From: a virus | IMG/VR virus record: IMGVR_UViG_3300000976_000009 | Location: 289,144-353,143 of that record | Strand: one strand, 5' to 3' | Length of the DNA stretch: 64,000 nt | Shown here: piece after piece, positions 1-64,000 of the stretch | Position numbering within the stretch: position 1 is the first letter of the stretch | Layout: each line of letters starts with the position of its first letter | Made by a program: the position numbers and the translations under genes | The notes under the pieces: generated by a model | Databases searched by the model: none | Told to the model about the DNA's origin: nothing | What the model saw: only the letters and a program-made list of their open reading frames with translations

Positions 1-49
1 AATTGTTTGGCGAGGCATATTTAGACGTATATTTTTTATAAAATTAATT

Positions 50-235
50 GTGAAGGAATCTAAATATGTTACAAATACTAGTAGAACATTTAAATTTGGT
101 AGTATTGTGATTAATTTAACCGAAGGAGAATTTAATAAATTGTTTAGTATAGCGGAAGAATTTAATAAGGTGAGACCTAATGAAATTGATGAAGCGATTT
201 TAGATATTAGAATTAACGAATACAAAGAAAGCTAA
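50..235 (+). CDS. hypothetical protein
   Basis: ORF track, co-directional packing. Confidence 0.55.
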   Translation: MKESKYVTNTSRTFKFGSIVINLTEGEFNKLFSIAEEFNKVRPNEIDEAILDIRINEYKES

Positions 236-237
236 AC

Positions 238-477
238 ATGGGTTATATTGATTCAGAATTAGGGATAAAAACAGCCAAAGGTTTAGCTAAGTATTTCACA
301 AGTATTTTTGGTCAACAAGTTATGGCTATAAAAGTGGCTAATTCAGTTAGGTTGATATGGGCAGTAGATAATAAATTACATACTCATGATATTAAGGCTA
401 GTGTAATTTATGTCATACAAGAAGAACAGCTTGATGTAGCAATGAATGAAATTAAAAATACAATAATCAAAAAATAA
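238..477 (+). CDS. hypothetical protein
   Basis: ORF track, tight packing. Confidence 0.65.
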   Translation: MGYIDSELGIKTAKGLAKYFTSIFGQQVMAIKVANSVRLIWAVDNKLHTHDIKASVIYVIQEEQLDVAMNEIKNTIIKK

Positions 478-528
478 TTTGGTGATATCAAATATTATCC
501 TTATATTTGTAAAACAAAATTGGATAAT

Positions 529-924
529 ATGTCTTTAAATAAAAACACAATAGCATACGGAGTTAGAATTAAATTGAAAGATAACTTTGTTCAGAAATGT
601 ATTGGTGATAAATTTCTAGTAGAACAAGAAGATATATTATTTATTTCTGAGGGTCATGTCTATAATGATTCAAAAGGTGAGTATGTTATGATTAAAGGCG
701 GGTCATTAACCAATTCTGGTTATGCATACCTAGATGAGTTAGAATTATTACACCCAGTCCCAAATAAACCCATTGTAAATAAACCACACCAACACGTTTT
801 AAATTGCGTTGAACATGAATTAATTAACGCCAAAGATGGTGATGAAATTAAAATTATTGTTCAAGAAAATAAAGTTGAAATTTGGAACGGTAGTGTTTAT
901 ACTGGTAGGCATATATTCAAATAG
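529..924 (+). CDS. hypothetical protein
   Basis: ATG at 529, downstream of a TTTGG..TATATTTG promoter. Confidence 0.7.
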   Translation: MSLNKNTIAYGVRIKLKDNFVQKCIGDKFLVEQEDILFISEGHVYNDSKGEYVMIKGGSLTNSGYAYLDELELLHPVPNKPIVNKPHQHVLNCVEHELINAKDGDEIKIIVQENKVEIWNGSVYTGRHIFK

Positions 925-960
925 AATTTTGCTACCCATCATTAATTAAAACCAAAGATT

Positions 961-1437
961 ATGAAATTATTTAGTGAAGATGAAATACACGATTTAGTGT
1001 TTGATTTAAATGATGAAATTGATGATTTACTTTCAGATGGGTATTCAGCATCTTCACCAATAGTTAAAAGACGTGAAGATAAAATTAATTCCTTAAATAA
1101 CCAAAAATTAAGTTTCGAGAATGGTAAGAAACACATTAACTTAAAAGATATGACTTTTGTATCTGATGAACTTAGTGGGATTATTTTCATTCAGTCTAGA
1201 TTTAATAACGGACATTTCTTAGGTTTTTGGTCTCACTCACCTTGGGGTACATGTAATGACCAAGAAACTGGTTGGGTAGTATTCAACCCACATACATTTG
1301 AAATTATTGACCAATGTGAGACTAAACATAATGGTGAATATAGAGAATGGCGTAGAGATATTAAAAATAAATTTGGTGGGGCTAAAACCATTAAAGATAT
1401 GTCTGGTGAAACATTGTGGAAAATGTCTGAAACATAA
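961..1437 (+). CDS. hypothetical protein
   Basis: 158-aa ORF, A-rich leader. Confidence 0.75.
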   Translation: MKLFSEDEIHDLVFDLNDEIDDLLSDGYSASSPIVKRREDKINSLNNQKLSFENGKKHINLKDMTFVSDELSGIIFIQSRFNNGHFLGFWSHSPWGTCNDQETGWVVFNPHTFEIIDQCETKHNGEYREWRRDIKNKFGGAKTIKDMSGETLWKMSET

Positions 1438-1790
1438 TGAAAGATAGAAACCAATTCATAGAAGCTGACGGTCTATATTGGGAGAATGAAACCCAAGAAT
1501 GGTTTATCGACAAAACGTTAACCCAATATGCACATAAGGATTCTGCAACATCACAAGATGACACATTACCATATATTTTTTGTTTTTGGGTTCGAGACAA
1601 AACAACTGGTGAATATGAAAATATTGTTATGGATAACCAATTTAAAGAAGTTGTTCATTCCTCAAAATTCGGTAGTTGTACAACCTACGTTGATAGACTT
1701 AAAGTAGAGAAACGATTCGGTATGCATAAAGAAAAATTCATTACTAGAGTATTTGAGGAAATTGATAAAGAAGATGAAAAAGATATTTAA
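1437..1790 (+). CDS. hypothetical protein
   Basis: TAATG coupling to upstream ORF. Confidence 0.75.
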   Translation: MKDRNQFIEADGLYWENETQEWFIDKTLTQYAHKDSATSQDDTLPYIFCFWVRDKTTGEYENIVMDNQFKEVVHSSKFGSCTTYVDRLKVEKRFGMHKEKFITRVFEEIDKEDEKDI

Positions 1791-1940
1791 AAATGGTATT
1801 GTATATATTAAGTATTATGGTAAGAAAGACCGTATAACTAATCGTGTACTAGTCATTGGTTTCTTAAGAAAATACTTCAAATTCAAATTTTTCTTATACA
1901 TTTATTTGCGTAAGTCAAAATAATTCACTACATTTGAATT

Positions 1941-2132
1941 ATGGAAGCAATCGAAAAAGGTAATTGGGTTTTAGTTCCTTTAACTAAAGATGATTTAGAT
2001 AACCCAAATATTGTCGCAAAAGTTGATAGTGTTACAGATACCATTGTAACTATTGAGCTATCAAATGATGGTAAAGTTGATATCCCACGTAGTTGGTGTA
2101 GAGTAGTACATATTCAAAATTTTGAAAAATAA
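1941..2132 (+). CDS. hypothetical protein, probably leaderless
   Basis: ATG 4 nt after TACATTTG. Confidence 0.7.
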   Translation: MEAIEKGNWVLVPLTKDDLDNPNIVAKVDSVTDTIVTIELSNDGKVDIPRSWCRVVHIQNFEK

Positions 2133-2338
2133 TGATAATTACAATTGCATTCATATTAACAGCTTTAGTCACACTTCTTTTTGTGGCGGTAATTGTTTCT
2201 TCGATTGGGGAGAGTAGAACTATTGATGTCCCACCATTGTTTATGTTCAAAGCATTACAACCAACAAGATGGTATATTCTATACCCAAGTTTAATTTTTC
2301 AAATCTGGTTTTGGTCGGATAAATTTAATATTATATAA
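2132..2338 (+). CDS. small membrane protein
   Basis: hydrophobic N-terminus, TAATG coupling. Confidence 0.6.
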   Translation: MIITIAFILTALVTLLFVAVIVSSIGESRTIDVPPLFMFKALQPTRWYILYPSLIFQIWFWSDKFNII

Positions 2339-2341
2339 GAT

Positions 2342-2794
2342 ATGATACAGACATTTAAAATTAGTACAGGAATGGGTAAAACACATGATGATTTACCATT
2401 TTTAACAGAAGACCAATATAACGAATTTAACGTTATTGGATATACTGGTAAGAGAAGTAACAAGAAACCTTGTGGTCGTCAAGAATATTTGAACTCACTA
2501 AATATTGGTGAGTTCAAAGTTAACCAAACTAAATACGATGATGGTAATTTTATTGAACAATTCACCATTACCTTAGTAACTGAGGATTCAAAAGAAATGT
2601 CTGAATTACCAGAATGGTTACAAGAACTTTGGAAACTAGACCCAAGCATTGCTAGAAAGGCTGAGAAAGAAATTAGTAACCTAACTAAGATAAAAGATGA
2701 GGTTATTAAAGTTTGGGACGAAGATGGGTTAGGTGGTGAAATTCAAATGAAAACACCTATTGCTTGGCAACGTGTAATTAGATTGTGTAGATAA
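2342..2794 (+). CDS. hypothetical protein
   Basis: 150-aa ORF. Confidence 0.7.
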   Translation: MIQTFKISTGMGKTHDDLPFLTEDQYNEFNVIGYTGKRSNKKPCGRQEYLNSLNIGEFKVNQTKYDDGNFIEQFTITLVTEDSKEMSELPEWLQELWKLDPSIARKAEKEISNLTKIKDEVIKVWDEDGLGGEIQMKTPIAWQRVIRLCR

Positions 2795-2805
2795 AATTTA
2801 GTATT

Positions 2806-3120
2806 ATGTCATTAGAAAATTCAAAAGAAAATAAGTCATTAAATGCAAAAGTGCAAACTAATGATTATAAAGTAAATGTATTAGTTGAAACAACTAATTC
2901 AACTAATATGCATTATTCACATTTAAATAAACAGGTGCAAATTGATAAAGTACTTAGTGATGAGGAAATTATTGAACTTTGGGAGAACCGAAAGGTTGAT
3001 GATAAATTGAAATTAGCTAAAGATTGGATTAAAACCCAAGAAGGTTATGCCACTTCTAATTGTGTTGATGATTCATTAGATATTGATTATAATAGTATTG
3101 TTAAATATTCAAATAAGTAA
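2806..3120 (+). CDS. hypothetical protein
   Basis: 104-aa ORF. Confidence 0.7.
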   Translation: MSLENSKENKSLNAKVQTNDYKVNVLVETTNSTNMHYSHLNKQVQIDKVLSDEEIIELWENRKVDDKLKLAKDWIKTQEGYATSNCVDDSLDIDYNSIVKYSNK

Positions 3121-3121
3121 A

Positions 3122-3586
3122 ATGGGACACCGAACATTAAAGGCATTAGAAGATTCAGACTTACCAGATTCTTGTACAATTGGTGAGGCAAAAGTACTCA
3201 TACAAAATGAGATTAAAGAACAAGAAAACCAACGTGTAGTACAAGATGAATTAGTTGTCAATAAGTTTAATGGTACTTATCTTAAACGTATCGCACCAGA
3301 TAAATTATTTGGAGACACATTAGAAGTTATTCAAGTTACAGGTGTTAAACCAGAAACATACACAACCGATTGGGAACGTACGTTTGGTTTGAAAGGACGA
3401 ATAATTACATTCGATAGATTACATATTCATTCTAGAGAATTTTCAGAAGGTAATGTTTCCGCCTCATATACTGAAAAAACATTAGACACATTCCAAGTTA
3501 TTGATGAAACAGAATTTTTATTGTATGTTGTAGAGTATAACAAAATTAATTCTACATTACAAACATTACTCGCTGAAAATAAGTAA
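3122..3586 (+). CDS. hypothetical protein
   Basis: ATG at 3122 directly after the previous stop. Confidence 0.7.
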   Translation: MGHRTLKALEDSDLPDSCTIGEAKVLIQNEIKEQENQRVVQDELVVNKFNGTYLKRIAPDKLFGDTLEVIQVTGVKPETYTTDWERTFGLKGRIITFDRLHIHSREFSEGNVSASYTEKTLDTFQVIDETEFLLYVVEYNKINSTLQTLLAENK

Positions 3587-3591
3587 CTATT

Positions 3592-3918
3592 ATGACATTA
3601 GAGGAAGTATTGAAATTACTTATGGAGAAACACCATAGGAAGCATATATCACTTAGGTCTGCTAAGTATCTGTATGAAATATTAGAAGGTAAATCTAAAG
3701 AAACCTATATAGTATTTGATAATGGTGGTGGTATGATATTCGATATTTGGAAGATTGATGATGAGCATCTAAATGCTTGGTATGATTCTAAGGATGCATT
3801 ACCTAAACATTTATTGTTTGGACATTACCAAAATGGTGAAACAACACTTAATGAAACATTACCGCATTGGATGGTGTATGAATTAATTCATGAGAAAAAT
3901 TTGGATAAGTCAAAATAA
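3592..3918 (+). CDS. hypothetical protein
   Basis: 108-aa ORF. Confidence 0.7.
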   Translation: MTLEEVLKLLMEKHHRKHISLRSAKYLYEILEGKSKETYIVFDNGGGMIFDIWKIDDEHLNAWYDSKDALPKHLLFGHYQNGETTLNETLPHWMVYELIHEKNLDKSK

Positions 3919-3935
3919 TTTACTACATTTGTAAT

Positions 3936-4244
3936 ATGAAAAAAGTAATATATGTCTTAATTGCACTTGTCACTCTAGGAATGACATCTTGTGCTGAGTG
4001 TGAAAACCCACCAACTTGTAAATTCCAAAAAGGAGACCTTGTTCAAGACAAGACTTCAAGATGGGCTAAGAAAGGAGCTATTGTTGATACATATGTTACC
4101 TCAGATTGTGAATGTAGATACACCGTGTCTAACACAACTTGGATTGAAGGTAAGACTAAAAGAGATATGTCTGAGTATGAATTAGAAGAAGCGGGTCATG
4201 GTATTGACCTAGATGCTATGGATGTTCTAAAAGAACTATTCTAA
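3936..4244 (+). CDS. predicted lipoprotein
   Basis: MKK + hydrophobic stretch + MTSC lipobox; ATG 4 nt after TACATTTG. Confidence 0.7.
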   Translation: MKKVIYVLIALVTLGMTSCAECENPPTCKFQKGDLVQDKTSRWAKKGAIVDTYVTSDCECRYTVSNTTWIEGKTKRDMSEYELEEAGHGIDLDAMDVLKELF

Positions 4245-4343
4245 TGAATGACAAGATTCATAGAATTATATTCAATATATTTGGATGTATAATAATTATA
4301 CTAGCTGTAATCGGTTGGGTTGGAGCATTAACACATTAACAAT

Positions 4344-4643
4344 ATGAAAATATCGTTTTATTTATTAGATGATGATACGGAAATAACATCTTTTACTGGG
4401 TTAACAAGTAATCCATTTAATTTAAATGATGTGGTTAACTTATCTGTTAAGCCTCTAAGAAATGATGAATATGAGGGAGCAAATAAAGATTTCATTCAAA
4501 ATGTCATATATAATAACCATAATGCTAAGGAAGCATTTAATTTGAAAGAAATTAGATTACTCACAGAAAAGAAATATATTAAATTTAATGTTCTTTCTGA
4601 ACCAGAATTATATGTTGAATACCATTGTCAAATAGTTAAGTAA
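4344..4643 (+). CDS. hypothetical protein
   Basis: ORF track. Confidence 0.65.
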   Translation: MKISFYLLDDDTEITSFTGLTSNPFNLNDVVNLSVKPLRNDEYEGANKDFIQNVIYNNHNAKEAFNLKEIRLLTEKKYIKFNVLSEPELYVEYHCQIVK

Positions 4644-4646
4644 GAT

Positions 4647-4976
4647 ATGTTAGATAATATTAAACAACCAGTAGAAACAAAACAAGGTCGAGGACAACTA
4701 ACCCAAAGGATTAAAGATAAGTCTAAAGAATTATTTGGCTATGAACTAACTGTTAGACAACTTAGGCTTATTCCATATATTCTTAACGTCATGCAAAACG
4801 ATAAGACAATCGATAGACGTAGAATTAATGATGAAGAATTTGACATTATTATTCAATGGGAAAATGAAAACCATTTGACTTATTCGGTTGCTAGTTGTGA
4901 ACTTACAATTACTAAAGATTTCTGGGACAAAGCAAATGAAATACTTTTCCTAGGTTATGTTGATTTAATAAAATAG
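4647..4976 (+). CDS. hypothetical protein
   Basis: ORF track. Confidence 0.7.
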   Translation: MLDNIKQPVETKQGRGQLTQRIKDKSKELFGYELTVRQLRLIPYILNVMQNDKTIDRRRINDEEFDIIIQWENENHLTYSVASCELTITKDFWDKANEILFLGYVDLIK

Positions 4977-4983
4977 AAAAATT

Positions 4984-5331
4984 ATGATAGGAAATATAAT
5001 TAAAGGTTCGGTTGAAACTTATGGAATTGTTGAAGGTAAGGTAATATTAGTTTATCAAGATGCTGTTGCTTTTGGAACTAATGGCTATGTACAAATTACT
5101 ATGATTCAAATTAAAGATGATAATGGTAAAGTATATGATATGAGACCTAGAAATATACATGAGATAATTTCAGTTGCTGAAATTAAACCCACTACCAAAA
5201 CACCATTGAAAAAACAAATTAGTAATGCTTGGAGTGTATTACGTGATTTAATTAATATGACATTTAAAGGTTATACGGTTTTTTCTTTTAGAAAAAAAGA
5301 AAAATTAGCAGATAGTGTTGTAAATAATTAG
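4984..5331 (+). CDS. hypothetical protein
   Basis: ORF track. Confidence 0.65.
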   Translation: MIGNIIKGSVETYGIVEGKVILVYQDAVAFGTNGYVQITMIQIKDDNGKVYDMRPRNIHEIISVAEIKPTTKTPLKKQISNAWSVLRDLINMTFKGYTVFSFRKKEKLADSVVNN

Positions 5332-5335
5332 TGGC

Positions 5336-5614
5336 GTGATTAAGATTCATTTTGATTATACTGATGGAACTGAACTATCTTACCAAGAAGGTTTAGATAA
5401 AGGTGATGGATTTAATACTAATTGCCTAGATTTCTTTACGACTGATAATGATGCATTTGATGTCATTGTAGTTGATAAAAAAGGTAATTCAATTAGTCGT
5501 AATGAATTACTAAATAATATTGGTAACTATACGACAAAAGAAATAAGACCCGAACATAACATATTGAAAATGTTGAAGGCAAATTCATTTAATTGGAGAA
5601 AAATAATTGATTAA
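5336..5614 (+). CDS. hypothetical protein
   Basis: GTG start, tight packing. Confidence 0.65.
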   Translation: MIKIHFDYTDGTELSYQEGLDKGDGFNTNCLDFFTTDNDAFDVIVVDKKGNSISRNELLNNIGNYTTKEIRPEHNILKMLKANSFNWRKIID

Positions 5615-5626
5615 ATATTATATAGT

Positions 5627-5998
5627 ATGAGTACTGAGTATTTCCCATTTAAAATTGGGGATAAATTAAAATCTAGTAATGCCTATAAGAATGGTGATAG
5701 AAGAACATTTAGAGGTCCGTTAGGTGAACAACGAAAAACCGATATCTATATGGAAGTAACAGGTATTGGTAGAACACTATTCTTTGCTACTTGGGATTGT
5801 AACGAACATGTACACGCTAAATGTGGACAATATGAAATGTGGGATGGTTTAGATGAGGGTAAAGTAATTGATGGTGAATACTATTTTAATTCATTACCTA
5901 CTGAGGAACAAACTAAACTAAGAGAAAAGTTCAATGAAGAAATGATTTCAGATAATGAATCTGATTGGTATGAATTTTTTGATTCACTATTAACATAA
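5627..5998 (+). CDS. hypothetical protein
   Basis: ORF track. Confidence 0.7.
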   Translation: MSTEYFPFKIGDKLKSSNAYKNGDRRTFRGPLGEQRKTDIYMEVTGIGRTLFFATWDCNEHVHAKCGQYEMWDGLDEGKVIDGEYYFNSLPTEEQTKLREKFNEEMISDNESDWYEFFDSLLT

Positions 5999-6003
5999 TA
6001 ACT

Positions 6004-6240
6004 ATGAGAGTAATGACAACAAAAGAAAAGATAAGTGATTGCTTATTGACTGCCGTATTATGGTTACCAACTTACTTAATCTTTGAATACTTTTCATATG
6101 ATGGATTCACTATCTCTGATGGAATGTATTGGTTCGGAACTCTTGTTGGTTATTGTATTGCAATATTCACTAATAAAATTGTCAAAAAAAATTACGAAAT
6201 TAAAAAACTATCTAATCCAAATATTTTGGATGATGTCTAA
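6004..6240 (+). CDS. small membrane protein
   Basis: two hydrophobic segments. Confidence 0.6.
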   Translation: MRVMTTKEKISDCLLTAVLWLPTYLIFEYFSYDGFTISDGMYWFGTLVGYCIAIFTNKIVKKNYEIKKLSNPNILDDV

Positions 6241-6265
6241 ATATCGTTATTTTATAAACTAGAGT

Positions 6266-6511
6266 ATGAAAATAATAATTGAATTACATAGAAGTGATTT
6301 AAGAAAAGAATATTATAAAACACACTTAAATGATGTTGAATTACATATGTTTTATAAACTAGATACAAGAAAAATATGTGATGCATCTGAAATTATTTTT
6401 GTTGAAGAAACTGGTGTTAAAGAAATACCTAAAGTTAAAAAGTTCTTAAAAACTCGTGGCACAAAAAAATCATTAGAATTTTATAAAATATTCAATAATG
6501 CATTTGGTTAA
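6266..6511 (+). CDS. hypothetical protein, similar to the C-terminal half of 7091-7516
   Basis: shared SD..NDVE(L/I)xMF pattern. Confidence 0.65.
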   Translation: MKIIIELHRSDLRKEYYKTHLNDVELHMFYKLDTRKICDASEIIFVEETGVKEIPKVKKFLKTRGTKKSLEFYKIFNNAFG

Positions 6512-6554
6512 GTAAATAATTTTACCTATATTTGTAACTCATTAATAAAACAAT

Positions 6555-6740
6555 ATGAAAGCAACAACATTATTAGCATTAATATTCGGAATAGGTGGAT
6601 TGATTTTAATTGGTGCATACACACACTGGTTAGTAGCACTTGGAGTATTCCTAACAATTTGGGGGAATAACATTTCAAATAATGATATGTTAAAAACTGA
6701 ATTTAATAAGGTTCTAAAGAACTTAAAACGAAAAGATTAA
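6555..6740 (+). CDS. small membrane protein
   Basis: two TM-like segments, own promoter. Confidence 0.65.
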   Translation: MKATTLLALIFGIGGLILIGAYTHWLVALGVFLTIWGNNISNNDMLKTEFNKVLKNLKRKD

Positions 6741-6855
6741 AACGGGCTTTGCGTGGTGGAATCGACTACTTGGCTTAGACCTACCCACTTTTCCACCATA
6801 GCAAACTCCCAATCGAAATAAATACTAAAACCCCCATAAGAAATACTATATAATA

Positions 6856-7098
6856 ATGAGCCTATTTAAAGCAAATAACATAGTACTAAAAATAGGTGTT
6901 ATTATCAAAACACTATTAAGACTATTCGTAATATGGACACTTAATCTTATATACTATGAGATTAAACCAGATGCTAATTCTACACTAATTGAAATATCAA
7001 TAGTTCTAAGTATATTAGTATTTATCTTATTATACATTGCTGACTTAATTACTGTAGAAAGAAGTATTAAACATCATGGGAAAGAAATAGATGAGTAA
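6856..7098 (+). CDS. small membrane protein
   Basis: two hydrophobic segments. Confidence 0.55.
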   Translation: MSLFKANNIVLKIGVIIKTLLRLFVIWTLNLIYYEIKPDANSTLIEISIVLSILVFILLYIADLITVERSIKHHGKEIDE

Positions 7099-7516
7099 TC
7101 CACTATACATAAAATTAGAAGAACATCTTAAACAAAAATATAATTTAACTTATTGTCACGTAATCAAAGTAGATGATAATAGAAGGAATGTATTTGAAGT
7201 AATCGTTGAACCACCATTAACACCTAAGTCACAATTCGAAATAGAAGAATCAGTATTAGAATACTTAGGAGAAGATTGGGAAGGAATAGCTCTAACTTAT
7301 AGTAGAGAATATTATGAAAGTATAAATGATACAATTGTATTAACTAATAGTGATATAATCAGTATTTGCAAAGATGTCCCATTTAATGATGTTGAGATAT
7401 GTATGTTCCCTATTGACATTATACCAAAATTACTTAGAGCCAAAAAAGTATTGTATAGAATATATACAGATAATCCAGATATACCTTATGTGTCTAAAAT
7501 ATTAAGGAGTAAATAA
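7091..7516 (+). CDS. hypothetical protein
   Basis: 141-aa ORF. Confidence 0.65.
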   Translation: MSNPLYIKLEEHLKQKYNLTYCHVIKVDDNRRNVFEVIVEPPLTPKSQFEIEESVLEYLGEDWEGIALTYSREYYESINDTIVLTNSDIISICKDVPFNDVEICMFPIDIIPKLLRAKKVLYRIYTDNPDIPYVSKILRSK

Positions 7517-7526
7517 CTATTCTCAT

Positions 7527-7599
7527 GTACACATTTGTGTACCCATTTTCTCACCTAATTAAATACTCTATAATACCCCTAATACACATTTGTGTACCC
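7527..7599. repeat. two copies of the palindrome TACACA-TT-TGTGTA(CCC)
   Basis: 7527-7542 and 7583-7596. Confidence 0.7.
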
Positions 7600-7710
7600 T
7601 AATATATATAAGGTAAATAACGTGTATTAAATGACACTTAAACCCCCTCTATTTGTATCTTTAATCACTCCTTATTGTACTTTAGTTAGCACGTTATAGA
7701 AATATAGTCT

Positions 7711-7760
7711 TTGTGGGAAATCGTGGGATAAAGTGGTAAAAGGTGTGATTTTGTCCCACA
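7711..7760 (+). promoter_or_regulatory. GTGG direct repeats with 10-bp period (MraZ-box-like)
   Basis: GTGGG 7713, GTGGG 7723, GTGGT 7733, GTGTG 7743. Confidence 0.5.
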
Positions 7761-7999
7761 GCGAGTACACAAAACCTTAAAAAACATTATGTCATCTGTT
7801 TATTCACGTTCGATATACGTAAAATTTTTGAGATACACAAGCTTTTCGACAATTATTTATCAACAAAAATTTGTGCATAAAAAAGCTTCTAATTCCTTGT
7901 GTATATGATATAGTTTTCCTATATGACTTTTCACTGGTAAAAAGAAGCATTAAACATATGGACATGACAGTTGGCTTGAGACACCTAATTTTTTTGTGT

Positions 8000-8073
8000 A
8001 ACAAGTTTGCCCCAAACCTTACTATAGTTTCGGGTATGAGGTGGCTGTCCGCCTATGCAGATATGAATTGAAC
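8000..8073 (-). ncRNA. candidate small RNA A (3' end uncertain)
   Basis: minus-strand TTTGG..TATATTTG promoter (box 8078-8085), GC-rich hairpins, no credible ORF. Confidence 0.4.
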
Positions 8074-8164
8074 AAAACAAATATACAACAAAATTATCAG
8101 TCCACCAAATTTTTGTGTAACTATTTTGTTATTTGTAATGATTCTAAATAAAGGAAAGTATAAG

Positions 8165-8226
8165 GCACAGTGGAGTCTACTCTTTCGTAATGTTTCCATT
8201 CTGACCCGTCTCTGTTTCCAACCGAC
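8165..8226 (-). ncRNA. candidate small RNA B1 (constant-variable-constant)
   Basis: promoter box 8231-8238; near-identical copy at 9619-9666. Confidence 0.55.
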
Positions 8227-8410
8227 AATACAAATATAAACATTAGTTTTGACACTACCAAATAAAAAGTGATTTATTTTTAATATCCTATAGTATTAAA
8301 TTAATTTGTTTCTATAACCCCTATGAATGCTACAAAGTTAAAAATAATTGAATTAAATACTATATAATATTTGGTAGAACCATAAATGTTTCTTATATTT
8401 GTAATGTCAA

Positions 8411-9175
8411 ATTAACTTATTAAGTACTAACAATGCTAAAACAATTAAAGGTGAAGGTTTAGGATATACTACATACATTATGTACTTGTCACCATATAAC
8501 CAAAACTCTAAAGGTATTAACCTTTGTAGTCACGCCTCAAAGGGTTGTGCTAAAGCTTGTTTATTTTCTAGTGGTGCGGCTCGTTTCAATAGAGTACAAC
8601 AAGGTAAGATTAATAAAACTGAATGGTTTTTAGATAACCGTGTTGAGTTTCTTAATAAATTAGATGCAGAAATTACTGCTATTGAAAACAAAAAGAAGCA
8701 CCAAGGGCAAGACGATATACCAGTAATTCGTTTAAATGGTACAAGTGATATAACATTTGAAAAGTTTAAAATTAGAGACGGTAAAAACATATTTGAATTA
8801 CACCCAAACGTACAATTTTACGATTACACAAAGAACCATTTCAGATTTAAAAAGCAATTGCCGTCTAACTACCATTTAACGTTCTCAATGAGCGAAGACA
8901 ACAAAGAAAAGTCTATGGAGTTATTGAGCCAAGGTATTAACGTTGCTATGGTATTTGGAGTACGTGACGTAAACGATTTCCCTACTACATACAATGGTTA
9001 TGAAGTAATTAACGGGGACGAAACAGATTTACGTTTCCTAGATGATAAAAACGTTATTGTTGGACTTAAGTACAAGTATATGAGTACTAAGGGTGCTAAC
9101 AACCAAGACAATTTAGATAATAACGATTTTATTATTGATGTGTCAAGTATAAAAAAATATAAAAATGTTGCATAG
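8411..9175 (+). CDS. phage gp88-like Cys-cluster protein (radical-SAM-related); start uncertain (ATT 8411 or ATG 8480)
   Basis: Cx6Cx3C, RLNGTSD and FYDYTK motifs; frame open from 8405. Confidence 0.65.
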   Translation: MNLLSTNNAKTIKGEGLGYTTYIMYLSPYNQNSKGINLCSHASKGCAKACLFSSGAARFNRVQQGKINKTEWFLDNRVEFLNKLDAEITAIENKKKHQGQDDIPVIRLNGTSDITFEKFKIRDGKNIFELHPNVQFYDYTKNHFRFKKQLPSNYHLTFSMSEDNKEKSMELLSQGINVAMVFGVRDVNDFPTTYNGYEVINGDETDLRFLDDKNVIVGLKYKYMSTKGANNQDNLDNNDFIIDVSSIKKYKNVA

Positions 9176-9300
9176 ATATGAATTGAACAGCTTGTCAATG
9201 TACATGGGGGTTAACGCCCCCTCATCAAATTAATTTAAATAAATACTATACAATATTTGGTAGAACCATAAATGTTTCTTATATTTGTAATGTCAAATTA

Positions 9301-9546
9301 ACTAAAGTTTGGTCATGGGGTGCGCATGCTTGGGTCACACATGAAGACAAATGGTTAAGGTTTAAGTCTAATGGTCACCACCATAAAGGGCATGTATATA
9401 TAACTTTAGGTTTTGACGATACCTTTACAATATACTACACCAATACAAGGGCTAAAGTTATTGATATGGTTACTGGTGTATATGTTGGGTCTTTGATTGA
9501 TACCATTGATAACAGAATTGAGCGCATAGCAAATTATAAATACTAA
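9301..9546 (+). pseudogene. start-less ORF fused directly to the promoter cassette
   Basis: 81 open codons (KVWSWGAHAW..GHHHKGHVYITL..IDNRIE) with no ATG/GTG/TTG after +1 until codon 56. Confidence 0.55.
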
Positions 9547-9552
9547 TAATTG

Positions 9553-9590
9553 AAATGCCCATAACCATTGGTTATGGGCATTTGCTTTAT
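9553..9590. terminator. bidirectional intrinsic terminator
   Basis: AAATGCCCATAACC-ATT-GGTTATGGGCATTT. Confidence 0.8.
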
Positions 9591-9666
9591 TAAATATTAT
9601 TAGACTATAGGGTAAGTCGGAGTCTACTCTTTCACCATAGGCGACCCGTCTCTGTTTCCAACTGAC
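9553..9666 (-). ncRNA. candidate small RNA B2
   Basis: promoter box 9671-9678, terminator at 9553-9590, paralog of B1. Confidence 0.6.
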
Positions 9667-9815
9667 AATACAAATATAAGGATAATAATTCATTCCACCA
9701 AATATAACTTGAAGTATTTTTATCTTATATAATATTTGTAAATTAGTTGTGATATTATTTGGTAGTTAGATATATTATCCTTATCTTTACAGAGTCAAAT
9801 TAAAACAATAAAACT

Positions 9816-10070
9816 ATGAGTAATCCAAATTATATTGTCGGTAAATTAAGTATAGCACAAATTACATCTGATAGTTTGTTATATGAAATTGAATTAGCCC
9901 TTAAAGGTCGTGAGGCATTTATTGATAACACACCAATTGAAGAAAAGATTTTTTTAGGTGATGTTTTTCAAGCAATAATTGATGAAGACAAAGTAAGTGC
10001 AAAAGCAATGGGACAACTTGAAACATTAAATAACCAAGTTGTTGAATTTAATTATATTCAGATTATTTAA
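9816..10070 (+). CDS. hypothetical early protein
   Basis: follows a promoter-leader cassette. Confidence 0.75.
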   Translation: MSNPNYIVGKLSIAQITSDSLLYEIELALKGREAFIDNTPIEEKIFLGDVFQAIIDEDKVSAKAMGQLETLNNQVVEFNYIQII

Positions 10071-10146
10071 TTTTGTAAGCATAATATTTGGTTTATTCAG
10101 ATATTATGCTTACCTTTATCAAACGTCAAATTAAATACTATATAAT

Positions 10147-10644
10147 ATGAAAGATTTTCCAACATTTGAAAAAATAGAAACAGGGATTGAATTAAATGAA
10201 GATTTCATTCCTAATTCTAATTTATTATATGATGTTTACCACAATGGTAAAACAACAATAATGGTAAAGCTTCCCGATACACCACAAAATAAAGGTTGTG
10301 TTGGGTATGACATAGCACCAAAAACATTAATTTATGATATGGACAAACCACTTAGTGAATTTACTGGTGATGAGGTTGAAAGTATTTTAGATTACCGTGG
10401 TATGAATGTGGTTGATGATGGATTTGAAGCGGCTGATGTTTTTATGGAAATGTCACACGTAACCCTTAGAGGTATTCAAATTGAGGTAACAATGACTGGT
10501 ACTGCAACTGTTAAATTAGAAGACGGTGAAACGTTAGAAGATTTAACCGAAAGATATGGTGACATATACTTACACGGTGCTGGTGAAAATGGTTATGAAG
10601 ATAAAACTGATTTAGGTGGTGACATTACTATTAAAATAGTTTAA
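10147..10644 (+). CDS. hypothetical acidic early protein
   Basis: follows a cassette. Confidence 0.75.
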   Translation: MKDFPTFEKIETGIELNEDFIPNSNLLYDVYHNGKTTIMVKLPDTPQNKGCVGYDIAPKTLIYDMDKPLSEFTGDEVESILDYRGMNVVDDGFEAADVFMEMSHVTLRGIQIEVTMTGTATVKLEDGETLEDLTERYGDIYLHGAGENGYEDKTDLGGDITIKIV

Positions 10645-10720
10645 AAATAATTCACTTTTTATTTGGTTGTTAACTTATATTGTATTATATTTGTTATGTC
10701 AAATTAAAACAATAGAAATT

Positions 10721-10888
10721 ATGATTAGAGTAGTTATTATGTCGGGAACAGCTTACGGAAAACAAGTAGCTGATATGTCAACAGATTATGATGGTGAAAC
10801 ATTAGCAGATGAAGGTAATGTTGTCATTTATGGTGAGACAGTTGAACAGATTGAAAAGGAAACGGGACTATCTATACAAATGGTATAG
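10721..10888 (+). CDS. hypothetical early protein
   Basis: ATG at 10721 after a cassette. Confidence 0.7.
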   Translation: MIRVVIMSGTAYGKQVADMSTDYDGETLADEGNVVIYGETVEQIEKETGLSIQMV

Positions 10889-10925
10889 TCCCAACCATCA
10901 AACGTCAAATTAAATATTATATAAC

Positions 10926-11405
10926 ATGAATGCATTTCAAATCAATTTACAAACGATTTTATTCTTAACTGATAATTCAGTTTTAGGGGCATATAACGAA
11001 AACAAAAAGATGCTTGTATATAACAAACCACTTTGTCAAGTTGAAACAATGAACCATATTCTAAGTGTTCTAAAGGAGAAAGGAAAAGAAGTTGTATTTA
11101 CATACCAAACTGATTCCTTTGGGGTTAATTTCTACGACCCTAAGAGTGGTGGTACTAGTGTATTCCATGAGGTAAAAGGTACAGTAGTTGAAGGAGCAGA
11201 CCCAATTGAATACAATGATATTATACCTAAAGAAGAATTTAAAGACTTCTTGAAGGATTTAAAAGAGTTGGATGGTGATGCCTATGAAAGTGAGAGTAAA
11301 GATGCGTTTTTAGATTGTTATGAGTATTGGACGGCTAGAGGTCATAATAGATTTTTAGATAAGGTTGAACTAAATAAAATGAGATTAGAAAGAGAAAAAG
11401 CTTAG
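10926..11405 (+). CDS. hypothetical early protein
   Basis: preceded by the leader motif. Confidence 0.75.
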   Translation: MNAFQINLQTILFLTDNSVLGAYNENKKMLVYNKPLCQVETMNHILSVLKEKGKEVVFTYQTDSFGVNFYDPKSGGTSVFHEVKGTVVEGADPIEYNDIIPKEEFKDFLKDLKELDGDAYESESKDAFLDCYEYWTARGHNRFLDKVELNKMRLEREKA

Positions 11406-11469
11406 TAAAAGTTTGGTAGATTAAAAAAGATTACTTATCTTTACAGAGTCAAATTAAAACTAAAACATT

Positions 11470-11736
11470 ATGTCACAAGCAGTACAATACGCACAAGGAT
11501 TTTTTTTACAATTAGATACTCATAGAAGTGGGGAACTATTAAACGCAATGCCAGTACCTACAATGATTACATTATTGAAGTTTGGTAAGCGAATGAGCCA
11601 AGAAGCCCAAGAAGAAGCAATTGAATGCAAACTATTGGGTCGTGAATTAGAAGCAAATGCAACGGCAAAGGATGTTGGAACAATACAAAAGAACTTAAAT
11701 TCATTACAAAAAGCGTATGATTACGCAATGAATTAA
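11470..11736 (+). CDS. hypothetical early protein
   Basis: follows a cassette. Confidence 0.75.
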   Translation: MSQAVQYAQGFFLQLDTHRSGELLNAMPVPTMITLLKFGKRMSQEAQEEAIECKLLGRELEANATAKDVGTIQKNLNSLQKAYDYAMN

Positions 11737-11744
11737 AACCATTG

Positions 11745-11965
11745 AAATAAGATAGTTAAAATAAAATTAATGCGCTACTGACCGAATTAAGTAGGAGGTG
11801 GATGTATAACTAAAGCAGATACAACTGCGACTTATCTTATTTCTTTATCAATTATATGGGTGGCGAGCATAGTGATATGTTTTAATTTGACACCAAAAGC
11901 AAGGACTACGAGAATTTACTTTCGTTATAAAGTCCACACCATTCGAGTACTTGCTTTTATTTTTA
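11745..11965 (+). ncRNA. structured intergenic RNA carrying an anti-leader sequence (strand uncertain)
   Basis: stems 11745-55/11833-43 and 11895-903/11950-58; CATAG..TGTTTTAATTTGACA at 11868-11892. Confidence 0.5.
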
Positions 11966-12011
11966 GTGTGTCACAAATATAGTATAACATTAATAAAACA
12001 ATATAAAATAA

Positions 12012-12200
12012 ATGGCTAAATCAACTGAGGAAATTTGTATCCAGAAAATAGAATCTGGAATAAGAGGAATTAAAAATGGTAGTAAGACACCAAAAGAAGC
12101 AAATTGCGGATTCTTTTTAAATAAACTCAAGCCATTAAATGAGGGTATGTATGACGAATTATTCGATAAGTACGTGAAACTCATGAAAGAAAATAATTAA
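12012..12200 (+). CDS. hypothetical protein
   Basis: 62-aa ORF, A-rich leader. Confidence 0.7.
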   Translation: MAKSTEEICIQKIESGIRGIKNGSKTPKEANCGFFLNKLKPLNEGMYDELFDKYVKLMKENN

Positions 12201-12204
12201 GATA

Positions 12205-12275
12205 TTAGTTCATAGTTTAATTTGACGGTTTAACTATAGCCCCCACGCCTTTGGTAGTGGGGGTTTCTTTGTTTA
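12205..12275 (+). ncRNA. 3'-UTR anti-leader hairpin followed by a terminator
   Basis: CATAGTTTAATTTGAC at 12211-12226, then CCCCCAC..GTGGGGG-TTTCTTT. Confidence 0.5.
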
Positions 12276-12531
12276 TACTAAAAATAAATGAATTAAATGT
12301 TATATAATATTTGGTAGAATGGATTATTATGTTTATATTTGTAATGTCAAATTAAATTAAACATTAGATAAAGATATTGAATGTTTTGGGTGTATGGAAA
12401 AAATGGCACAATGTGATTGTCCCGACTATTGGTATGAGAATTGTGAAAATAATGCTGAATTTAATGAAGAATAAATTTGGATGGTATTAAATATTATCTT
12501 ATATTTGTATTGTCAAATTAAATTAAACATT

Positions 12532-13071
12532 ATGAACAGAGAAAACTTAGCATACATTAGAGAATCTTTAAATGAATTAATAGTAAGCCCAACTATTCAT
12601 ATGAAACCACACAAAGCATATAGATGCATTGCTAATGGTGATGATGTGACTATTAACGGGTTTATTATTAATATGGAAGGCTTTAATTTGTTATTTGAGA
12701 ATGCACATGAACGAATAATGCGACACTTCAATTTAATTGGTCTTATTAAAGATGGTAAACCAGTTAATAAAACTACATTCAAACAAATGGCTAATACTGT
12801 TAAATACGGTAAAGGTGAAAGTAGTTTTTATGTTGCATATTTCTACACTCACCCAAAAGAATGTATGTATAGATTTGCACCTATTTGGGGTGGTGGTTCT
12901 AAAGCAGTACAAATGACTAATTTATATAACGATTTCATTGAATTGGTTAACGGTGATATGACTAATATTGATAACGATAATATTCAATTTGGTAACTGCG
13001 GTTTACCTTTTGGGGGTTACCGAGACCTAGCGACTAGATGGTTAGACCCCAACCCAAAAAGTATTTTATAA
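12532..13071 (+). CDS. hypothetical early protein
   Basis: ATG at 12532 after a cassette. Confidence 0.8.
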   Translation: MNRENLAYIRESLNELIVSPTIHMKPHKAYRCIANGDDVTINGFIINMEGFNLLFENAHERIMRHFNLIGLIKDGKPVNKTTFKQMANTVKYGKGESSFYVAYFYTHPKECMYRFAPIWGGGSKAVQMTNLYNDFIELVNGDMTNIDNDNIQFGNCGLPFGGYRDLATRWLDPNPKSIL

Positions 13072-13145
13072 TAAATGTTATATAATATTTGGTAGATTGA
13101 AATAAATTACTTATCTTTACAGAGTCAAATTAAAACAATAACATT

Positions 13146-13478
13146 ATGAAAAATTATTTATTCGCAGAAGCAGTTAAAGCCGTAATAGTTCAACAAACAA
13201 TTGATTGTGAATTACCTTCGGATATGAATGACTTAGATATTCAAGGAATATTTGAGCAAGCAACCAAAAACCTTAAAACTGATGAGGTTTACAAAAAAGA
13301 ATGTGCAATTCAAAAGTTAGGTGAATATGTTTCAGAAGAAAATGTTAGTGAAGCCTATGAAAAATTGGTAGCCCAAGCTGAAATTAATGACCAAATTCCA
13401 GTTGATAATATTATTACAATGTGGCAACCATTAGAAGATAGATATACTGTTTCACAATTAATTGAAGAAATTAGTTAA
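13146..13478 (+). CDS. hypothetical early protein
   Basis: follows a cassette. Confidence 0.75.
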   Translation: MKNYLFAEAVKAVIVQQTIDCELPSDMNDLDIQGIFEQATKNLKTDEVYKKECAIQKLGEYVSEENVSEAYEKLVAQAEINDQIPVDNIITMWQPLEDRYTVSQLIEEIS

Positions 13479-13488
13479 CTTAAACGCT

Positions 13489-13620
13489 ATGGGAAAGACA
13501 ATTAAATTTCAGACAATACAAGTCACACAGGGTGAAATACAAGATGCAATGAAGCATAGAGTACACAAGTCTAAAAAGACTTACACCCGTAAGACAAAAC
13601 ATAAAGGTAAGGGCTATTAA
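13489..13620 (+). CDS. 43-aa basic protein with an ArfA-like tail
   Basis: own translation: ..VHKSKKTYTRKTKHKGKGY. Confidence 0.55.
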   Translation: MGKTIKFQTIQVTQGEIQDAMKHRVHKSKKTYTRKTKHKGKGY

Positions 13621-13636
13621 GTTCTTACCTTTTTAT
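13603..13636 (+). terminator. intrinsic terminator
   Basis: AAAGGTAAGGGC-TATTAA-GTTCTTACCTTTTT. Confidence 0.7.
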
Positions 13637-13715
13637 TTGTAATAAATGTTATATAATATTTGGTAAATTCAAAAGTAATGCTTATATTTGTATTGTCAAA
13701 TTAAAACAAACAATT

Positions 13716-13973
13716 ATGAAGTACCAACACTTAACAAAGAATTACCGAAATTTAGAAACAGAAATATTAGCATCTTTGAGAGATGAAATAACTAAAAGTT
13801 CTGTTATGTCTAAACACACTGACACACCAGTTATATTAGTTAATGTATTTGATTATACTGAATTAGCCATTATTAATGATAGACCAACGTTTATGGATGC
13901 AAACGGTCAACATTATAGTATTTGGGCTGATTGTACTATTGAAGATTTAATTGATATTCTAAATAAAATATAA
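13716..13973 (+). CDS. hypothetical early protein
   Basis: follows a cassette. Confidence 0.75.
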   Translation: MKYQHLTKNYRNLETEILASLRDEITKSSVMSKHTDTPVILVNVFDYTELAIINDRPTFMDANGQHYSIWADCTIEDLIDILNKI

Positions 13974-13979
13974 GATATT

Positions 13980-14378
13980 ATGTATATTATAGATTTAAAG
14001 GGTAAAGAAATTAAAGTAACTGATTTGCAAGGTGCTATTGAGCAAGCGAAATTATATACAACATTTGGTGATGAAAATTCTAAAAACAATAAGTACTGGA
14101 CACATGCACTAAATGAGTTAATGAAACTTGAAGAACCAAAACCTGTTGAGGTGGAAACGGTTATTAATGGTAAAGAATTACCCCAACCAGTAATTGAGTG
14201 TAGAAAAATATTTACAGATAGTGGAACAAAGGGTTTTATTAAAAATGATAGGACACAACCTTTATATAGTATTCATAGTTGTGCTAGGTCTGAAAGAAAA
14301 TTAAGAGATATTGACATGTTAGAAATTGGTGAAAGTACAAATAATTCGACCCCTACAAAAATAACAAGGGTTTATTAG
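13980..14378 (+). CDS. hypothetical early protein
   Basis: 132-aa ORF. Confidence 0.75.
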   Translation: MYIIDLKGKEIKVTDLQGAIEQAKLYTTFGDENSKNNKYWTHALNELMKLEEPKPVEVETVINGKELPQPVIECRKIFTDSGTKGFIKNDRTQPLYSIHSCARSERKLRDIDMLEIGESTNNSTPTKITRVY

Positions 14379-14431
14379 GAATTGTCAATTATTATTCTTA
14401 TATTTGTATTGTCAAATTAAAACAACCAATT

Positions 14432-14737
14432 ATGAAATTTACAGCAACTAAAACATTCAATTTAGAAGTAATAGGAGATATACATTTCAAGTTTAACAAT
14501 AAAGGTAGAAAACCTAAAGGTAAAGTTATTCTTGTTCAAGATGTGAATATTACTACTATGAGATTAAGTATTACTAAAGAAACTGAAAAAATGTTAATGA
14601 AAGAGATGAAAACGAAAGGCTCTGATTTATTAACAGATGGTAGATTATTTTACACAACATTTGGTGATGCAATAGGTGAAATTAAACACCCACAATTTCA
14701 AAAAGAATTAGAATTACACCAAGAATTATATTCATAA
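14432..14737 (+). CDS. hypothetical early protein
   Basis: follows a cassette. Confidence 0.75.
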   Translation: MKFTATKTFNLEVIGDIHFKFNNKGRKPKGKVILVQDVNITTMRLSITKETEKMLMKEMKTKGSDLLTDGRLFYTTFGDAIGEIKHPQFQKELELHQELYS

Positions 14738-14743
14738 CATGAT

Positions 14744-14882
14744 AAACCATTCGTCTAGGGGTTAGGACATTGCGAAGGGTTGAAACACGGGTTCGAATCC
14801 CGTAATCTAATTTATTAGGTTTCGTCTAGGGGTTAGGGCACAGCGAGCGGCAAAAACACAGGTTCGAATCCTGTATGGTTTA
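14744..14882 (+). ncRNA. two-headed tRNA(Glu)-like RNA without an anticodon
   Basis: two D arms, two TTCGAAT T arms, cross-paired acceptor and anticodon stems. Confidence 0.8.
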
Positions 14883-14909
14883 CAAAAATAATTGATTAAA
14901 TAAAAAATT

Positions 14910-15113
14910 ATGAAAAGATTTATTGTTAGTTTTATTATTAATATAGTTGATGAAGATGGTATTGAAGTCGGTGAAGAAAATATTGATGTAGATATTTTTG
15001 GTACTGATATTAATGATGCAATTGCTAATGCTGATAAAAATATTAGAGAACATAATACAGAATGGGAAGATTTTTCATTTGATGTTTTAGATGTTGAAGA
15101 AATAATTGATTAA
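14910..15113 (+). CDS. small, very acidic protein
   Basis: 67 aa, strongly D/E-rich. Confidence 0.7.
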   Translation: MKRFIVSFIINIVDEDGIEVGEENIDVDIFGTDINDAIANADKNIREHNTEWEDFSFDVLDVEEIID

Positions 15114-15149
15114 AAATTAGGATAATTGAAATAATTTCATTATCTTTAT

Positions 15150-15612
15150 AGTCCGAGACAAAAATATCTAGATAGACCACTAGGAGCCCGTCATAATAGA
15201 GGTAGTAACGGCACCCCAAATAGGGTGATAGAATAAAGTACGCAAGCCAGCAGACGTGCTGGACTAGGTAAGCGGTTGGGTTACTACCAATGTATGTGGG
15301 TTCGAGCCCCATCTATTCTACGATAAGTTTAGGGTACCATACTATAAACCCTACGGTACCAGTAACGCATGCGTGGAGTGTGTGAAGCTGGTACCACTTT
15401 AAAAGCATTGAGAGTGGAGCGAGGGAGTACTGAACTACAGTCTAAATACTGGCTGGGGAAGCGAAACACCCGCCACTCTCAAAAGTATATCTTAGGGCAC
15501 CTTATGTGCACCACAGATAAAAATACAATGCAGCTGGTTACTTCATTGTTTATTGGTTATAGTGCCCCTAGTGTAGTTTTGGTTAGCTGCGATACTAGGG
15601 GCATTTCTTTTT
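15150..15612 (+). ncRNA. ~460-nt structured RNA containing a tRNA-like domain (15230-15320)
   Basis: GC-enriched, upstream TATCTTTA promoter box, many stems, terminal hairpin plus U-tract. Confidence 0.65.
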
Positions 15613-15657
15613 ACAAATAAATTTGGATTATATTAAATATTATAGTATATTTGTTCT

Positions 15658-15813
15658 ATGACAAAGAAAGCACAAGCAAGACTAGCCGAATTAAAGAAGC
15701 AAGAGCGAAGGTTATTCGATACGTACAAAACACGTAGGTCTAAAAAAGATAAAGCCGAGCACCTAGAAGAAATGGCTAAGTGCATACGTGAGCAAATGAT
15801 TTATGAAAAATAA
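15658..15813 (+). CDS. 51-aa basic protein, probably leaderless
   Basis: ATG 4 nt after TATATTTG. Confidence 0.65.
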   Translation: MTKKAQARLAELKKQERRLFDTYKTRRSKKDKAEHLEEMAKCIREQMIYEK

Positions 15814-15876
15814 GTCTTAAATTATTTGGTTATTAACTTATATTGTATTATATTTGTTATGTCAAATTAAAACACT

Positions 15877-16173
15877 ATGGATTACAGAGCAAAGAAATAT
15901 TATCGTAAGCAATTCCAAATATGGAAAGCAAAAGTAAGAGCACATTTACCTACCTTAGCAATTAAGTTTTATGAAGCAAAACTAAATGGGGTAAAGATTG
16001 ATGAACGAACAGAACGTCAATTAGGTAGAGTAATTAACGATATTAATAGCTACGAATACTCATTAGGTATTGATAGTACTAGTGAAATTGGCTTACGTGT
16101 TTTGTTAGAAATTGATGTAACAGAATTATTTGAATTTGTAAATAAAAAACTCCCAACCTTAAATACCATATAG
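15877..16173 (+). CDS. hypothetical early protein
   Basis: follows a cassette. Confidence 0.75.
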   Translation: MDYRAKKYYRKQFQIWKAKVRAHLPTLAIKFYEAKLNGVKIDERTERQLGRVINDINSYEYSLGIDSTSEIGLRVLLEIDVTELFEFVNKKLPTLNTI

Positions 16174-16174
16174 T

Positions 16175-16354
16175 ATGAGCCATATTAATGAAGATTGTGA
16201 GAATATAGGGATATACGGAAAGAACAAGGACGGAACCCAAAGAGAATGTGGTGATATGTTTGACTGCTGTGATTGTGGCAACACAGAAGACGGTTGTGGT
16301 TGTTCATATTGTTTTAGTTGCAATGCTTGTGAGACGTGTACTGATGTTGATTAA
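16175..16354 (+). CDS. 59-aa Cys-rich peptide (11 Cys)
   Basis: own translation; starts 2 nt after the previous stop. Confidence 0.65.
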   Translation: MSHINEDCENIGIYGKNKDGTQRECGDMFDCCDCGNTEDGCGCSYCFSCNACETCTDVD

Positions 16355-16455
16355 GTACACATTTGCATAGGTGCGTAAAAGAAATATAGTATAATATTTG
16401 GTAAATTCAATTATTATGTTTATATTTGTATTGTCAAATTAAAACAATAGAAACT

Positions 16456-16806
16456 ATGGCTAAGAAAACATACAAAGAAATTAAACACGTACAATTCTAT
16501 AAAGATAAGTCGTGCAAAATAATTAACGGTGGTGCAGTACACGACCTTAGAGTATTCCCAAAATTTAAAGCACAAGTGATTAATGCTTACGGTGGTGTGT
16601 TCGGAATGGCTCACAAGAGCAATAAGAATGTCGTTAGTAAGGTTGTAACGTGTCACGTTAACGGTAGAAGTGAATACTATTACCAATTAGTTGTTGAGGG
16701 TGTTGTTGCTTATTTTAAATTACTTAACACAAACCTTTATGATTTCGATTCATTAAAAGAATGTATTGAGTATGATGAGGTAAAATTTGAAGAGTATGAA
16801 GGATAA
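16456..16806 (+). CDS. hypothetical early protein
   Basis: ATG at 16456 after a cassette. Confidence 0.75.
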   Translation: MAKKTYKEIKHVQFYKDKSCKIINGGAVHDLRVFPKFKAQVINAYGGVFGMAHKSNKNVVSKVVTCHVNGRSEYYYQLVVEGVVAYFKLLNTNLYDFDSLKECIEYDEVKFEEYEG

Positions 16807-16981
16807 AACACCACCAATAAAAGACTGGACTAACGAAAGAGTTAATAAAATATTCGACTACCATTTAGATGATATGCACCCACTTGACCGATTAACAGCA
16901 AGTGACAAATATACTACGGTAGAACAAAAAAGAAATTTTTTAATTGAAGAAGAAAAAAAGTTTGTAGAAAGTTTCAAATAA
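16796..16981 (+). CDS. hypothetical protein
   Basis: overlapping start. Confidence 0.65.
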   Translation: MKDKTPPIKDWTNERVNKIFDYHLDDMHPLDRLTASDKYTTVEQKRNFLIEEEKKFVESFK

Positions 16982-17049
16982 ATTTGGTAAAACCATAAAT
17001 GTTTATTATATTTGTAATGTCAAATTAATAATAACAAAAACAAAAAACT

Positions 17050-17586
17050 ATGTTACAGATTCTAAAAAACTTAATTGCATTATTCGGAAACCTTTCTACA
17101 ATTACTGGTTGTTCATTCGTGAGCATTGTTTACACTAATAAAGACGGTGAAGTACAAAAAACATTAATTAACGTTGGTGTCTCTTATGAAAATGCAAAAC
17201 TAAAAGATATTGAGTACTTAAAAGACTTAGATGTTAAGACGATTAAGTCTAGTCAAAATAAGTCTACGTTAGAGGCTGCTAGGGTCGCTCTGTTGGGTGC
17301 TTTAGTTTCTCCTAGTAAAAGTAGAAGCGAAGGACAAAAGAACGCCTATGAATACCTTAATAACGGTCTAAAGGTACACAAAGAAACTGGTGCTTTGTAT
17401 GTGGTTGGAATGAAGGTTAAAAAACAAGTACTTGTTAAGGGTGATTACAAAGCCGATACAAGACGACCTTTAACTGTTGCAAAGGATGACATTAGAAAAC
17501 TAATGAAGTCAACACAGTATAAAAATTATAATTTGTCAGAAATGGCAAAGGTAACGATTAAAGGAGATACATTATTCTTCTCCTAG
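17050..17586 (+). CDS. hypothetical early protein
   Basis: 178 aa, follows a cassette. Confidence 0.8.
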   Translation: MLQILKNLIALFGNLSTITGCSFVSIVYTNKDGEVQKTLINVGVSYENAKLKDIEYLKDLDVKTIKSSQNKSTLEAARVALLGALVSPSKSRSEGQKNAYEYLNNGLKVHKETGALYVVGMKVKKQVLVKGDYKADTRRPLTVAKDDIRKLMKSTQYKNYNLSEMAKVTIKGDTLFFS

Positions 17587-17692
17587 TTACTAACAAATTA
17601 ATGTTGATAACTCAGTGCAAAATATGTGCTGAGTTATTTGCATAATCAATAAATATTTCGTATATTTGTATTAACAAATTAAAACAATAGAG

Positions 17693-17767
17693 ATGAAAGT
17701 ATTTGGACCGAAAGGAATTGTAATTGGGTGTGGGTTGATTGTCGTTGCTGTCCTAATACTAGCATAG
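17693..17767 (+). CDS. 24-aa hydrophobic peptide
   Basis: MKVFGPKGIVIGCGLIVVAVLILA behind its own promoter. Confidence 0.5.
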   Translation: MKVFGPKGIVIGCGLIVVAVLILA

Positions 17768-17950
17768 GGAGGGGTGGGTACACCCCCCTACGTACCCCTC
17801 CCCCCGTAAACCCTCTTATACCCCCCTCTGTGGTGGCCCTTTATATGGGCACATGATGTTACAAACAAATTTTTTCCAGAAATTTTCGGAATAAAAAGTA
17901 ACCCACCCCTATTTCCAAAAAAAATTTTAGAAAAATTTCCCACCAATTTT
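17767..17950. other. C-rich skewed tract plus A/T tracts at the island boundary
   Basis: five C-runs 17783-17826, hairpin GGGAGGGGT/ACCCCTCCC. Confidence 0.6.
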
Positions 17951-17985
17951 TTGGTTAATTAAAAATTAATCTTTATATTTGCAAT

Positions 17986-18930
17986 ATGGAATTTATTAAG
18001 AACATTAGAAAACCTTTTATATTAAGTCCAGACTTCAATATCAAAAAGGAATTAAGAATCAAGACCCAACTGGATTTTGGTAAGGTAGTATTAATACTAG
18101 ATGATTTACATATGGGTGGTGGAACATTTAAAATAAAATCAATTGAAAATGGTGACCAATTAGTAGATGAAATCATTAATGGAATGATTAATGATTTAAC
18201 TAAATCATCTGAGAAAGCCAAAAAGATTGCTAGGAAAGTAATTAAAGCGTGGGAGAAAAACCCAGAGGCATTTATTAAACAGAAAAAATCTCATTCATCT
18301 GACATATATATTAATAAGGGTTTATTAAATGATAATGACTACCATCATCATGTGTGGGCTAATTTTGAAAATTTGTCATATATGTACCACGATTTAGGTT
18401 TTTCAACTGGATGGGGTGGTGACACACATTATGCTAAATCGTATTATGAAGAAGGTATTCTTAATCTAGATAAATGGACAGCTAAACGTATTAAGGAAGT
18501 AAAAACTTCTAAAATTAAGAAGAGGATTACAAATTATCTTTATAAGATTCAAATCGAATTTAGTTTTAACCAAATACTAAAACATTTAAGTGTTGATAAT
18601 AAAACTAAAATTGTTAAAAAGAGAATACCACCATTTCCAGTTCAATTAACTGGTCAGATTATGAATGCTTTATTATACGCATGGGATAGTGGTGAATTAG
18701 AATTTGATGATGAGGGTATTGAGATATTCAATGAAGAATATGGGATTGACCTAACTCCTTTAAAGGACTGGGAGATTAATACTAGTCATGAGGGTGAACA
18801 CCACAATGATGGACAAATGTGTGACTACACTGTTGAGTTTCAATCTCCCGATGGGCATTCATATTATGCATATAACACACACTGTTTAATGACTGGATGG
18901 AATTTTAGTGACGGACCAATTAAATTATAA
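17986..18930 (+). CDS. hypothetical protein, probably leaderless
   Basis: 314 aa, ATG 4 nt after TATATTTG. Confidence 0.8.
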   Translation: MEFIKNIRKPFILSPDFNIKKELRIKTQLDFGKVVLILDDLHMGGGTFKIKSIENGDQLVDEIINGMINDLTKSSEKAKKIARKVIKAWEKNPEAFIKQKKSHSSDIYINKGLLNDNDYHHHVWANFENLSYMYHDLGFSTGWGGDTHYAKSYYEEGILNLDKWTAKRIKEVKTSKIKKRITNYLYKIQIEFSFNQILKHLSVDNKTKIVKKRIPPFPVQLTGQIMNALLYAWDSGELEFDDEGIEIFNEEYGIDLTPLKDWEINTSHEGEHHNDGQMCDYTVEFQSPDGHSYYAYNTHCLMTGWNFSDGPIKL

Positions 18931-18933
18931 TAT

Positions 18934-19380
18934 ATGGAAGGTAATAAAAGAGAAATCGGAGGTAGTACTTTATCTATATGGTATGGTAAGCTACTAGGTA
19001 AAATTGCAGCACGATACCAAAAGCGTTCTGATAAATTTATCACTAAGGGAACAAAGACACTTGTATCCAATGCGGCTTGTAAATTCGTTAACCCATTTAC
19101 ACTATTATTTACCTTTACTGTTGATAACACTGAAAAGTTTCAATATATACATCAAGGTGATTTCAAAGACAAGTATAAAGCATGGAGAGAAAAGGTTGAC
19201 ACCTATAATGAGAAGCGAGCAATATATGATGAGGCAATTATTGAGTATGAGGCATTAGAGGATAAAACCGAAACTGATGCACCAACTATGCCTACTGATG
19301 TAGGGGATTCTCCAATCGGAATATCTGAAATGTACATGATAATATTACCAAAGCAAAAATCTTGGTTCAAAAAAGTATAG
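18934..19380 (+). CDS. hypothetical protein
   Basis: ORF track. Confidence 0.7.
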   Translation: MEGNKREIGGSTLSIWYGKLLGKIAARYQKRSDKFITKGTKTLVSNAACKFVNPFTLLFTFTVDNTEKFQYIHQGDFKDKYKAWREKVDTYNEKRAIYDEAIIEYEALEDKTETDAPTMPTDVGDSPIGISEMYMIILPKQKSWFKKV

Positions 19381-19381
19381 T

Positions 19382-19558
19382 ATGAAAAATACAATAAAAG
19401 AAGACTTATCTATGCCATTAGATAAAATAAATAGAAATTGGATTCGAAGACCAGCATTAATTTGTATAACACCATTCATTATATTATTTGGTATGTTTGA
19501 AGGTATCACTAATTTAGTGGGTAGTATGTATCGTGATTGTTGGACTGTAAATAAATAA
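19382..19558 (+). CDS. small membrane protein
   Basis: 58-aa ORF filling the gap, hydrophobic core. Confidence 0.55.
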   Translation: MKNTIKEDLSMPLDKINRNWIRRPALICITPFIILFGMFEGITNLVGSMYRDCWTVNK

Positions 19559-19560
19559 AG

Positions 19561-19881
19561 ATGAAAAAATTAATTTTAATAAGTTTAGCCTTAATAGGGT
19601 TATCAAGTTGTGATGTGGAACATGTTAGAGATACTGATGTCTATTACTATGATTTAGATTGTAAGTTAGTAGAAAAGAGTAAATGTGGTGAATCTAAAAC
19701 AATGTTAATCCGTATCGAGGATAAGGATTTTATGTATCGTGAATTAACTAATAATGATTTAGTTAATGATGAGATGTATTACTCTTATGATGTTGGGGAT
19801 ATTATGCGATTTAAGTATCTTAGGAAGGATGCTTTCTTTGGTGTTGACCCAGAAGAAGATGAATTTAAAGAAAGGTTTTAA
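19561..19881 (+). CDS. predicted lipoprotein
   Basis: MKK..LSSC lipobox. Confidence 0.75.
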   Translation: MKKLILISLALIGLSSCDVEHVRDTDVYYYDLDCKLVEKSKCGESKTMLIRIEDKDFMYRELTNNDLVNDEMYYSYDVGDIMRFKYLRKDAFFGVDPEEDEFKERF

Positions 19882-19884
19882 ATC

Positions 19885-20115
19885 ATGAAAGATGGGACGA
19901 CATATAGTGGTAGAAGTGATTACCGAAGATATATGAGTTATGATTATGTTGACATCATGCATTCATGTGACCATTGTGGTGCTGTAACAAAGTATCGTGA
20001 GGAACCTAAAGAAATGAAATGTGGTGACCCAGATTGTGTGAGTAATAATCATAGGGGAGCTATGGGTACATTAGTAGTCAGCAATAATAATCGTAAATAC
20101 CTTTTAATCGGATAA
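19885..20115 (+). CDS. small Zn-ribbon-like protein
   Basis: CDHC..CGDPDC. Confidence 0.6.
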   Translation: MKDGTTYSGRSDYRRYMSYDYVDIMHSCDHCGAVTKYREEPKEMKCGDPDCVSNNHRGAMGTLVVSNNNRKYLLIG

Positions 20116-20118
20116 TAT

Positions 20119-20424
20119 ATGTACAAAAGACACGAAATTAGAGATGGCTATAAATTAGCTAGGTATGACTTAAAAAGGTTTGTTTCTAATAAAGATATTA
20201 ATCAATTACAATTATTAATTGATAGGGGTTTTGTAACACCAAATCAAATTGAAAAATTGTGGTATAAAATACATGGTAAATACGCTGTTTTTCATAAAAA
20301 ACGAAGATTAATAATTCCAATTCCAATTAATCCTTGTGGTGAGATTCCATTAGAGGAACCAGAAAAATGTATATTTCCGCACCCAATCGCAAGGATTAAC
20401 AAATATTACTTATTAATAGGGTAG
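20119..20424 (+). CDS. hypothetical protein
   Basis: ORF track. Confidence 0.65.
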   Translation: MYKRHEIRDGYKLARYDLKRFVSNKDINQLQLLIDRGFVTPNQIEKLWYKIHGKYAVFHKKRRLIIPIPINPCGEIPLEEPEKCIFPHPIARINKYYLLIG

Positions 20425-20425
20425 T

Positions 20426-20632
20426 ATGGATAGGAATAAATGTAAGGAATGTCCGTGGGTTGTTAAGTCTCGGAACAATACAAGTATAATAACCCACGCA
20501 AAGAAACATAATAAGATACATGGTTGTCATATGATTGATGACCAAACCCGTGGTCCGCTATGGGAACCAAATAAAGGATGCGAGTGCATCGGAGCAAAAG
20601 AAAACATTAAAAAAGATGGAGACACATTTTAA
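20426..20632 (+). CDS. small Cys/His protein
   Basis: CKECPW..HGCH..C. Confidence 0.65.
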   Translation: MDRNKCKECPWVVKSRNNTSIITHAKKHNKIHGCHMIDDQTRGPLWEPNKGCECIGAKENIKKDGDTF

Positions 20633-21023
20633 CACGGAGAATATTGATTACATTAAATTCTATCCTAGACATAAGAGTGATTATCGTTGGTATCCACCTA
20701 TACCTAAAAAGACCTTCTTTTTTGGCTTATTAACTGATTATCCAGCGTTAGAGGGTGGATGGGCAAGTGATGAACGTGATAGACGGGTGAAACCCGAATA
20801 TTTGGTTCAAAATAATCAAATATACATCCACCCAGAGGGTGATAATTCATTTGAACCTTATCATCCATCTGGTCGCTGGGAAAAGAAAGCTTATGTTTAC
20901 ATTAGGACCAAACAAACAGACCACGGCAGATATTTTGAAACGGATGATGAAGCGGAAGCTTGGATAAAGGAGTTAGAGAAGATGTCTGGGGCGGAGTTTG
21001 CAGTGATAGTTAAAAAAAATTAG
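20616..21023 (+). CDS. hypothetical protein
   Basis: ATG at 20616. Confidence 0.7.
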   Translation: METHFNTENIDYIKFYPRHKSDYRWYPPIPKKTFFFGLLTDYPALEGGWASDERDRRVKPEYLVQNNQIYIHPEGDNSFEPYHPSGRWEKKAYVYIRTKQTDHGRYFETDDEAEAWIKELEKMSGAEFAVIVKKN

Positions 21024-21024
21024 A

Positions 21025-21870
21025 ATGGAAAACAAATTAGTTACATTATTTAAACAATGTTGTGATAACTCAGATTTCAAAAAAACACATAATGAAAATT
21101 ATATGAGTTATAATAAGGATTCACATTGTAAGCTGGAGGACCAACCATTAGTATTATCTGATAAAGTCAAAGATATGTTATCATCTTGTGGATATGAGGT
21201 TAAAGAAGTTGGTGAAACTTACAATAATAAACGATATGGTCGTTTATTTGAATTTGATGGTGAACCACCTATGAAATTAATTAAAGCATCAGTTAGATTA
21301 ACATTATTAATGCATGGGAATCACATTTCATTAGGTCCAGTAGAACAAGATACTTGGATTGAGAAAGATGAATATCGAAAGAAGCGATTTTGGTCTCAAA
21401 AATATGAGTATATGACTCGTGATATACCACATATTTTCCACAAACGTATGGTGACTGTTAATAGTGACATATTATTAGCTAATCAATTACAGTGGAAAGC
21501 TAATCAGAATGAGAAATCATTCGATTTTTGCCCTAGGTTTGCTCATAGGTACGAGGAAGACTCTTGTTATATCGTTACTAGTAATTTCAATGCTAAAAAA
21601 GCTAGTAATTATTGGTTTAACAAACAAAAAACTATGATGCTTGATTCATCACATAATAAATCTAATTTACATAATAATGATAATGTTATGTCTGGGTTAC
21701 AACATGACCATATGGAAATTAATGGTGCTATTTTACGTTTTGGTGATGTTTGGTTATGGTTAGATTGGGAAGAGTATCAAGAATTGGATAACTACTATAA
21801 AGAATCTATTAAAAAGACTCACGAAATTATTCTTGAACAACGGCTTAAAGAAACTAAGACAAATGGATAA
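21025..21870 (+). CDS. hypothetical protein
   Basis: 281-aa ORF. Confidence 0.8.
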   Translation: MENKLVTLFKQCCDNSDFKKTHNENYMSYNKDSHCKLEDQPLVLSDKVKDMLSSCGYEVKEVGETYNNKRYGRLFEFDGEPPMKLIKASVRLTLLMHGNHISLGPVEQDTWIEKDEYRKKRFWSQKYEYMTRDIPHIFHKRMVTVNSDILLANQLQWKANQNEKSFDFCPRFAHRYEEDSCYIVTSNFNAKKASNYWFNKQKTMMLDSSHNKSNLHNNDNVMSGLQHDHMEINGAILRFGDVWLWLDWEEYQELDNYYKESIKKTHEIILEQRLKETKTNG

Positions 21871-22039
21871 GATAATCACTGAACAAATAAAAGACCATAT
21901 ATTGGTTCTTTATGATTATACTAGAGAAGAGGTTGAAAATATGACTTTATGGCATCAAATGTCTTTAATTAATATGCGTGATATTGACAAGTGGGAGGAA
22001 TTTAAAATCGGGTTACGAAATACTGGTTTCATAATATGA
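21863..22039 (+). CDS. hypothetical protein
   Basis: overlapping ATG. Confidence 0.6.
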   Translation: MDKIITEQIKDHILVLYDYTREEVENMTLWHQMSLINMRDIDKWEEFKIGLRNTGFII

Positions 22040-22227
22040 ATAATGTGAATACATGATTGGATTTTTGTGATTAAAAAAGAGAGTTTATTGTACTCTCTTT
22101 TTTAATCACAATTAATATTAGCTTGGCTTCACATTATTTTAGTTATTAATATATTATTTTAAATAATTTCCCTTATAAAAATTTGGTGCGTTAGATAAAA
22201 ATTAGTATATTTGTAAAAAAACACATT

Positions 22228-22629
22228 ATGGGTATTTTCGGAAACTTATTCAACAGAGGCAATAAATCAAAAGGTCCGTTGGGACCAAAGTTTGATATTG
22301 GTGATAAAGTTAAGTGTATTGATGACCGAGAACATGATATAGTATTTGGTAAAGTATATCGAGTATTAAATCGGGTTCAGACAAGTTGTTGTGGCGATTG
22401 GTGTTATGATGTGGGATTGACCATCGGTTCAAATGAACACACAATTTGTAATTGTAGTGGACCTACTGACATACAAGGTAGGGGGATTCGTTGGGCTGGT
22501 GAATTTAGGTTTGCACCTAATGATGGTGTTGCCGAAGAGGAAGAAACAAATGAAGAAGTTAATGATGGTGGGGATTCTTTAGTGAAAGAAGCTAAAGAAA
22601 TATTGGAGAAGGAGTATTCCTTAAATTAA
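22228..22629 (+). CDS. hypothetical protein (SH3/KOW-like start, Cys-rich)
   Basis: FDIGDKVKC motif, own promoter. Confidence 0.7.
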   Translation: MGIFGNLFNRGNKSKGPLGPKFDIGDKVKCIDDREHDIVFGKVYRVLNRVQTSCCGDWCYDVGLTIGSNEHTICNCSGPTDIQGRGIRWAGEFRFAPNDGVAEEEETNEEVNDGGDSLVKEAKEILEKEYSLN

Positions 22630-22763
22630 TAAACGTGGATAGGATTAAGGAATCGGGGTTTTAAAAAAGGGCTCTAATGAGCTAGAATCGGGGTTTTTTA
22701 TGCAATACCGCCCTAAACTGACCCTTCATCCCCCAGCCCCCTTCTTCCCTAATAAAATTTTAG

Positions 22764-23105
22764 ATGAATAAAAAAAAGATATTAGATAATTTAAGTTCTA
22801 TTGGTAAGATTAATGAAATCATTAGTCCCCAATCAGCTGATGTTATTATCACGATGTTTTATATGAACATGTTAGTTGGTGCTGGTTTTATTGAAATGGA
22901 TAAAAATAAATTGACAGTCAAAGGTTTTGATACATCAATGGACTTAATTGAGGCTGGATGGAAAGTTACTAAAGAAGAAGTATTACTATCGATTAAAAGT
23001 CTAATGAAAGATGGTGAAGATGATGACATCATTTCCGATTTAATAATTGAATGTCAAGAGATTGGATTAGATGGCATAAATGAAAAATTAAAAGCAAACA
23101 AATAA
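22764..23105 (+). CDS. hypothetical protein
   Basis: ORF track. Confidence 0.7.
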   Translation: MNKKKILDNLSSIGKINEIISPQSADVIITMFYMNMLVGAGFIEMDKNKLTVKGFDTSMDLIEAGWKVTKEEVLLSIKSLMKDGEDDDIISDLIIECQEIGLDGINEKLKANK

Positions 23106-23113
23106 AAGTAAAA

Positions 23114-23296
23114 ATGAAAGTAGAAAATCAAGGAGTATCAGAAGACGTACAAGCAAAAGTAGAAGCTTACGTATATGCTAATTACCCAAGTTTAAAGGGT
23201 AAAACATTAATCATCAAAGAAAATGAGTCTTCATTTTTAGTTTATAAGCATGCAGATGGTGGACCAATGTTTCTAGGTAAAGGAATCTTAGGGTAA
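23114..23296 (+). CDS. hypothetical protein
   Basis: ORF track. Confidence 0.65.
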   Translation: MKVENQGVSEDVQAKVEAYVYANYPSLKGKTLIIKENESSFLVYKHADGGPMFLGKGILG

Positions 23297-23580
23297 TGAA
23301 TAGGGTTGAGAAAGAAATTGTAACAGCATCATTAGAGAATATGTTTGCTGGTTCTGAAAGAAAGGAAAAGGAGAGTGTTGAGGATTATGCTCTTCGAATG
23401 GAAACATCAGTTAAAAATGGGTGTCATACAATTATGAAATTACTAGAGACCCATCTAAATAATAAAGATGTTATTGGTAAAACAATTCTATGGTTAGAAA
23501 AACACCCCATGTTATATGAGGATTATGAAATTAGTGAAATAATCACTGAAATGACTAAACATAATTTTACTGGGAATTAA
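23296..23580 (+). CDS. hypothetical protein
   Basis: TAATG coupling. Confidence 0.7.
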   Translation: MNRVEKEIVTASLENMFAGSERKEKESVEDYALRMETSVKNGCHTIMKLLETHLNNKDVIGKTILWLEKHPMLYEDYEISEIITEMTKHNFTGN

Positions 23581-23582
23581 TC

Positions 23583-23858
23583 ATGGGATTCTATAGTAAA
23601 CGCTCTAAATTATCTAATTGGAAAGTTAAAGAAATTATCCAAAAAGATGGGCATATGTATTATACTATTTGGTTTAAATCTATCTTTGGTTTCTGGCGTA
23701 GTTTAAGGAAATCATCTGAATATCCCGATGAATGGTCAAAGCGTTGCACATTCCAATCAAAGGAAGAAGCGAAGAAAAGAGTTAAGAAGGAAATCATGCA
23801 GAATGTTGCGATGGATAGAACAAAGATTCAAGAAATTAAAGAAATTAAATTTGACTAA
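23583..23858 (+). CDS. hypothetical protein
   Basis: ORF track. Confidence 0.65.
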   Translation: MGFYSKRSKLSNWKVKEIIQKDGHMYYTIWFKSIFGFWRSLRKSSEYPDEWSKRCTFQSKEEAKKRVKKEIMQNVAMDRTKIQEIKEIKFD

Positions 23859-23859
23859 T

Positions 23860-24105
23860 ATGGATAAGTTTAGATTACCTAGAAAAACTAAGAAGCAATA
23901 TCGTAAAGATAATAAATTCTTTAGTATTAATTATGACCAATGTAATTACAATTGGTTTTATGATAAGCAGAAAGTTTGCATATTGGCAATGCGAGTGATA
24001 CTAATGTACCCAAAGATTGCTACTAAGGAACAAATGCTTAATTGGTATCTTGAAAATTACCCAAATGACAAACGTGCTCACCAAATTTGTAGGGAGTTAA
24101 AATAA
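23860..24105 (+). CDS. hypothetical protein
   Basis: ATG at 23860, FRLPRKTKK start. Confidence 0.65.
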   Translation: MDKFRLPRKTKKQYRKDNKFFSINYDQCNYNWFYDKQKVCILAMRVILMYPKIATKEQMLNWYLENYPNDKRAHQICRELK

Positions 24106-24107
24106 AC

Positions 24108-24395
24108 ATGAAATTAAGTGATTTTTTAGAAACCTTTTTAAGTTTAAATCAAGATGATTTAAATGGACCATTTAGGGTAAAATTTTATAGTGAACCATCT
24201 TTCTTTAGGTTTGAAATTTTTAATATGGATATTGGTGTATTTACTAAAGAAAGTTCAGTTTATAAGTCTAAAATTTATTTTTGGTGGATTGAATCTGAAT
24301 TAGATGAAGAAAGACAAGAAATTATTGATGATGTATATTCAGCAATTAATTTATGTAAAGGGATGAAAGTCTTTAAAGAAGAAATATTAAAATAA
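24108..24395 (+). CDS. hypothetical protein
   Basis: ORF track. Confidence 0.65.
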   Translation: MKLSDFLETFLSLNQDDLNGPFRVKFYSEPSFFRFEIFNMDIGVFTKESSVYKSKIYFWWIESELDEERQEIIDDVYSAINLCKGMKVFKEEILK

Positions 24396-24457
24396 TATCC
24401 TTTTTATTTGGTCTATTGATATATTTCTATTATATTTGTAAAACAAAACCAATCGAT

Positions 24458-25018
24458 ATGAGGCTATTACTATTATTTTTATTAATTACAACAACTACAT
24501 TTGCTCAAGATACTTTATTATTTGAGTATGTTAATAAATATAGGGTGGCTAATGGTGTTAAGAGTTTAAAATTTGATTCACACTTACATAATATTTCTAA
24601 GTTGAACACTTATAATATGGGGCTTAATGATAGTTTGATGCATTCTGGGACTGATACTTACGAATGTGCCACAAGACAGTTTTCATTAGCACCAACTCAA
24701 GCAGATTTAAATTCATTTAATAAATTTTTAAAGGATTATTATAACGATTCTTATTCAGAGCCAATTGGTGGGACTGATAATCCAATTATTATTGATTACA
24801 TTTTATTATATGTTATTTATTCATGGCATTCGTCACCAGCGCACAGAGATGTGATGTTGTCAAATGATGTTTCTATTGGGTCTTGTAATATTAGTTTAGG
24901 TCCAATAACTTACAAAGCGAATTACAAAACAATTGGGGGGCAAAAAGTGTTCTTCAAAAAATTTATTGCACACTTCAAGATTGATGCTGTTGCAACATTA
25001 AATTTAAACATAGATTAA
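24458..25018 (+). CDS. secreted CAP/SCP-domain protein
   Basis: signal peptide; VNKYR..GVKSL and WHSSPAHRDVML. Confidence 0.8.
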   Translation: MRLLLLFLLITTTTFAQDTLLFEYVNKYRVANGVKSLKFDSHLHNISKLNTYNMGLNDSLMHSGTDTYECATRQFSLAPTQADLNSFNKFLKDYYNDSYSEPIGGTDNPIIIDYILLYVIYSWHSSPAHRDVMLSNDVSIGSCNISLGPITYKANYKTIGGQKVFFKKFIAHFKIDAVATLNLNID

Positions 25019-25019
25019 T

Positions 25020-25763
25020 ATGGTTGGTATAATATTTTTATTTTTAGGGTTATTAGCCTTACAAATTGTATTGGGGTTTGATAATTTATTAGCAATTGCT
25101 ATTGAATCTAATAGGGCACCAGAAGCTTCTCAGAAGTCTGTAAGGAAAAAAGGTATACTGATTGCCATTGTTATGAGAATTGGTCTACTAGTAGGGTTAT
25201 TATGGCTTATGGAGACAGTTAATGTAACTTTCGGTAGTGTGCATTCTCATTTAATTACTGCTAAATTTAATTTTGAGAATTGTTTCATGATGTTTGGTGG
25301 CTTGTTTGTCATATGGATGGCAATTAAGGGTATTGTCCATATGTTAAAAATTAATGATGAAAAACCAAAACCAAAGGCATCCCCAACTAAAGTTATTTTA
25401 AGTATTGTTTGGATGAATTTAATTTTTTCATTTGATTCAATACTTTCAGCTATGGCAATGACTAAAAACGTATGGTTATTAGCTTCTGCAATAGTCGTTG
25501 GTGGTTTAATAATGTTGTATTTTGCTGATAAGGTTGCAACATTTATTAAGAAGAACCGTGAATATGAGGTTATGGGACTAATGATATTACTTATAGTAGG
25601 TGGTATGATGTTCTCCGAGGGTGCCCATTTAGCAGAAATGTATCTATTTGGTTATGAGATGACTGCTATGAGTGGTGGTATGTTCTATACATTATTGATA
25701 ATATTGGTAATTACTGAGATAATACAGACTATTTTTAAGAAAAAGAACATTAAAAAAGGTTGA
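25020..25763 (+). CDS. terC: TerC-family membrane protein
   Basis: LQIVLGFDN and FSFDSILSA motifs, multiple TM segments. Confidence 0.85.
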   Translation: MVGIIFLFLGLLALQIVLGFDNLLAIAIESNRAPEASQKSVRKKGILIAIVMRIGLLVGLLWLMETVNVTFGSVHSHLITAKFNFENCFMMFGGLFVIWMAIKGIVHMLKINDEKPKPKASPTKVILSIVWMNLIFSFDSILSAMAMTKNVWLLASAIVVGGLIMLYFADKVATFIKKNREYEVMGLMILLIVGGMMFSEGAHLAEMYLFGYEMTAMSGGMFYTLLIILVITEIIQTIFKKKNIKKG

Positions 25764-25795
25764 AAAATGTTTGTTAGTTTACTAATAACACAAAT

Positions 25796-26056
25796 ATGAC
25801 AAAATATAAATTTATATTTAAACTAGAGATAATTACTGCATTAGCTTTGATTCAAAAAGAAGTATATTGTGATTATTATGGTATTGACGATGGAACTTAT
25901 ATTTTTAAATGTAAGGATGACGAATATTGTGATGGTATAATTGGTAGATATCCAATGAATAACACAATTATTCATTCTATTGATATAAACCCAGATTATA
26001 TTGGACCACCAGTAGAAGTTAACCAATATTATGGTTATGATGAAAACCCATTTTAA
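25796..26056 (+). CDS. hypothetical protein (tandem paralog 1)
   Basis: DG.Y.F..YP..II..I..NPDY shared with the next ORF. Confidence 0.7.
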   Translation: MTKYKFIFKLEIITALALIQKEVYCDYYGIDDGTYIFKCKDDEYCDGIIGRYPMNNTIIHSIDINPDYIGPPVEVNQYYGYDENPF

Positions 26057-26058
26057 TA

Positions 26059-26328
26059 ATGAATTATAAAAGAATATATAAAATACTATTATTAGGTGGA
26101 ATGGCACCTATACCAATGGAAATATGTGCTGATAGTCATAAGATACTTGATGGTGGTGTTTATTGTTTTAGACTTGAAGGAGATAATATTGCTTATTATC
26201 CAATTATTAGTATTATCATTCAAGAAATTATTCCTAACCCAGATTATGTGGCACCATTAGAACCAGTTGCACCAGAACCAAATGACGATTTCCATGCTTT
26301 AAGAAGATTAATTCGGGGTGATATATAA
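26059..26328 (+). CDS. hypothetical protein (tandem paralog 2)
   Basis: same pattern as 25796-26056. Confidence 0.7.
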   Translation: MNYKRIYKILLLGGMAPIPMEICADSHKILDGGVYCFRLEGDNIAYYPIISIIIQEIIPNPDYVAPLEPVAPEPNDDFHALRRLIRGDI

Positions 26329-26389
26329 ATCCATAAAAATTAGGAATAACTAAAAAAAATATTTATATTTGTAAAAAATAAAAAAAGAA

Positions 26390-27283
26390 ATGTTTAGAAG
26401 CTTAAAATTATTCAGTTTATTCAATGTTGACATTAAAGTCCATTGGTCTTGGTTACTGTTATTCATATTATTTATTGATTTTGCTGACCCAATTAATGAG
26501 ATATTAATTAGTACCTTAACTGTAGTAATGATTTTTACCATTGTGTTAATTCATGAATTTGGACATATATTTGCTGGTAGGAAATATGGGTTAAACACAT
26601 CTAAAGTTATTTTAAGTTTCTTAGGTGGTGCCGCAATTATGGATGAGGGTTTAGATAAATTAGAACCTAAAAAAGCACTATGGGTGGCATTTGCTGGTCC
26701 CTTAACTAATTTAATTATGTTTTTTGCATTATTACCATTTGTTAATATAGTTTTTAGTGGTGAAACAATTGATGTTGAGGCAGTAAATTCATGGCAATTG
26801 TTTTATTTATTGGGTCTTGTGATGAATGCGATAATGTTTATATTTAATTTATTACCGATATTCCCAATGGATGGTGGTAGGTTACTTAGAAGTACATTAG
26901 AACTTTTTAATGTTAAACGTTCATTTGAAATCTCAATTAGAGTTACACAAGTATTTTGTATTATAATATTTGGATTAGGAATTTATTTAGGTAGTTTCAC
27001 TATGCCATTAATAGGTGTTTTATTTTTTGTCACTTCAATTTTTGAAATGAATAAGAAAAAGGAAGATGATGAATTTGAAAAAACCAAAGTTGAAACAACT
27101 AATGATATTAAAAGGAAGATTGATTGGGAGTTTAACTCTAAGAATATGAGTAGGGTTGAAAAATTAGTTTTCTTAAGTACTTTAGAAATAAAGTCATATG
27201 AAACAAACAGTGTTCGTGTTATTAACCATATAAAAGAAATTTGTGATGAATACAGAGAAAATATTGAAAGAACTGGGGATTAA
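26390..27283 (+). CDS. M50 site-2 intramembrane metalloprotease
   Basis: HEFGH, AGP, NLLPIFPMDGGR. Confidence 0.9.
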   Translation: MFRSLKLFSLFNVDIKVHWSWLLLFILFIDFADPINEILISTLTVVMIFTIVLIHEFGHIFAGRKYGLNTSKVILSFLGGAAIMDEGLDKLEPKKALWVAFAGPLTNLIMFFALLPFVNIVFSGETIDVEAVNSWQLFYLLGLVMNAIMFIFNLLPIFPMDGGRLLRSTLELFNVKRSFEISIRVTQVFCIIIFGLGIYLGSFTMPLIGVLFFVTSIFEMNKKKEDDEFEKTKVETTNDIKRKIDWEFNSKNMSRVEKLVFLSTLEIKSYETNSVRVINHIKEICDEYRENIERTGD

Positions 27284-27857
27284 TGGTGAAGTATTAGCCA
27301 TATTTCCTTATGGTAGTCAAGTTTATGGGACTGCTGACTCAAAATCTGATAATGATTTTATAATCGTTATGAAAAGCGGTATGCTTGGTGATGGGTCATT
27401 TAGACTTAGTTCACCATTAACTAGTGAGGATGGTATGATTCAAGGGGTTGTGTACTCAAGAGGTGGTTTTATTAATGCTATTAATGATTATGATATTGCC
27501 GCTTTAGAGTGTTTATCTTTAGATAAAGAAGATGTACTTAAATTAGATTGGAATTTTAAGGTTGTTAACTGGAATAATAAGGTTATGGTTAAGAAGTTAA
27601 TTTCAAAAGCATCTGCTAGTCGTCATGTTGCTGACCAACAAGCTAAATCTGGTTTTGGTAATAGAGCTAAAAAAGGTATGTTTCACGCATTGAGAATTCT
27701 AAATTTTGGGTTGCAATTAAAGGAACATGGGAAAATTGTTGATTTTTCACAATGTAATGAAATGTACTTTAAATTCAAAAGTATAGAGCCAGATGAATTT
27801 GATACTAGGGATTATTATAAAGAGTTTGATGAATTATTAGTAAAACTTAGAGCGTAA
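27246..27857 (+). CDS. Pol-beta-superfamily nucleotidyltransferase
   Basis: YGSQVYG..SDNDF. Confidence 0.8.
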   Translation: MNTEKILKELGINGEVLAIFPYGSQVYGTADSKSDNDFIIVMKSGMLGDGSFRLSSPLTSEDGMIQGVVYSRGGFINAINDYDIAALECLSLDKEDVLKLDWNFKVVNWNNKVMVKKLISKASASRHVADQQAKSGFGNRAKKGMFHALRILNFGLQLKEHGKIVDFSQCNEMYFKFKSIEPDEFDTRDYYKEFDELLVKLRA

Positions 27858-28225
27858 TGAACATTGAAAAAAGTAGTAGAATTATTGGTGAATTCATGGG
27901 TGGTGAATTTGTTAGTGGAGAAGGTTCATGTGAAGACAGAATTTACTTTAAACACAATTGGTATTACATGCCCTTGAATTACCATAAGGATTGGAATTCA
28001 CTAATGGAAGTTGGTGTTAAAATGGAGGAACTTGTAATTGAGGGTAACTGGGGTAAATTTGAGCAATTCTTTTCAGATGAATTACACACATTAGGTAATT
28101 TTAAATTAGCGTGCTCTGAATTTAATATTGATGAGGCACATAAGTATGCATTAGCATTTATTAATAGTATTCCACAACAAAACCCAGAAATTGTAAAAAA
28201 AGCGAAAGAATATGAAGGCGATTGA
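27857..28225 (+). CDS. hypothetical protein
   Basis: YHKDWNSLMEV, coupled start. Confidence 0.7.
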   Translation: MNIEKSSRIIGEFMGGEFVSGEGSCEDRIYFKHNWYYMPLNYHKDWNSLMEVGVKMEELVIEGNWGKFEQFFSDELHTLGNFKLACSEFNIDEAHKYALAFINSIPQQNPEIVKKAKEYEGD

Positions 28226-28454
28226 TGCTAAAAATAATGCGGATGAATATTTTAGATTAAAATATGAACAACAATTAGGTGCGACATTAACAAATATTGA
28301 AAGGGCATCTAAAAGTGGTAAATATTTAGTATATTCAAATGATTTGATAGATACGGTTATCACAAAACTAAAAACGTTAGGTTACGATGTTGAATTACTT
28401 TCCGATAGGGATGGTTCAGCTAACTACAAAATTAAGTGGGAAAGTATCGAATAA
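28212..28454 (+). CDS. hypothetical protein
   Basis: ORF track. Confidence 0.65.
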   Translation: MKAIDAKNNADEYFRLKYEQQLGATLTNIERASKSGKYLVYSNDLIDTVITKLKTLGYDVELLSDRDGSANYKIKWESIE

Positions 28455-28464
28455 AAATAAAATT

Positions 28465-28866
28465 ATGGCAACTAAATTAGAGAAGAACTTAGTGAGGGAA
28501 TCATCAGTAAAAGTTGATGATAGAGAAATAATGATTACTATCACTGCTGACCAGAAAGTTTCGATGAAACTAAAAGGGATGAAGACTGGTGAAGTTTCAA
28601 TTAGTATTGAAGAATTATGGCACCAATTAAATGGTACTGATATAGATGGTGTGTCAGAAATTGATAAAAATACTGGTGCTGTAAGTATTAAAAGAAGTAA
28701 CATTAAAGCACCCAAGAATAATCCAATGATTTCATTACATGATATTAGAACATATAATGCAATTTCTGGATTGGATTACCCGACACTAGTTAAATTTGAG
28801 GGTATTCTTAAGAACTTAATAGATAACTACCCAGAGAAATATGGGAAATATAAAAAACCAGAATAA
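28465..28866 (+). CDS. hypothetical protein
   Basis: ATG at 28465. Confidence 0.7.
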   Translation: MATKLEKNLVRESSVKVDDREIMITITADQKVSMKLKGMKTGEVSISIEELWHQLNGTDIDGVSEIDKNTGAVSIKRSNIKAPKNNPMISLHDIRTYNAISGLDYPTLVKFEGILKNLIDNYPEKYGKYKKPE

Positions 28867-28867
28867 T

Positions 28868-29182
28868 ATGTATAGACCATTACCAAGAGAGTTAACCATT
28901 AATAAAAGTGAAATCGATGGGTTAGGTTTATTTGCTGTAGAAGAAATTAATTCTGGGATTGAATTAGGTATTACACATATTAAAGATTCTAAATGGAAAG
29001 ATGGATTAATTAGATTACCATTGGGTGGTTTCTATAATCATTCCGAAACACCTAATATTGAAACCTTTGAAGTTTATAATGAAACCTACAAGACTGATGT
29101 TTTAATGATTAGAACCATTAGAAAAATTAAAGCTGGTGAAGAATTAGTGGCGGAATATAAGACCTACAACCCAACCAAATAA
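28868..29182 (+). CDS. SET-domain protein (lysine methyltransferase-like)
   Basis: GLGLFA, FYNHSETPN, IKAGEELVAEY. Confidence 0.85.
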   Translation: MYRPLPRELTINKSEIDGLGLFAVEEINSGIELGITHIKDSKWKDGLIRLPLGGFYNHSETPNIETFEVYNETYKTDVLMIRTIRKIKAGEELVAEYKTYNPTK

Positions 29183-29183
29183 A

Positions 29184-29570
29184 ATGTATAATTTATTTTT
29201 AGATGACATACGAACACCAAGTAATGCTTTTAATTACACTAATAACTATATATTTAAAGAATGGGATTGGGTAATTGTTAGGAGTCATTCTGAATTTGTT
29301 TCATATATTGAAAAAAATGGTTTACCTTTATTTGTTACATTCGACCATGATTTAGCGGACATTAAATATAACCCAATGACTCAACGTGAACATTTTGAAT
29401 ACCATGAAACAACTGGTAAAGATTGTGCTGAGTGGTTAATTAATTATTGTATTGATAATAGATTTGATTTTCCAGATTACTTTGTGCATTCAGCCAATCC
29501 AATTGGTGCGGCAAATATTGATGGATTAATTAAAAGTTATCATAAAGCAAAAGAAAGGGGATTAATATAA
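29184..29570 (+). CDS. stand-alone cyclic-phosphate-processing receiver domain protein
   Basis: LFLDDIR, FDHDL, TG.D, HSANP.G. Confidence 0.75.
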   Translation: MYNLFLDDIRTPSNAFNYTNNYIFKEWDWVIVRSHSEFVSYIEKNGLPLFVTFDHDLADIKYNPMTQREHFEYHETTGKDCAEWLINYCIDNRFDFPDYFVHSANPIGAANIDGLIKSYHKAKERGLI

Positions 29571-29791
29571 TGGAAGAGGATATTAAAATCTTATTATTTG
29601 CAAGGTGGTTAATGATATGTTATTCCTATCAAGAAATTAGTGGTGAAAATAGTTACTGGTATAAACAACAAGTTGAACATTTTAACTTAGTTGTTTATCC
29701 AGAATATGTTAAAAATGGTACTGTTGAAGAGCACCGAAAACTATTTGAAGGTTGCGGAAAATTAAGAGATGCATTTAACGACCTTCCTTAA
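29570..29791 (+). CDS. hypothetical protein
   Basis: TAATG coupling. Confidence 0.6.
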   Translation: MEEDIKILLFARWLMICYSYQEISGENSYWYKQQVEHFNLVVYPEYVKNGTVEEHRKLFEGCGKLRDAFNDLP

Positions 29792-30272
29792 TTAATTTCT
29801 TATCAACACCATATACCTCAGTTAACATTCCAACATCAAGTATCCATTCCCAATTAGACCTCCACCTATGGATTATAAAAGCCTCAGCAACATAATCGAC
29901 AACTTCTTTGTGGTCCCAACCATTAACCTTTTCTAATTGTTTGAAGGCTTCTGCTTGTTTACCAATAATTGTTGTTCTACCAATATGTTTAACTTGATGA
30001 CATTGTGGACATAAAGATATCAGACCATCTAATTTTTGTACTTTAGTTTCATCATTGTATGACCATATTTCGTGACACTCTAGTGCGTGTCTGTAGCCTT
30101 GTTCTAATCCAGAACCACCACATATTTCACATTTATATTTTGCCTTTTTATATGATTCCTTACGCAGTCTATCCCACTCTTTCTTCGGTACTTGGCTTCT
30201 CACATTTGAGAACCAACATGTTGATGGTACTAATTCGATTGTTAATTTTGGGGTGTTTTTTGTAGTTCCCAT
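29775..30272 (-). CDS. HNH-like endonuclease
   Basis: CEICG..ECHE.W..LCPQCHQVKH. Confidence 0.8.
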   Translation of the reverse strand: MGTTKNTPKLTIELVPSTCWFSNVRSQVPKKEWDRLRKESYKKAKYKCEICGGSGLEQGYRHALECHEIWSYNDETKVQKLDGLISLCPQCHQVKHIGRTTIIGKQAEAFKQLEKVNGWDHKEVVDYVAEAFIIHRWRSNWEWILDVGMLTEVYGVDKKLIKEGR

Positions 30273-30778
30273 TTTCCGTCTATTTCTTTATACACAGCGA
30301 ATGAATAAAAATAGTCCCATCTTGGGATTAGATATCCTTCTGTGTTACTCCCTTCATCACCAGAATCTTTAGTGGTAGGGAAATCATTATCCTCGATTAG
30401 TTGTTTTAAATCATCAACTGAAATTAACCATAGTTGTCTAGGTTTGAGGGCACCAAACATGTAAGCAAATATATCTGCTTCTGTGGCTTCAATACCACCA
30501 GCTTTACCCCAAGATTGGTATTCAATGAATATGTTTCCAGTATCTTTTGTTGGTAGAAATGGTAGTGAAGGTGTTATACATTTATAATCGGCTTTAACTT
30601 CAACTGTTTTGATTTTACCATTTTTACTCATGGTAAAATCAAACTTACTATCATTATTTGCATCTTGAATTATATAACCTCTTGATTCGAAAAATTTAGC
30701 AATATCTTTTTCACCAGTTTTACCATATTTTAATAGGTCTTTTAAAAACCCAGTATTTCTTTTATCTAAATTCTCCAT
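30242..30778 (-). CDS. PD-(D/E)xK nuclease
   Basis: G..GE..FD..VEVKAD..TGNIFIE. Confidence 0.7.
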   Translation of the reverse strand: MENLDKRNTGFLKDLLKYGKTGEKDIAKFFESRGYIIQDANNDSKFDFTMSKNGKIKTVEVKADYKCITPSLPFLPTKDTGNIFIEYQSWGKAGGIEATEADIFAYMFGALKPRQLWLISVDDLKQLIEDNDFPTTKDSGDEGSNTEGYLIPRWDYFYSFAVYKEIDGKWELQKTPQN

Positions 30779-30825
30779 AAATACAAAGATACGCACTTTT
30801 AGTATATAATCAAGTATTTATTAGT

Positions 30826-31269
30826 ATGAAAATTAAATTAACTGAATCGCAATTAAAAAAAGCTAAACTCATTACTGAGGGTCAAGAAGTAGTACATACA
30901 TTTATGACTAAATCTGATGATATAAAAGAGATTATAAATAGATTATATAGTAAAATAACATTCTCGACATTAGCTGAGATAATAGAAGGGGATGTTGATT
31001 TAAATGTTATCACAAACAAACTGGAGCAATTGAGAACTGTGTTATACACATATTATAAAAAGGGTGAAATGTTCTTTAATAATATGTCAGAGGAAGATTT
31101 TTATAGTGATAATAAATGGGAAGAATTACAAATGAAAATGGAGGATACTTATCAAGACGTTCATTATCACAAATTAGATATTTTAGAGAAATTAGTAGAA
31201 GATTTAAAGTCCATCGTTGATAATGATATTGAAAAAAATTTCAAAGATATTAAGAAAATGGATATTTAA
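30826..31269 (+). CDS. putative internal virion protein
   Basis: TATTTAT upstream; MKIKLTESQL start. Confidence 0.6.
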   Translation: MKIKLTESQLKKAKLITEGQEVVHTFMTKSDDIKEIINRLYSKITFSTLAEIIEGDVDLNVITNKLEQLRTVLYTYYKKGEMFFNNMSEEDFYSDNKWEELQMKMEDTYQDVHYHKLDILEKLVEDLKSIVDNDIEKNFKDIKKMDI

Positions 31270-31285
31270 TTGCTATCTTTGTATT

Positions 31286-31963
31286 ATGAAAAAACTACAC
31301 TTATTACTTATGGTGCTATTACCCACCATAGCTATATCACAACAATTACCACAAAAAATTGACACTAATAACCAAATCATTGAACATGATGGTTATGTTT
31401 TATCTTATAATGAAACTTGTGAACAAGCTAATTGGGTCTTTTATAAGCTAACCCCAGATGATTTAATTTGTAATAATAAAGTTAGTGGTGGTTCATTCAA
31501 AGAAGATACATTAGTTCAGACAAATTCAGCCAACCCAAACGATTATAGATACAGTGGATACGATAGAGGTCATTTAAAGCCAGCTGGTGATGAACCATGT
31601 AGTAAGGCTGATAGGTATGAAACCTATATTATGTCTAATGTTACCCCTCAAAATCCTAGTTTTAATAGGGGTATGTGGAAAAAACTAGAAAATTACACTA
31701 GAAAAGTGGTATTAAGTAGTGATTCTACCTATATTATTTGTGGGGGTATACTGTCTGACACTCTAAAAACCCTACCTAATACCGATATATGTATACCAAA
31801 GTACTATTTTAAAGTAATATATTGCTATAAAAACGGAATAAGGTGTGTAGAATGTTTCATAATGCCAAATAAAAGACTATATGGTGATATTTCTAAGTAC
31901 GAAACCACCATTGAAAAGCTTGAAAAACTATCAAATATAAAATTTTCCATAGATTTTGATTGA
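31286..31963 (+). CDS. secreted DNA/RNA non-specific endonuclease (NucA/EndoG family)
   Basis: signal peptide; YDRGHL, MSNVTPQ..FNRG.W..LE. Confidence 0.9.
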   Translation: MKKLHLLLMVLLPTIAISQQLPQKIDTNNQIIEHDGYVLSYNETCEQANWVFYKLTPDDLICNNKVSGGSFKEDTLVQTNSANPNDYRYSGYDRGHLKPAGDEPCSKADRYETYIMSNVTPQNPSFNRGMWKKLENYTRKVVLSSDSTYIICGGILSDTLKTLPNTDICIPKYYFKVIYCYKNGIRCVECFIMPNKRLYGDISKYETTIEKLEKLSNIKFSIDFD

Positions 31964-32027
31964 TATATTTGGTGGATTAGAATAATTTACTTATATTTGC
32001 TACGTATTCACATTTAAAACCAACAAA

Positions 32028-32594
32028 ATGAGAAATTTATTAGTAGTATTAGTATTATTTTTAGCGATTGGGTTCACTTCTTGTCAAAAAGAAGAGTTAC
32101 TACCCCCAAATGAACCCGTAGAAGAGGCTGGAACCATTGATGAAACACTTTCTGTCTTTGGAGAATGGGTATTAGTAGATGGGAAGATGTATATTGATAA
32201 CCTAGATACTGGTGAAAAGACGGTATATAACCATTTTGATGATAGTAAGAGTGTCTCTAGTCTAAGATATGAGGGTGTTATATTCGAATTTGAAAGGATT
32301 GTTAAAGATTCAACTACTTGGACATTCATTGCACCCCCTAGTATACCTAATACTGGTGAATTCTGGTTAGATAATGATAGTTTACAACCATATGGGTTCT
32401 ATTTAACTACTTCAAATATGTCAATTGTAGAAAATAACACAGGTACCCAGCAATTGGGTGGTAGTTCTAGACCTATTTCAGCATACCTTAATGGTACACC
32501 TAACCAAGCTAACTTCTATGTACAAGAAACATATGCTAGCATTAATGGTGAGAACGTTAAGTATTTTAGTGAATTAATTTTTGAAAAACAATAA
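32028..32594 (+). CDS. predicted lipoprotein
   Basis: FTSC-QKEE lipobox. Confidence 0.8.
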   Translation: MRNLLVVLVLFLAIGFTSCQKEELLPPNEPVEEAGTIDETLSVFGEWVLVDGKMYIDNLDTGEKTVYNHFDDSKSVSSLRYEGVIFEFERIVKDSTTWTFIAPPSIPNTGEFWLDNDSLQPYGFYLTTSNMSIVENNTGTQQLGGSSRPISAYLNGTPNQANFYVQETYASINGENVKYFSELIFEKQ

Positions 32595-32734
32595 TGAAAA
32601 GCATATTATTAGGAATGGCGATTGGTGATGCTGTTGGGGTTCCCGTAGAATTTCAGTCTAGAGAACAAAGAATTAAAGACCCAGTAATTGATTTAGCGAC
32701 AAGATATGAGCAAAGATACACAGGAACTAAGTAG
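32594..32734 (+). pseudogene. N-terminal fragment of an ADP-ribosylglycohydrolase
   Basis: MKSILLGMAIGDAVGVPVEF, stop after 46 aa. Confidence 0.7.
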
Positions 32735-32993
32735 AGAAGCTAAGGAAAGGGGCTTTAAAATATATAAGGGTATAGTAAATATATTCACCATAATACTATT
32801 AATACTATTATATAGGTCACTATATATTACTTTTGATGAAAATCATTGGTTATATGGATTGGGTGTGTTTTACTTTATCTTGAGGTTAGCTGCATTTGCT
32901 AGACGTGAGCGTAAAGCGTATGAACTTGATATACCTGTTACTGAATATATGGAAAAACGTAACGAAGAGATTAGACAAAAAAACAATGATTAA
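32706..32993 (+). CDS. membrane protein
   Basis: two TM segments. Confidence 0.65.
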   Translation: MSKDTQELSREAKERGFKIYKGIVNIFTIILLILLYRSLYITFDENHWLYGLGVFYFILRLAAFARRERKAYELDIPVTEYMEKRNEEIRQKNND

Positions 32994-33262
32994 ATCAAAT
33001 TTAAATATATAGCAAGTGCCATATTTATTTCAAATCTTGAGAAACCAAATACATCATCTAAAACTTTAGACAATAATATAAATGTTTGTTCACGCTCTAT
33101 TTTTGGTGACATAAATGTGTTTCTAGTTGAACCACCTACAAAGCCACCATCCATAATTATACCACGTCTAAAACGTCTACCATCTTTTAACCTTTTTACT
33201 GGAAAATTAGCTTGTAGAAAATCTAACATAACTTTTTGTGAAAATTCGTCTATTTCATTCAT
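32990..33262 (-). CDS. hypothetical protein
   Basis: ORF track. Confidence 0.7.
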   Translation of the reverse strand: MNEIDEFSQKVMLDFLQANFPVKRLKDGRRFRRGIIMDGGFVGGSTRNTFMSPKIEREQTFILLSKVLDDVFGFSRFEINMALAIYLNLI

Positions 33263-33302
33263 ATTGCTAAATATAATGTGAAGACTAGGAAAATCAACCT
33301 AA

Positions 33303-33701
33303 TTAGGGGTTATTAGTATAATAAGTTCCAGATTCAGCATCATATATTAATGTTGATATATTATCTGACCCAGAAGCTGGGTCAACACCCATGATATAAC
33401 TAGTATAACATGTCCCAGTATAAATAAAACTTAATTGTGGTGATGTTATGTTACTTGGGTATATGACACTCCAATTATCAATAATATTCTTATATCCACA
33501 ACCCAATAACCAATCGAAAATAATGTAATCAGAAACATCTTTAGGTAAATCAAAAATCAATGATATCTCATTAGATAATGTATGTGGTGATAATCTTATA
33601 TTATCTTCATAAGATATAATATCATTATGTTCATTAACATGATAATGAATATTAATTGTTTTTGTTATTAGCTTTTGAACATTTTGGTCGATTTTCCCCA
33701 T
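33303..33701 (-). CDS. hypothetical protein
   Basis: ORF track. Confidence 0.6.
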   Translation of the reverse strand: MGKIDQNVQKLITKTINIHYHVNEHNDIISYEDNIRLSPHTLSNEISLIFDLPKDVSDYIIFDWLLGCGYKNIIDNWSVIYPSNITSPQLSFIYTGTCYTSYIMGVDPASGSDNISTLIYDAESGTYYTNNP

Positions 33702-33791
33702 ACACAATTATACTTAAAAATTATTAATTTGTCAATATTTCGTTGGTAATATCAATTTTTATTACTATATTTGTGTAAATGATTATATATT

Positions 33792-34106
33792 ATGAGTAAG
33801 AAAACGTTTGAACACTATATTAATTTAGTGATTGTTGATGCATCAATCAGTGTTTCTAATAAAACTGATTTTTCCACATATAAAACATTTGCTCATTTTA
33901 TTTCTCAAAGTATTGATTCGAAAAATTATGGGGCTATCGAAAGTTATATATTCCCAATATTAAATGAAGTGTGTGATATATTAAGTATTCCTGTTAAGGA
34001 ATCAGCTGAACATGTTGCTAGATTTTTTAAGAATAAAAAATGGGTTACATATCACCCACCAATTAAAGCTATTAAGGATGAGTTCAATATATTTCTCGTA
34101 CCTTAA
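33792..34106 (+). CDS. hypothetical protein
   Basis: host-type promoter upstream. Confidence 0.65.
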   Translation: MSKKTFEHYINLVIVDASISVSNKTDFSTYKTFAHFISQSIDSKNYGAIESYIFPILNEVCDILSIPVKESAEHVARFFKNKKWVTYHPPIKAIKDEFNIFLVP

Positions 34107-34356
34107 TATTCCCACATTTATATTCCTCTTCCATAATTTTTAGATATTCCCTAGCAACACCTCTAATAAAAACAAGGTCAAAACTATCGTCTCCCATCCA
34201 ATATGGGTTACAATAATCATATATTTCTTCTGTGACACGTTTAATCGCTGTCTCCTTACTTCTATGTCCACCTTTAATGTATTGATATACCGCTGGGTGG
34301 TTAGAGGTGATTAATCTAGAGAAGAAATATTTCCAAATAAATGTTGTAATAGACAT
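34084..34356 (-). CDS. hypothetical protein
   Basis: ORF track. Confidence 0.6.
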   Translation of the reverse strand: MSITTFIWKYFFSRLITSNHPAVYQYIKGGHRSKETAIKRVTEEIYDYCNPYWMGDDSFDLVFIRGVAREYLKIMEEEYKCGNIKVREIY

Positions 34357-34418
34357 TGCTTTTTTAATAATAAATACGTATATTTATAGTAAATAATAAA
34401 TTAATTAAAAAGACAATT

Positions 34419-34736
34419 ATGGCTTTAGAAGTTACAGACTCAAATATAGGTGAGGTATTAGAATCAGAAATCACGGTTTTGGATTTTTGGGCACAGTGGT
34501 GTGGACCATGTAGAATGGTTGGACCAATCATAGAAGAATTAGCTACGGATAATGAAAGTGATGATAGTGTTTCAGTAGGAAAAGTTGATGTGGATAAGAA
34601 TCCAAGAGCAGCTGCAACATATGGCATTAGAAGTATCCCAGCGGTTATTTACTTTAAGGATGGGAAAGAAGTAGATAGGATAATGGGAGCGAGACCAAAA
34701 TCTGATTACCAAGATAGAATTAATTCTTTAAAATAA
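34419..34736 (+). CDS. trxA: thioredoxin
   Basis: DFWAQWCGPC, cis-Pro motif SIP. Confidence 0.95.
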   Translation: MALEVTDSNIGEVLESEITVLDFWAQWCGPCRMVGPIIEELATDNESDDSVSVGKVDVDKNPRAAATYGIRSIPAVIYFKDGKEVDRIMGARPKSDYQDRINSLK

Positions 34737-34765
34737 TAAAATGGTGTGCTTGTCACACCATTTTT
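34737..34765 (+). terminator. intrinsic terminator
   Basis: AAAATGGTGTG..CACACCATTTTT. Confidence 0.75.
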
Positions 34766-34789
34766 GCTATTAGCCAAATATTTATTAAT

Positions 34790-35131
34790 ATGGGGAGAAA
34801 AGTAATAATATCAGAAAACCAGCTAGCGATGCTAAAAAACCATATTTGTGAAGCAGATGCTCATGAAACTATGGTAAGGCGTATTGTTGCTGATTTAGAC
34901 TTAAACTACGAACCATCACAAGGTACGTATAAAAAAGGTGGTGAATATCACGAAGAGCCAATGATACTGAACATTGTTAGTCAAGAATTAATGACAGCTA
35001 AGTCATTATCGGACTATATCCAATACAAATATAAGTTGGGTGAGGGTTTCATACAACAAATCATTAATGATTGGTATAAAGGTAATTTAAGTGGGTCAGA
35101 TAATCTATCTAAAAACATATCAATATCATGA
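34790..35131 (+). CDS. putative internal virion protein
   Basis: TATTTAT upstream; KVIISENQL start. Confidence 0.6.
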   Translation: MGRKVIISENQLAMLKNHICEADAHETMVRRIVADLDLNYEPSQGTYKKGGEYHEEPMILNIVSQELMTAKSLSDYIQYKYKLGEGFIQQIINDWYKGNLSGSDNLSKNISIS

Positions 35132-35394
35132 GCATAGAAACCACTATATTAGAACATACAAAAGCACATTACCCAAAGGAGAGTAAGGCAATTGAAAGAA
35201 GTATGATTAACTTCTATCATTCAAGATTAAATGAAGAAAAAACAGAACAAGAAATATTTCATCAACAAATGATTTATAATGGTGTCATTGATTTATTTGA
35301 GTTATTATCTGTAGCTTTAGAAAATGAACTGGATTTGAATATTACCAGAGATGAGATTGTTCAGCATTTAAAAAATATTCACATAAAGACTTAA
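35128..35394 (+). CDS. hypothetical protein
   Basis: ATGA overlap. Confidence 0.7.
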   Translation: MSIETTILEHTKAHYPKESKAIERSMINFYHSRLNEEKTEQEIFHQQMIYNGVIDLFELLSVALENELDLNITRDEIVQHLKNIHIKT

Positions 35395-35398
35395 TAAG

Positions 35399-35749
35399 GT
35401 GGATTTGCGTGAGAAAATAAAAGGTGAGCTTAGGGAATCATATGGAAACTTTGAGACATACTTAGAATCTAAGTATGAGGAAACAATAGTTGAAAAACTT
35501 TATGAAGAAAATTTAACTAGAAGGCTCAGCTCAGAATCATTAAGTATTAAAAAAGCTTGGGCTACATACAATCAAGTTATTATTGAATTTAAACATAACA
35601 TAAAAGATATGATAAGGGTTAAAGAATTACAGTATCGATTAACCGATAAAGAGAACCCAAACGATGTTTGTATTGAAGTAATAAGAGAAGTTAAACAACG
35701 CTCACCAGAATTAGAACGTCTATACGATAAGATTAGAAATTTCACTTAA
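35399..35749 (+). CDS. hypothetical protein, paralog of 36173-36511
   Basis: W.TY..YRLT..E.PND shared. Confidence 0.7.
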   Translation: MDLREKIKGELRESYGNFETYLESKYEETIVEKLYEENLTRRLSSESLSIKKAWATYNQVIIEFKHNIKDMIRVKELQYRLTDKENPNDVCIEVIREVKQRSPELERLYDKIRNFT

Positions 35750-36042
35750 TGACAAAGAAAAGAATATTTGATAAGAATGTCAAATATACTGATGAAGAAT
35801 TAGAAACAATGTTTAATAAGCAGCGTGTTAAAGTCTTATCAAAGTATATTGATAAACACTTTACATCTAATCCCGACTTTAAGGATAAGGTAGAATTTTT
35901 TATGAGTGGGAATATTAAAAATGAAATTGTGACTGCATTGGACCAAGAATTTAGTATTTTGAGGGACGACCCAAACGATATAGATATTGAAAAAATGCTT
36001 AACGATAAGCTCGAAAAATTCATACAAGAATTGTACCCATAA
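35749..36042 (+). CDS. hypothetical protein
   Basis: coupled start. Confidence 0.7.
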   Translation: MTKKRIFDKNVKYTDEELETMFNKQRVKVLSKYIDKHFTSNPDFKDKVEFFMSGNIKNEIVTALDQEFSILRDDPNDIDIEKMLNDKLEKFIQELYP

Positions 36043-36172
36043 ATTTATTTTAAAATAAATCCTAGCTAGTTAAATTCTATCCAAGATTAATACTAAATTA
36101 ATCTCGAAAGGGTTAATATTGGTGGATGTGTAGATATTTATAATCAAATAACAAACTTAAATTTATGGTAAC

Positions 36173-36511
36173 ATGGAGCATTCTAATATTACTATCAAAG
36201 CTGGTTCTGGTACGTACAATCTACTAGACAAAAAATATAACAGATTTATAAAAAATTCATTAACTGACACAGACGAAGAAACCATAGAAAGGTGGTTTAC
36301 CTATGAAACAATAATGACCGAACTAATTGGGTTAAATAGAATTAATTTGTTCGAAGAAGTCAAGTATAGACTTACGGGTGGTGAAGACCCAAATGATATC
36401 ATACTAGAAATTATATCTAGGGATAATGAACTAAAAACAGTACTTTGGTCCTATTCACGAAGATTAAACGCATATAAAAATGATGACCTCTTAAAGAGGT
36501 TTTACCAATAA
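36173..36511 (+). CDS. hypothetical protein
   Basis: paralog of 35399-35749. Confidence 0.7.
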   Translation: MEHSNITIKAGSGTYNLLDKKYNRFIKNSLTDTDEETIERWFTYETIMTELIGLNRINLFEEVKYRLTGGEDPNDIILEIISRDNELKTVLWSYSRRLNAYKNDDLLKRFYQ

Positions 36512-36518
36512 TAAAATT

Positions 36519-36549
36519 AAAAGTGTGGCATATGCCACACTTTTTTTTT
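36519..36549 (+). terminator. intrinsic terminator
   Basis: GTGTGGC-ATAT-GCCACAC plus T-run. Confidence 0.85.
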
Positions 36550-36608
36550 ATTCATATATTGATTATCCAATATTTTTTTTGTATATTTGTATAAATAAGT
36601 AATAAATT

Positions 36609-38075
36609 ATGGCTAAAATTGAAAATAGATTAAAGTTCTTAGCAGAAAAATACAATGTCTTTCTTGAGGAAGAAATTGATGAAATTGTTGAAAAACTAAT
36701 TGAGGATGGACATGAAGTTACCAAAGTAAATACATCTAGTGCCACTATGGTTGGTGTTGATGAGGATATTACTTATGCCATCTTAGATTCAGTAGTCAAT
36801 AAGACATCAGAATATGAGGGTGAAGAAGTTGTATCTTTCAAAAAAAATGTTAGTGTCCATGAGGATATTTTTGCATCAATGATTGCGGCTGACCCAACTG
36901 AGAATAAAATGTATTTGCAATGGATGTTAACAATATTTACTAGATTAATTAAAGCTGGTAAAATTGATGATGCCATTAGATTTGGTGCTGAGGATTTACC
37001 TCAAGCCAATGAGTACTTAGAATTATTTGAAGGTAATAAACGTAAAAGGTTGTTTAGTGAATTATGTGAGTCTAACTATGCATTAAAGAAAATAATTGAC
37101 CCAACTAACATTAACCAATATAGGAGCTTGTCTCAATTATTTGATGCTGTTGACCCGTTTATTGAAAGAGATTTAAGTGGTTTCGAAAGAAATTTAAAAA
37201 GATTTGTTGATGCTGGACAAGCGTTGATGCCTGTTAAGGATAGGAATTTTACATTATTTATTCCACTTACTAGAGATGCCAATGTATTATTCAATGAAGC
37301 AGCTAGTTGGTGTACTGTTAGACCAGGTAATGGAATGTTTGATAGTTATACTAATAAACCAACACCTCTTTCTAATAAATCTAAAATATATATTATTATT
37401 GACAATAGATTTCTTAATGGTGAATTTGATGTGGATAACATACCAAAAGATATGATGCACCAACTTCATTTTGAGAGTAAACAATTAAGGGATAGAACAA
37501 ATGGACCAAATAAAAATATTTACGACAGTATTATTTCAAAGTCTGAGGCGTTAGCTAATTTTTTCTATGAGGAATTAACCCCACTAGCTAAAGCTTACAA
37601 GGGTTCCCTTAACGATAATTTTTATGTTGACTATTTAATTGCTTTTGGTTTTACAAATATATTATTTGATATGCTTGACAAAGACCAACCAACGATTAGA
37701 TTTAAGAAAAGAGAAATACCTAGATTACCAGATTTATCTAGATTTAGAAATGTGAATATGATATTTTTAGCTGAAATAAAACTACGTGAATTATCACCAA
37801 GTATGTTTACACTCCCAAATTTGGAAGTGTTGGCAGTTCCTAAGAATAAAATCACATCAATTCCTAGAGAAATTGGTAAATCTAAGAAGTTGGTTTTCAT
37901 TAATTTAGTTGGAAACAAAATTACTGAGATTCCAGATGAAATTGGACAGCTTGATAAAGAAATGGGTGGTAGCCTTTACAGAATTTCTGTGAGAAAAGAC
38001 GAGATTGGAGAGAACAATTATGATAAATTGAGAAGACTTTTACCAAACGTGTTATTGACTGATAACGTGGATTAG
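36609..38075 (+). CDS. leucine-rich-repeat protein
   Basis: C-terminal LxxLxLxxNxIxxIPxEIG repeats. Confidence 0.8.
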   Translation: MAKIENRLKFLAEKYNVFLEEEIDEIVEKLIEDGHEVTKVNTSSATMVGVDEDITYAILDSVVNKTSEYEGEEVVSFKKNVSVHEDIFASMIAADPTENKMYLQWMLTIFTRLIKAGKIDDAIRFGAEDLPQANEYLELFEGNKRKRLFSELCESNYALKKIIDPTNINQYRSLSQLFDAVDPFIERDLSGFERNLKRFVDAGQALMPVKDRNFTLFIPLTRDANVLFNEAASWCTVRPGNGMFDSYTNKPTPLSNKSKIYIIIDNRFLNGEFDVDNIPKDMMHQLHFESKQLRDRTNGPNKNIYDSIISKSEALANFFYEELTPLAKAYKGSLNDNFYVDYLIAFGFTNILFDMLDKDQPTIRFKKREIPRLPDLSRFRNVNMIFLAEIKLRELSPSMFTLPNLEVLAVPKNKITSIPREIGKSKKLVFINLVGNKITEIPDEIGQLDKEMGGSLYRISVRKDEIGENNYDKLRRLLPNVLLTDNVD

Positions 38076-38097
38076 ATAAACTCAAAATATAGTAATA

Positions 38098-38128
38098 GAA
38101 AACCTCTCCCTTAATAGGAGGGGTTTTC
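38098..38128 (+). terminator. intrinsic terminator
   Basis: AAAACCTCTCC..GGAGGGGTTTT. Confidence 0.7.
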
Positions 38129-38164
38129 GTGTTTAAAAAATAACAACCATTAAAATGTAATATT

Positions 38165-38737
38165 ATGAAATGGAAAAGAATGGATGGTGATAAGATAGAT
38201 GAACCATTAATCGAATACTTAGAAGGATTATTCGAAGAAGAAATAGAAAAGGGACATGAATTTAAAGTTTGTATTGGTACGGATTCACAAAAGGCTGGAA
38301 AGGGTTACAAATTTGCGACAGCAATTGTAATTGAAACCAAAGAACACATGGGTGTCGAGTACAAGAAAAAGTGGGATGGTACTAAAGAAAAAGTAGATAC
38401 TTATGTTGGTAGGGGTGCTATGGTTATTGGTGCAACTTTCTGGGAAGAAATGAAAGCTTCTACAAACAAGAAAAAGCATAGAGAGAAGGAAGTGATTAAC
38501 CAAAGAATGCTTAAAGAAGTTAGTTCTTCCATTGCAATTGGTTATGAAATATGGCCTCTATTAGATTTGTATGGTGTAACTATGGAAATACATGCAGATA
38601 TTAATGCTGACCCAAGATATGAATCTAATGTTGCAATGAGTGAGGCTCTTGGTTATATTAGGGGTATGGGTTGGGATGCTAAAATTAAGCCAGATGCTTA
38701 TGCTGCTTCTAAGGGTGCAGATAAAATGTGTAAATAA
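38165..38737 (+). CDS. YkuK/DUF458 RNase H-like protein
   Basis: CIGTDSQ, EIHADIN, KPDAYAAS..AD. Confidence 0.8.
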   Translation: MKWKRMDGDKIDEPLIEYLEGLFEEEIEKGHEFKVCIGTDSQKAGKGYKFATAIVIETKEHMGVEYKKKWDGTKEKVDTYVGRGAMVIGATFWEEMKASTNKKKHREKEVINQRMLKEVSSSIAIGYEIWPLLDLYGVTMEIHADINADPRYESNVAMSEALGYIRGMGWDAKIKPDAYAASKGADKMCK

Positions 38738-38786
38738 TTTATCGATATTCCTTGGAATATAACACATATTTTACTATATTTGGGGT

Positions 38787-38942
38787 ATGGGAGAATATGT
38801 ACTAAAATTAAATATTGGTGGTGAGACCATCAAAAGAGTTAATGCACAAAGTATTGATGATGCTATCAATTACTTTGCTAAGATGAAAGATTTGAAAAGG
38901 AAACAATTACTTAAATTATTTTTGGTTGAGAAAGCTTCTTAA
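38787..38942 (+). CDS. 51-aa protein, probably leaderless
   Basis: ATG 4 nt after TATATTTG. Confidence 0.6.
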   Translation: MGEYVLKLNIGGETIKRVNAQSIDDAINYFAKMKDLKRKQLLKLFLVEKAS

Positions 38943-39618
38943 CCAAAAGTCTTTTTGTTATTGGTAGTAAAGTCTCTTCAACTGGATATTTTATTGGGGA
39001 ATCAATAATGAAGGTTGATGGGTTGATTATATTCGACCCATCAACCAAATCCAATCTTATTGATTCATAACTCATGTGGAAACCTTTAGGATAACTTCTA
39101 ATCAATTTAGTTGTTAAACCTTTTTCACCATTTAATTGAATTAATGCACCTAATTCATATTGATATACATCAATAGTTTCATCATGAATAATAAAGAATC
39201 CTTTATTGTTACTAAATAATGTTGTACCTATTTCTAGAATATCAATACATTTTTCTACCTCATCATAAATAAGTTTACCTAAACTTATTTTTTTCCTTAA
39301 ATTAGTTAATGAAAAATCCACTAATTTATCAATTCCTAAAATATATTTATCATCAATAACTAAATCTTCATATGTTAATGTTGTGTTCTTTAAATTGATT
39401 TCAACTAGTTCTTTTGGAAAGTTATCTCTGAATATTTGTTTATTCTCTTTATACTTAATTAAACCATCATAATGGTGGATTAGGTCAGAAAAATAAGGAT
39501 AAAGTTCTAAATTATCAAATTTTTTCTCAACCTTTTGTAAATATGCAAGTAGTTCATATTGCTTGTACTCTACATCAAGAATACCGTTTGTCATCCAATT
39601 ATCATCTAATTTAATCAT
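38911..39618 (-). CDS. hypothetical protein
   Basis: long ORF, DVEYKQYELLAYLQ..ETLLP. Confidence 0.75.
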   Translation of the reverse strand: MIKLDDNWMTNGILDVEYKQYELLAYLQKVEKKFDNLELYPYFSDLIHHYDGLIKYKENKQIFRDNFPKELVEINLKNTTLTYEDLVIDDKYILGIDKLVDFSLTNLRKKISLGKLIYDEVEKCIDILEIGTTLFSNNKGFFIIHDETIDVYQYELGALIQLNGEKGLTTKLIRSYPKGFHMSYESIRLDLVDGSNIINPSTFIIDSPIKYPVEETLLPITKRLLVKKLSQPKII

Positions 39619-39715
39619 AGGTGTTTTACCATAAATATAAAATAATATCACACTTTGCCATTTTTACTCATATTTATTATTAGACTAATAAAATATATAT
39701 TTAAACGTTAAAAAC

Positions 39716-39910
39716 ATGTCTAAGAAAATTGTAAGAATTGCAGAAACAGAGTTGGTTGAATTAATTGACAACATAGTTACAGAAGCTGTAGCAGAAAAGA
39801 AAAAGGAATGGATTGCTGAAAATGCTGCTAAAAGTGGTGAAACAATCCTTGAGAATAGAATCAAAGATTTAGAAGAAAAGATTATCGCACTTACTGAGTC
39901 AACTAAGTAA
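39716..39910 (+). CDS. putative internal virion protein
   Basis: TATTTAT upstream; KIVRIAETEL start; terminator after. Confidence 0.6.
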   Translation: MSKKIVRIAETELVELIDNIVTEAVAEKKKEWIAENAAKSGETILENRIKDLEEKIIALTESTK

Positions 39911-40027
39911 TTAAAACCATAAAAATATTTTATGATAGCTGGACATAATTATGTCCAGCTATTGTTGTGTTTAAAACTTTCCTTTTTATTTCCTTTAATT
40001 TTAAATAAAAAACCATAACTTTGTCTT

Positions 40028-40717
40028 ATGGAAAAAATCATTGAAAAATTATCCAGAAAGGATATACCATTAACCTCATCTGTTGAAAGGGATGAACATA
40101 TAATTGCTTCTGAGAAAGCATTTGATTGTTTATTTGATGGTACTTCAAAATATTTCCCGTGGAATAAACCAAAGAATTTGCCTAAAGATTTTAATATAGG
40201 TGTTATTGTTGGTTCAAGTGGTTCTGGTAAATCAACACTATTAGAAGAGTTTGGAAATGAATCCTACCCAATATGGGACCCTAATAAAGCAATCATATCA
40301 CATTTTGATTCTCCAGATGAAGGTATTAATAAATTAAGTGCGGTAGGGTTAAATACAGTACCCAATTGGTATAAGCCGTATCATGTATTATCTAATGGTG
40401 AGCAATTTAGGGCTGATTTAGCTAGGAAAATAAGAGATGGTGCCGTAATAGATGAATTCACATCCGTAGTTGATAGAAATGTAGCTAAAGCAGCTTCTGT
40501 ATCATTATCTAAATATATTAAAAAGAACAATATCAAAAACGTGGTTATATCCACCTGTCATGAGGATATATTAGACTGGTTAGAACCAGATTGGGTTATA
40601 AATACTAATAGTGGAGAAGTCTATGACGGTTTTTTTTTGTCCGACCAGAAATCAATATCGAAATACATAAAGCAAATCGCAATATCTGGTCTATGTTTAA
40701 AGACCATCACTATTTAA
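40028..40717 (+). CDS. ABC-type ATPase, N-terminal part of a frameshifted fusion
   Basis: GSSGSGKS, LSNGE, IDEF, H-loop. Confidence 0.85.
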   Translation: MEKIIEKLSRKDIPLTSSVERDEHIIASEKAFDCLFDGTSKYFPWNKPKNLPKDFNIGVIVGSSGSGKSTLLEEFGNESYPIWDPNKAIISHFDSPDEGINKLSAVGLNTVPNWYKPYHVLSNGEQFRADLARKIRDGAVIDEFTSVVDRNVAKAASVSLSKYIKKNNIKNVVISTCHEDILDWLEPDWVINTNSGEVYDGFFLSDQKSISKYIKQIAISGLCLKTITI

Positions 40718-41118
40718 GAGATGATTTACATAAAGCAACTAGGTGTTATGTTGCTACATGGGAAGGAAATGTTGTTGGTTTTTTTGCTAGTATGGCTATG
40801 CCAAATGGTTATGTTAAAAATGCTTGGCGTGGGCACAGGGTTGTAATATTACCAGATTTTCAAGGTTTAGGTATCGGTGTTCGATTTATTGATGCTTGTG
40901 CTCAAATTCATTTGGATGATGATAAAAGATTCTTTGGTAGAGCCGCTCACCCTAGGATGGGTTATTATTGGCAACACTCACCATTGTGGAAAGCGACCAG
41001 TAAAAATAGGAAACTACGAACTGATATTACTCACGATAATTTATTTAAAAACCATTATGTTGATAACAAACGAATTTGTTTCAGTTATGAATTTATTGGT
41101 AAAAATTTGGATAAGTAA
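40639..41118 (+). CDS. GNAT acetyltransferase in the -1 frame
   Basis: RVVILPDFQGLGIG; frame open from the T9 tract. Confidence 0.8.
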   Translation, partial: VRPEINIEIHKANRNIWSMFKDHHYLRDDLHKATRCYVATWEGNVVGFFASMAMPNGYVKNAWRGHRVVILPDFQGLGIGVRFIDACAQIHLDDDKRFFGRAAHPRMGYYWQHSPLWKATSKNRKLRTDITHDNLFKNHYVDNKRICFSYEFIGKNLDK

Positions 41119-41160
41119 TTTATTAGACGTATATTTGTAACTTAAAACAAAAAATTTATT

Positions 41161-41976
41161 ATGAATAAGAGAACTATTAAAACAATAATTTTAGGTGCTA
41201 TATGTGTAAACATGGTCGCACTTATTTCATTAACCACAGAGGTTAATACAATTAAGGGTTCAAATACTTTTTTAGTTGATTTAACCGAACCTAAAGAATT
41301 TATTGATTCATTAGATATAGTGGATTCTTTAGTAAACAATACAAATGAAACAACCGCATATTACCAAGCTGTTGTTGATTCTATTGAAACTAAAGTCGAA
41401 AATAATTTCAAATACGTATTCCCAAAATTCAAAAAATTCAATAAGAATATTGACACTGCAACAGTTGAAACCTTTGTCGGTGTTATGAATGCGTTTGGGT
41501 TGGATGAAAATGAGGAATATAGAGAAATGTATACTGGTCAAATTTTACTTGAGTCTGGAGCTAAACAATATAGACCTTCTGGTGAATTAGTAGTTAGTTC
41601 GGCTGGTTGTATCGGATTGTGTCAAATTATGCCCTCAACTGCTTTAGGTTATATACAAAAACATGCTGATACAACAGATATTAAAGTATTAAAAATTTTA
41701 GGTGCTAGTGATTTTTCATTTGCATTTGAAGATACATTGTCGAATTCACAAAAAAAAATTAAAACTAGAGAATGGTTAAGTGATGTAACTAATAATATAA
41801 TTATGTGGGGATTTATTAGTAGACATAATTTAGATAAAAGGGGTGATATTATAACACAACTTGTTTCTTATAACATGGGTAGTGGTGGTGCAAATAAATT
41901 TATCGCAAATGGTGGTAATGTGAATAACCATAAGTACATTAGAGGTATCCAAAGTAAGCTTTTAATAGTTAAATAA
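41161..41976 (+). CDS. lytic transglycosylase (SLT) with N-terminal anchor
   Basis: LES, GLCQIMP, SYNMG. Confidence 0.85.
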   Translation: MNKRTIKTIILGAICVNMVALISLTTEVNTIKGSNTFLVDLTEPKEFIDSLDIVDSLVNNTNETTAYYQAVVDSIETKVENNFKYVFPKFKKFNKNIDTATVETFVGVMNAFGLDENEEYREMYTGQILLESGAKQYRPSGELVVSSAGCIGLCQIMPSTALGYIQKHADTTDIKVLKILGASDFSFAFEDTLSNSQKKIKTREWLSDVTNNIIMWGFISRHNLDKRGDIITQLVSYNMGSGGANKFIANGGNVNNHKYIRGIQSKLLIVK

Positions 41977-41981
41977 TTAAT

Positions 41982-42230
41982 ATGAAATATATTCTAACAC
42001 CCATATTTAAAATACTATATACCATATTAATGATATGGTTATTAGCCATTGGTTGTACTGTAATGTTTATTGTTGACTCTTTATGGCACTTTAAGCTAAT
42101 GACTAGAAATTATTCATTTAATTATGATGGTAGGCATATTCTATATTCAGCATATTACACGAGAAACCCCAATAACTTAAATACTGTTAAATTTAAAACG
42201 GTTTTTCATTATTTATTAGGTATAATTTAA
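41982..42230 (+). CDS. small membrane protein
   Basis: hydrophobic N-terminus. Confidence 0.55.
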   Translation: MKYILTPIFKILYTILMIWLLAIGCTVMFIVDSLWHFKLMTRNYSFNYDGRHILYSAYYTRNPNNLNTVKFKTVFHYLLGII

Positions 42231-43174
42231 TGACCCCTCATTAACATATGGAATGTGTCATTAAGCCTTTGGAAACCTAATTTTTCCCAAAACAAATGAC
42301 TAGCAGATGGAATGTTTATAACGAGCCTATTGGTTTTTTTATGTGCATTCCATAATGCTTTTACGGCTTGATTAGCTACATTAATATTAGTATAATCATC
42401 ATCTAAATTTAAGCTAACTATTTCTTTAGTATCTTCACCTAATGACATTGGTGCTGGTCCACAAGTAATTGTTCCAGCTGACCTATCTTTATAATAAATA
42501 TCATAAGTAGTTGTATCTGGGGTTTCATCAGTCACCATTAACTTAATATTTTCCCTAATTAATTTTCTGATAAATTGTTTTTGAGTAGATTCTTCAATAG
42601 TTTCAAGTTTATCATAGTATTTTGGGTCCCCATATAAGTGGTCCATTGCTATCTCTCTAGCCATATCAAGACTTTTGGTGTGTTCTTTTTCGATTTTAAC
42701 CCCCTTATCTAATTGTTTCTGTAATTGTTTCTCTAATGATTCGAATTGAATCGAAGCCCATGAGTCTTTACCATGATGAATTGCTAAATCAACGATTGAC
42801 ATACCATCTCCTAAACCACCTTTAATTGTTTCCTTTTTCATACTTTCACTTAAATTTTTAGGGTATCTAATCATCGAATCCCTAAATTCATAACTCTTAT
42901 GAATTCCTTTATTGTGTTTAAACCCAAACCTCTTATAGAATTGGATTAACCGATTTTTATTACCACCGAAATCAGATGATGGTGTTAATGCGATAATTTG
43001 ATTATTTTTTTCAGCATAATCAACTAAATCTTTCATAACCTTAGTCCCAATTCCTTCACCTTTGAATTCATCATTAATAATAATCCTAGATAATATTAAA
43101 CTAGTTTTATTCTCATAAATATCAAGTCCTTTCAAAAATTTACCGTATTTCGATTTTAAAATATCTTCAATCAT
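42227..43174 (-). CDS. GNAT - DUF5661-like - degenerate GNAT protein
   Basis: KGEGIGT..FYKRFGF; EKEHT..IAMDHL..YYDKL; FWEKLGF. Confidence 0.7.
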   Translation of the reverse strand: MIEDILKSKYGKFLKGLDIYENKTSLILSRIIINDEFKGEGIGTKVMKDLVDYAEKNNQIIALTPSSDFGGNKNRLIQFYKRFGFKHNKGIHKSYEFRDSMIRYPKNLSESMKKETIKGGLGDGMSIVDLAIHHGKDSWASIQFESLEKQLQKQLDKGVKIEKEHTKSLDMAREIAMDHLYGDPKYYDKLETIEESTQKQFIRKLIRENIKLMVTDETPDTTTYDIYYKDRSAGTITCGPAPMSLGEDTKEIVSLNLDDDYTNINVANQAVKALWNAHKKTNRLVINIPSASHLFWEKLGFQRLNDTFHMLMRGH

Positions 43175-43188
43175 AAATATAAATATAC

Positions 43189-43214
43189 AAAAAAAGCGGC
43201 TATAGCCGCTTTTT
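43189..43214. terminator. terminator hairpin
   Basis: AAAAGCGGC-TATA-GCCGCTTTT. Confidence 0.8.
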
Positions 43215-43356
43215 AAGTTATTTTATTGTGCCATTAAATACCTAACAGCTTTCTCACCCTATGTAACTAAGGGTTTGGTGTATTGGTGGTTACGCACCGC
43301 AAGGTTACTGGTTTGTATCTTTATAGTTTACTATTAACCTTTTTTCAACTGCACAA

Positions 43357-45870
43357 TTAATTATTTGAACTTTCCTCTTTATTGGTTTTGTTCGTTTTAA
43401 TCACCATCTCATCCTTACTCTTACTATAAGTGATTTTGATTATATCCCCTTCTTCAACATTCCCATTAATTACTTCATCAGCAATTGGGTCTTCGACATA
43501 CCTTTGGATTGCTCTACTAAGTGGTCTAGCTCCAAACTCTGGGTCATAACCTTGTTTAGCAATATACTCCATACCTTTCTTATCTAATTTGACTTTATAA
43601 CCAAGTTCAGCCATTCTAGCTTCAACATCAGTCATTTCAAGTTCGATAATTTGTTGGATATCTTTTTCAGTTAATGAATTAAAGATAATAGTGTCATCTA
43701 AACGATTAAGAAATTCTGGTGGAAACTTCTTCTTTAGTGCTTTCTCCAAAATTGTGTGCGCTCTTTTCTCTTCCTTAGCTAATGTATCACCTGTACTAAA
43801 TCCAACAGCTGAACCGAAACTATTCATTTCTTTAACCCCAACATTGGATGTCATGATAACCATCGTATTCTTGAAGTCAATCTTACGACCCAAAGAGTCA
43901 GTTAATTGCCCTTCATCTAATAATTGCAATAACAAATTAAATACATCTGGATGTGCTTTCTCGATTTCATCAAAAAGAACCACTGAATATGGTTTTCTAC
44001 GAATTGCTTCTGTAAGTTTACCACCTTCTTCATAACCCACATAACCTGGAGGGGCACCTATTAATCTAGATACAGAGAATTTCTCCATATATTCAGACAT
44101 ATCAATGCGAACCATTGATTCCTTATCACCGAACACATATTCTGAAAGTAACTTAGCAAGGTATGTCTTACCCACACCTGTTGGACCTAAGAAAATGAAA
44201 GACCCAATAGGTTTACCACCTTTTCTGATACCAAGTCTACTTCTCTTTACTGCCTTAGCTACTTTTTCAACTGCTTCATCTTGACCGATAACAGTACCTG
44301 TTAAATCTTCAACCATATTTGCTAAGTGTTTAGTGTCCTCAACTGAAACTTTATTTAATGGAATACCAGTCATATTGGAGACTACTTCCGAAACTAATTC
44401 AGTAGTAATCAATGTACGTTCTTTGTCCATTCCATCAATCCATTCTTTCTTAGCCTTTTCAATCGAGTCCTCAATCTTCTTCTCATCATCTCTAAGTTTA
44501 GCTGCTTGTTCATATTGTTGTTTCGCAACAACATCGTACTTCTTCAACTCAATTCTTTCTTTTTCGGATTCAAGTTCTTGAATATTCTCTGGAATATCAA
44601 CATCAACATTAGTTATCGCACCAGCTTCATCAAGAATATCAATTGCTTTATCTGGCATCGCCCTATCTGAAATATATCTATCTGCCATTTTAACACATTC
44701 TTCGATTGCCTCATCAGTATATGTTACTTTATGATGGTCTTCATACTTCTTCTTAATATTCATAAGAATAGTTTTGGTTTCCTCATTTGTTGGTTCTTCG
44801 ACCAATACTTCTTGAAACCTTCTTTTCAGAGCACCATCTTTTTCAATGTTTTCTCGATATTCATCCAAAGTGGTTGCACCAATTACTTGAATTTCACCTC
44901 TAGCTAATGCTGGTTTAAGAATATTTGATGCATCTAATGAACCAGATGCATTACCAGCCCCAACCATAGTGTGTAACTCATCAATAAATAAGATAACATC
45001 TGGATTAGCCCTAAGTTCCTCAAGAATTGCTTTCATTCTTTCCTCAAATTGACCACGGTACTTAGTACCAGCTACAATTGATGGTAAATCTAAAGAGAAT
45101 ACTCTCTTTTCCAATAATACTCTTGGGGCTTTCTTATCCTTAATTAAGGATGCTAGACCTTCAACAATTGATGTTTTACCAACACCTGGCTCACCAATTA
45201 ATACTGGGTTATTCTTCTTTCTTCTTGATAAGATTGTGGAAACTCTTTGAATTTCTGATTGTCTACCAACAACTGGGTCTATTAAACCATCCTCAGCTGC
45301 TTTAGAAATATCTCTACAGAAGTTATCTAGTACTGGTGTCTTAGAATTCTCTTTCTTCTTCTTATTAGATGGTTTCTTAGGTGTTTCATTGATTTCATCT
45401 TCGAAATCATCGAACGAGTTTTTTATTTCTTCGTTTTCATTCATAATTGCTTTCTTATAATTTTTGTAATTTACTCCAACACTATGTAAAATATTTGTGG
45501 TTGGGGTGTCATGCTCCAGTATTGCTAACATTACGTGCCTAGAATCAATAACATTATCACCTAATTTGTCACATTCACTATCAACTGCGTTGAATATATC
45601 AGCTGTAACTTCACTTGGTGGTAATTTTCTTTTGGTTGTTGTAACCCTAGGAATCATATCATTATCCTTTAAGTGTTCACTTATTCTATCATATAAATTT
45701 AATAAGTCAACATCCATAACCCTTAAAATACTAACACACCTGTTATTATCATCATTTAAGATTGACATCATTATGTGTTCTGGTCTAAGTTTGATATCAT
45801 CATATGCTTTAGCCTCATCAAAAGCATTTTTCATAATTGATTTAACTTTAGGTACTATGTCCTTCTTCAT
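43357..45870 (-). CDS. clpC: ClpC-type AAA+ chaperone
   Basis: Clp N repeats, GEPGVGKT, UVR coiled coil, GPTGVGKT, GYVGY. Confidence 0.93.
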   Translation of the reverse strand: MKKDIVPKVKSIMKNAFDEAKAYDDIKLRPEHIMMSILNDDNNRCVSILRVMDVDLLNLYDRISEHLKDNDMIPRVTTTKRKLPPSEVTADIFNAVDSECDKLGDNVIDSRHVMLAILEHDTPTTNILHSVGVNYKNYKKAIMNENEEIKNSFDDFEDEINETPKKPSNKKKKENSKTPVLDNFCRDISKAAEDGLIDPVVGRQSEIQRVSTILSRRKKNNPVLIGEPGVGKTSIVEGLASLIKDKKAPRVLLEKRVFSLDLPSIVAGTKYRGQFEERMKAILEELRANPDVILFIDELHTMVGAGNASGSLDASNILKPALARGEIQVIGATTLDEYRENIEKDGALKRRFQEVLVEEPTNEETKTILMNIKKKYEDHHKVTYTDEAIEECVKMADRYISDRAMPDKAIDILDEAGAITNVDVDIPENIQELESEKERIELKKYDVVAKQQYEQAAKLRDDEKKIEDSIEKAKKEWIDGMDKERTLITTELVSEVVSNMTGIPLNKVSVEDTKHLANMVEDLTGTVIGQDEAVEKVAKAVKRSRLGIRKGGKPIGSFIFLGPTGVGKTYLAKLLSEYVFGDKESMVRIDMSEYMEKFSVSRLIGAPPGYVGYEEGGKLTEAIRRKPYSVVLFDEIEKAHPDVFNLLLQLLDEGQLTDSLGRKIDFKNTMVIMTSNVGVKEMNSFGSAVGFSTGDTLAKEEKRAHTILEKALKKKFPPEFLNRLDDTIIFNSLTEKDIQQIIELEMTDVEARMAELGYKVKLDKKGMEYIAKQGYDPEFGARPLSRAIQRYVEDPIADEVINGNVEEGDIIKITYSKSKDEMVIKTNKTNKEESSNN

Positions 45871-45983
45871 ATAATTTGATTGTTTACTACAAATATATGG
45901 GTTTTTTTTCAAAAAACAAGGTTGATTTTCAAAAAAAGTTTTGTATATTTGTAGTAAATAACAAAAGCATTAATTTATATGAA

Positions 45984-46217
45984 ATGCAAGGAGCACCGAA
46001 ATATGCAAAAATTAAATTGACTTGGAAACCCAATGAAATTAATAAAAAAGAAACTACAACTGAATTTGAAAATGTTGGTATGGTTGTAACGGCTGATAAA
46101 ATAATAATAGTTAGTGAAACCCATGATAGTATCACTAATATGATGAAAACAGAAGGTTCTGTTTTTGAATTATCACAATTGAAGTCTTATGAGACTTATA
46201 AAGAAAAAATAAATTAA
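45984..46217 (+). CDS. hypothetical protein
   Basis: ATG after the divergent promoter. Confidence 0.65.
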   Translation: MQGAPKYAKIKLTWKPNEINKKETTTEFENVGMVVTADKIIIVSETHDSITNMMKTEGSVFELSQLKSYETYKEKIN

Positions 46218-46235
46218 ACCAAATAAATAAGAACA

Positions 46236-46667
46236 ATGATTTTAAAAAGAGTAGAAAAAGAAGGAATTGTGAAAGCAATTTACAAATCATCAAACGTACT
46301 TGCTTCAAAATATGATAAAGCAAATCAAACGTTAACAATCACATTTAGCAAGGGAACTAATTACACATATACTGGTGTTCCAGCAACGGACTATACTAGA
46401 TTCGAAATTGCTGAATCTCAAGGTAAGGTTTTAAATTCTTATATTAAGAAACACCCAGTTACTAAAGGTGAAGATATTGACCCAGCAAAAATTATTGCAG
46501 AAGTTGAAAAACACCAATTAGCTGAAATTAAAGTTATCGAGGGTGATTTAATTAAAGCAATGGATGCATCAATTAAATCTTATGCTAAAAATGAAACAAT
46601 GGATGATTCATTGTTAACCAGAGTTCAATTTTTAATCTCTAAATTAAACAATGAGAAGAATGGCTAA
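46236..46667 (+). CDS. KTSC-domain protein
   Basis: SSNV...YD....L.I.F..G..Y.Y.GVP..AESQGK. Confidence 0.8.
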   Translation: MILKRVEKEGIVKAIYKSSNVLASKYDKANQTLTITFSKGTNYTYTGVPATDYTRFEIAESQGKVLNSYIKKHPVTKGEDIDPAKIIAEVEKHQLAEIKVIEGDLIKAMDASIKSYAKNETMDDSLLTRVQFLISKLNNEKNG

Positions 46668-47742
46668 AGTTGATGAGGTTTATCAAAATTTACTTAAAGA
46701 CATTTTAGAAAACGGTACTCGTAAAAGTGATAGAACTGGAACAGGTACCGTTTCTGTCTTTGGTAGGCAAATTAGATTTAATATGGGTGATGGATTCCCA
46801 ATGTTAACTACAAAGAAAATGTTTATGAAGGGGGTCACTACCGAACTATTATGGTTTTTGAGTGGTGAAACTAATATTAAACCTTTGGTTGAACAAGGTA
46901 ACATGATTTGGGTTGGTGATGCTTATAAGAAATATTGTAATCAGCCTAATTTTTTAGGTCATGAAGATATACCAGATAAAGAATGGTTTATTAATGAAAT
47001 TAAAACTAATCAATCATTTGCAGATAAGTTTGGTGAATTAGGACCTGTTTATGGTAAACAATGGGTCGATTGGGGTGGTTACGAAATAAATTCTGGGGAA
47101 GCAATTGAAGGTTTGAATAAAGGTATTAATCAAATCCAAAACATTATTGATACATTAAAAGCAAATCCAACATCTAGAAGGATTATGGTTAATGCATGGA
47201 ACCCATCAGATATTGATAAAATGACCTTACCACCATGTCATTATGGTTTTCAATTTAATACTGTTGAATTAACTAATGAAGAACGTGAAAAATTATACGT
47301 AAAGCATTGTATGGAAAATAATTGGGTGTTACACATTGGTAGGGGGATGACTAGAACCGAACCATTTGTAATGAAAGATTCATATGAATCGGATTACATA
47401 AGGGCTGAAATACCAAAACATAAGTTATCTTTAATGTGGAACCAACGTTCAGTTGACACATTTTTAGGGTTACCATTTAATATCACTAGTTATGCATTAT
47501 TACTACATATGGTTGCACAACAAGTTAATATGGTACCACATGAATTAATTGGTTCACTTGGTGATACACACTTATATTCGAACCATATGGAGCAAGTTGA
47601 TGAATTATTATCTAGGGAACCAATGGAATTACCTACTTTATACCTTAAAAAAGCAGATAGTATTTTTAATTATTCATATGATGATATTAATATTATGAAC
47701 TATTCTTCACATCCAACAATTAAAGCACCACTTTCAAATTAA
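46660..47742 (+). CDS. thyA: thymidylate synthase
   Basis: DRTGTGT, LPPCH, QRSVD.FLGLPFN, HLY.NH. Confidence 0.96.
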   Translation: MAKVDEVYQNLLKDILENGTRKSDRTGTGTVSVFGRQIRFNMGDGFPMLTTKKMFMKGVTTELLWFLSGETNIKPLVEQGNMIWVGDAYKKYCNQPNFLGHEDIPDKEWFINEIKTNQSFADKFGELGPVYGKQWVDWGGYEINSGEAIEGLNKGINQIQNIIDTLKANPTSRRIMVNAWNPSDIDKMTLPPCHYGFQFNTVELTNEEREKLYVKHCMENNWVLHIGRGMTRTEPFVMKDSYESDYIRAEIPKHKLSLMWNQRSVDTFLGLPFNITSYALLLHMVAQQVNMVPHELIGSLGDTHLYSNHMEQVDELLSREPMELPTLYLKKADSIFNYSYDDINIMNYSSHPTIKAPLSN

Positions 47743-47773
47743 TTTAGGTATTTATTATACTAAACGAAAGGTA

Positions 47774-47959
47774 ATGAAATTAGACAAGGGTATTAGTAAA
47801 TCAGTTCAGAAGGAAATTGATGCTTTAATTGAAAAAGATAATCAACATAGACTGGAGGTTTATGCTAGATTTAGAAGATTACGTAAATACAAACGTGAGA
47901 AAAAATATTCTGAGATGCGAATGTTTCATTCTATCATCGGATGTGTGAAGTGTTATTAA
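47774..47959 (+). CDS. hypothetical protein
   Basis: TATTTAT upstream. Confidence 0.5.
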   Translation: MKLDKGISKSVQKEIDALIEKDNQHRLEVYARFRRLRKYKREKKYSEMRMFHSIIGCVKCY

Positions 47960-47960
47960 T

Positions 47961-47989
47961 AAAAAAAGCGACCATTGGTCGCTTTTTTT
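47961..47989. terminator. bidirectional terminator
   Basis: A7-GCGACC-ATT-GGTCGC-T7. Confidence 0.85.
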
Positions 47990-47994
47990 ATTAA

Positions 47995-48237
47995 TTAAAG
48001 TTTAGTACTTCCTTGATATACATTGATTGGTGAACCTAATAATACTGCACTGTTTGCTGGTCCACTAATTGTTTTAACAACTACTTGTAATCTAGTATTT
48101 GGTGAAACTGAAACGCTTTCATCATTTATCACTAATGTTGCACTTGTTAATGCAACAATTTCATGATACACATATTCATTCAAATCTATTGTTGAAATAT
48201 CGTGTATGATTGTATTAATTTTATTTACGTACGACAT
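47995..48237 (-). CDS. hypothetical protein, paralog of 48345-48701
   Basis: identical MSYVNKINT start, LLGSPI. Confidence 0.7.
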   Translation of the reverse strand: MSYVNKINTIIHDISTIDLNEYVYHEIVALTSATLVINDESVSVSPNTRLQVVVKTISGPANSAVLLGSPINVYQGSTKL

Positions 48238-48370
48238 AATTGGTTGATATTATTTCATTGTTATTCATTAATAAATATTCGTTTTTTCGGTAATCCCTTA
48301 TTTATTATAAATTAATTTATATTTATTGTTATAAACAATTGATTATGTCGTACGTAAATAAAATTAATAC
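48212..48370. repeat. 29-bp perfect inverted repeat
   Basis: 48212-48240 versus 48342-48370. Confidence 0.9.
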
Positions 48371-48701
48371 GGTTATACATAGGTTTGATAATAGCGATTC
48401 AAGTAAGTTTTTATATCGTCAAATTTATGCTGATACTACTACTACTATTACTATTGATGGTAATAGTGTTGAAATATTAGGTGGTGAAAACCCAATTAAT
48501 TTTAGGGGTAAGGTTATTGTCCCTAATGATACGATAGTTTATTTGTTAGGTTCACCAATTATATCGAGTCCAACAAATATAGGTAGTATTTCAACTAATG
48601 TAATAATTGATGATGTAATTGATGATATAATTGATGAAGGTTTAAGTTCAGAAGATAATATTGTGATTACAACCGAAAATGGTCTTGTAATTATACCTTA
48701 A
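48345..48701 (+). CDS. hypothetical virion-associated protein
   Basis: paralog of 47995-48237, directly upstream of the fibre gene. Confidence 0.7.
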   Translation: MSYVNKINTVIHRFDNSDSSKFLYRQIYADTTTTITIDGNSVEILGGENPINFRGKVIVPNDTIVYLLGSPIISSPTNIGSISTNVIIDDVIDDIIDEGLSSEDNIVITTENGLVIIP

Positions 48702-48713
48702 ATTAAAAATGAT

Positions 48714-49631
48714 ATGAAAGTTAAAATTAGTGAATTACCTATTGCAACAGAAAAAAACAATAGTATAATCCCAATAGTACAAAGCGGTGTTACGAAACAA
48801 TTAGATATTAATATATTACAATCTGGTGTTGCATCAGATTTATTAATTGGTCAATTATTCTGGGATACGAATAATAACCCTATCAATGGTAAATTATTTG
48901 CTGGTGAAACTTACAATTGGGGTGATAATCCGAAATTACAAACTAAATTCAATGCACAAGGTCATGATTTTATAGTTGATAATGGTAATGGTACATTTAC
49001 TATTGTTTCACATAGTGATTTTATTAGAGCTGGGATAAATAATATTGGTACCCATGTTGATGATACTACAGCCCCTAATGGGTTACAAGTTAGATATACT
49101 AGACCTAATAACCCACAACCAGATATGGTTGGTGGTGGAGGTAATGGTGTTAGATTTGTTCAAAATAATATTTTAGCATCAGTAACATCTACCGATTCTG
49201 AAACTGCTCCAGACCATAGAAATGCTTATTTTGGTATTTATGGTGATTTAACTGAATTAGTTGTTGATACTAATAATGTCCCAATAAATAATACTGGAGT
49301 TAGTGATGGTGATGTTTTAACTTGGAATGCATCAAATAGTAGATATGAACCAAATAGTGTCACTACAAGTACTTCAAATGATATTCAAGTAGGGGTGGTA
49401 CCACCACCAAATAATGCTGGTAATGGAACAGACCTTAAAACGGTTACATTTAGTAGTCCTTTTAATAGTGTTCCAGTAGTAACTGCAACTGGATTTCTAA
49501 GTAATGGTCAAGGTGTTTTAATAACAATAAACAGTGTGAGTGCTACAAATTTCACCTATTATGCACACAGAAATGACGGTATACCTTTTAGTAATTACGC
49601 TGGTCTACAATGGACTGCAATTAATGTATAA
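48714..49631 (+). CDS. fibre/adhesin-like protein with C-terminal H-type-lectin-like domain
   Basis: KISELP start, DGDVLTWN, VTFSSPFNSVPVV..W.A. Confidence 0.65.
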   Translation: MKVKISELPIATEKNNSIIPIVQSGVTKQLDINILQSGVASDLLIGQLFWDTNNNPINGKLFAGETYNWGDNPKLQTKFNAQGHDFIVDNGNGTFTIVSHSDFIRAGINNIGTHVDDTTAPNGLQVRYTRPNNPQPDMVGGGGNGVRFVQNNILASVTSTDSETAPDHRNAYFGIYGDLTELVVDTNNVPINNTGVSDGDVLTWNASNSRYEPNSVTTSTSNDIQVGVVPPPNNAGNGTDLKTVTFSSPFNSVPVVTATGFLSNGQGVLITINSVSATNFTYYAHRNDGIPFSNYAGLQWTAINV

Positions 49632-49722
49632 ATAAGGGGATATCACTTATAATTTACTTAAAAGCCTTCAATTTTGACTTTTAACAAATAAAGAATATAT
49701 TTATTAATAAAATCGATTTAAT

Positions 49723-50538
49723 ATGAAAACAAATAATAAAATTAACCCAACAGGTCTTAAAGGTAACCAAGTATTAGACCGTATGAGAGAATTGATGGGA
49801 ACAACCATTAACGAATCAACTAGTAATTCAGTTGTTGAGCTTACTAAAATAGCACCAAATGGTGTAGTGTATGGTATTGTTAGAGAAAATCATGAATATT
49901 ATATTAAAACTTCTGAAAAGAAAAGTGGTTTAATAAATGAAGACTTTCAATATATTGGTGGTCTTAAAAACAAAAAAAGTGAAGCATATCCAACATATGC
50001 AAAAGCAATTAAGCAACTTAATCTTAAATTTTTAAGTATCAACGAGTCATTCGGTGGTGATAAGGTTAATGTTTTCAAAAACGATAATCTAATGGAAGCA
50101 AGTGCTGGTGGTGTTGGTTTTGTAGGTGAAATGGAAGAATCTAATTATGATATTGACAATGTAACATCTGGAGATAATTTAGATGGTGACTTTGATAAAG
50201 ACCCGATTGCTAGTTCTACTAATCAAGGTAAAAAGAAAGCTGGTGAACAAGGTCATGATACGGAAATCATGAAAGAAGATGTTGAGTTATCAGAGGATGA
50301 ATCAGCAATAGATAGAATGATTACTGGTGAATCACTTGACCCAGTTGGAGATGAGGATTGTGATGTGGATAATGATGGTGATTCTGATGAATCAGACGAT
50401 TATCTTATTAATAAAAGACTTAAAATAGGTAAAGCTTTATCTATTGAAGAGAGTGAAGACAAGTTATCACAAATGGTTAATGCAATGTCTGACACAGAAA
50501 TTAAAGCTTTACAAGAAGCTTTAAAAAAAAAAGTCTAA
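49723..50538 (+). CDS. head-associated protein, N-terminal part of a -1 frameshift fusion
   Basis: TATTTAT upstream; ends in an A10 tract. Confidence 0.7.
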   Translation: MKTNNKINPTGLKGNQVLDRMRELMGTTINESTSNSVVELTKIAPNGVVYGIVRENHEYYIKTSEKKSGLINEDFQYIGGLKNKKSEAYPTYAKAIKQLNLKFLSINESFGGDKVNVFKNDNLMEASAGGVGFVGEMEESNYDIDNVTSGDNLDGDFDKDPIASSTNQGKKKAGEQGHDTEIMKEDVELSEDESAIDRMITGESLDPVGDEDCDVDNDGDSDESDDYLINKRLKIGKALSIEESEDKLSQMVNAMSDTEIKALQEALKKKV

Positions 50539-50558
50539 CTGAAACTAGACATGACGGT

Positions 50559-51683
50559 ATGTCTACTGGCTTGTTTGCAGACGAGGAAGGTGGATATAAT
50601 CTAGATGAAGTAGAAAGTATAGAAGAAACAAAATTCAAATTGAAGGTTCCAAACTCGGAGCCTTCTACTGATGATTCCCTAGATGGTTTAGAAGATTTCG
50701 GAGATGAAAGTGACGAGAATTTCGGTGCTGGTGATTTCAATGGTGATGAACCATCAAACGATAAACCATTTGATGATGAGCCGTTCGAAGCTGGCGTAGA
50801 TGCTGATGAGGAATCCGACCCAAAAACATTTATTCAACAATTAGCTGGTAAGCTTGGTCAATCGCTTAGAGCATATAGTGATGAGCAAGGTCAACCCGAT
50901 TTCGATTTAGAGAAATTTGCAGTTAATTCAGTATTATCAGCTACCCATACTGGGCAAATGGATGATAATGACCAATCAGATATTATTAAGAAAGTTAAAT
51001 CATCTGGCAATGATGGTGGGGATATTGATGTAAATGTTGATGTTGATACTGATGGTGAAGGTGGTGATGTAAATGTTGATACCGATAATGAAGAATCACA
51101 AGATAGTGATATGGACTTCGGTGATGTTGAAGAAGGGAATTTTAACTTAGGTGAGGGAAAAACACCACATGAATCTTTGGATAATTCAGAAAAAAAGCCT
51201 ATCTTTGTCACTAAAGACAAGATTATGGACAAGTTAAATGAAGTGGGTGAAGTAGAACCATCGGTTAAACCAAAGACTAAACCAAAGACTAAACCTACCG
51301 TTAAACCAACTAGAAGACAAAAGCCTTTTAGACCGACAATACAACCAAAAGTAGAACCAAAAGCTAATTCTACTAATGATGGTGTGTTACATGAGAGTGA
51401 GGGCTCACACGGTAAAATCATTGATACCAAATTTTTAGATGATAAAACAGCAATCATTACTGTTGCTTTAAATGATGCAGAAATTGATTTGAAGTTTGAA
51501 AATACTGGTGATAAGGTTAATGGTGAAGAACTTGACGGACCTCTCAAATTTACTTATGAATCTGTTAATTCACCAGACAACAATACTTACACAGTTAATG
51601 TTGAATTTTTTGGTGATGAAGAAGCTGGATTTAAATTAGATGGTATAAATGACGATTATATTGAAAAGACCAATAATGGATAA
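50559..51683 (+). CDS. acidic head-associated protein with PKTK repeats
   Basis: D/E-rich; frame open from the A-tract at 50523. Confidence 0.7.
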   Translation: MSTGLFADEEGGYNLDEVESIEETKFKLKVPNSEPSTDDSLDGLEDFGDESDENFGAGDFNGDEPSNDKPFDDEPFEAGVDADEESDPKTFIQQLAGKLGQSLRAYSDEQGQPDFDLEKFAVNSVLSATHTGQMDDNDQSDIIKKVKSSGNDGGDIDVNVDVDTDGEGGDVNVDTDNEESQDSDMDFGDVEEGNFNLGEGKTPHESLDNSEKKPIFVTKDKIMDKLNEVGEVEPSVKPKTKPKTKPTVKPTRRQKPFRPTIQPKVEPKANSTNDGVLHESEGSHGKIIDTKFLDDKTAIITVALNDAEIDLKFENTGDKVNGEELDGPLKFTYESVNSPDNNTYTVNVEFFGDEEAGFKLDGINDDYIEKTNNG

Positions 51684-52116
51684 GGAAGGGTTATTTTTAA
51701 TATATGTAAATGTTTTAGGTAGTGATTGGAAAGATGAGAACAATTATGAATTTATTTTTTCCGACACTATAGAAAATGTTGATGGTGAAGATTGGGATAT
51801 ATACCCCGCTTCTGGACAACCGAGTCCACCTAGAAAAAATTTAGTTAAAGCGGTAGGTGTTTTATCAACTAAATTAACATTTCAAGTGGTTCAAGATAGT
51901 GATACATTTGCTGTTTGGGATGCATTGGATGATGTCACACCATTAGCTTTTGAAGATATTTCAGAATATGATGAATACCCAGAACGTAGATTAGTATTTA
52001 AGTTTGGGGAACCAATAAAGTCTGTTGAGGACTCTCTATACGAAAAAGATTTCGTATTAGAATATAAAGTTAAAAACAATGAACCAAAAAAAGAAGATAT
52101 CAAAAGTACTGAGTGA
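51676..52116 (+). CDS. hypothetical protein
   Basis: ORF in the late operon. Confidence 0.75.
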   Translation: MDKEGLFLIYVNVLGSDWKDENNYEFIFSDTIENVDGEDWDIYPASGQPSPPRKNLVKAVGVLSTKLTFQVVQDSDTFAVWDALDDVTPLAFEDISEYDEYPERRLVFKFGEPIKSVEDSLYEKDFVLEYKVKNNEPKKEDIKSTE

Positions 52117-52519
52117 GATGGATAACCAGAAACACGTAGTTATGACTTCCGATAAATATAAAGAGATGGAGGATGAATTAGATGATAACGCAATTGTTAA
52201 AATTGTTGATGAAGATAATTCAGTAGAAAATGATGAACAAGTTAATGTGCCTAAATTACAAGCCGATGTTCAAAGATTTATGGATAAATTAAATTTAGGA
52301 CAATTTGAAGCAATTATTAAGAAGATTGATAAACCAGTTGAAAAAGCTGAATTAATAGCTGCATTTGCAGAAAGAATTGGTGTGCCAAGAAATAAATTAG
52401 CGGTAGTTTTATCTTCATTAAAAGCTATAAGTAAAGAAACACAAGGTCAACAAGAAACTACAAGAGCAAGAATGAAGAAATCAGACTTAGTAGAACATGT
52501 ATTAAAAACTAAAAAATAA
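52079..52519 (+). CDS. hypothetical protein
   Basis: ORF in the late operon. Confidence 0.75.
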   Translation: MNQKKKISKVLSEMDNQKHVVMTSDKYKEMEDELDDNAIVKIVDEDNSVENDEQVNVPKLQADVQRFMDKLNLGQFEAIIKKIDKPVEKAELIAAFAERIGVPRNKLAVVLSSLKAISKETQGQQETTRARMKKSDLVEHVLKTKK

Positions 52520-53745
52520 TGGGTAGATTAGAAGATATAGCAAAAAGGGCTTTAGAGAAAGCAATGGCTAAAGGGCAACCTATAACACCAATTAATGAGG
52601 GTAGGATTGTATATGAAGAAGGGCATGCTGAAAGGATGCACCCTAATTTAGTTAAACAATTAAGGGAAAGAAACCACACACTTGGTACACACCCTATATT
52701 CCCAGATAGTGATGAGTCACATTTTGAAGAAAAGATTATGTCTAAAAGATTTGGTGATGTACTTAAAAACTATAAAAGACAATTTGATTCAGAAACTGCT
52801 GACCCAATGGATGCCGTTAGAAATATGATGCCGTTAATTAGTGATTGTATGAAGTTAGAGGATTCTTCTAAAGAAGATTTACAGGAACTAGCAATTAAAA
52901 TGGTTAGAAAAGAATATGATATGGGTGAAGATGATGTTGAAATTATTGCTGAACTTAAAAGACATATTGATATCGAGGGTGTTCGAAAAAACCCATCACC
53001 AGTTAGAATTGAAAGTATGGAATTTGATAACCACGATAGTGTTGCATCTGCAAATGGTGAAGTATATAAAAGAAGGTTTATTAATGCCATGACTCAAGGT
53101 GCGGCTAAGAAAGGTCACCATATGTTTCATTTAGCTGAAAAAGAACTATTAGGGATTAACCCAACTTTACCAAATAAATATGCTAAAATGATGGCTGCTG
53201 CTGATTATGGTTATTTAACTATGGATGATAGTATGCCTAGAGAAGCTGGTGGTGTTGTTAAGATTGAATTTGTTGATGGTAAACCAGTTATACATGCACA
53301 AGCTGTTGTATTTCCAGTATTGATTCATGAATTAGTTAAGGGTGTTATGGAAATTTTATCTATGCATGGGTTACCAGAAGACCAAAAACTAACTGAATAT
53401 GTCTTAGGTAAAGCTGATTATATTAATGCTGAGCCTTGGGATATGAGGATGGGTGCACCAATATGGGAAAGGTTTACTGAATGTATAGACCCAAAAGATT
53501 TTGATAAAAAGCACCACATTTATACTGACCTTGTTGCATTACCAACAGAAGAATTTAACCACACAATGAGAGAAATTATGTTGGGGTCAAAAGAAGGTAA
53601 GAATAAAATTAAAGAAATAGTAAAAGAAATTGATGCTGATATGCAAAGAGACGATTACGAAGCTTCTATGAATGAGATGAATAATGATGATGATTCATAT
53701 GGGTATGATGACCTAGATGATATTGATTTATCTGGTTTACTTTAA
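52519..53745 (+). CDS. hypothetical late protein
   Basis: 408 aa, LIHELVKG motif. Confidence 0.8.
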   Translation: MGRLEDIAKRALEKAMAKGQPITPINEGRIVYEEGHAERMHPNLVKQLRERNHTLGTHPIFPDSDESHFEEKIMSKRFGDVLKNYKRQFDSETADPMDAVRNMMPLISDCMKLEDSSKEDLQELAIKMVRKEYDMGEDDVEIIAELKRHIDIEGVRKNPSPVRIESMEFDNHDSVASANGEVYKRRFINAMTQGAAKKGHHMFHLAEKELLGINPTLPNKYAKMMAAADYGYLTMDDSMPREAGGVVKIEFVDGKPVIHAQAVVFPVLIHELVKGVMEILSMHGLPEDQKLTEYVLGKADYINAEPWDMRMGAPIWERFTECIDPKDFDKKHHIYTDLVALPTEEFNHTMREIMLGSKEGKNKIKEIVKEIDADMQRDDYEASMNEMNNDDDSYGYDDLDDIDLSGLL

Positions 53746-53832
53746 TTAGATACATAATATTACTAAAAAGCTCCATTCGTGGGGCTTTTTCTGTTTTTGG
53801 GCTGTTCTAGCATATTTATTATAAAAAAACAT

Positions 53833-55638
53833 ATGTTAACAGCACAAGAAATAATGAAGGAATATGTGTCGTGTTTACAAGACCCAATATATGCGATTGA
53901 ATCGTATTTGGAAACTTTTGATAAAACACAAGAAGGTTTTGTACCATTTAAATTATTCCCGAAACAAAAAGAAATAATATCTGCATATAAAGAACATAGG
54001 TTTAATATTGCAGTCAAGCCTAGACAAGCTGGTGTATCGACTACTACCGCAGCTTATCTAGCAATTCAAGTTGGTTTTGCTGATAAAGATAATCCAGAGG
54101 CAATGTTGATTCTTGCGAATAAACAAGATATGGCGCAAGAATTCTTATCTAAAGTAAAAGATTTTTTACAACAATTACCAAGATGGGTATGGGGTTCTGA
54201 TTATTATGGTTCTCCAGAAAAAGAAGCTAAAAGTATTTTCCTTACTGAATCAAAAAAAGAACTTAAATTACCAAATAATTCTAGAGTAAAAGCTGTTGCG
54301 ACATCTAAAGATGCATTAAGAGGTTATACACCTACTCACTTAGTAATGGATGAAGCCGCATTTATTGATAATGGGGCTATCGTATTTGGTGCTGCATTAA
54401 CAGCACTTGGAACTGGTGGTAGGGCAACACTTATTTCTACTCCAAATGGTATGGATGCGTTGTACTATGAAACATATGAACAAGCAAAAACAAAAGAGAA
54501 TAATTTCAACATTATTGAAATGTACTGGTATGAAGACCCTCGTTATAATAAAGACCTTAGATGGTATAAAGAAATCGAGAATGAAGCTGGTGAAAAAGAG
54601 GAAGTAATGGAACGTGAGATTATCTTTAAAAAAGAATCTTACCAAAAGAGGGTTGATGATGGTTGGAAACCTAGGTCTTTCTGGTATGAGGAAATGTGTA
54701 AAGGTATGAATAATGATGCTCGTATGATTGCACAAGAGCTTGATGTTTCATTTCTAGGTTCTGGTGGTAACGTTATTGCTGATGAACATATAATTCACCA
54801 AGAAAAGTACAATGTTAGGGAACCTAAGTGGGTTGCTGGTAATGATGAAGAGATTTGGATATGGGAACAACCGATTGAAGGTCACAAATATATTATGGGT
54901 GTTGATGTAGCTAGAGGTGATGGTGCTGATTCATCAACTATTGTTGTTTTGGATTTTACAACTATGGAACAAGTAATGGAATATAAAGGTAAAACACCCC
55001 CAGATTTATTAGCACAAGTTGTTGAAGAATATGGTGAAATATATAATGCTATGGCTGTGGTTGATATAGCTGGTGGTATGGGTGTCACAACGGTACTTAA
55101 ATTACTTGAAATTGGATATAATAATCTACATTATGATGATAGAAGTAAAGTATTAGCTAGGAGAAAAGATTTAGAGAAATATTCAAATGGTAGTAATGAT
55201 ATGCCAGGTTTTAATGCAAATGGTGTTCGTTTACCAATGATTGCTAATATGGAGTATATGATTAGGACTGACCAAATTAAAATTAGGTCAAGAAGAATGA
55301 CATCTGAAATGAAAACATTTATTTATAAAAATGGTAGACCAGACCACCAAGAAGGTAAACATGATGATTTACTTATGTCATTAGGTATGGCATTATGGGT
55401 ATTAGAACATTCATTTAAGAAATTAGAAAAAGCAAATAAACAAACTAAAGCTATGTTAGCTGGTTGGGTTATGGTTGGTGATACTGATGATACTGAAAAA
55501 TATCAAGGAAATAATTTTGTACCTAAAAACCAAAGAAATAAGAAATCAATACCAAAACCTAAGTTTTCAGATAACGTGAAAAAAAATATGCAAGACCCAA
55601 ATGGTGATTACATGTGGTTATTTAGTGGGATGAGATAA
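53833..55638 (+). CDS. terminase large subunit (T4 gp17-like)
   Basis: KPRQAGVST, LVMDEAAF, ISTPNG, GVDVARG, HDD. Confidence 0.93.
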   Translation: MLTAQEIMKEYVSCLQDPIYAIESYLETFDKTQEGFVPFKLFPKQKEIISAYKEHRFNIAVKPRQAGVSTTTAAYLAIQVGFADKDNPEAMLILANKQDMAQEFLSKVKDFLQQLPRWVWGSDYYGSPEKEAKSIFLTESKKELKLPNNSRVKAVATSKDALRGYTPTHLVMDEAAFIDNGAIVFGAALTALGTGGRATLISTPNGMDALYYETYEQAKTKENNFNIIEMYWYEDPRYNKDLRWYKEIENEAGEKEEVMEREIIFKKESYQKRVDDGWKPRSFWYEEMCKGMNNDARMIAQELDVSFLGSGGNVIADEHIIHQEKYNVREPKWVAGNDEEIWIWEQPIEGHKYIMGVDVARGDGADSSTIVVLDFTTMEQVMEYKGKTPPDLLAQVVEEYGEIYNAMAVVDIAGGMGVTTVLKLLEIGYNNLHYDDRSKVLARRKDLEKYSNGSNDMPGFNANGVRLPMIANMEYMIRTDQIKIRSRRMTSEMKTFIYKNGRPDHQEGKHDDLLMSLGMALWVLEHSFKKLEKANKQTKAMLAGWVMVGDTDDTEKYQGNNFVPKNQRNKKSIPKPKFSDNVKKNMQDPNGDYMWLFSGMR

Positions 55639-55646
55639 TTATAGTT

Positions 55647-55889
55647 ATGGGATTGAATAAAAATAAAACATTCGTAAGGAAACCGTATGACAAAAGTTTA
55701 TACAAATGGTCTCCAGCTGCTTCTGATAAGAAAGCAAAAAAAATAACCCTAAATGGTAATATTGGGTGTACTGCTGTTCCTAGGTCTCAAGGTGAGGATT
55801 GGATAGTTAGATATATGGGTGAAATCAGTGTTGATGGGAAGGGTCAACAACATAGGTATGCATATGTTGAGTGTGATTATGTGAAATAA
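55647..55889 (+). CDS. hypothetical protein
   Basis: between terminase and portal. Confidence 0.65.
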   Translation: MGLNKNKTFVRKPYDKSLYKWSPAASDKKAKKITLNGNIGCTAVPRSQGEDWIVRYMGEISVDGKGQQHRYAYVECDYVK

Positions 55890-55936
55890 CCTTTAATTTA
55901 ACTAATAAAGGCTTATAATAGAAGAAAAATAGGATT

Positions 55937-58006
55937 ATGGCAAAAAAGAAAAATTTGACAGTATTTCAAAGATTGAATAATATGTTCGGACCAGATGGTG
56001 TTAACGTACCAAAAAGTCAAACGAATCGTTATTCACTAGGAAATCAAGAGTTACTTAAAACTCAGTCAAAAGATGAATACAATACAGCTAAGTTACAAGC
56101 TCAGCAAAACAAATATCTTAGTGGTATGTGGTCTAAAGTGGATGGTGAGTTATATCAACAAGCAATTCATTATGAAACAACACGTATTGGTTCTTACGCT
56201 GATTTTGAATCAATGGAGTTTTATCCAGAGATTTCAGCGGCATTAGATATCATGATGGAAGAGGCAACAACCCCAAATGATAAGGGACAAGTAATTAATA
56301 TTTATTCGGATTCTAAAAGGGTTAAAGCCATCTTGGAGGATTTGTTTAAAAATAGACTAGATATACACACATCTTTACCAATGTGGACAAGAAACACTTG
56401 TAAATATGGTGATAATTTTGTGCATTTAAATATTGATGATAAAGCTGGAATATTGGGTGTTAAACAAATGCCTAATTTTGAGATGGAAAGAAGAGAGGGT
56501 GACCTTTATGATTCTATCGGGGCACATTCACGTAGAGGTGATATGCAACCAACTGGTGCTAACTCTACTGAATACGATAATAGAGTAAAATTTTATTGGA
56601 AAACTAAAGACATTGAGTTTAATTCTTGGCAAATTGCTCACTTTAGATTACTTGGTGACGATAGAAGAATCCCTTATGGTACATCAGTATTAGAAAAGGC
56701 TAGAAGGATATGGAAACAATTAGTGTTATCTGAGGATGCAATGTTAGTATATAGGGTGACTAGGGCTCCAGAAAGAAGAGTATATAAAGTATTCGTGGGT
56801 AATATCGATAATGAAGATGTACCATCATATGTTAATGATATCGCTAATCGATTTAAACGTAGTCCATTAGTCGATTCACAAACTGGTCAAATGGATTTAA
56901 GATATAACCAATTGGGGATGGACCAAGATATTTTTATACCAGTTAGGGATGAAAATGCTCAGAACCCAATTGATACATTACCAGGTGCTCAAAACTTAGA
57001 CCAAATTGCGGATATTGAATATTTACAAAGAAAACTATTTACAGCATTAAGGGTTCCTAAATCTTTTTTAGGTTTTGAAGAAGCTGTCGGGGAGGGTAAA
57101 AATTTAGCCTTACAAGATATTAGATTCTCTAGAACAGTAAATAGGATTCAACAAGCAATGATAATGGAACTAAACAAAGTTGCAATTATTCATTTATACT
57201 TATTAGGGTTTGAGGAAGATTTAGACAATTTCACTTTGACACTTAATAACCCATCGACTCAAGCTGAGATGCTTAAGATTGAACATTTACAACAAAAGAT
57301 AACTGCGTACAAGGATGCTGTTAGTGATTCTGGTAATGGATTTGGTCTAATGAGTATGACAAAAGCCAAAAGAGAGATTCTAGGGTGGTCTGATGATGAA
57401 ATTAAACAAGACTTGCTAGAGCAAAGAATGGAAAAAGCAGCCGCTGCTGAATTAGAGAATACATCTCAAGTAATTAAATACACTGGTCTATTCGATAAGG
57501 TAGATAAAATATATGGTGATATGGATATTGCTAGAGAAGGTGGTTCTACTGGTGATGATGAAGGTGGTGAAGAAGGTGGTTCTACTGGTGGAGCTGGAGG
57601 TTTCGGTGGAGGCGGTGGTCTCGGTGCTGATGACTTAGATTTTGGTGAAGAAGGTGATGAGGATTTCGGTGATGATGCTGGTGGTGATTTCGGTGATGCT
57701 GGTGATGATGCTGGTGGTGATGAGGATTTTGGTGAAGACCTTGGTGATGATGCTGGTGTCGAAGATTTTGGTGAAAACTATAAAAGAGTTAATAATCTAC
57801 TAACAGAAGAGAAAAAAAGATTAGTGGCACAACGTAATCATAAAATCAAAAAATATAAAGGTAATTATTTAGACAAATTAGCCGAATCTATCGCTCCAAT
57901 AGAGAAAAAGATAGAGAAAAGAACTAAAATGATTGATAAAAATCATAAAATAAACGATGATATTAATAATATGATTAATGAAATCGATGATAAATTAGAT
58001 GAGTAA
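55937..58006 (+). CDS. portal protein (T4 gp20-like) with Gly/Asp-rich tail
   Basis: EDAMLVYRVTRAPERR, IDTLPG..DIEY..KLF.AL.VP. Confidence 0.93.
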   Translation: MAKKKNLTVFQRLNNMFGPDGVNVPKSQTNRYSLGNQELLKTQSKDEYNTAKLQAQQNKYLSGMWSKVDGELYQQAIHYETTRIGSYADFESMEFYPEISAALDIMMEEATTPNDKGQVINIYSDSKRVKAILEDLFKNRLDIHTSLPMWTRNTCKYGDNFVHLNIDDKAGILGVKQMPNFEMERREGDLYDSIGAHSRRGDMQPTGANSTEYDNRVKFYWKTKDIEFNSWQIAHFRLLGDDRRIPYGTSVLEKARRIWKQLVLSEDAMLVYRVTRAPERRVYKVFVGNIDNEDVPSYVNDIANRFKRSPLVDSQTGQMDLRYNQLGMDQDIFIPVRDENAQNPIDTLPGAQNLDQIADIEYLQRKLFTALRVPKSFLGFEEAVGEGKNLALQDIRFSRTVNRIQQAMIMELNKVAIIHLYLLGFEEDLDNFTLTLNNPSTQAEMLKIEHLQQKITAYKDAVSDSGNGFGLMSMTKAKREILGWSDDEIKQDLLEQRMEKAAAAELENTSQVIKYTGLFDKVDKIYGDMDIAREGGSTGDDEGGEEGGSTGGAGGFGGGGGLGADDLDFGEEGDEDFGDDAGGDFGDAGDDAGGDEDFGEDLGDDAGVEDFGENYKRVNNLLTEEKKRLVAQRNHKIKKYKGNYLDKLAESIAPIEKKIEKRTKMIDKNHKINDDINNMINEIDDKLDE

Positions 58007-58055
58007 AAGCTGCTTTTGGGTAGTGCTCTAATATTTATTAATAAATTCAACAGTT

Positions 58056-58829
58056 ATGCAAAATTTCGGTAAAATTAAAAATAGCTTCAATTCATTATTA
58101 GTTGAAGCTATTGCTACAAATGATACTAAAAAGAAAAAGTTATTTAAAGAATATGTTAAAGCGATTAAGGGTAATAAAATCCTTAGAGCACAATTTCTAG
58201 TATATAATAATATTGAAGGAAAAGTTGAGACCAATGAGCACAAAGCGACTGAATTCGTTAAAGCCAATATTGATGTTTTATCTAAGTACACAAAAGAAGA
58301 AATAGTTGAAGCAAATAAGTCTTTATCTAAACCTCTTCTTATGGAAGGTGAATTACCTTTAGAAGATAATACCTTAAGTAAATTACATGAAAATATTACG
58401 TCATTAATATTTACGGAAAAGAAACCAAAAACTGTTGATACAATAGTTGAATCTTTAAGTGGTGTTGTTGAATATATTAAAGAGAATGAAATTAAAGAAA
58501 CAAGTGAAGTTAGTCATCTACCAAATAGTATGCTTTCTAACATCGCTGTTGACAAATTTAATGATAGATACTCAGAATTAAATGAAGATGAAAAAAGTGT
58601 TTTAAAAACCATCTTAGAATCTGATGATGAGGGAAAAAAAGAAATCTACGAAAACCTTTCAAGAGAATGTATTGATTTAGTTGATAAAAATTTAACTGAA
58701 TCAGACATTGATTCGAAAGAAAAATTACTAGCTGTAAAAGACAGACTTCTTAGATTAGAATTTATTTCAGAAAGTTTTATAAGTGACATTAGTAAACTAA
58801 TTGAATTAAAAAGTGATTTAAGCGAATAA
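58056..58829 (+). CDS. hypothetical head-module protein
   Basis: 257 aa, TATTTAT upstream. Confidence 0.75.
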   Translation: MQNFGKIKNSFNSLLVEAIATNDTKKKKLFKEYVKAIKGNKILRAQFLVYNNIEGKVETNEHKATEFVKANIDVLSKYTKEEIVEANKSLSKPLLMEGELPLEDNTLSKLHENITSLIFTEKKPKTVDTIVESLSGVVEYIKENEIKETSEVSHLPNSMLSNIAVDKFNDRYSELNEDEKSVLKTILESDDEGKKEIYENLSRECIDLVDKNLTESDIDSKEKLLAVKDRLLRLEFISESFISDISKLIELKSDLSE

Positions 58830-58837
58830 AATTAAAT

Positions 58838-59218
58838 ATGGAAAACAATATGGACAGTGTAAACGTAGAATTGATATTACATAGGTTAGACGAGATTTCT
58901 AGAAAACAAGATGACTTCAACAAAAAAGTTGAAGATTTAAGTATCCAACTAGCTAAAGTAAAAACAATAGAAAATACAGTAGATGACATTAAAGGGTGGA
59001 AAGAGAAAGTTCAAGAGACTATATCTACAGCAGAACTTAATGAAATTAAAGTATGGAAAAATAAGATGGAAGAATTGATGTCTCCAACTCAATTATCCAC
59101 ATTTATTAAAGAGCACGATAGTTTTAAAACCTTCAAAACACAAGCTATGATGATATGGGTTGTTGTTCAAGGTTTAATGGCTATTGCAATCTTTTGGGAT
59201 AAGATTTTTGGGGGGTAA
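58838..59218 (+). CDS. coiled-coil protein with C-terminal TM segment
   Basis: heptad pattern, hydrophobic end. Confidence 0.7.
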   Translation: MENNMDSVNVELILHRLDEISRKQDDFNKKVEDLSIQLAKVKTIENTVDDIKGWKEKVQETISTAELNEIKVWKNKMEELMSPTQLSTFIKEHDSFKTFKTQAMMIWVVVQGLMAIAIFWDKIFGG

Positions 59219-59288
59219 ACATAGTTTGACTTTTCCAAAAAAAAGAAGTATACTTGTGTAAATATAATATACCATATAATACCAAGTA

Positions 59289-59738
59289 ATGACTAAAAGA
59301 GGGAAAGAATTAAAAATGGATTTATCACCAAGCTACAATATAGTTTGTGGTACTGTTGATAATAAAAACGCTAAAGCAATCTATGTTAATATATCTGCAT
59401 GGGGGGAGCCAACATCAGAAGAAGAAATGGATTATGGGAGAGTAATTAGTAGACTTAATAAGTGTGTTAGGCAATCAACTTACAATCACTTAAATGATAA
59501 CTATCCAGATATATTCTATGCTGATAGAACTATTGTTGATTTAGACATGCGTGAATCTGGTGTTAGATTTGGGAAAAGAAGTTTCATGAATTGTGAGATG
59601 ACTATTTTTCAAAAGCATTCAGATAATAGTGCTATTAATGATGGTCCAACACCAGAATTATTATCTAAAATAGTTAATGAGGCAGTAACGTGTTTAGATA
59701 GCTTTAATCATTTTAATTTTAATAAGAAGAAAAATTAA
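59289..59738 (+). CDS. hypothetical protein
   Basis: 149-aa ORF. Confidence 0.75.
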   Translation: MTKRGKELKMDLSPSYNIVCGTVDNKNAKAIYVNISAWGEPTSEEEMDYGRVISRLNKCVRQSTYNHLNDNYPDIFYADRTIVDLDMRESGVRFGKRSFMNCEMTIFQKHSDNSAINDGPTPELLSKIVNEAVTCLDSFNHFNFNKKKN

Positions 59739-59757
59739 TATAAAATAAGATTTAATT

Positions 59758-59790
59758 AAAACCCCTAACTAATTTAGTTAGGGGTTTTTT
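59758..59790 (+). terminator. intrinsic terminator
   Basis: AAAACCCCTAACTA..TAGTTAGGGGTTTTTT. Confidence 0.85.
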
Positions 59791-59826
59791 GTTTGTATTG
59801 ACATATTTATAGTTAAAGCAAACAAT

Positions 59827-60525
59827 ATGTCTGATATAAAATTATTAAAAGCGGGTAAAACTGGTTTCGGTCTTATGATTGAGAGTGATGCTGGTTTCAT
59901 AGCCCCAAACGATATACGTAACCAACCTTTCATTACTGAGGTTAAAAAATTAGAGAAAGGTGGAGTAGTTATGGCTGAACCATTAAAACTATTTGTAGTC
60001 CTACAAAAATACGGTGTTGAAAATAGGAACGGAAGAATATACCCAGAACATTTATTAAGAAAGCAAGCGGAAGAATACCAAGTATTGATTGACAATAGGT
60101 CAGCGATTGGGGAATCCGACCACCCAGAGTCATCTATTATTTCAAATGACAGAGTGTCACATGAGATTACTAAGATATGGTGGGAAGGTAAAACACTTGT
60201 AGGTGAGATTGAAATATTAATGTCCCCAGGATTTATTACTCAAGGAATTATTTCATGTGAAGGTGACAGAGTTGCTAACATGTTGAGAAAAGGAATTAGA
60301 GTTGGTGTATCTTCAAGAGGGGTTGGTTCACTTCAAGAAATAAAGGGAAAAAATATCGTACAAGATGATTTTGAATTAATTTGTTGGGATATTGTAACAA
60401 GTCCTTCTACACCAGGTGCCTATATGTTCAAAGGTTCCGAAGAGGCGAGACCATTTGTGGAATCCGCTAAGAAGAAAAAACCATTATTGGTTGATAAATT
60501 GAACAAATTTTTACTTGATGATTAA
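59827..60525 (+). CDS. prohead protease (T4 gp21-like)
   Basis: NRNGRIYP, GESDHP, GVSSRGVG, D.V..PS. Confidence 0.93.
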   Translation: MSDIKLLKAGKTGFGLMIESDAGFIAPNDIRNQPFITEVKKLEKGGVVMAEPLKLFVVLQKYGVENRNGRIYPEHLLRKQAEEYQVLIDNRSAIGESDHPESSIISNDRVSHEITKIWWEGKTLVGEIEILMSPGFITQGIISCEGDRVANMLRKGIRVGVSSRGVGSLQEIKGKNIVQDDFELICWDIVTSPSTPGAYMFKGSEEARPFVESAKKKKPLLVDKLNKFLLDD

Positions 60526-60647
60526 ATATCTATTAAGATAAGATTCAGTTTTTTTATCGAAAACAGGATTTTTTGATTTTTAATACATATTTATTAACAA
60601 GAAAGAGCATAAAGCTCACTTAACAAATTTCTAAAAAGAAAAATAAA

Positions 60648-62120
60648 ATGGCCGAAAAGAAAAAGTCGATAATTGAAGAAGCTCTTTTGGATGCGAATAG
60701 AATCCAAGAAGCTTTAAATTCCAACACTAAAGAAATACTTCGTAGCGTTGCTAGAGAAGAAATTGATGGTTTGGTAAAAGAATCTTTGCAAGAAGATGAC
60801 TATGAGGAAGAGGACGTTGAAGATACTGAGGAATTAGATTTAGCTGATGCAAGTGATGATGAAGTTGCTGGTGATGAAGCTGGAGAAGAAGAATTAGAAT
60901 TAGATGCGGCATCTGACGACTACGAAGAGGCTGGTATGGACGACACGGAAGATAGTGAAATGAACTATGGTGGAGAAGAAGAATCTGGAGAGGATTATGA
61001 AATGGACATGACTGGAGCATCAGATGAAGATGTAATTTCTGTATATAAGAAATTATCTGGAGATGATGAAATTGAAGTAGTATCCGATAATGAAGTACAC
61101 ATTAAAGACCCAGTAAGTGGTTCTGAATACCATGTTAAATTAGGTGGTGATGAAGAAGCAACTGAGGAACTAGCACCAGAAATGGAATTAGGTCTTGAAA
61201 CAGGTGTTGAAGATGAGTACGCTGATGAAACTGAAACCGAGGTCCCTTACGAGGAAGGTTTAGGTGAGAGTGTTGTTTATGAAGTAACACTTGAAGAAGA
61301 AGTTTCTGAAAATGAAGAAATAACAGAAGAAACAAGTATTGGTGCAACTGCTAAAGGTAAACCAAGAACTGCGAATAGCGATGTGACTATGGGTAATGAA
61401 GCTACGGCTCCTAACACTGGTAATATCGATGGTCAAAAAGCACCTGTCGGAAATGAAAATGAGGACAATTGGGCTGGTGACAACCTTCAAGGTGGATTTG
61501 ATGATGATGGTGAAAACGGTAGTGGTGATAATCACGCTGACCATATTATGGAAGATGAAACAATTGAAGAAAACGAAGAGACTGTAACTGAGGAAGACGA
61601 AGTAACAGAAGCTGAGGAAGTTGTTGATGAGACTAAAAAAGTTGGTGGTAAGGTTAAGTATGTGGGTACTGCACACACAAATGAAAAACTTGAAGAAACT
61701 GTTGCAAAATATAACAATCTTTTAGCTGAATCTAAACAATTAAAACAAGAGAACTCTGAATTCAGAGGGGCACTTAAGAAGTTTAGAACTATGTTAGGAG
61801 AGACAGTGGTTTTTAACACTAATTTAACCAATGTGACTAGATTGTTTACTGAACACTCAACTACTAAAGTAGAGAAAGAAGCAATCATTGCAAGATTTGA
61901 TAACGAGGTATCAACTATCAAGGAATCAAAAAGGTTATACAAAACCATCGCATCTGAATTGAGTAAAAAGACTCCAATGAATGAAGCGATAGAAAATAAA
62001 ATTTCTAAAGAAGCTGGAAGCAGTGTTTCTAAACAATTAAACGAAAACACAGCTTACGTTGATGCTTCAACACAAAGAATAATGGATTTAATTTCTAGAG
62101 TTGAAAAGCCTAGAGACTAA
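60648..62120 (+). CDS. prohead core/scaffold protein (gp22-like)
   Basis: very acidic, coiled coil, between protease and capsid genes. Confidence 0.8.
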   Translation: MAEKKKSIIEEALLDANRIQEALNSNTKEILRSVAREEIDGLVKESLQEDDYEEEDVEDTEELDLADASDDEVAGDEAGEEELELDAASDDYEEAGMDDTEDSEMNYGGEEESGEDYEMDMTGASDEDVISVYKKLSGDDEIEVVSDNEVHIKDPVSGSEYHVKLGGDEEATEELAPEMELGLETGVEDEYADETETEVPYEEGLGESVVYEVTLEEEVSENEEITEETSIGATAKGKPRTANSDVTMGNEATAPNTGNIDGQKAPVGNENEDNWAGDNLQGGFDDDGENGSGDNHADHIMEDETIEENEETVTEEDEVTEAEEVVDETKKVGGKVKYVGTAHTNEKLEETVAKYNNLLAESKQLKQENSEFRGALKKFRTMLGETVVFNTNLTNVTRLFTEHSTTKVEKEAIIARFDNEVSTIKESKRLYKTIASELSKKTPMNEAIENKISKEAGSSVSKQLNENTAYVDASTQRIMDLISRVEKPRD

Positions 62121-62149
62121 ACTAAAAGTAAGATTTAAAAAATAAAACT

Positions 62150-63937
62150 ATGAATCATTTATTAACATCTGGACAAGTCGGAAATATTGGACTAAACCAC
62201 ATGAAACAAGTACGTCAACAAACCCAAGCAAAATGGGAAGGTTTAGGTTTCTTAGAAGGACTTAAAGGGCACGTAAAAGAGAACATCGCTCAGTTATATG
62301 AGAATGAAGCTTCTCACTTATTAAACGAATCAACTACAGCAGATTCATCTGGGTCTTTCGAGACAGTAGTATTCCCAATCGTTAGAAGAGTATTCTCTAA
62401 ATTATTGGCGAATGATATCGTATCTGTACAAGCAATGAACATGCCAATTGGTAAATTGTTCTTCTTCGTACCTCAAACATCTGATAGAACAGATAACGCT
62501 GGTAACTACGGTAACCCGCACTTAACAGGAAACGCATCTTTATCAGCACATACTTCTATGGCTGACCAATTGCCAGACTGTGTTACTGCTTCTGCTGGTT
62601 GTGCATTAACTACTTTCGCTGCAAAGAATCTTTACGATATCTACTACAACGATGGTTTATTCGATGCATCTAAAGGAGAAATTACAATTATCGCTGGTAA
62701 CGTAACAATCGTTACAATGGGTGCTGATGGTAACTTTACTGACGAAGCTGATGCTTCAAATTCTGCTTTATCTACAGACGGTTCATTAAGAAACGTTATG
62801 TTAAGAGTATCTGGGTTCACTGGTGGAGCTGGAAACGACAAAGGTAGATTAACTGGACCAGATGGTCACAACATGGATACTGAATCTTTCTTAGCTTCAC
62901 TTAAGATTGTAAACGGTGCAACTCCATTTGTTGATGCTGATGGTGCTGAAATTATCGCTGCAAACGCTGAAATTCCTTTCAGATTGGTAACAAACAAATA
63001 CGGTAAAGGTATTGTTGAATATGATGACATTTGTGATTCATTAGGAAACATTTACTTAGAGGCTGATTTATCTCACCCTTCTACTGTAACTGAAACGTAT
63101 GATGGATATATTGGTACTACTGGTACTACTGCTACATCTGCTGATTTCTTAGCTTCATGGGCTGAATACGCATCTTTAGAGTTAGAAACTGAACTTGGTG
63201 AAGTTTCATTTAAACTTGATGAAGTTGTTGTTGCTGTTGAAGAAAGAAAGTTGAGAGCTACATGGTCTCCAGAATTAGCTCAAGATGTTAGTGCATTCCA
63301 CAACATTGATGCTGAGGCTGAATTGACTGCAATGCTTTCTGAGCAAGTTGCTGCTGAAATCGATAGAGAAATCTTAAGAGATTTGAGAAAAGCTGCTGCA
63401 TGGCAATTAAGATGGGATTACAACGGATGGAGAAAAGCTTCTTCTGCTGCATCACCATATACGCAAAAAGAATGGAACCAAACGTTAATTACTAAGGTAA
63501 ACCAAATTTCTGCACAAATCCATAAATCTACTTTGAGAGGTGGAGCCAACTTCATCGTTGTATCTTCTGAAATCTCAGCAGTAATGGATGACTTGGAGTA
63601 CTTCCACGTAAGTGATGCTTCTCCAGAGCAAGACCAATATAATATGGGAATCGAGAGAGTAGGTTCATTATCTGGTAGATACCAAGTCTACAGAGACCCT
63701 TACGCTCCAGCGAAGTCTATGATTATTGGACATAAAGGAAAATCATTGTTAGACACTGGTTACATCTACGCACCATACGTGCCAATGCAACTTACACCTA
63801 CAATGTACAATCCGTTTAACTTCGCACCAGTGAAGGGAATCATGACTAGGTACGCCAAAAAAGTCGTGAATAACAGATTCTACGGTCAAATCACGGTTGA
63901 CGGAATTCCAACATTCAACATTGCAGAATTGAGATAA
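62150..63937 (+). CDS. major capsid protein (T4 gp23-like)
   Basis: VQAMNMP.G, RKLRATWSPELAQD, EIDREI, YAPYVP, TRY. Confidence 0.96.
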   Translation: MNHLLTSGQVGNIGLNHMKQVRQQTQAKWEGLGFLEGLKGHVKENIAQLYENEASHLLNESTTADSSGSFETVVFPIVRRVFSKLLANDIVSVQAMNMPIGKLFFFVPQTSDRTDNAGNYGNPHLTGNASLSAHTSMADQLPDCVTASAGCALTTFAAKNLYDIYYNDGLFDASKGEITIIAGNVTIVTMGADGNFTDEADASNSALSTDGSLRNVMLRVSGFTGGAGNDKGRLTGPDGHNMDTESFLASLKIVNGATPFVDADGAEIIAANAEIPFRLVTNKYGKGIVEYDDICDSLGNIYLEADLSHPSTVTETYDGYIGTTGTTATSADFLASWAEYASLELETELGEVSFKLDEVVVAVEERKLRATWSPELAQDVSAFHNIDAEAELTAMLSEQVAAEIDREILRDLRKAAAWQLRWDYNGWRKASSAASPYTQKEWNQTLITKVNQISAQIHKSTLRGGANFIVVSSEISAVMDDLEYFHVSDASPEQDQYNMGIERVGSLSGRYQVYRDPYAPAKSMIIGHKGKSLLDTGYIYAPYVPMQLTPTMYNPFNFAPVKGIMTRYAKKVVNNRFYGQITVDGIPTFNIAELR

Positions 63938-63960
63938 TATCAATAAAAAGCATATAAAAC

Positions 63961-63992
63961 AAAAAAGCCTTAACTATAGTTAAGGCTTTTTT
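63961..63992 (+). terminator. intrinsic terminator
   Basis: AAAAAAGCCTTAAC-TATA-GTTAAGGCTTTTTT. Confidence 0.9.
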
Positions 63993-64000
63993 GTTTTATA

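Follow-up and report, generated by a model that had tools for sequence, protein, structure and literature searches.

The two reverse copies of a shared leader that precede terminator-like hairpins in the phage genome analyzed here are a real, selected feature. The favored reading, to which a probability of roughly 0.5 is assigned from the sequence, is that they represent two 3'-end antisense modules that would base-pair with the initial 10-14 bases of 15 tagged messages, block ribosome loading and repress the whole set in trans. The underlying pairing of the tails with the tag at transcription position +1, at the level of RNA, appears highly probable. The window denotes the complete stretch of DNA under study, which comprises the final 64 kb of a complete virus record of 353,143 bases.

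The window contains genes for a T4-type terminase, portal, head protease and major head protein, the best named capsid matches being about 40% identical, and three matches to sigma-70 region 2 were detected in the phage genome. Since the phage promoters follow the Bacteroidota pattern TTTG ... TAnnTTTG (PMC7366714), the host presumably belongs to the Bacteroidota; a scan for sigma-70-type promoters yielded matches at chance level. The expectation of about 15 mRNAs with one leader agrees with the sequence, in which the tag GTCAAATTAA occurs 15 times in forward orientation in the whole genome, with all copies located within positions 8406-17019 of the window (starts at 8406, 9292, 9794, 10125, 10698, 10904, 11448, 12346, 12512, 13124, 13695, 14411, 15861, 16433 and 17019). 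They define a plus-strand island (8406..17028) in which the AUG is mostly located at +21 to +24 and most of the tags head short genes of unassigned function. Thirteen of the 15 tags are located four bases behind a -7 box of the form TAnnTTT[GA]; the box precedes the tag at 10125 by six bases and none was found for 10904. An ATG-led ORF begins at the offset of the tag in 16 of 235 promoter-like sites, compared with 0-3 at 11 other offsets. Such ORFs are taken to be leaderless messages whose first base is +1, which places the tag at what is probably the extreme 5' end of the transcripts, and we infer that its G corresponds to transcription position +1. The 16 sites that look leaderless genome-wide include window positions 15658 and 17986.

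A contig comparison suggests that the tags at 8406 and 9292 are assembly collapses of the 10698-type leader. Other letters are present in the contigs between this leader and window positions 8406-8414 and 9292-9301, and the starts of the genes behind both tags, one of them a GP88-family gene, appear to be affected too. Blastn of the island returned only scraps of 36-56 bases and no close named relative, and no viral relatives of the island proteins were found. A second leader class, GTCATTAATTAAAACC, is present outside the window at genome positions 261,066-284,199 in four copies five bases behind a -7 box, along with shorter variants; no reverse copy of it was found in this genome, and element 1, the first of the two anti-leader elements, pairs with some leaders of this class at -15 to -18 kcal/mol. 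Minus-strand promoters at window positions 8073, 8226 and 9666 lead into units in which no ORF is obvious, and about 24 nearly identical first bases are common to the units from 8226 and 9666. Additionally, two similar short repeats with GGTTCGAATCC stems resembling tRNA arms were observed at 14740-14880, where no tRNA was called.

The original prediction had named two reverse-orientation copies of the leader, both in 3' non-coding regions and each followed on the plus strand by a stem and a U-tract, and this description holds for the whole 353,143-base genome. Both strings, CATAGTGATATGTTTTAATTTGACA at 11868-11892 and CATAGTTTAATTTGAC at 12211-12226, were recovered, and the minus-strand ORFs across the elements comprise 12 and 2 codons, as had been claimed. 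Simulation of the 8.8-kb island with an order-2 Markov model produced one reverse 11-mer in 19 of 2000 runs and never two (0 of 2000), and among 2369 island windows scanned for duplexes the elements ranked first and second (z -8.1 and -6.6; next -4.1). In both source runs the contigs cover 11431-13135 and show no differences, these runs being possibly the source of the window itself and therefore not independent of it.

The transcript carrying element 1 would be driven by a Bacteroidota-type promoter on the plus strand (11412..11443; TTTG ... TATCTTTA; consensus in PMC7366714). It begins with the tagged leader at 11448..11472, the predicted cis partner of the element, and its unit is headed by an 88-aa ORF without an assigned family (11470..11736); an ORF judged similar by eye heads the element-bearing unit of the metagenome locus L338. 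The 3' untranslated region contains a branched stem (11744..11845), a possible processing site that is not kept in the loci L344 or L338, followed by the 5' arm of a predicted pseudoknot (11856..11863), which is complementary to the terminator loop at 11934-11942. Anti-leader 1 (11868..11892) overlaps a small predicted hairpin (11866..11881) whose 5' arm contains the anti-AUG letters, and it precedes a predicted terminator-like stem of 13 pairs with a 38-nt loop and a U-tract (11895..11964). The ORF of a 62-aa helical protein (12012..12200), which is without an early-type promoter of its own, separates the two elements. Anti-leader 2 (12211..12237) forms a weak hairpin with UGAC, complementary to +1 to +4, in the loop and is followed by an intrinsic-terminator-like hairpin with a U-tract (12238..12274). 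All of these features are located on the plus strand. The nearest upstream tagged start is 434 bases away from element 1 and 769 bases from element 2.

According to fold prediction, UGAC of element 2 is unpaired at 0.97-0.99 and the seed of element 1 is only partly open. Comparison with L344, which carries homologues of both elements, revealed three double changes and one repaired mismatch in the terminator stem of element 1. In eight large-loop elements, the upstream arm reached -14.1 kcal/mol with its own terminator loop and -10.7 kcal/mol with the loops of the others (65 of 20000 permutations), and this preference supports the view that element 1 likely contains a pseudoknot. A role of element 1 as target-sensing attenuator was rejected, as the terminator stayed intact in all four loci folded with an occupied seed. 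The 62-aa protein belongs to a conserved, unnamed family of 218 proteins, which follows element 1 in the window, L344, L338 and L361 and precedes the element in L333. In structure comparisons it represents a generic helix bundle (best Z 8.6, to designed miniproteins) and gave no usable Atlas match. Searches assigned no family to the 88-aa and 62-aa ORFs or to the partner ORFs of the DUF5053 genes described below. Rfam yielded no match in the window (best E 0.28-0.76 for 11700-12320, far below threshold) and a single, unrelated match in 19 related loci.

Element 1 forms 14 contiguous pairs with seven of the 13 promoter-led leaders and 13 with its own leader, and element 2 reaches 14 on those at 12346 and 12512. 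The mean duplex energies were -18.3 kcal/mol for element 1 on tagged starts versus -6.7 on 222 other starts, and -13.8 versus -4.4 kcal/mol for element 2; 17 and 2 of the 222 non-tagged starts, respectively, reached the weakest tagged value. With respect to the proposal that the antisense RNAs cover the region from +1 to the AUG, pairing to the shared 5' end is supported by these data. The AUG part is weaker, since CAUA constitutes the paired arm of the small hairpin, and the anti-AUG portion of element 1 may be a by-product of this hairpin. Nor is it a general trait, as it is missing from the elements of the related phage G006 and of the loci L333, L336, L347 and L363.

Forward and reverse copies together constitute inverted repeats, and they might serve DNA inversion or cassette shuffling instead of RNA pairing. 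The contig graphs indeed break at the repeats, and a comparison of G.U with A.C wobbles gave 7 versus 5, which does not distinguish RNA from DNA pairing. Against this stand the absence of true inverted states from 89 distinct DUF5053 genes (the sole pattern match lies at a stop codon, not beside the element), the absence of a strand-change joint from the contigs of two runs, which drop rare forms, and the free variation of the repeat sequence between operons. DNA rearrangement is accordingly regarded as very improbable.

Pairing of the RNA tails is further addressed by related loci. These were collected by means of the tag, so that its constancy between phages is partly built in; within phages the tag is fixed in 13 of 13 and 24 of 28 cases. 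The 110 metagenome loci contain 17 promoter-less reverse copies, none of which is located inside an ORF of at least 60 aa, and a terminator directly follows 15 of the 17, compared with 8 of 400 random places. A reverse copy was seen in nine of 31 loci with at least two tags, many of the 31 being fragments, and L339 contains nine tags and no reverse copy. The genomes G006 and G007, whose overlap lies at one leader, jointly comprise about 26 tags and two reverse copies; the flanking genes are unrelated. The elements of L347, L333 and L336 are units running from promoter to terminator that contain no ORF above 21 codons. A tag search of a genome collection (125 distinct leaders) detected a reverse copy downstream of three leaders and upstream of three, so that a tag by itself is no predictor of a tail. 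A search pattern derived from the two elements matched 109 viral loci, none of them with a tag array.

The check on co-variation of leader and anti-leader that the original prediction had proposed gave support in one phage, G008, and in the DUF5053 operons, and a divided result in another phage, G002. The tag of G008 (MCP 77% identical) is GTAATCAAAA, with 12 exact copies among 13 promoter-led GTAATCA starts. This genome contains a reverse copy of its own tag before a terminator, and this copy is the top match with its own leaders (z -8.1), not with those of other phages. In G002, a third tag class was identified with candidates in or before hairpins, the best z being -7.2 in one run and -4.5, within the shuffled controls, in another. 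No tag class was found in G004 and G005, and five further fragments did not reach an island.

Among the other loci, five (L223, L234, L259, L261 and L264) have a second tag in the same direction right after the terminator, about 310-390 bases behind the promoter-led tag. In a gut-type element from a Paludibacteraceae MAG (L460), tagged genes form an array and a reverse copy lies ahead of a terminator. The best antisense match of the tag arrays in L328, L329 and L386 is a non-coding variant one base short.

The tag search also identified two-gene units that consist of a small ORF, a DUF5053 (PF16476) gene, a reverse copy just past the stop codon and a terminator. The leaders of these loci vary, with 24 different first 10-mers. 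The viral set comprised 80 loci, of which 8 were without the search motif; 59 were left after removal of duplicates, and exclusion of 6 without a GT-led promoter resulted in 53 loci with 32 distinct leaders. Leader and tail of the same locus matched over at least 8 bases in 22 of the 32 leaders, compared with 40 of 992 cross pairs (0 of 20000 permutations), and the own leader was the best or tied partner of the tail in 24 of 32. The result was replicated in bacterial genomes (26 loci, 15 usable genes, 14 distinct), with own matches in 6 of 14 compared with 5 of 182 cross pairs (0 of 20000 permutations); some DUF5053 subfamilies lack the match. Sampling of 151 genomes from one Bacteroidota family revealed DUF5053 in 19, and it was also present in the B. 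thetaiotaomicron control genome. The pseudoknot was rejected as a general DUF5053 feature (18708 of 20000 permutations, 11 loci). In one subfamily (L634, L636 and L195-type loci), a short upstream arm is complementary to the terminator loop. No DUF5053 match was found in the phage genome at an E value of 10, and the link between the phage and the operons is consequently one of design. This one-to-one design with co-variation of leader and tail is newly described here, and a literature search on DUF5053, which covered mainly non-subscription papers, gave no match. It is likely the cis version of the phage module.

Element 1 terminates a transcript that itself begins with the tag at 11448, and it is predicted to fold onto that tag in cis. 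The tails might accordingly act by fold-back only, each closing on the 5' end of its own transcript as a panhandle in the manner of type I toxin messages, with the other tagged messages being bystanders that share a strong promoter start. Element 1 pairs with its own leader at a probability of 0.99-1.0 in the predicted fold of the 523-nt transcript 11448-11970, the stand-alone units likewise close on themselves, the DUF5053 tails prefer their own leaders and aapA provides a precedent (PMC6733600). The partner rankings point in the other direction. The nearest upstream tagged start ranks only 4/14 for element 1 and 3/14 for element 2, 25/26 and 14/26 in the joined G006 and G007, 10/10 in L363, 5/6 in L347, and 2/3 and, three times, 2/2 in the others; it ranks first in L336 (1/6), where the element has its own promoter, and in L338 (1/3). 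Two reverse copies are located behind one tagged start in the window and in G006, with a like pair in L344, and the second copies are surplus to fold-back. Moreover, the units without ORFs leave nothing to regulate in cis, and in L321, L368 and L375 the tail lies at the end of a unit for which the nearest promoter gives a mismatched form of the tag, although a tagged start might reach it by read-through. These low own-leader ranks, surplus copies and ORF-less units, together with a tag that is constant within phages but takes 24 forms in the DUF5053 operons, favor trans action on many messages, which we infer for the phage set, and exclusive action in cis is considered unlikely.

Trans action carries requirements of its own. 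The stand-alone units L347, L333 and L336 mask their seed with 11-12 or more predicted pairs and element 1 is closed on its own message, so that trans action would need processing or strand exchange. It also counts against this reading that one or two sources of tails must outnumber 15 promoters.

The sign of the effect is related to the reach of the duplex. In Flavobacterium, A-12/A-13 and low structure favor initiation (PMC6847099). The contiguous duplex in the window ends at a median of 10 bases before the AUG, can extend over the AUG and, as computed for the 21-24-base leaders, covers the A-rich stretch around -12/-13, which argues for repression. In long-leader phages it ends at a median of 19-24 bases before the AUG, which leaves room for protection; the elements of short-leader and long-leader phages mostly fit their own leader type. 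The duplex might thus shield the 5' end from decay and raise the output of the early genes. Such an effect would agree with pairing anchored at +1 whatever the leader length and with FasX of Streptococcus pyogenes, which stabilizes the ska mRNA through a short helix in the 5' leader of this separate message (PMC3328962). It is difficult to reconcile with the window, where the duplex approaches or covers the AUG and structure lowers initiation, and protection is judged rather improbable.

A lone minus-strand -7-type box at 11974..11981 had suggested that the first element could be a decoy. The tag would then be bound, as DNA or RNA, by a protein of the phage or of the host, for which the reverse copies or closed RNAs would provide sites or decoys, possibly by way of a minus-strand transcript from this box. 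Such a box is located behind element 1 in three of four loci (window, L344 and L338), the 62-aa family accompanies the element in five loci and self-closed units without ORFs would suit a mimic. However, the box of the window has no -33 box and its position shifts between loci, a fixed protein site leaves tails that track 24 different leaders unexplained, and orientation and terminator position are consistent with plus-strand RNA. The proposal is kept as a rival, albeit one of low probability.

Repression in trans might proceed in five steps. The messages would start at the G of the tag from host sigma promoters, and the same promoter class would yield an RNA ending in element 1 and, by read-through, one ending in element 2. 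The terminator hairpin, joined in element 1 by the pseudoknot, is predicted to stabilize the tail and to expose the seed, into which a free 5' end could thread as in RNA-OUT of IS10. By analogy, a duplex over the A-rich -12/-13 stretch would reduce initiation. Finally, and this is the weakest step, tails accumulating after the first wave may act as a delayed brake on the early genes.

Individual components of this scheme are found in known systems. The PeSL cassettes of T4-type phages contain a near-identical early promoter array before small variable genes, as does the island; to our knowledge, a reverse copy before terminators is not part of their description. The target of C4, an antisense RNA of phage P1, is a single immunity operon of a temperate phage. 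As proposed for the elements, C4 is made by a phage and acts on phage genes away from its own locus (PMC8201110). The IS10 pair RNA-OUT/RNA-IN resembles the elements at the pairing step, but RNA-OUT is encoded opposite its single target, whereas the phage elements sit elsewhere, at 3' ends before terminators, with about 15 possible targets (PMC4737173). In the aapA and hok toxin mRNAs the 3' tail folds back on the 5' end of the message that carries it, as predicted for the DUF5053 operons and the 11448 transcript; the toxin tail hides a Shine-Dalgarno sequence and an antitoxin RNA overlaps, whereas the phage and DUF5053 units have no such sequence and their seed is the +1 tag (PMC6733600). The phage elements belong neither to this class nor to that of RNA-OUT. 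Such 5'-3' pairing within one message, a trait of type I toxin-antitoxin systems, is predicted for 11448-11970 and co-varies in the DUF5053 operons, and complementarity to separate messages kept by co-variation, a trait of trans-acting sRNAs, was found in G008. GibS of Bacteroides thetaiotaomicron pairs at start regions without a Shine-Dalgarno sequence and represses without Hfq, but it is a host metabolic sRNA with a 5' seed, few unrelated targets and no shared tag (PMC7366714). The anti-leader tail design is not covered in the available text of a 2026 jumbo-phage review (PMC13282480) or of bioRxiv 10.64898/2026.09.22.753630, and no description of it was found in a literature search of mainly non-subscription papers.

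Taken more broadly, though only tentatively, the Bacteroidota may possess a re-programmable RNA module for reading the ten bases at the start of a transcript, with a one-to-one form in the DUF5053 operons and a barcode regulon in jumbo phages, in which one or two pseudoknotted tails and the 62-aa protein would time 15-27 early genes together. If true, a shared +1 tag and a dedicated antisense tail would provide lytic phages with a simple regulon-wide shut-off of early genes in a phylum that lacks Shine-Dalgarno sequences, Hfq and ProQ. The idea is accessible to existing Flavobacterium and Bacteroides reporters, and the DUF5053 link provides a cultured-host model, the 24 natural tag and tail variants of these operons being potential orthogonal parts for the engineering of gut bacteria.

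Follow-up and report, generated by a model that had tools for sequence, protein, structure and literature searches.

A conserved phage RNA predicted to fold into two nested, strand-swapped tRNA-Glu cores without an anticodon

Described tRNA mimics and the element in the window

Permuted and intron-containing tRNA genes, known from archaea and algae, include permuted tRNA halves and mature to decoding tRNAs, and the tRNA-like domain of tmRNA has the tRNA shape without an anticodon. The RNA described here differs from the former in that it cannot mature to a decoding tRNA, and from the latter in having no mRNA-like region. It is encoded by a phage gene of 139 bases at 14744-14882 on the (+) strand of the window, by which we mean the whole 64,000-nucleotide stretch of DNA analysed, and it is predicted to consist of two tRNA-Glu cores that exchange strands, so that acceptors and anticodon stems close by pairing between the copies. 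Canonical phage tRNA-Glu shares with it the T arm, the variable region AAAC and the D arm GTCT/GGAC with GG in its loop, but it has an anticodon arm, its strands are not swapped between two cores, and it carries G1.U72 in 46/52 genes with the same D loop, where this RNA has A1-U72.

Two described RNAs are partial precedents. YrlA (RF02553) is, in the accessible text of its description (PMC4201824), also phage-borne and without an anticodon, with the anticodon stem as a stalk, and it has the same permuted order of T arm, closed acceptor and D arm (T-AS-D) that we find in the inner head of the window RNA (14783-14844). Whereas the stalk of YrlA ends, according to the same text, in a Ro60-binding stem (PMC4201824), that of the window RNA is predicted to lead into another complete tRNA core, one whose acceptor is free. 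The shared T-AS-D order would suit a Y-RNA-like scaffold, in which the stalk would tether host Ro60/Rsr or another protein, and the heads would serve to dock a nuclease or to make the RNA stable. The sequence TGCGAAGG, just 5′ of the inner T arm, is one base off the motif GNCGAAN0-1G, and a TROVE (Ro60) gene in a control Bacteroides genome suggests that a host could supply Ro60. Yet the exact motif was found in 0/13 stalk strands, and the purine-rich internal loop GAAGG/GAGCG to which the earlier note drew attention, while present in the window copy, is not kept in sequence among members. RF02553 gave 0 matches at E<=0.001 in the complete phage genome that contains the window (G000), and none up to E 10 in window 14600-15700. 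TROVE genes, which a bacterial Y RNA would be expected to have within about 4 kb, were found neither in G000 (0) nor in the carrier records (0/16, most of them incomplete), and the second tRNA core sits where the Ro-binding stem would be. Without an Rfam match, exact motif or Ro60 gene, identity with YrlA was rejected, and the scaffold reading appears unlikely to us.

The other precedent is RNA2 of phage T5 (NC_005859 32959-33083), which carries the annotation ‘tRNA-like stable RNA with unknown functions’ and lies, like several relatives of the window RNA, in a phage tRNA cluster. Like the window RNA, it has an outer acceptor, a D-like arm and a T arm, and a stalk with a second T arm replaces the anticodon; it differs in having no tRNA-Glu core and, in its inner unit, neither a D stem nor a closed acceptor. 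T5 RNA2 scored 32.3 bits against our covariance model, the same as ordinary tRNAs, so we treat it as an analogue and do not claim homology. T5 was not among the best 20 of 94 or the best 40 of 600 blastn matches listed. The T4 species 1 RNA (rnaC), equal in length at 139 nt and with a T arm, was rejected as unrelated, having one T arm, no Glu D arm and another fold. The earlier note knew of no described RNA with this topology. Nor did a tRNA mimic with two heads turn up in our own literature search, which covered older and subscription work thinly, and such an RNA is not mentioned in the accessible passages of the allo-tRNA paper (PMC5389517) or the Lacusarx paper (PMC5648845); the YrlA inner head and T5 RNA2 qualify the statement.

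When the stems named in the earlier note were re-read from the sequence, every coordinate and strand proved exact, including those of the outer acceptor, the capped inner acceptor that makes the inner head permuted, and the swapped anticodon stems (Table 1); the T stems ACGGG/CCCGT and ACAGG/CCTGT were both found as claimed. The two tRNA-Glu-like bodies correspond to a 55-nt repeat that is 82% identical between the cores. The earlier note has neither copy folding alone; taken as tandem tRNAs, the copies pair just 2/7 positions in each acceptor. ARAGORN, Rfam and the parse of 13 members described below agree that there is no anticodon: we saw no 5-bp anticodon stem, no 7-nt loop and no UUC/CUC anticodon. 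ARAGORN found 0 tRNA genes in the window, and an Rfam scan of the window returned nothing at gathering score, with sub-threshold tRNA scores of 19.7 and 15.3 bits for the two halves. An ARAGORN intron call, tRNA-Thr at G000 303802-303955, was discarded; it combines the first T arm with sequence further 5′ that does not belong to it.

Table 1. Parts and immediate neighbours of the two-headed RNA (window coordinates)
Feature	Position	Strand	Remarks
Promoter-like motif TTAG...TATATTTG	14375..14405	+	Bacteroidota type; one of a repeated family
101-aa ORF, upstream	14432..14737	+	No PHROG match; absent from homolog loci
Outer acceptor, 5′ strand	14744..14750	+	AAACCAT (14744-50), with ATGGTTT (14875-81); A1, where canonical phage tRNA-Glu has G1
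Outer head: U8-C9, tRNA-Glu-type D arm GTCT/GGAC, AGGGGTTA loop, A26	14751..14769	+	
Stalk strand 1: TTGC, GAAGG, GTTG	14770..14782	+	TTGC (14770-73) with GCAA (14850-53); GTTG (14779-82) with CAGC (14841-44); no anticodon
Inner head: AAAC variable region (4 nt) and T arm	14783..14803	+	
Inner closed acceptor: 7 bp and TTTA cap	14804..14821	+	AATCTAA (14804-10) with TTAGGTT (14815-21); permuted head
Inner head: U8-C9, D arm GTCT/GGGC, A26	14822..14840	+	
Stalk strand 2: CAGC, GAGCG, GCAA	14841..14853	+	
Outer head: variable region AAAC, then T arm	14854..14874	+	
Outer acceptor, 3′ strand, then discriminator A and CAA	14875..14885	+	
67-aa acidic ORF, downstream	14910..15113	+	No PHROG match

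Relatives and comparative support for the nested fold

A pattern joining a tRNA-Glu core to a short anticodon region returned 19 viral loci, 3 of them two-headed, and further patterns, which covered the first half and the start of the second D arm, returned 7 viral, 9 metagenome and 2 genome loci. One of these 18 was a chance match and the other 17 comprise 12 distinct sequences; 11/12 have another T arm and an outer acceptor that nests around the rest, though the pattern required neither. Together with L122 and the window copy, these 11 make a set of 13 distinct members, so that the window RNA has 12 further relatives, mostly phage sequences, and the loci span 30-58% G+C. L142 (a chance match) and L155 (with a divergent second T arm) were excluded from the counts, and conservation of the tRNA-Glu D arm among members was partly imposed by the search patterns. 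In the cultured Sphingobium phage Lacusarx (KY629563.1), a member at 67125-67271 occupies an unannotated gap between tRNA-Pro and tRNA-Val. Another lies in a Methylovulum miyakonense provirus, and a third on a contig of a Woesearchaeota bin, which may be mis-binned phage because its neighbours resemble those of L141, L143 and L154. Several members are located within tRNA clusters, and promoter-like motifs stand directly 5′ of L153, L149 and L141/L145. A first exact-motif scan (120 of about 160 loci) gave tRNA-Glu genes of the ordinary kind, none of them two-headed; when the window element, L145 or L327 was compared by blastn with 50,697 phage records, no record spanned 80% of the query; and Rfam on the window and five homolog loci gave no family, with weak tRNA matches to L149 and L144 only. 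Nearest-neighbour comparison of the half sequences was compatible with one origin or several.

A motif-anchored parse covered all 13 members and allowed the nested fold to be compared with its alternatives, using shuffle counts that ignore relatedness and hence are not probabilities. The outer acceptor was paired at 85/91 positions, against a fraction of 0.46 with swapped partners (0/5000 shuffles), and the two cross helices at 34/39 and 38/39 (0/5000 shuffles each). For the inner acceptor, the first four base pairs were paired at 44/44 positions in the 11 members that have that stem. Pairing was 42/77 and 40/77 for the two tandem acceptors and 29/39 and 27/39 for the two self hairpins. Tandem acceptor 1 (14/5000) and self hairpin 2 (39/5000) were slightly above shuffles, which we read as a trace of an origin by duplication. 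Among seven members picked for low relatedness the cross helices still exceeded shuffles (40/5000 and 7/5000). RNAalifold without constraints, on 11/13 members, returned the nested acceptor and both cross helices with a covariation term of -9.21; it did not return the inner acceptor, whose length varies. In the 11-member alignment (A2, which omits L140 and L141) the full structure was paired in 98.1% of 370 cells, and in at most 52.7% when slid. Cross pairs were 92.4% paired with 19 two-sided cells (0/500 shuffles), and two-sided compensatory changes occurred in 6/6 cross pairs counted, so that the refuting outcome named in the earlier note, a lack of such changes, did not arise. Self hairpins were 68.2% paired with 5 two-sided cells (138/500 shuffles), so they show no two-sided covariation above shuffles.

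The MFE fold of the window RNA is the one that the earlier note proposed, but its stability is at chance level (z -0.55): 58/200 shuffles fold as well, the ensemble frequency is 0.0023, and pair probabilities are at most 0.5, with cross stems below 0.1. With cores fixed and strand bases shuffled, the 14 acceptor pairs all form in 1/200,000 shuffles and the 8 cross pairs in 12/200,000. Given the marginal thermodynamics of this copy, support for the fold is comparative and not energetic. Stalk strands of 6/13 members are self-complementary, with self hairpins 0.3-3.5 kcal/mol better than cross pairing; cross pairing is the lower-energy option in the other 7/13, and it alone would give each head normal tRNA connectivity. 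Taken together, the two-headed nested fold is well supported.

These comparisons also bear on the reading that the element is a tandem of tRNA-Glu genes in decay, or a tRNA gene with an intron whose removal would yield a normal tRNA. The likeness of the halves fits such an origin, as do the slight excess of tandem acceptor 1 and self hairpin 2 over shuffles and the existence, at L166, of a true tandem of single heads. Every nested helix nevertheless shows compensatory changes; this covariation excludes decay and supports the earlier view that the element is a selected, structured RNA and not two decayed tRNAs. G000, moreover, already carries four tRNA-Glu genes. As for an intron, splicing would rebuild neither U33 nor a common anticodon across the 13 members, and the junction is a symmetric 5x5 loop with no bulge-helix-bulge, as we take that motif to be. 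We therefore regard decay or splicing as very improbable.

Conserved features, genome context and the wider class

What members keep is a pair of D arms and a pair of T arms, variable regions of 4 nt and the outer acceptor helix. The stalk strand is 11-13 nt long, and the second strand is likewise so in 11/11 members from patterns that left it free. Outer and inner acceptor sequences vary freely among members while pairing is maintained, and position 1, A1-U72 in the window copy, is AU in 6/13 members. Both heads keep U13.G22 and A46 and lack nucleotide 47. In the accessible part of PMC9976931 these are major Glu identity elements, and the strong GluRS determinants U34, U35, C36 and A37 are placed in the anticodon loop; all four are missing from the two-headed RNA. 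One could thus imagine a tRNA-Glu-specific sponge that binds GluRS or another reader of tRNA-Glu via the Glu tertiary core while remaining uncharged, and it fits with this that 17/41 distinct matches to Glu-core RNAs with a single head and a short arm passed the acceptor filter. U11-A24, however, is replaced by U.G in 4/11 outer and 3/11 inner heads, the Glu D arm was imposed by the search patterns, and one- and two-headed equivalents on non-Glu D arms, described below, are more numerous, so that such a sponge seems improbable.

The missing anticodon determinants (PMC9976931, accessible part) count against a ligand of the ribosome or of a translation factor. In that reading the outer head, CCA-ended and charged or uncharged, would bind to a tRNA site of the ribosome or to EF-Tu while the second elbow touches another ribosomal element, and stress signalling or translation in the host would be modulated as a result. 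Such a ligand would account for a complete outer acceptor, T arm and D arm with a tRNA-like 3′ end, for a stalk of fixed length and for the placement of several members inside tRNA clusters, and the copy in Xanthomonas phage RTH11 encodes CCA. No acceptor identity pair or sequence is conserved, though, and the stalk and second head should not fit the decoding site; we judge this reading unlikely.

The ends of the RNA suggest how it may be processed. The RNA ends in ACAA, as T-arm elements within the tRNA region of this phage most often do (20/75), and G000 encodes a CCA-adding-family enzyme, which together make tRNA-like maturation of the outer end likely; a CCA enzyme was found in 0 of 14 other records searched, mostly fragments. 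The accessible text on M. smegmatis YrlA reports that its closed 7-bp acceptor is cleaved by RNase P and CCA-tailed (PMC4201824), and a possible RNase P site lies at 14814/14815 in the inner closed acceptor of the window RNA. The statement in the earlier note that there is one free acceptor end is therefore uncertain for this copy, whose 7-bp inner stem may be cut to give two free ends and a strand-swapped two-piece dimer. The family as a whole does not need this: the inner stem has 7 bp in 4/13 members, L135 and L144 (2/13) have a linker of 4 nt in its place, and the inner acceptor is dispensable. Co-folding the two hypothetical RNase P pieces of the window RNA gave a different MFE. Such cleavage would also take place under the proposal of a processing or stability cassette, where tRNA folds punctuate or protect an early transcript at RNase P and 3′-trimming sites and the RNA is a by-product. 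The element does sit between two ORFs, 6 nt past the stop codon of the 101-aa ORF, and its closed acceptor resembles the RNase P substrate of YrlA (PMC4201824, accessible text). Relatives, on the other hand, have promoter-like motifs directly 5′ with no ORF between, one head would be enough for this purpose, and the variable inner stem and the co-folding result both argue against it. We think it improbable that the RNA is a by-product of this kind.

G000 is a complete phage genome of 353,143 bases with terminal repeats and 31.7% G+C, and it has 65 ARAGORN tRNA calls and a tmRNA, the latter away from the element. No RtcB was found in it. The element, at genome 303,887-304,028, is distant from the main tRNA clusters (about 146-209 kb) and is single copy, scoring 123.5 bits where all else is <=49.9 with a covariance model built partly from the window element itself. 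Small ORFs follow one another around it, and among them stand repeated promoter-like motifs that match what we take to be the Bacteroidota promoter consensus, from which we infer an early region and a Bacteroidota host; a scan for sigma-70 promoters gave no more matches than chance would (18 vs 17.9). The motif listed in Table 1 would drive both the 101-aa ORF and the RNA, and the 67-aa downstream ORF is probably not part of the element. No conserved neighbour protein is common to the window and the homolog loci, and 15/17 flanking ORFs have no PHROG match.

Other features of this genome were seen in passing. Window 8341-17990 contains 10-13 copies of a 44-77-nt promoter-like repeat preceding small ORFs. 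A second odd tRNA-like element at window 15228-15322 (+) has acceptor strands TAGAATA/TATTCTA, an insert of ~20 nt before a D-like arm, then a hairpin resembling an anticodon arm, and finally a T arm, and it scores 15.9 bits with the Rfam tRNA model; it lies within an ORF-poor structured stretch of ~450 nt (15150-15600) and has its own promoter-like motif at 15117. Irregular tRNA-like elements that keep the T arm and acceptor with altered D or anticodon arms occur at G000 146066-146165, 195142-195253, 206291-206365, 265170-265232, 274120-274230, 275490-275950 and 285310-285415. Two ARAGORN tRNAs are possible stop-codon suppressors, one with anticodon TTA and a Glu-type body (188241-188313) and one with CTA at relaxed score (about 151233-151306).

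As our patterns had demanded the Glu D arm, we repeated the test with GCTCAG, a common D arm. An estimated 820 or so viral stretches have this arm with a short anticodon region. In the 121 loci fetched, 89/109 distinct matches have 6 or 7 acceptor pairs, and 46 of those 89 are only 3-4 nt below normal tRNA length. Five distinct two-headed RNAs stand on GCTC/GCTT-type D arms (L344, L387, L413, L327 and L371), and in L344, L387 and L413 the cross stems are 5+5 bp with compensatory changes. The cultured Xanthomonas phage RTH11 has a two-headed copy with CCA encoded at its end. A strict parser had found 0 nested RNAs among 120 non-Glu loci, and a geometric search then recovered them; the latter missed 6/13 Glu-type members (the window copy, which was unscanned, and five loci). 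Recurrence on GCTC-type D arms and in RTH11 argues that no amino-acid identity is needed. On the sequences compared, the two-headed topology is a recurring build and not Glu-specific.

Heads also occur singly and in chains. Tandem single heads, the expected precursor state of a two-headed RNA, are found in L166 and at G000 165729-165887, and two permuted heads form a chain in L155 and L301; the head census behind the chains includes some chance matches in ordinary tRNA pairs and is used qualitatively only. Loci L205-L325 stand for hundreds of phage genes that encode single-headed tRNAs with acceptor, D and T arms intact and shortened anticodon arms, often alone before ORFs. At G000 165729-165887 (+) there are two tRNA mimics with truncated anticodon arms, of which the second is built on a Glu core; their T loops are TTGGAGT and their D loops have GC where GG is usual, as if the elbow pair G19-C56 had been swapped in a compensatory way. 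L162 2940-3170 (+) has two adjacent permuted Glu-core heads in a larger RNA just 5′ of an ORF whose start presumably resembles peptidyl-tRNA hydrolase Pth2. Chains and variants of permuted GCTC-type heads were seen in longer phage RNAs at L383/L301, L359/L261, L402, L444, L436 and L375. At L449 1347-1484 (RTH11) and L344 1323-1472, another two-T-arm RNA stands immediately 5′ of the two-headed RNA.

A possible role as a bivalent decoy

That the tRNA shape is kept while decoding and identity are lost, and that extra elbows have been repeatedly favoured, suggests to us a decoy with two binding sites, on which host proteins that recognise the tRNA elbow, the T arm or the CCA end would be occupied. 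We put this forward tentatively, as the reading we prefer at somewhat less than even confidence. Under it, a single-headed short-arm tRNA-Glu mimic would have been duplicated in tandem, with strand exchange following. An early host-type promoter would drive transcription, and the outer end would be matured by RNase P, 3′ trimming and CCA addition, like the phage's own tRNAs. The two elbows would then give avidity for oligomeric binders, and the targets occupied would most plausibly be tRNA-cutting defence nucleases, early in infection. The earlier note had pointed to nucleases that cut anticodon loops; this is the least natural version of a decoy, because the RNA has no loop for those enzymes to read, and readers of the T loop or CCA end should fit better. 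Candidates of both types have been described: in the accessible text of PMC13462974 the Cash nuclease is an oligomer that cleaves T loops of many tRNAs, and the sources on Cas12a3 and Cas13, as far as accessible, have them cutting the CCA tails of tRNAs.

Several observations weigh against the decoy. A T-loop cutter would consume the RNA, which must also compete numerically with abundant host tRNA, and the Cash structure, in the accessible text, binds the anticodon and T loop of one tRNA and not two elbows (PMC13462974). The fold of the window RNA is thermodynamically marginal, self hairpins outscore cross pairing in 6/13 members, and there is no shared neighbour gene. The probability left over beyond the decoy and the alternatives weighed above belongs to mechanisms that we have not thought of.

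The two-headed RNAs are a conserved family with an architecture that we have not found described, and a variant of tRNA-mimic RNAs. They provide a natural, nested and strand-swapped double tRNA core that is missed by tRNA finders and has no Rfam family, held by covariation in phages of very different hosts and recurring on unrelated tRNA scaffolds. A broader proposal, which we find somewhat less probable than the decoy itself, is that phages have repeatedly converted tRNA genes to anticodon-less RNAs with one, two or more elbows, forming an unrecognised class of RNA anti-defence factors that would act as multivalent sponges on oligomeric immune proteins directed against tRNA; the form with two tRNA-Glu heads would be one of at least three separate builds, and T5 RNA2 would belong to the same functional class. 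The cultured carriers Lacusarx and RTH11, with the T5 analogue, make the function of phage ‘tRNA-like stable RNAs’ and pseudo-tRNAs testable. If these RNAs do blunt tRNA-targeting immunity, they would represent an RNA-based counter-defence beside the known strategy of replacement tRNAs, and even otherwise they show what the tRNA shape is under selection for when it no longer decodes.
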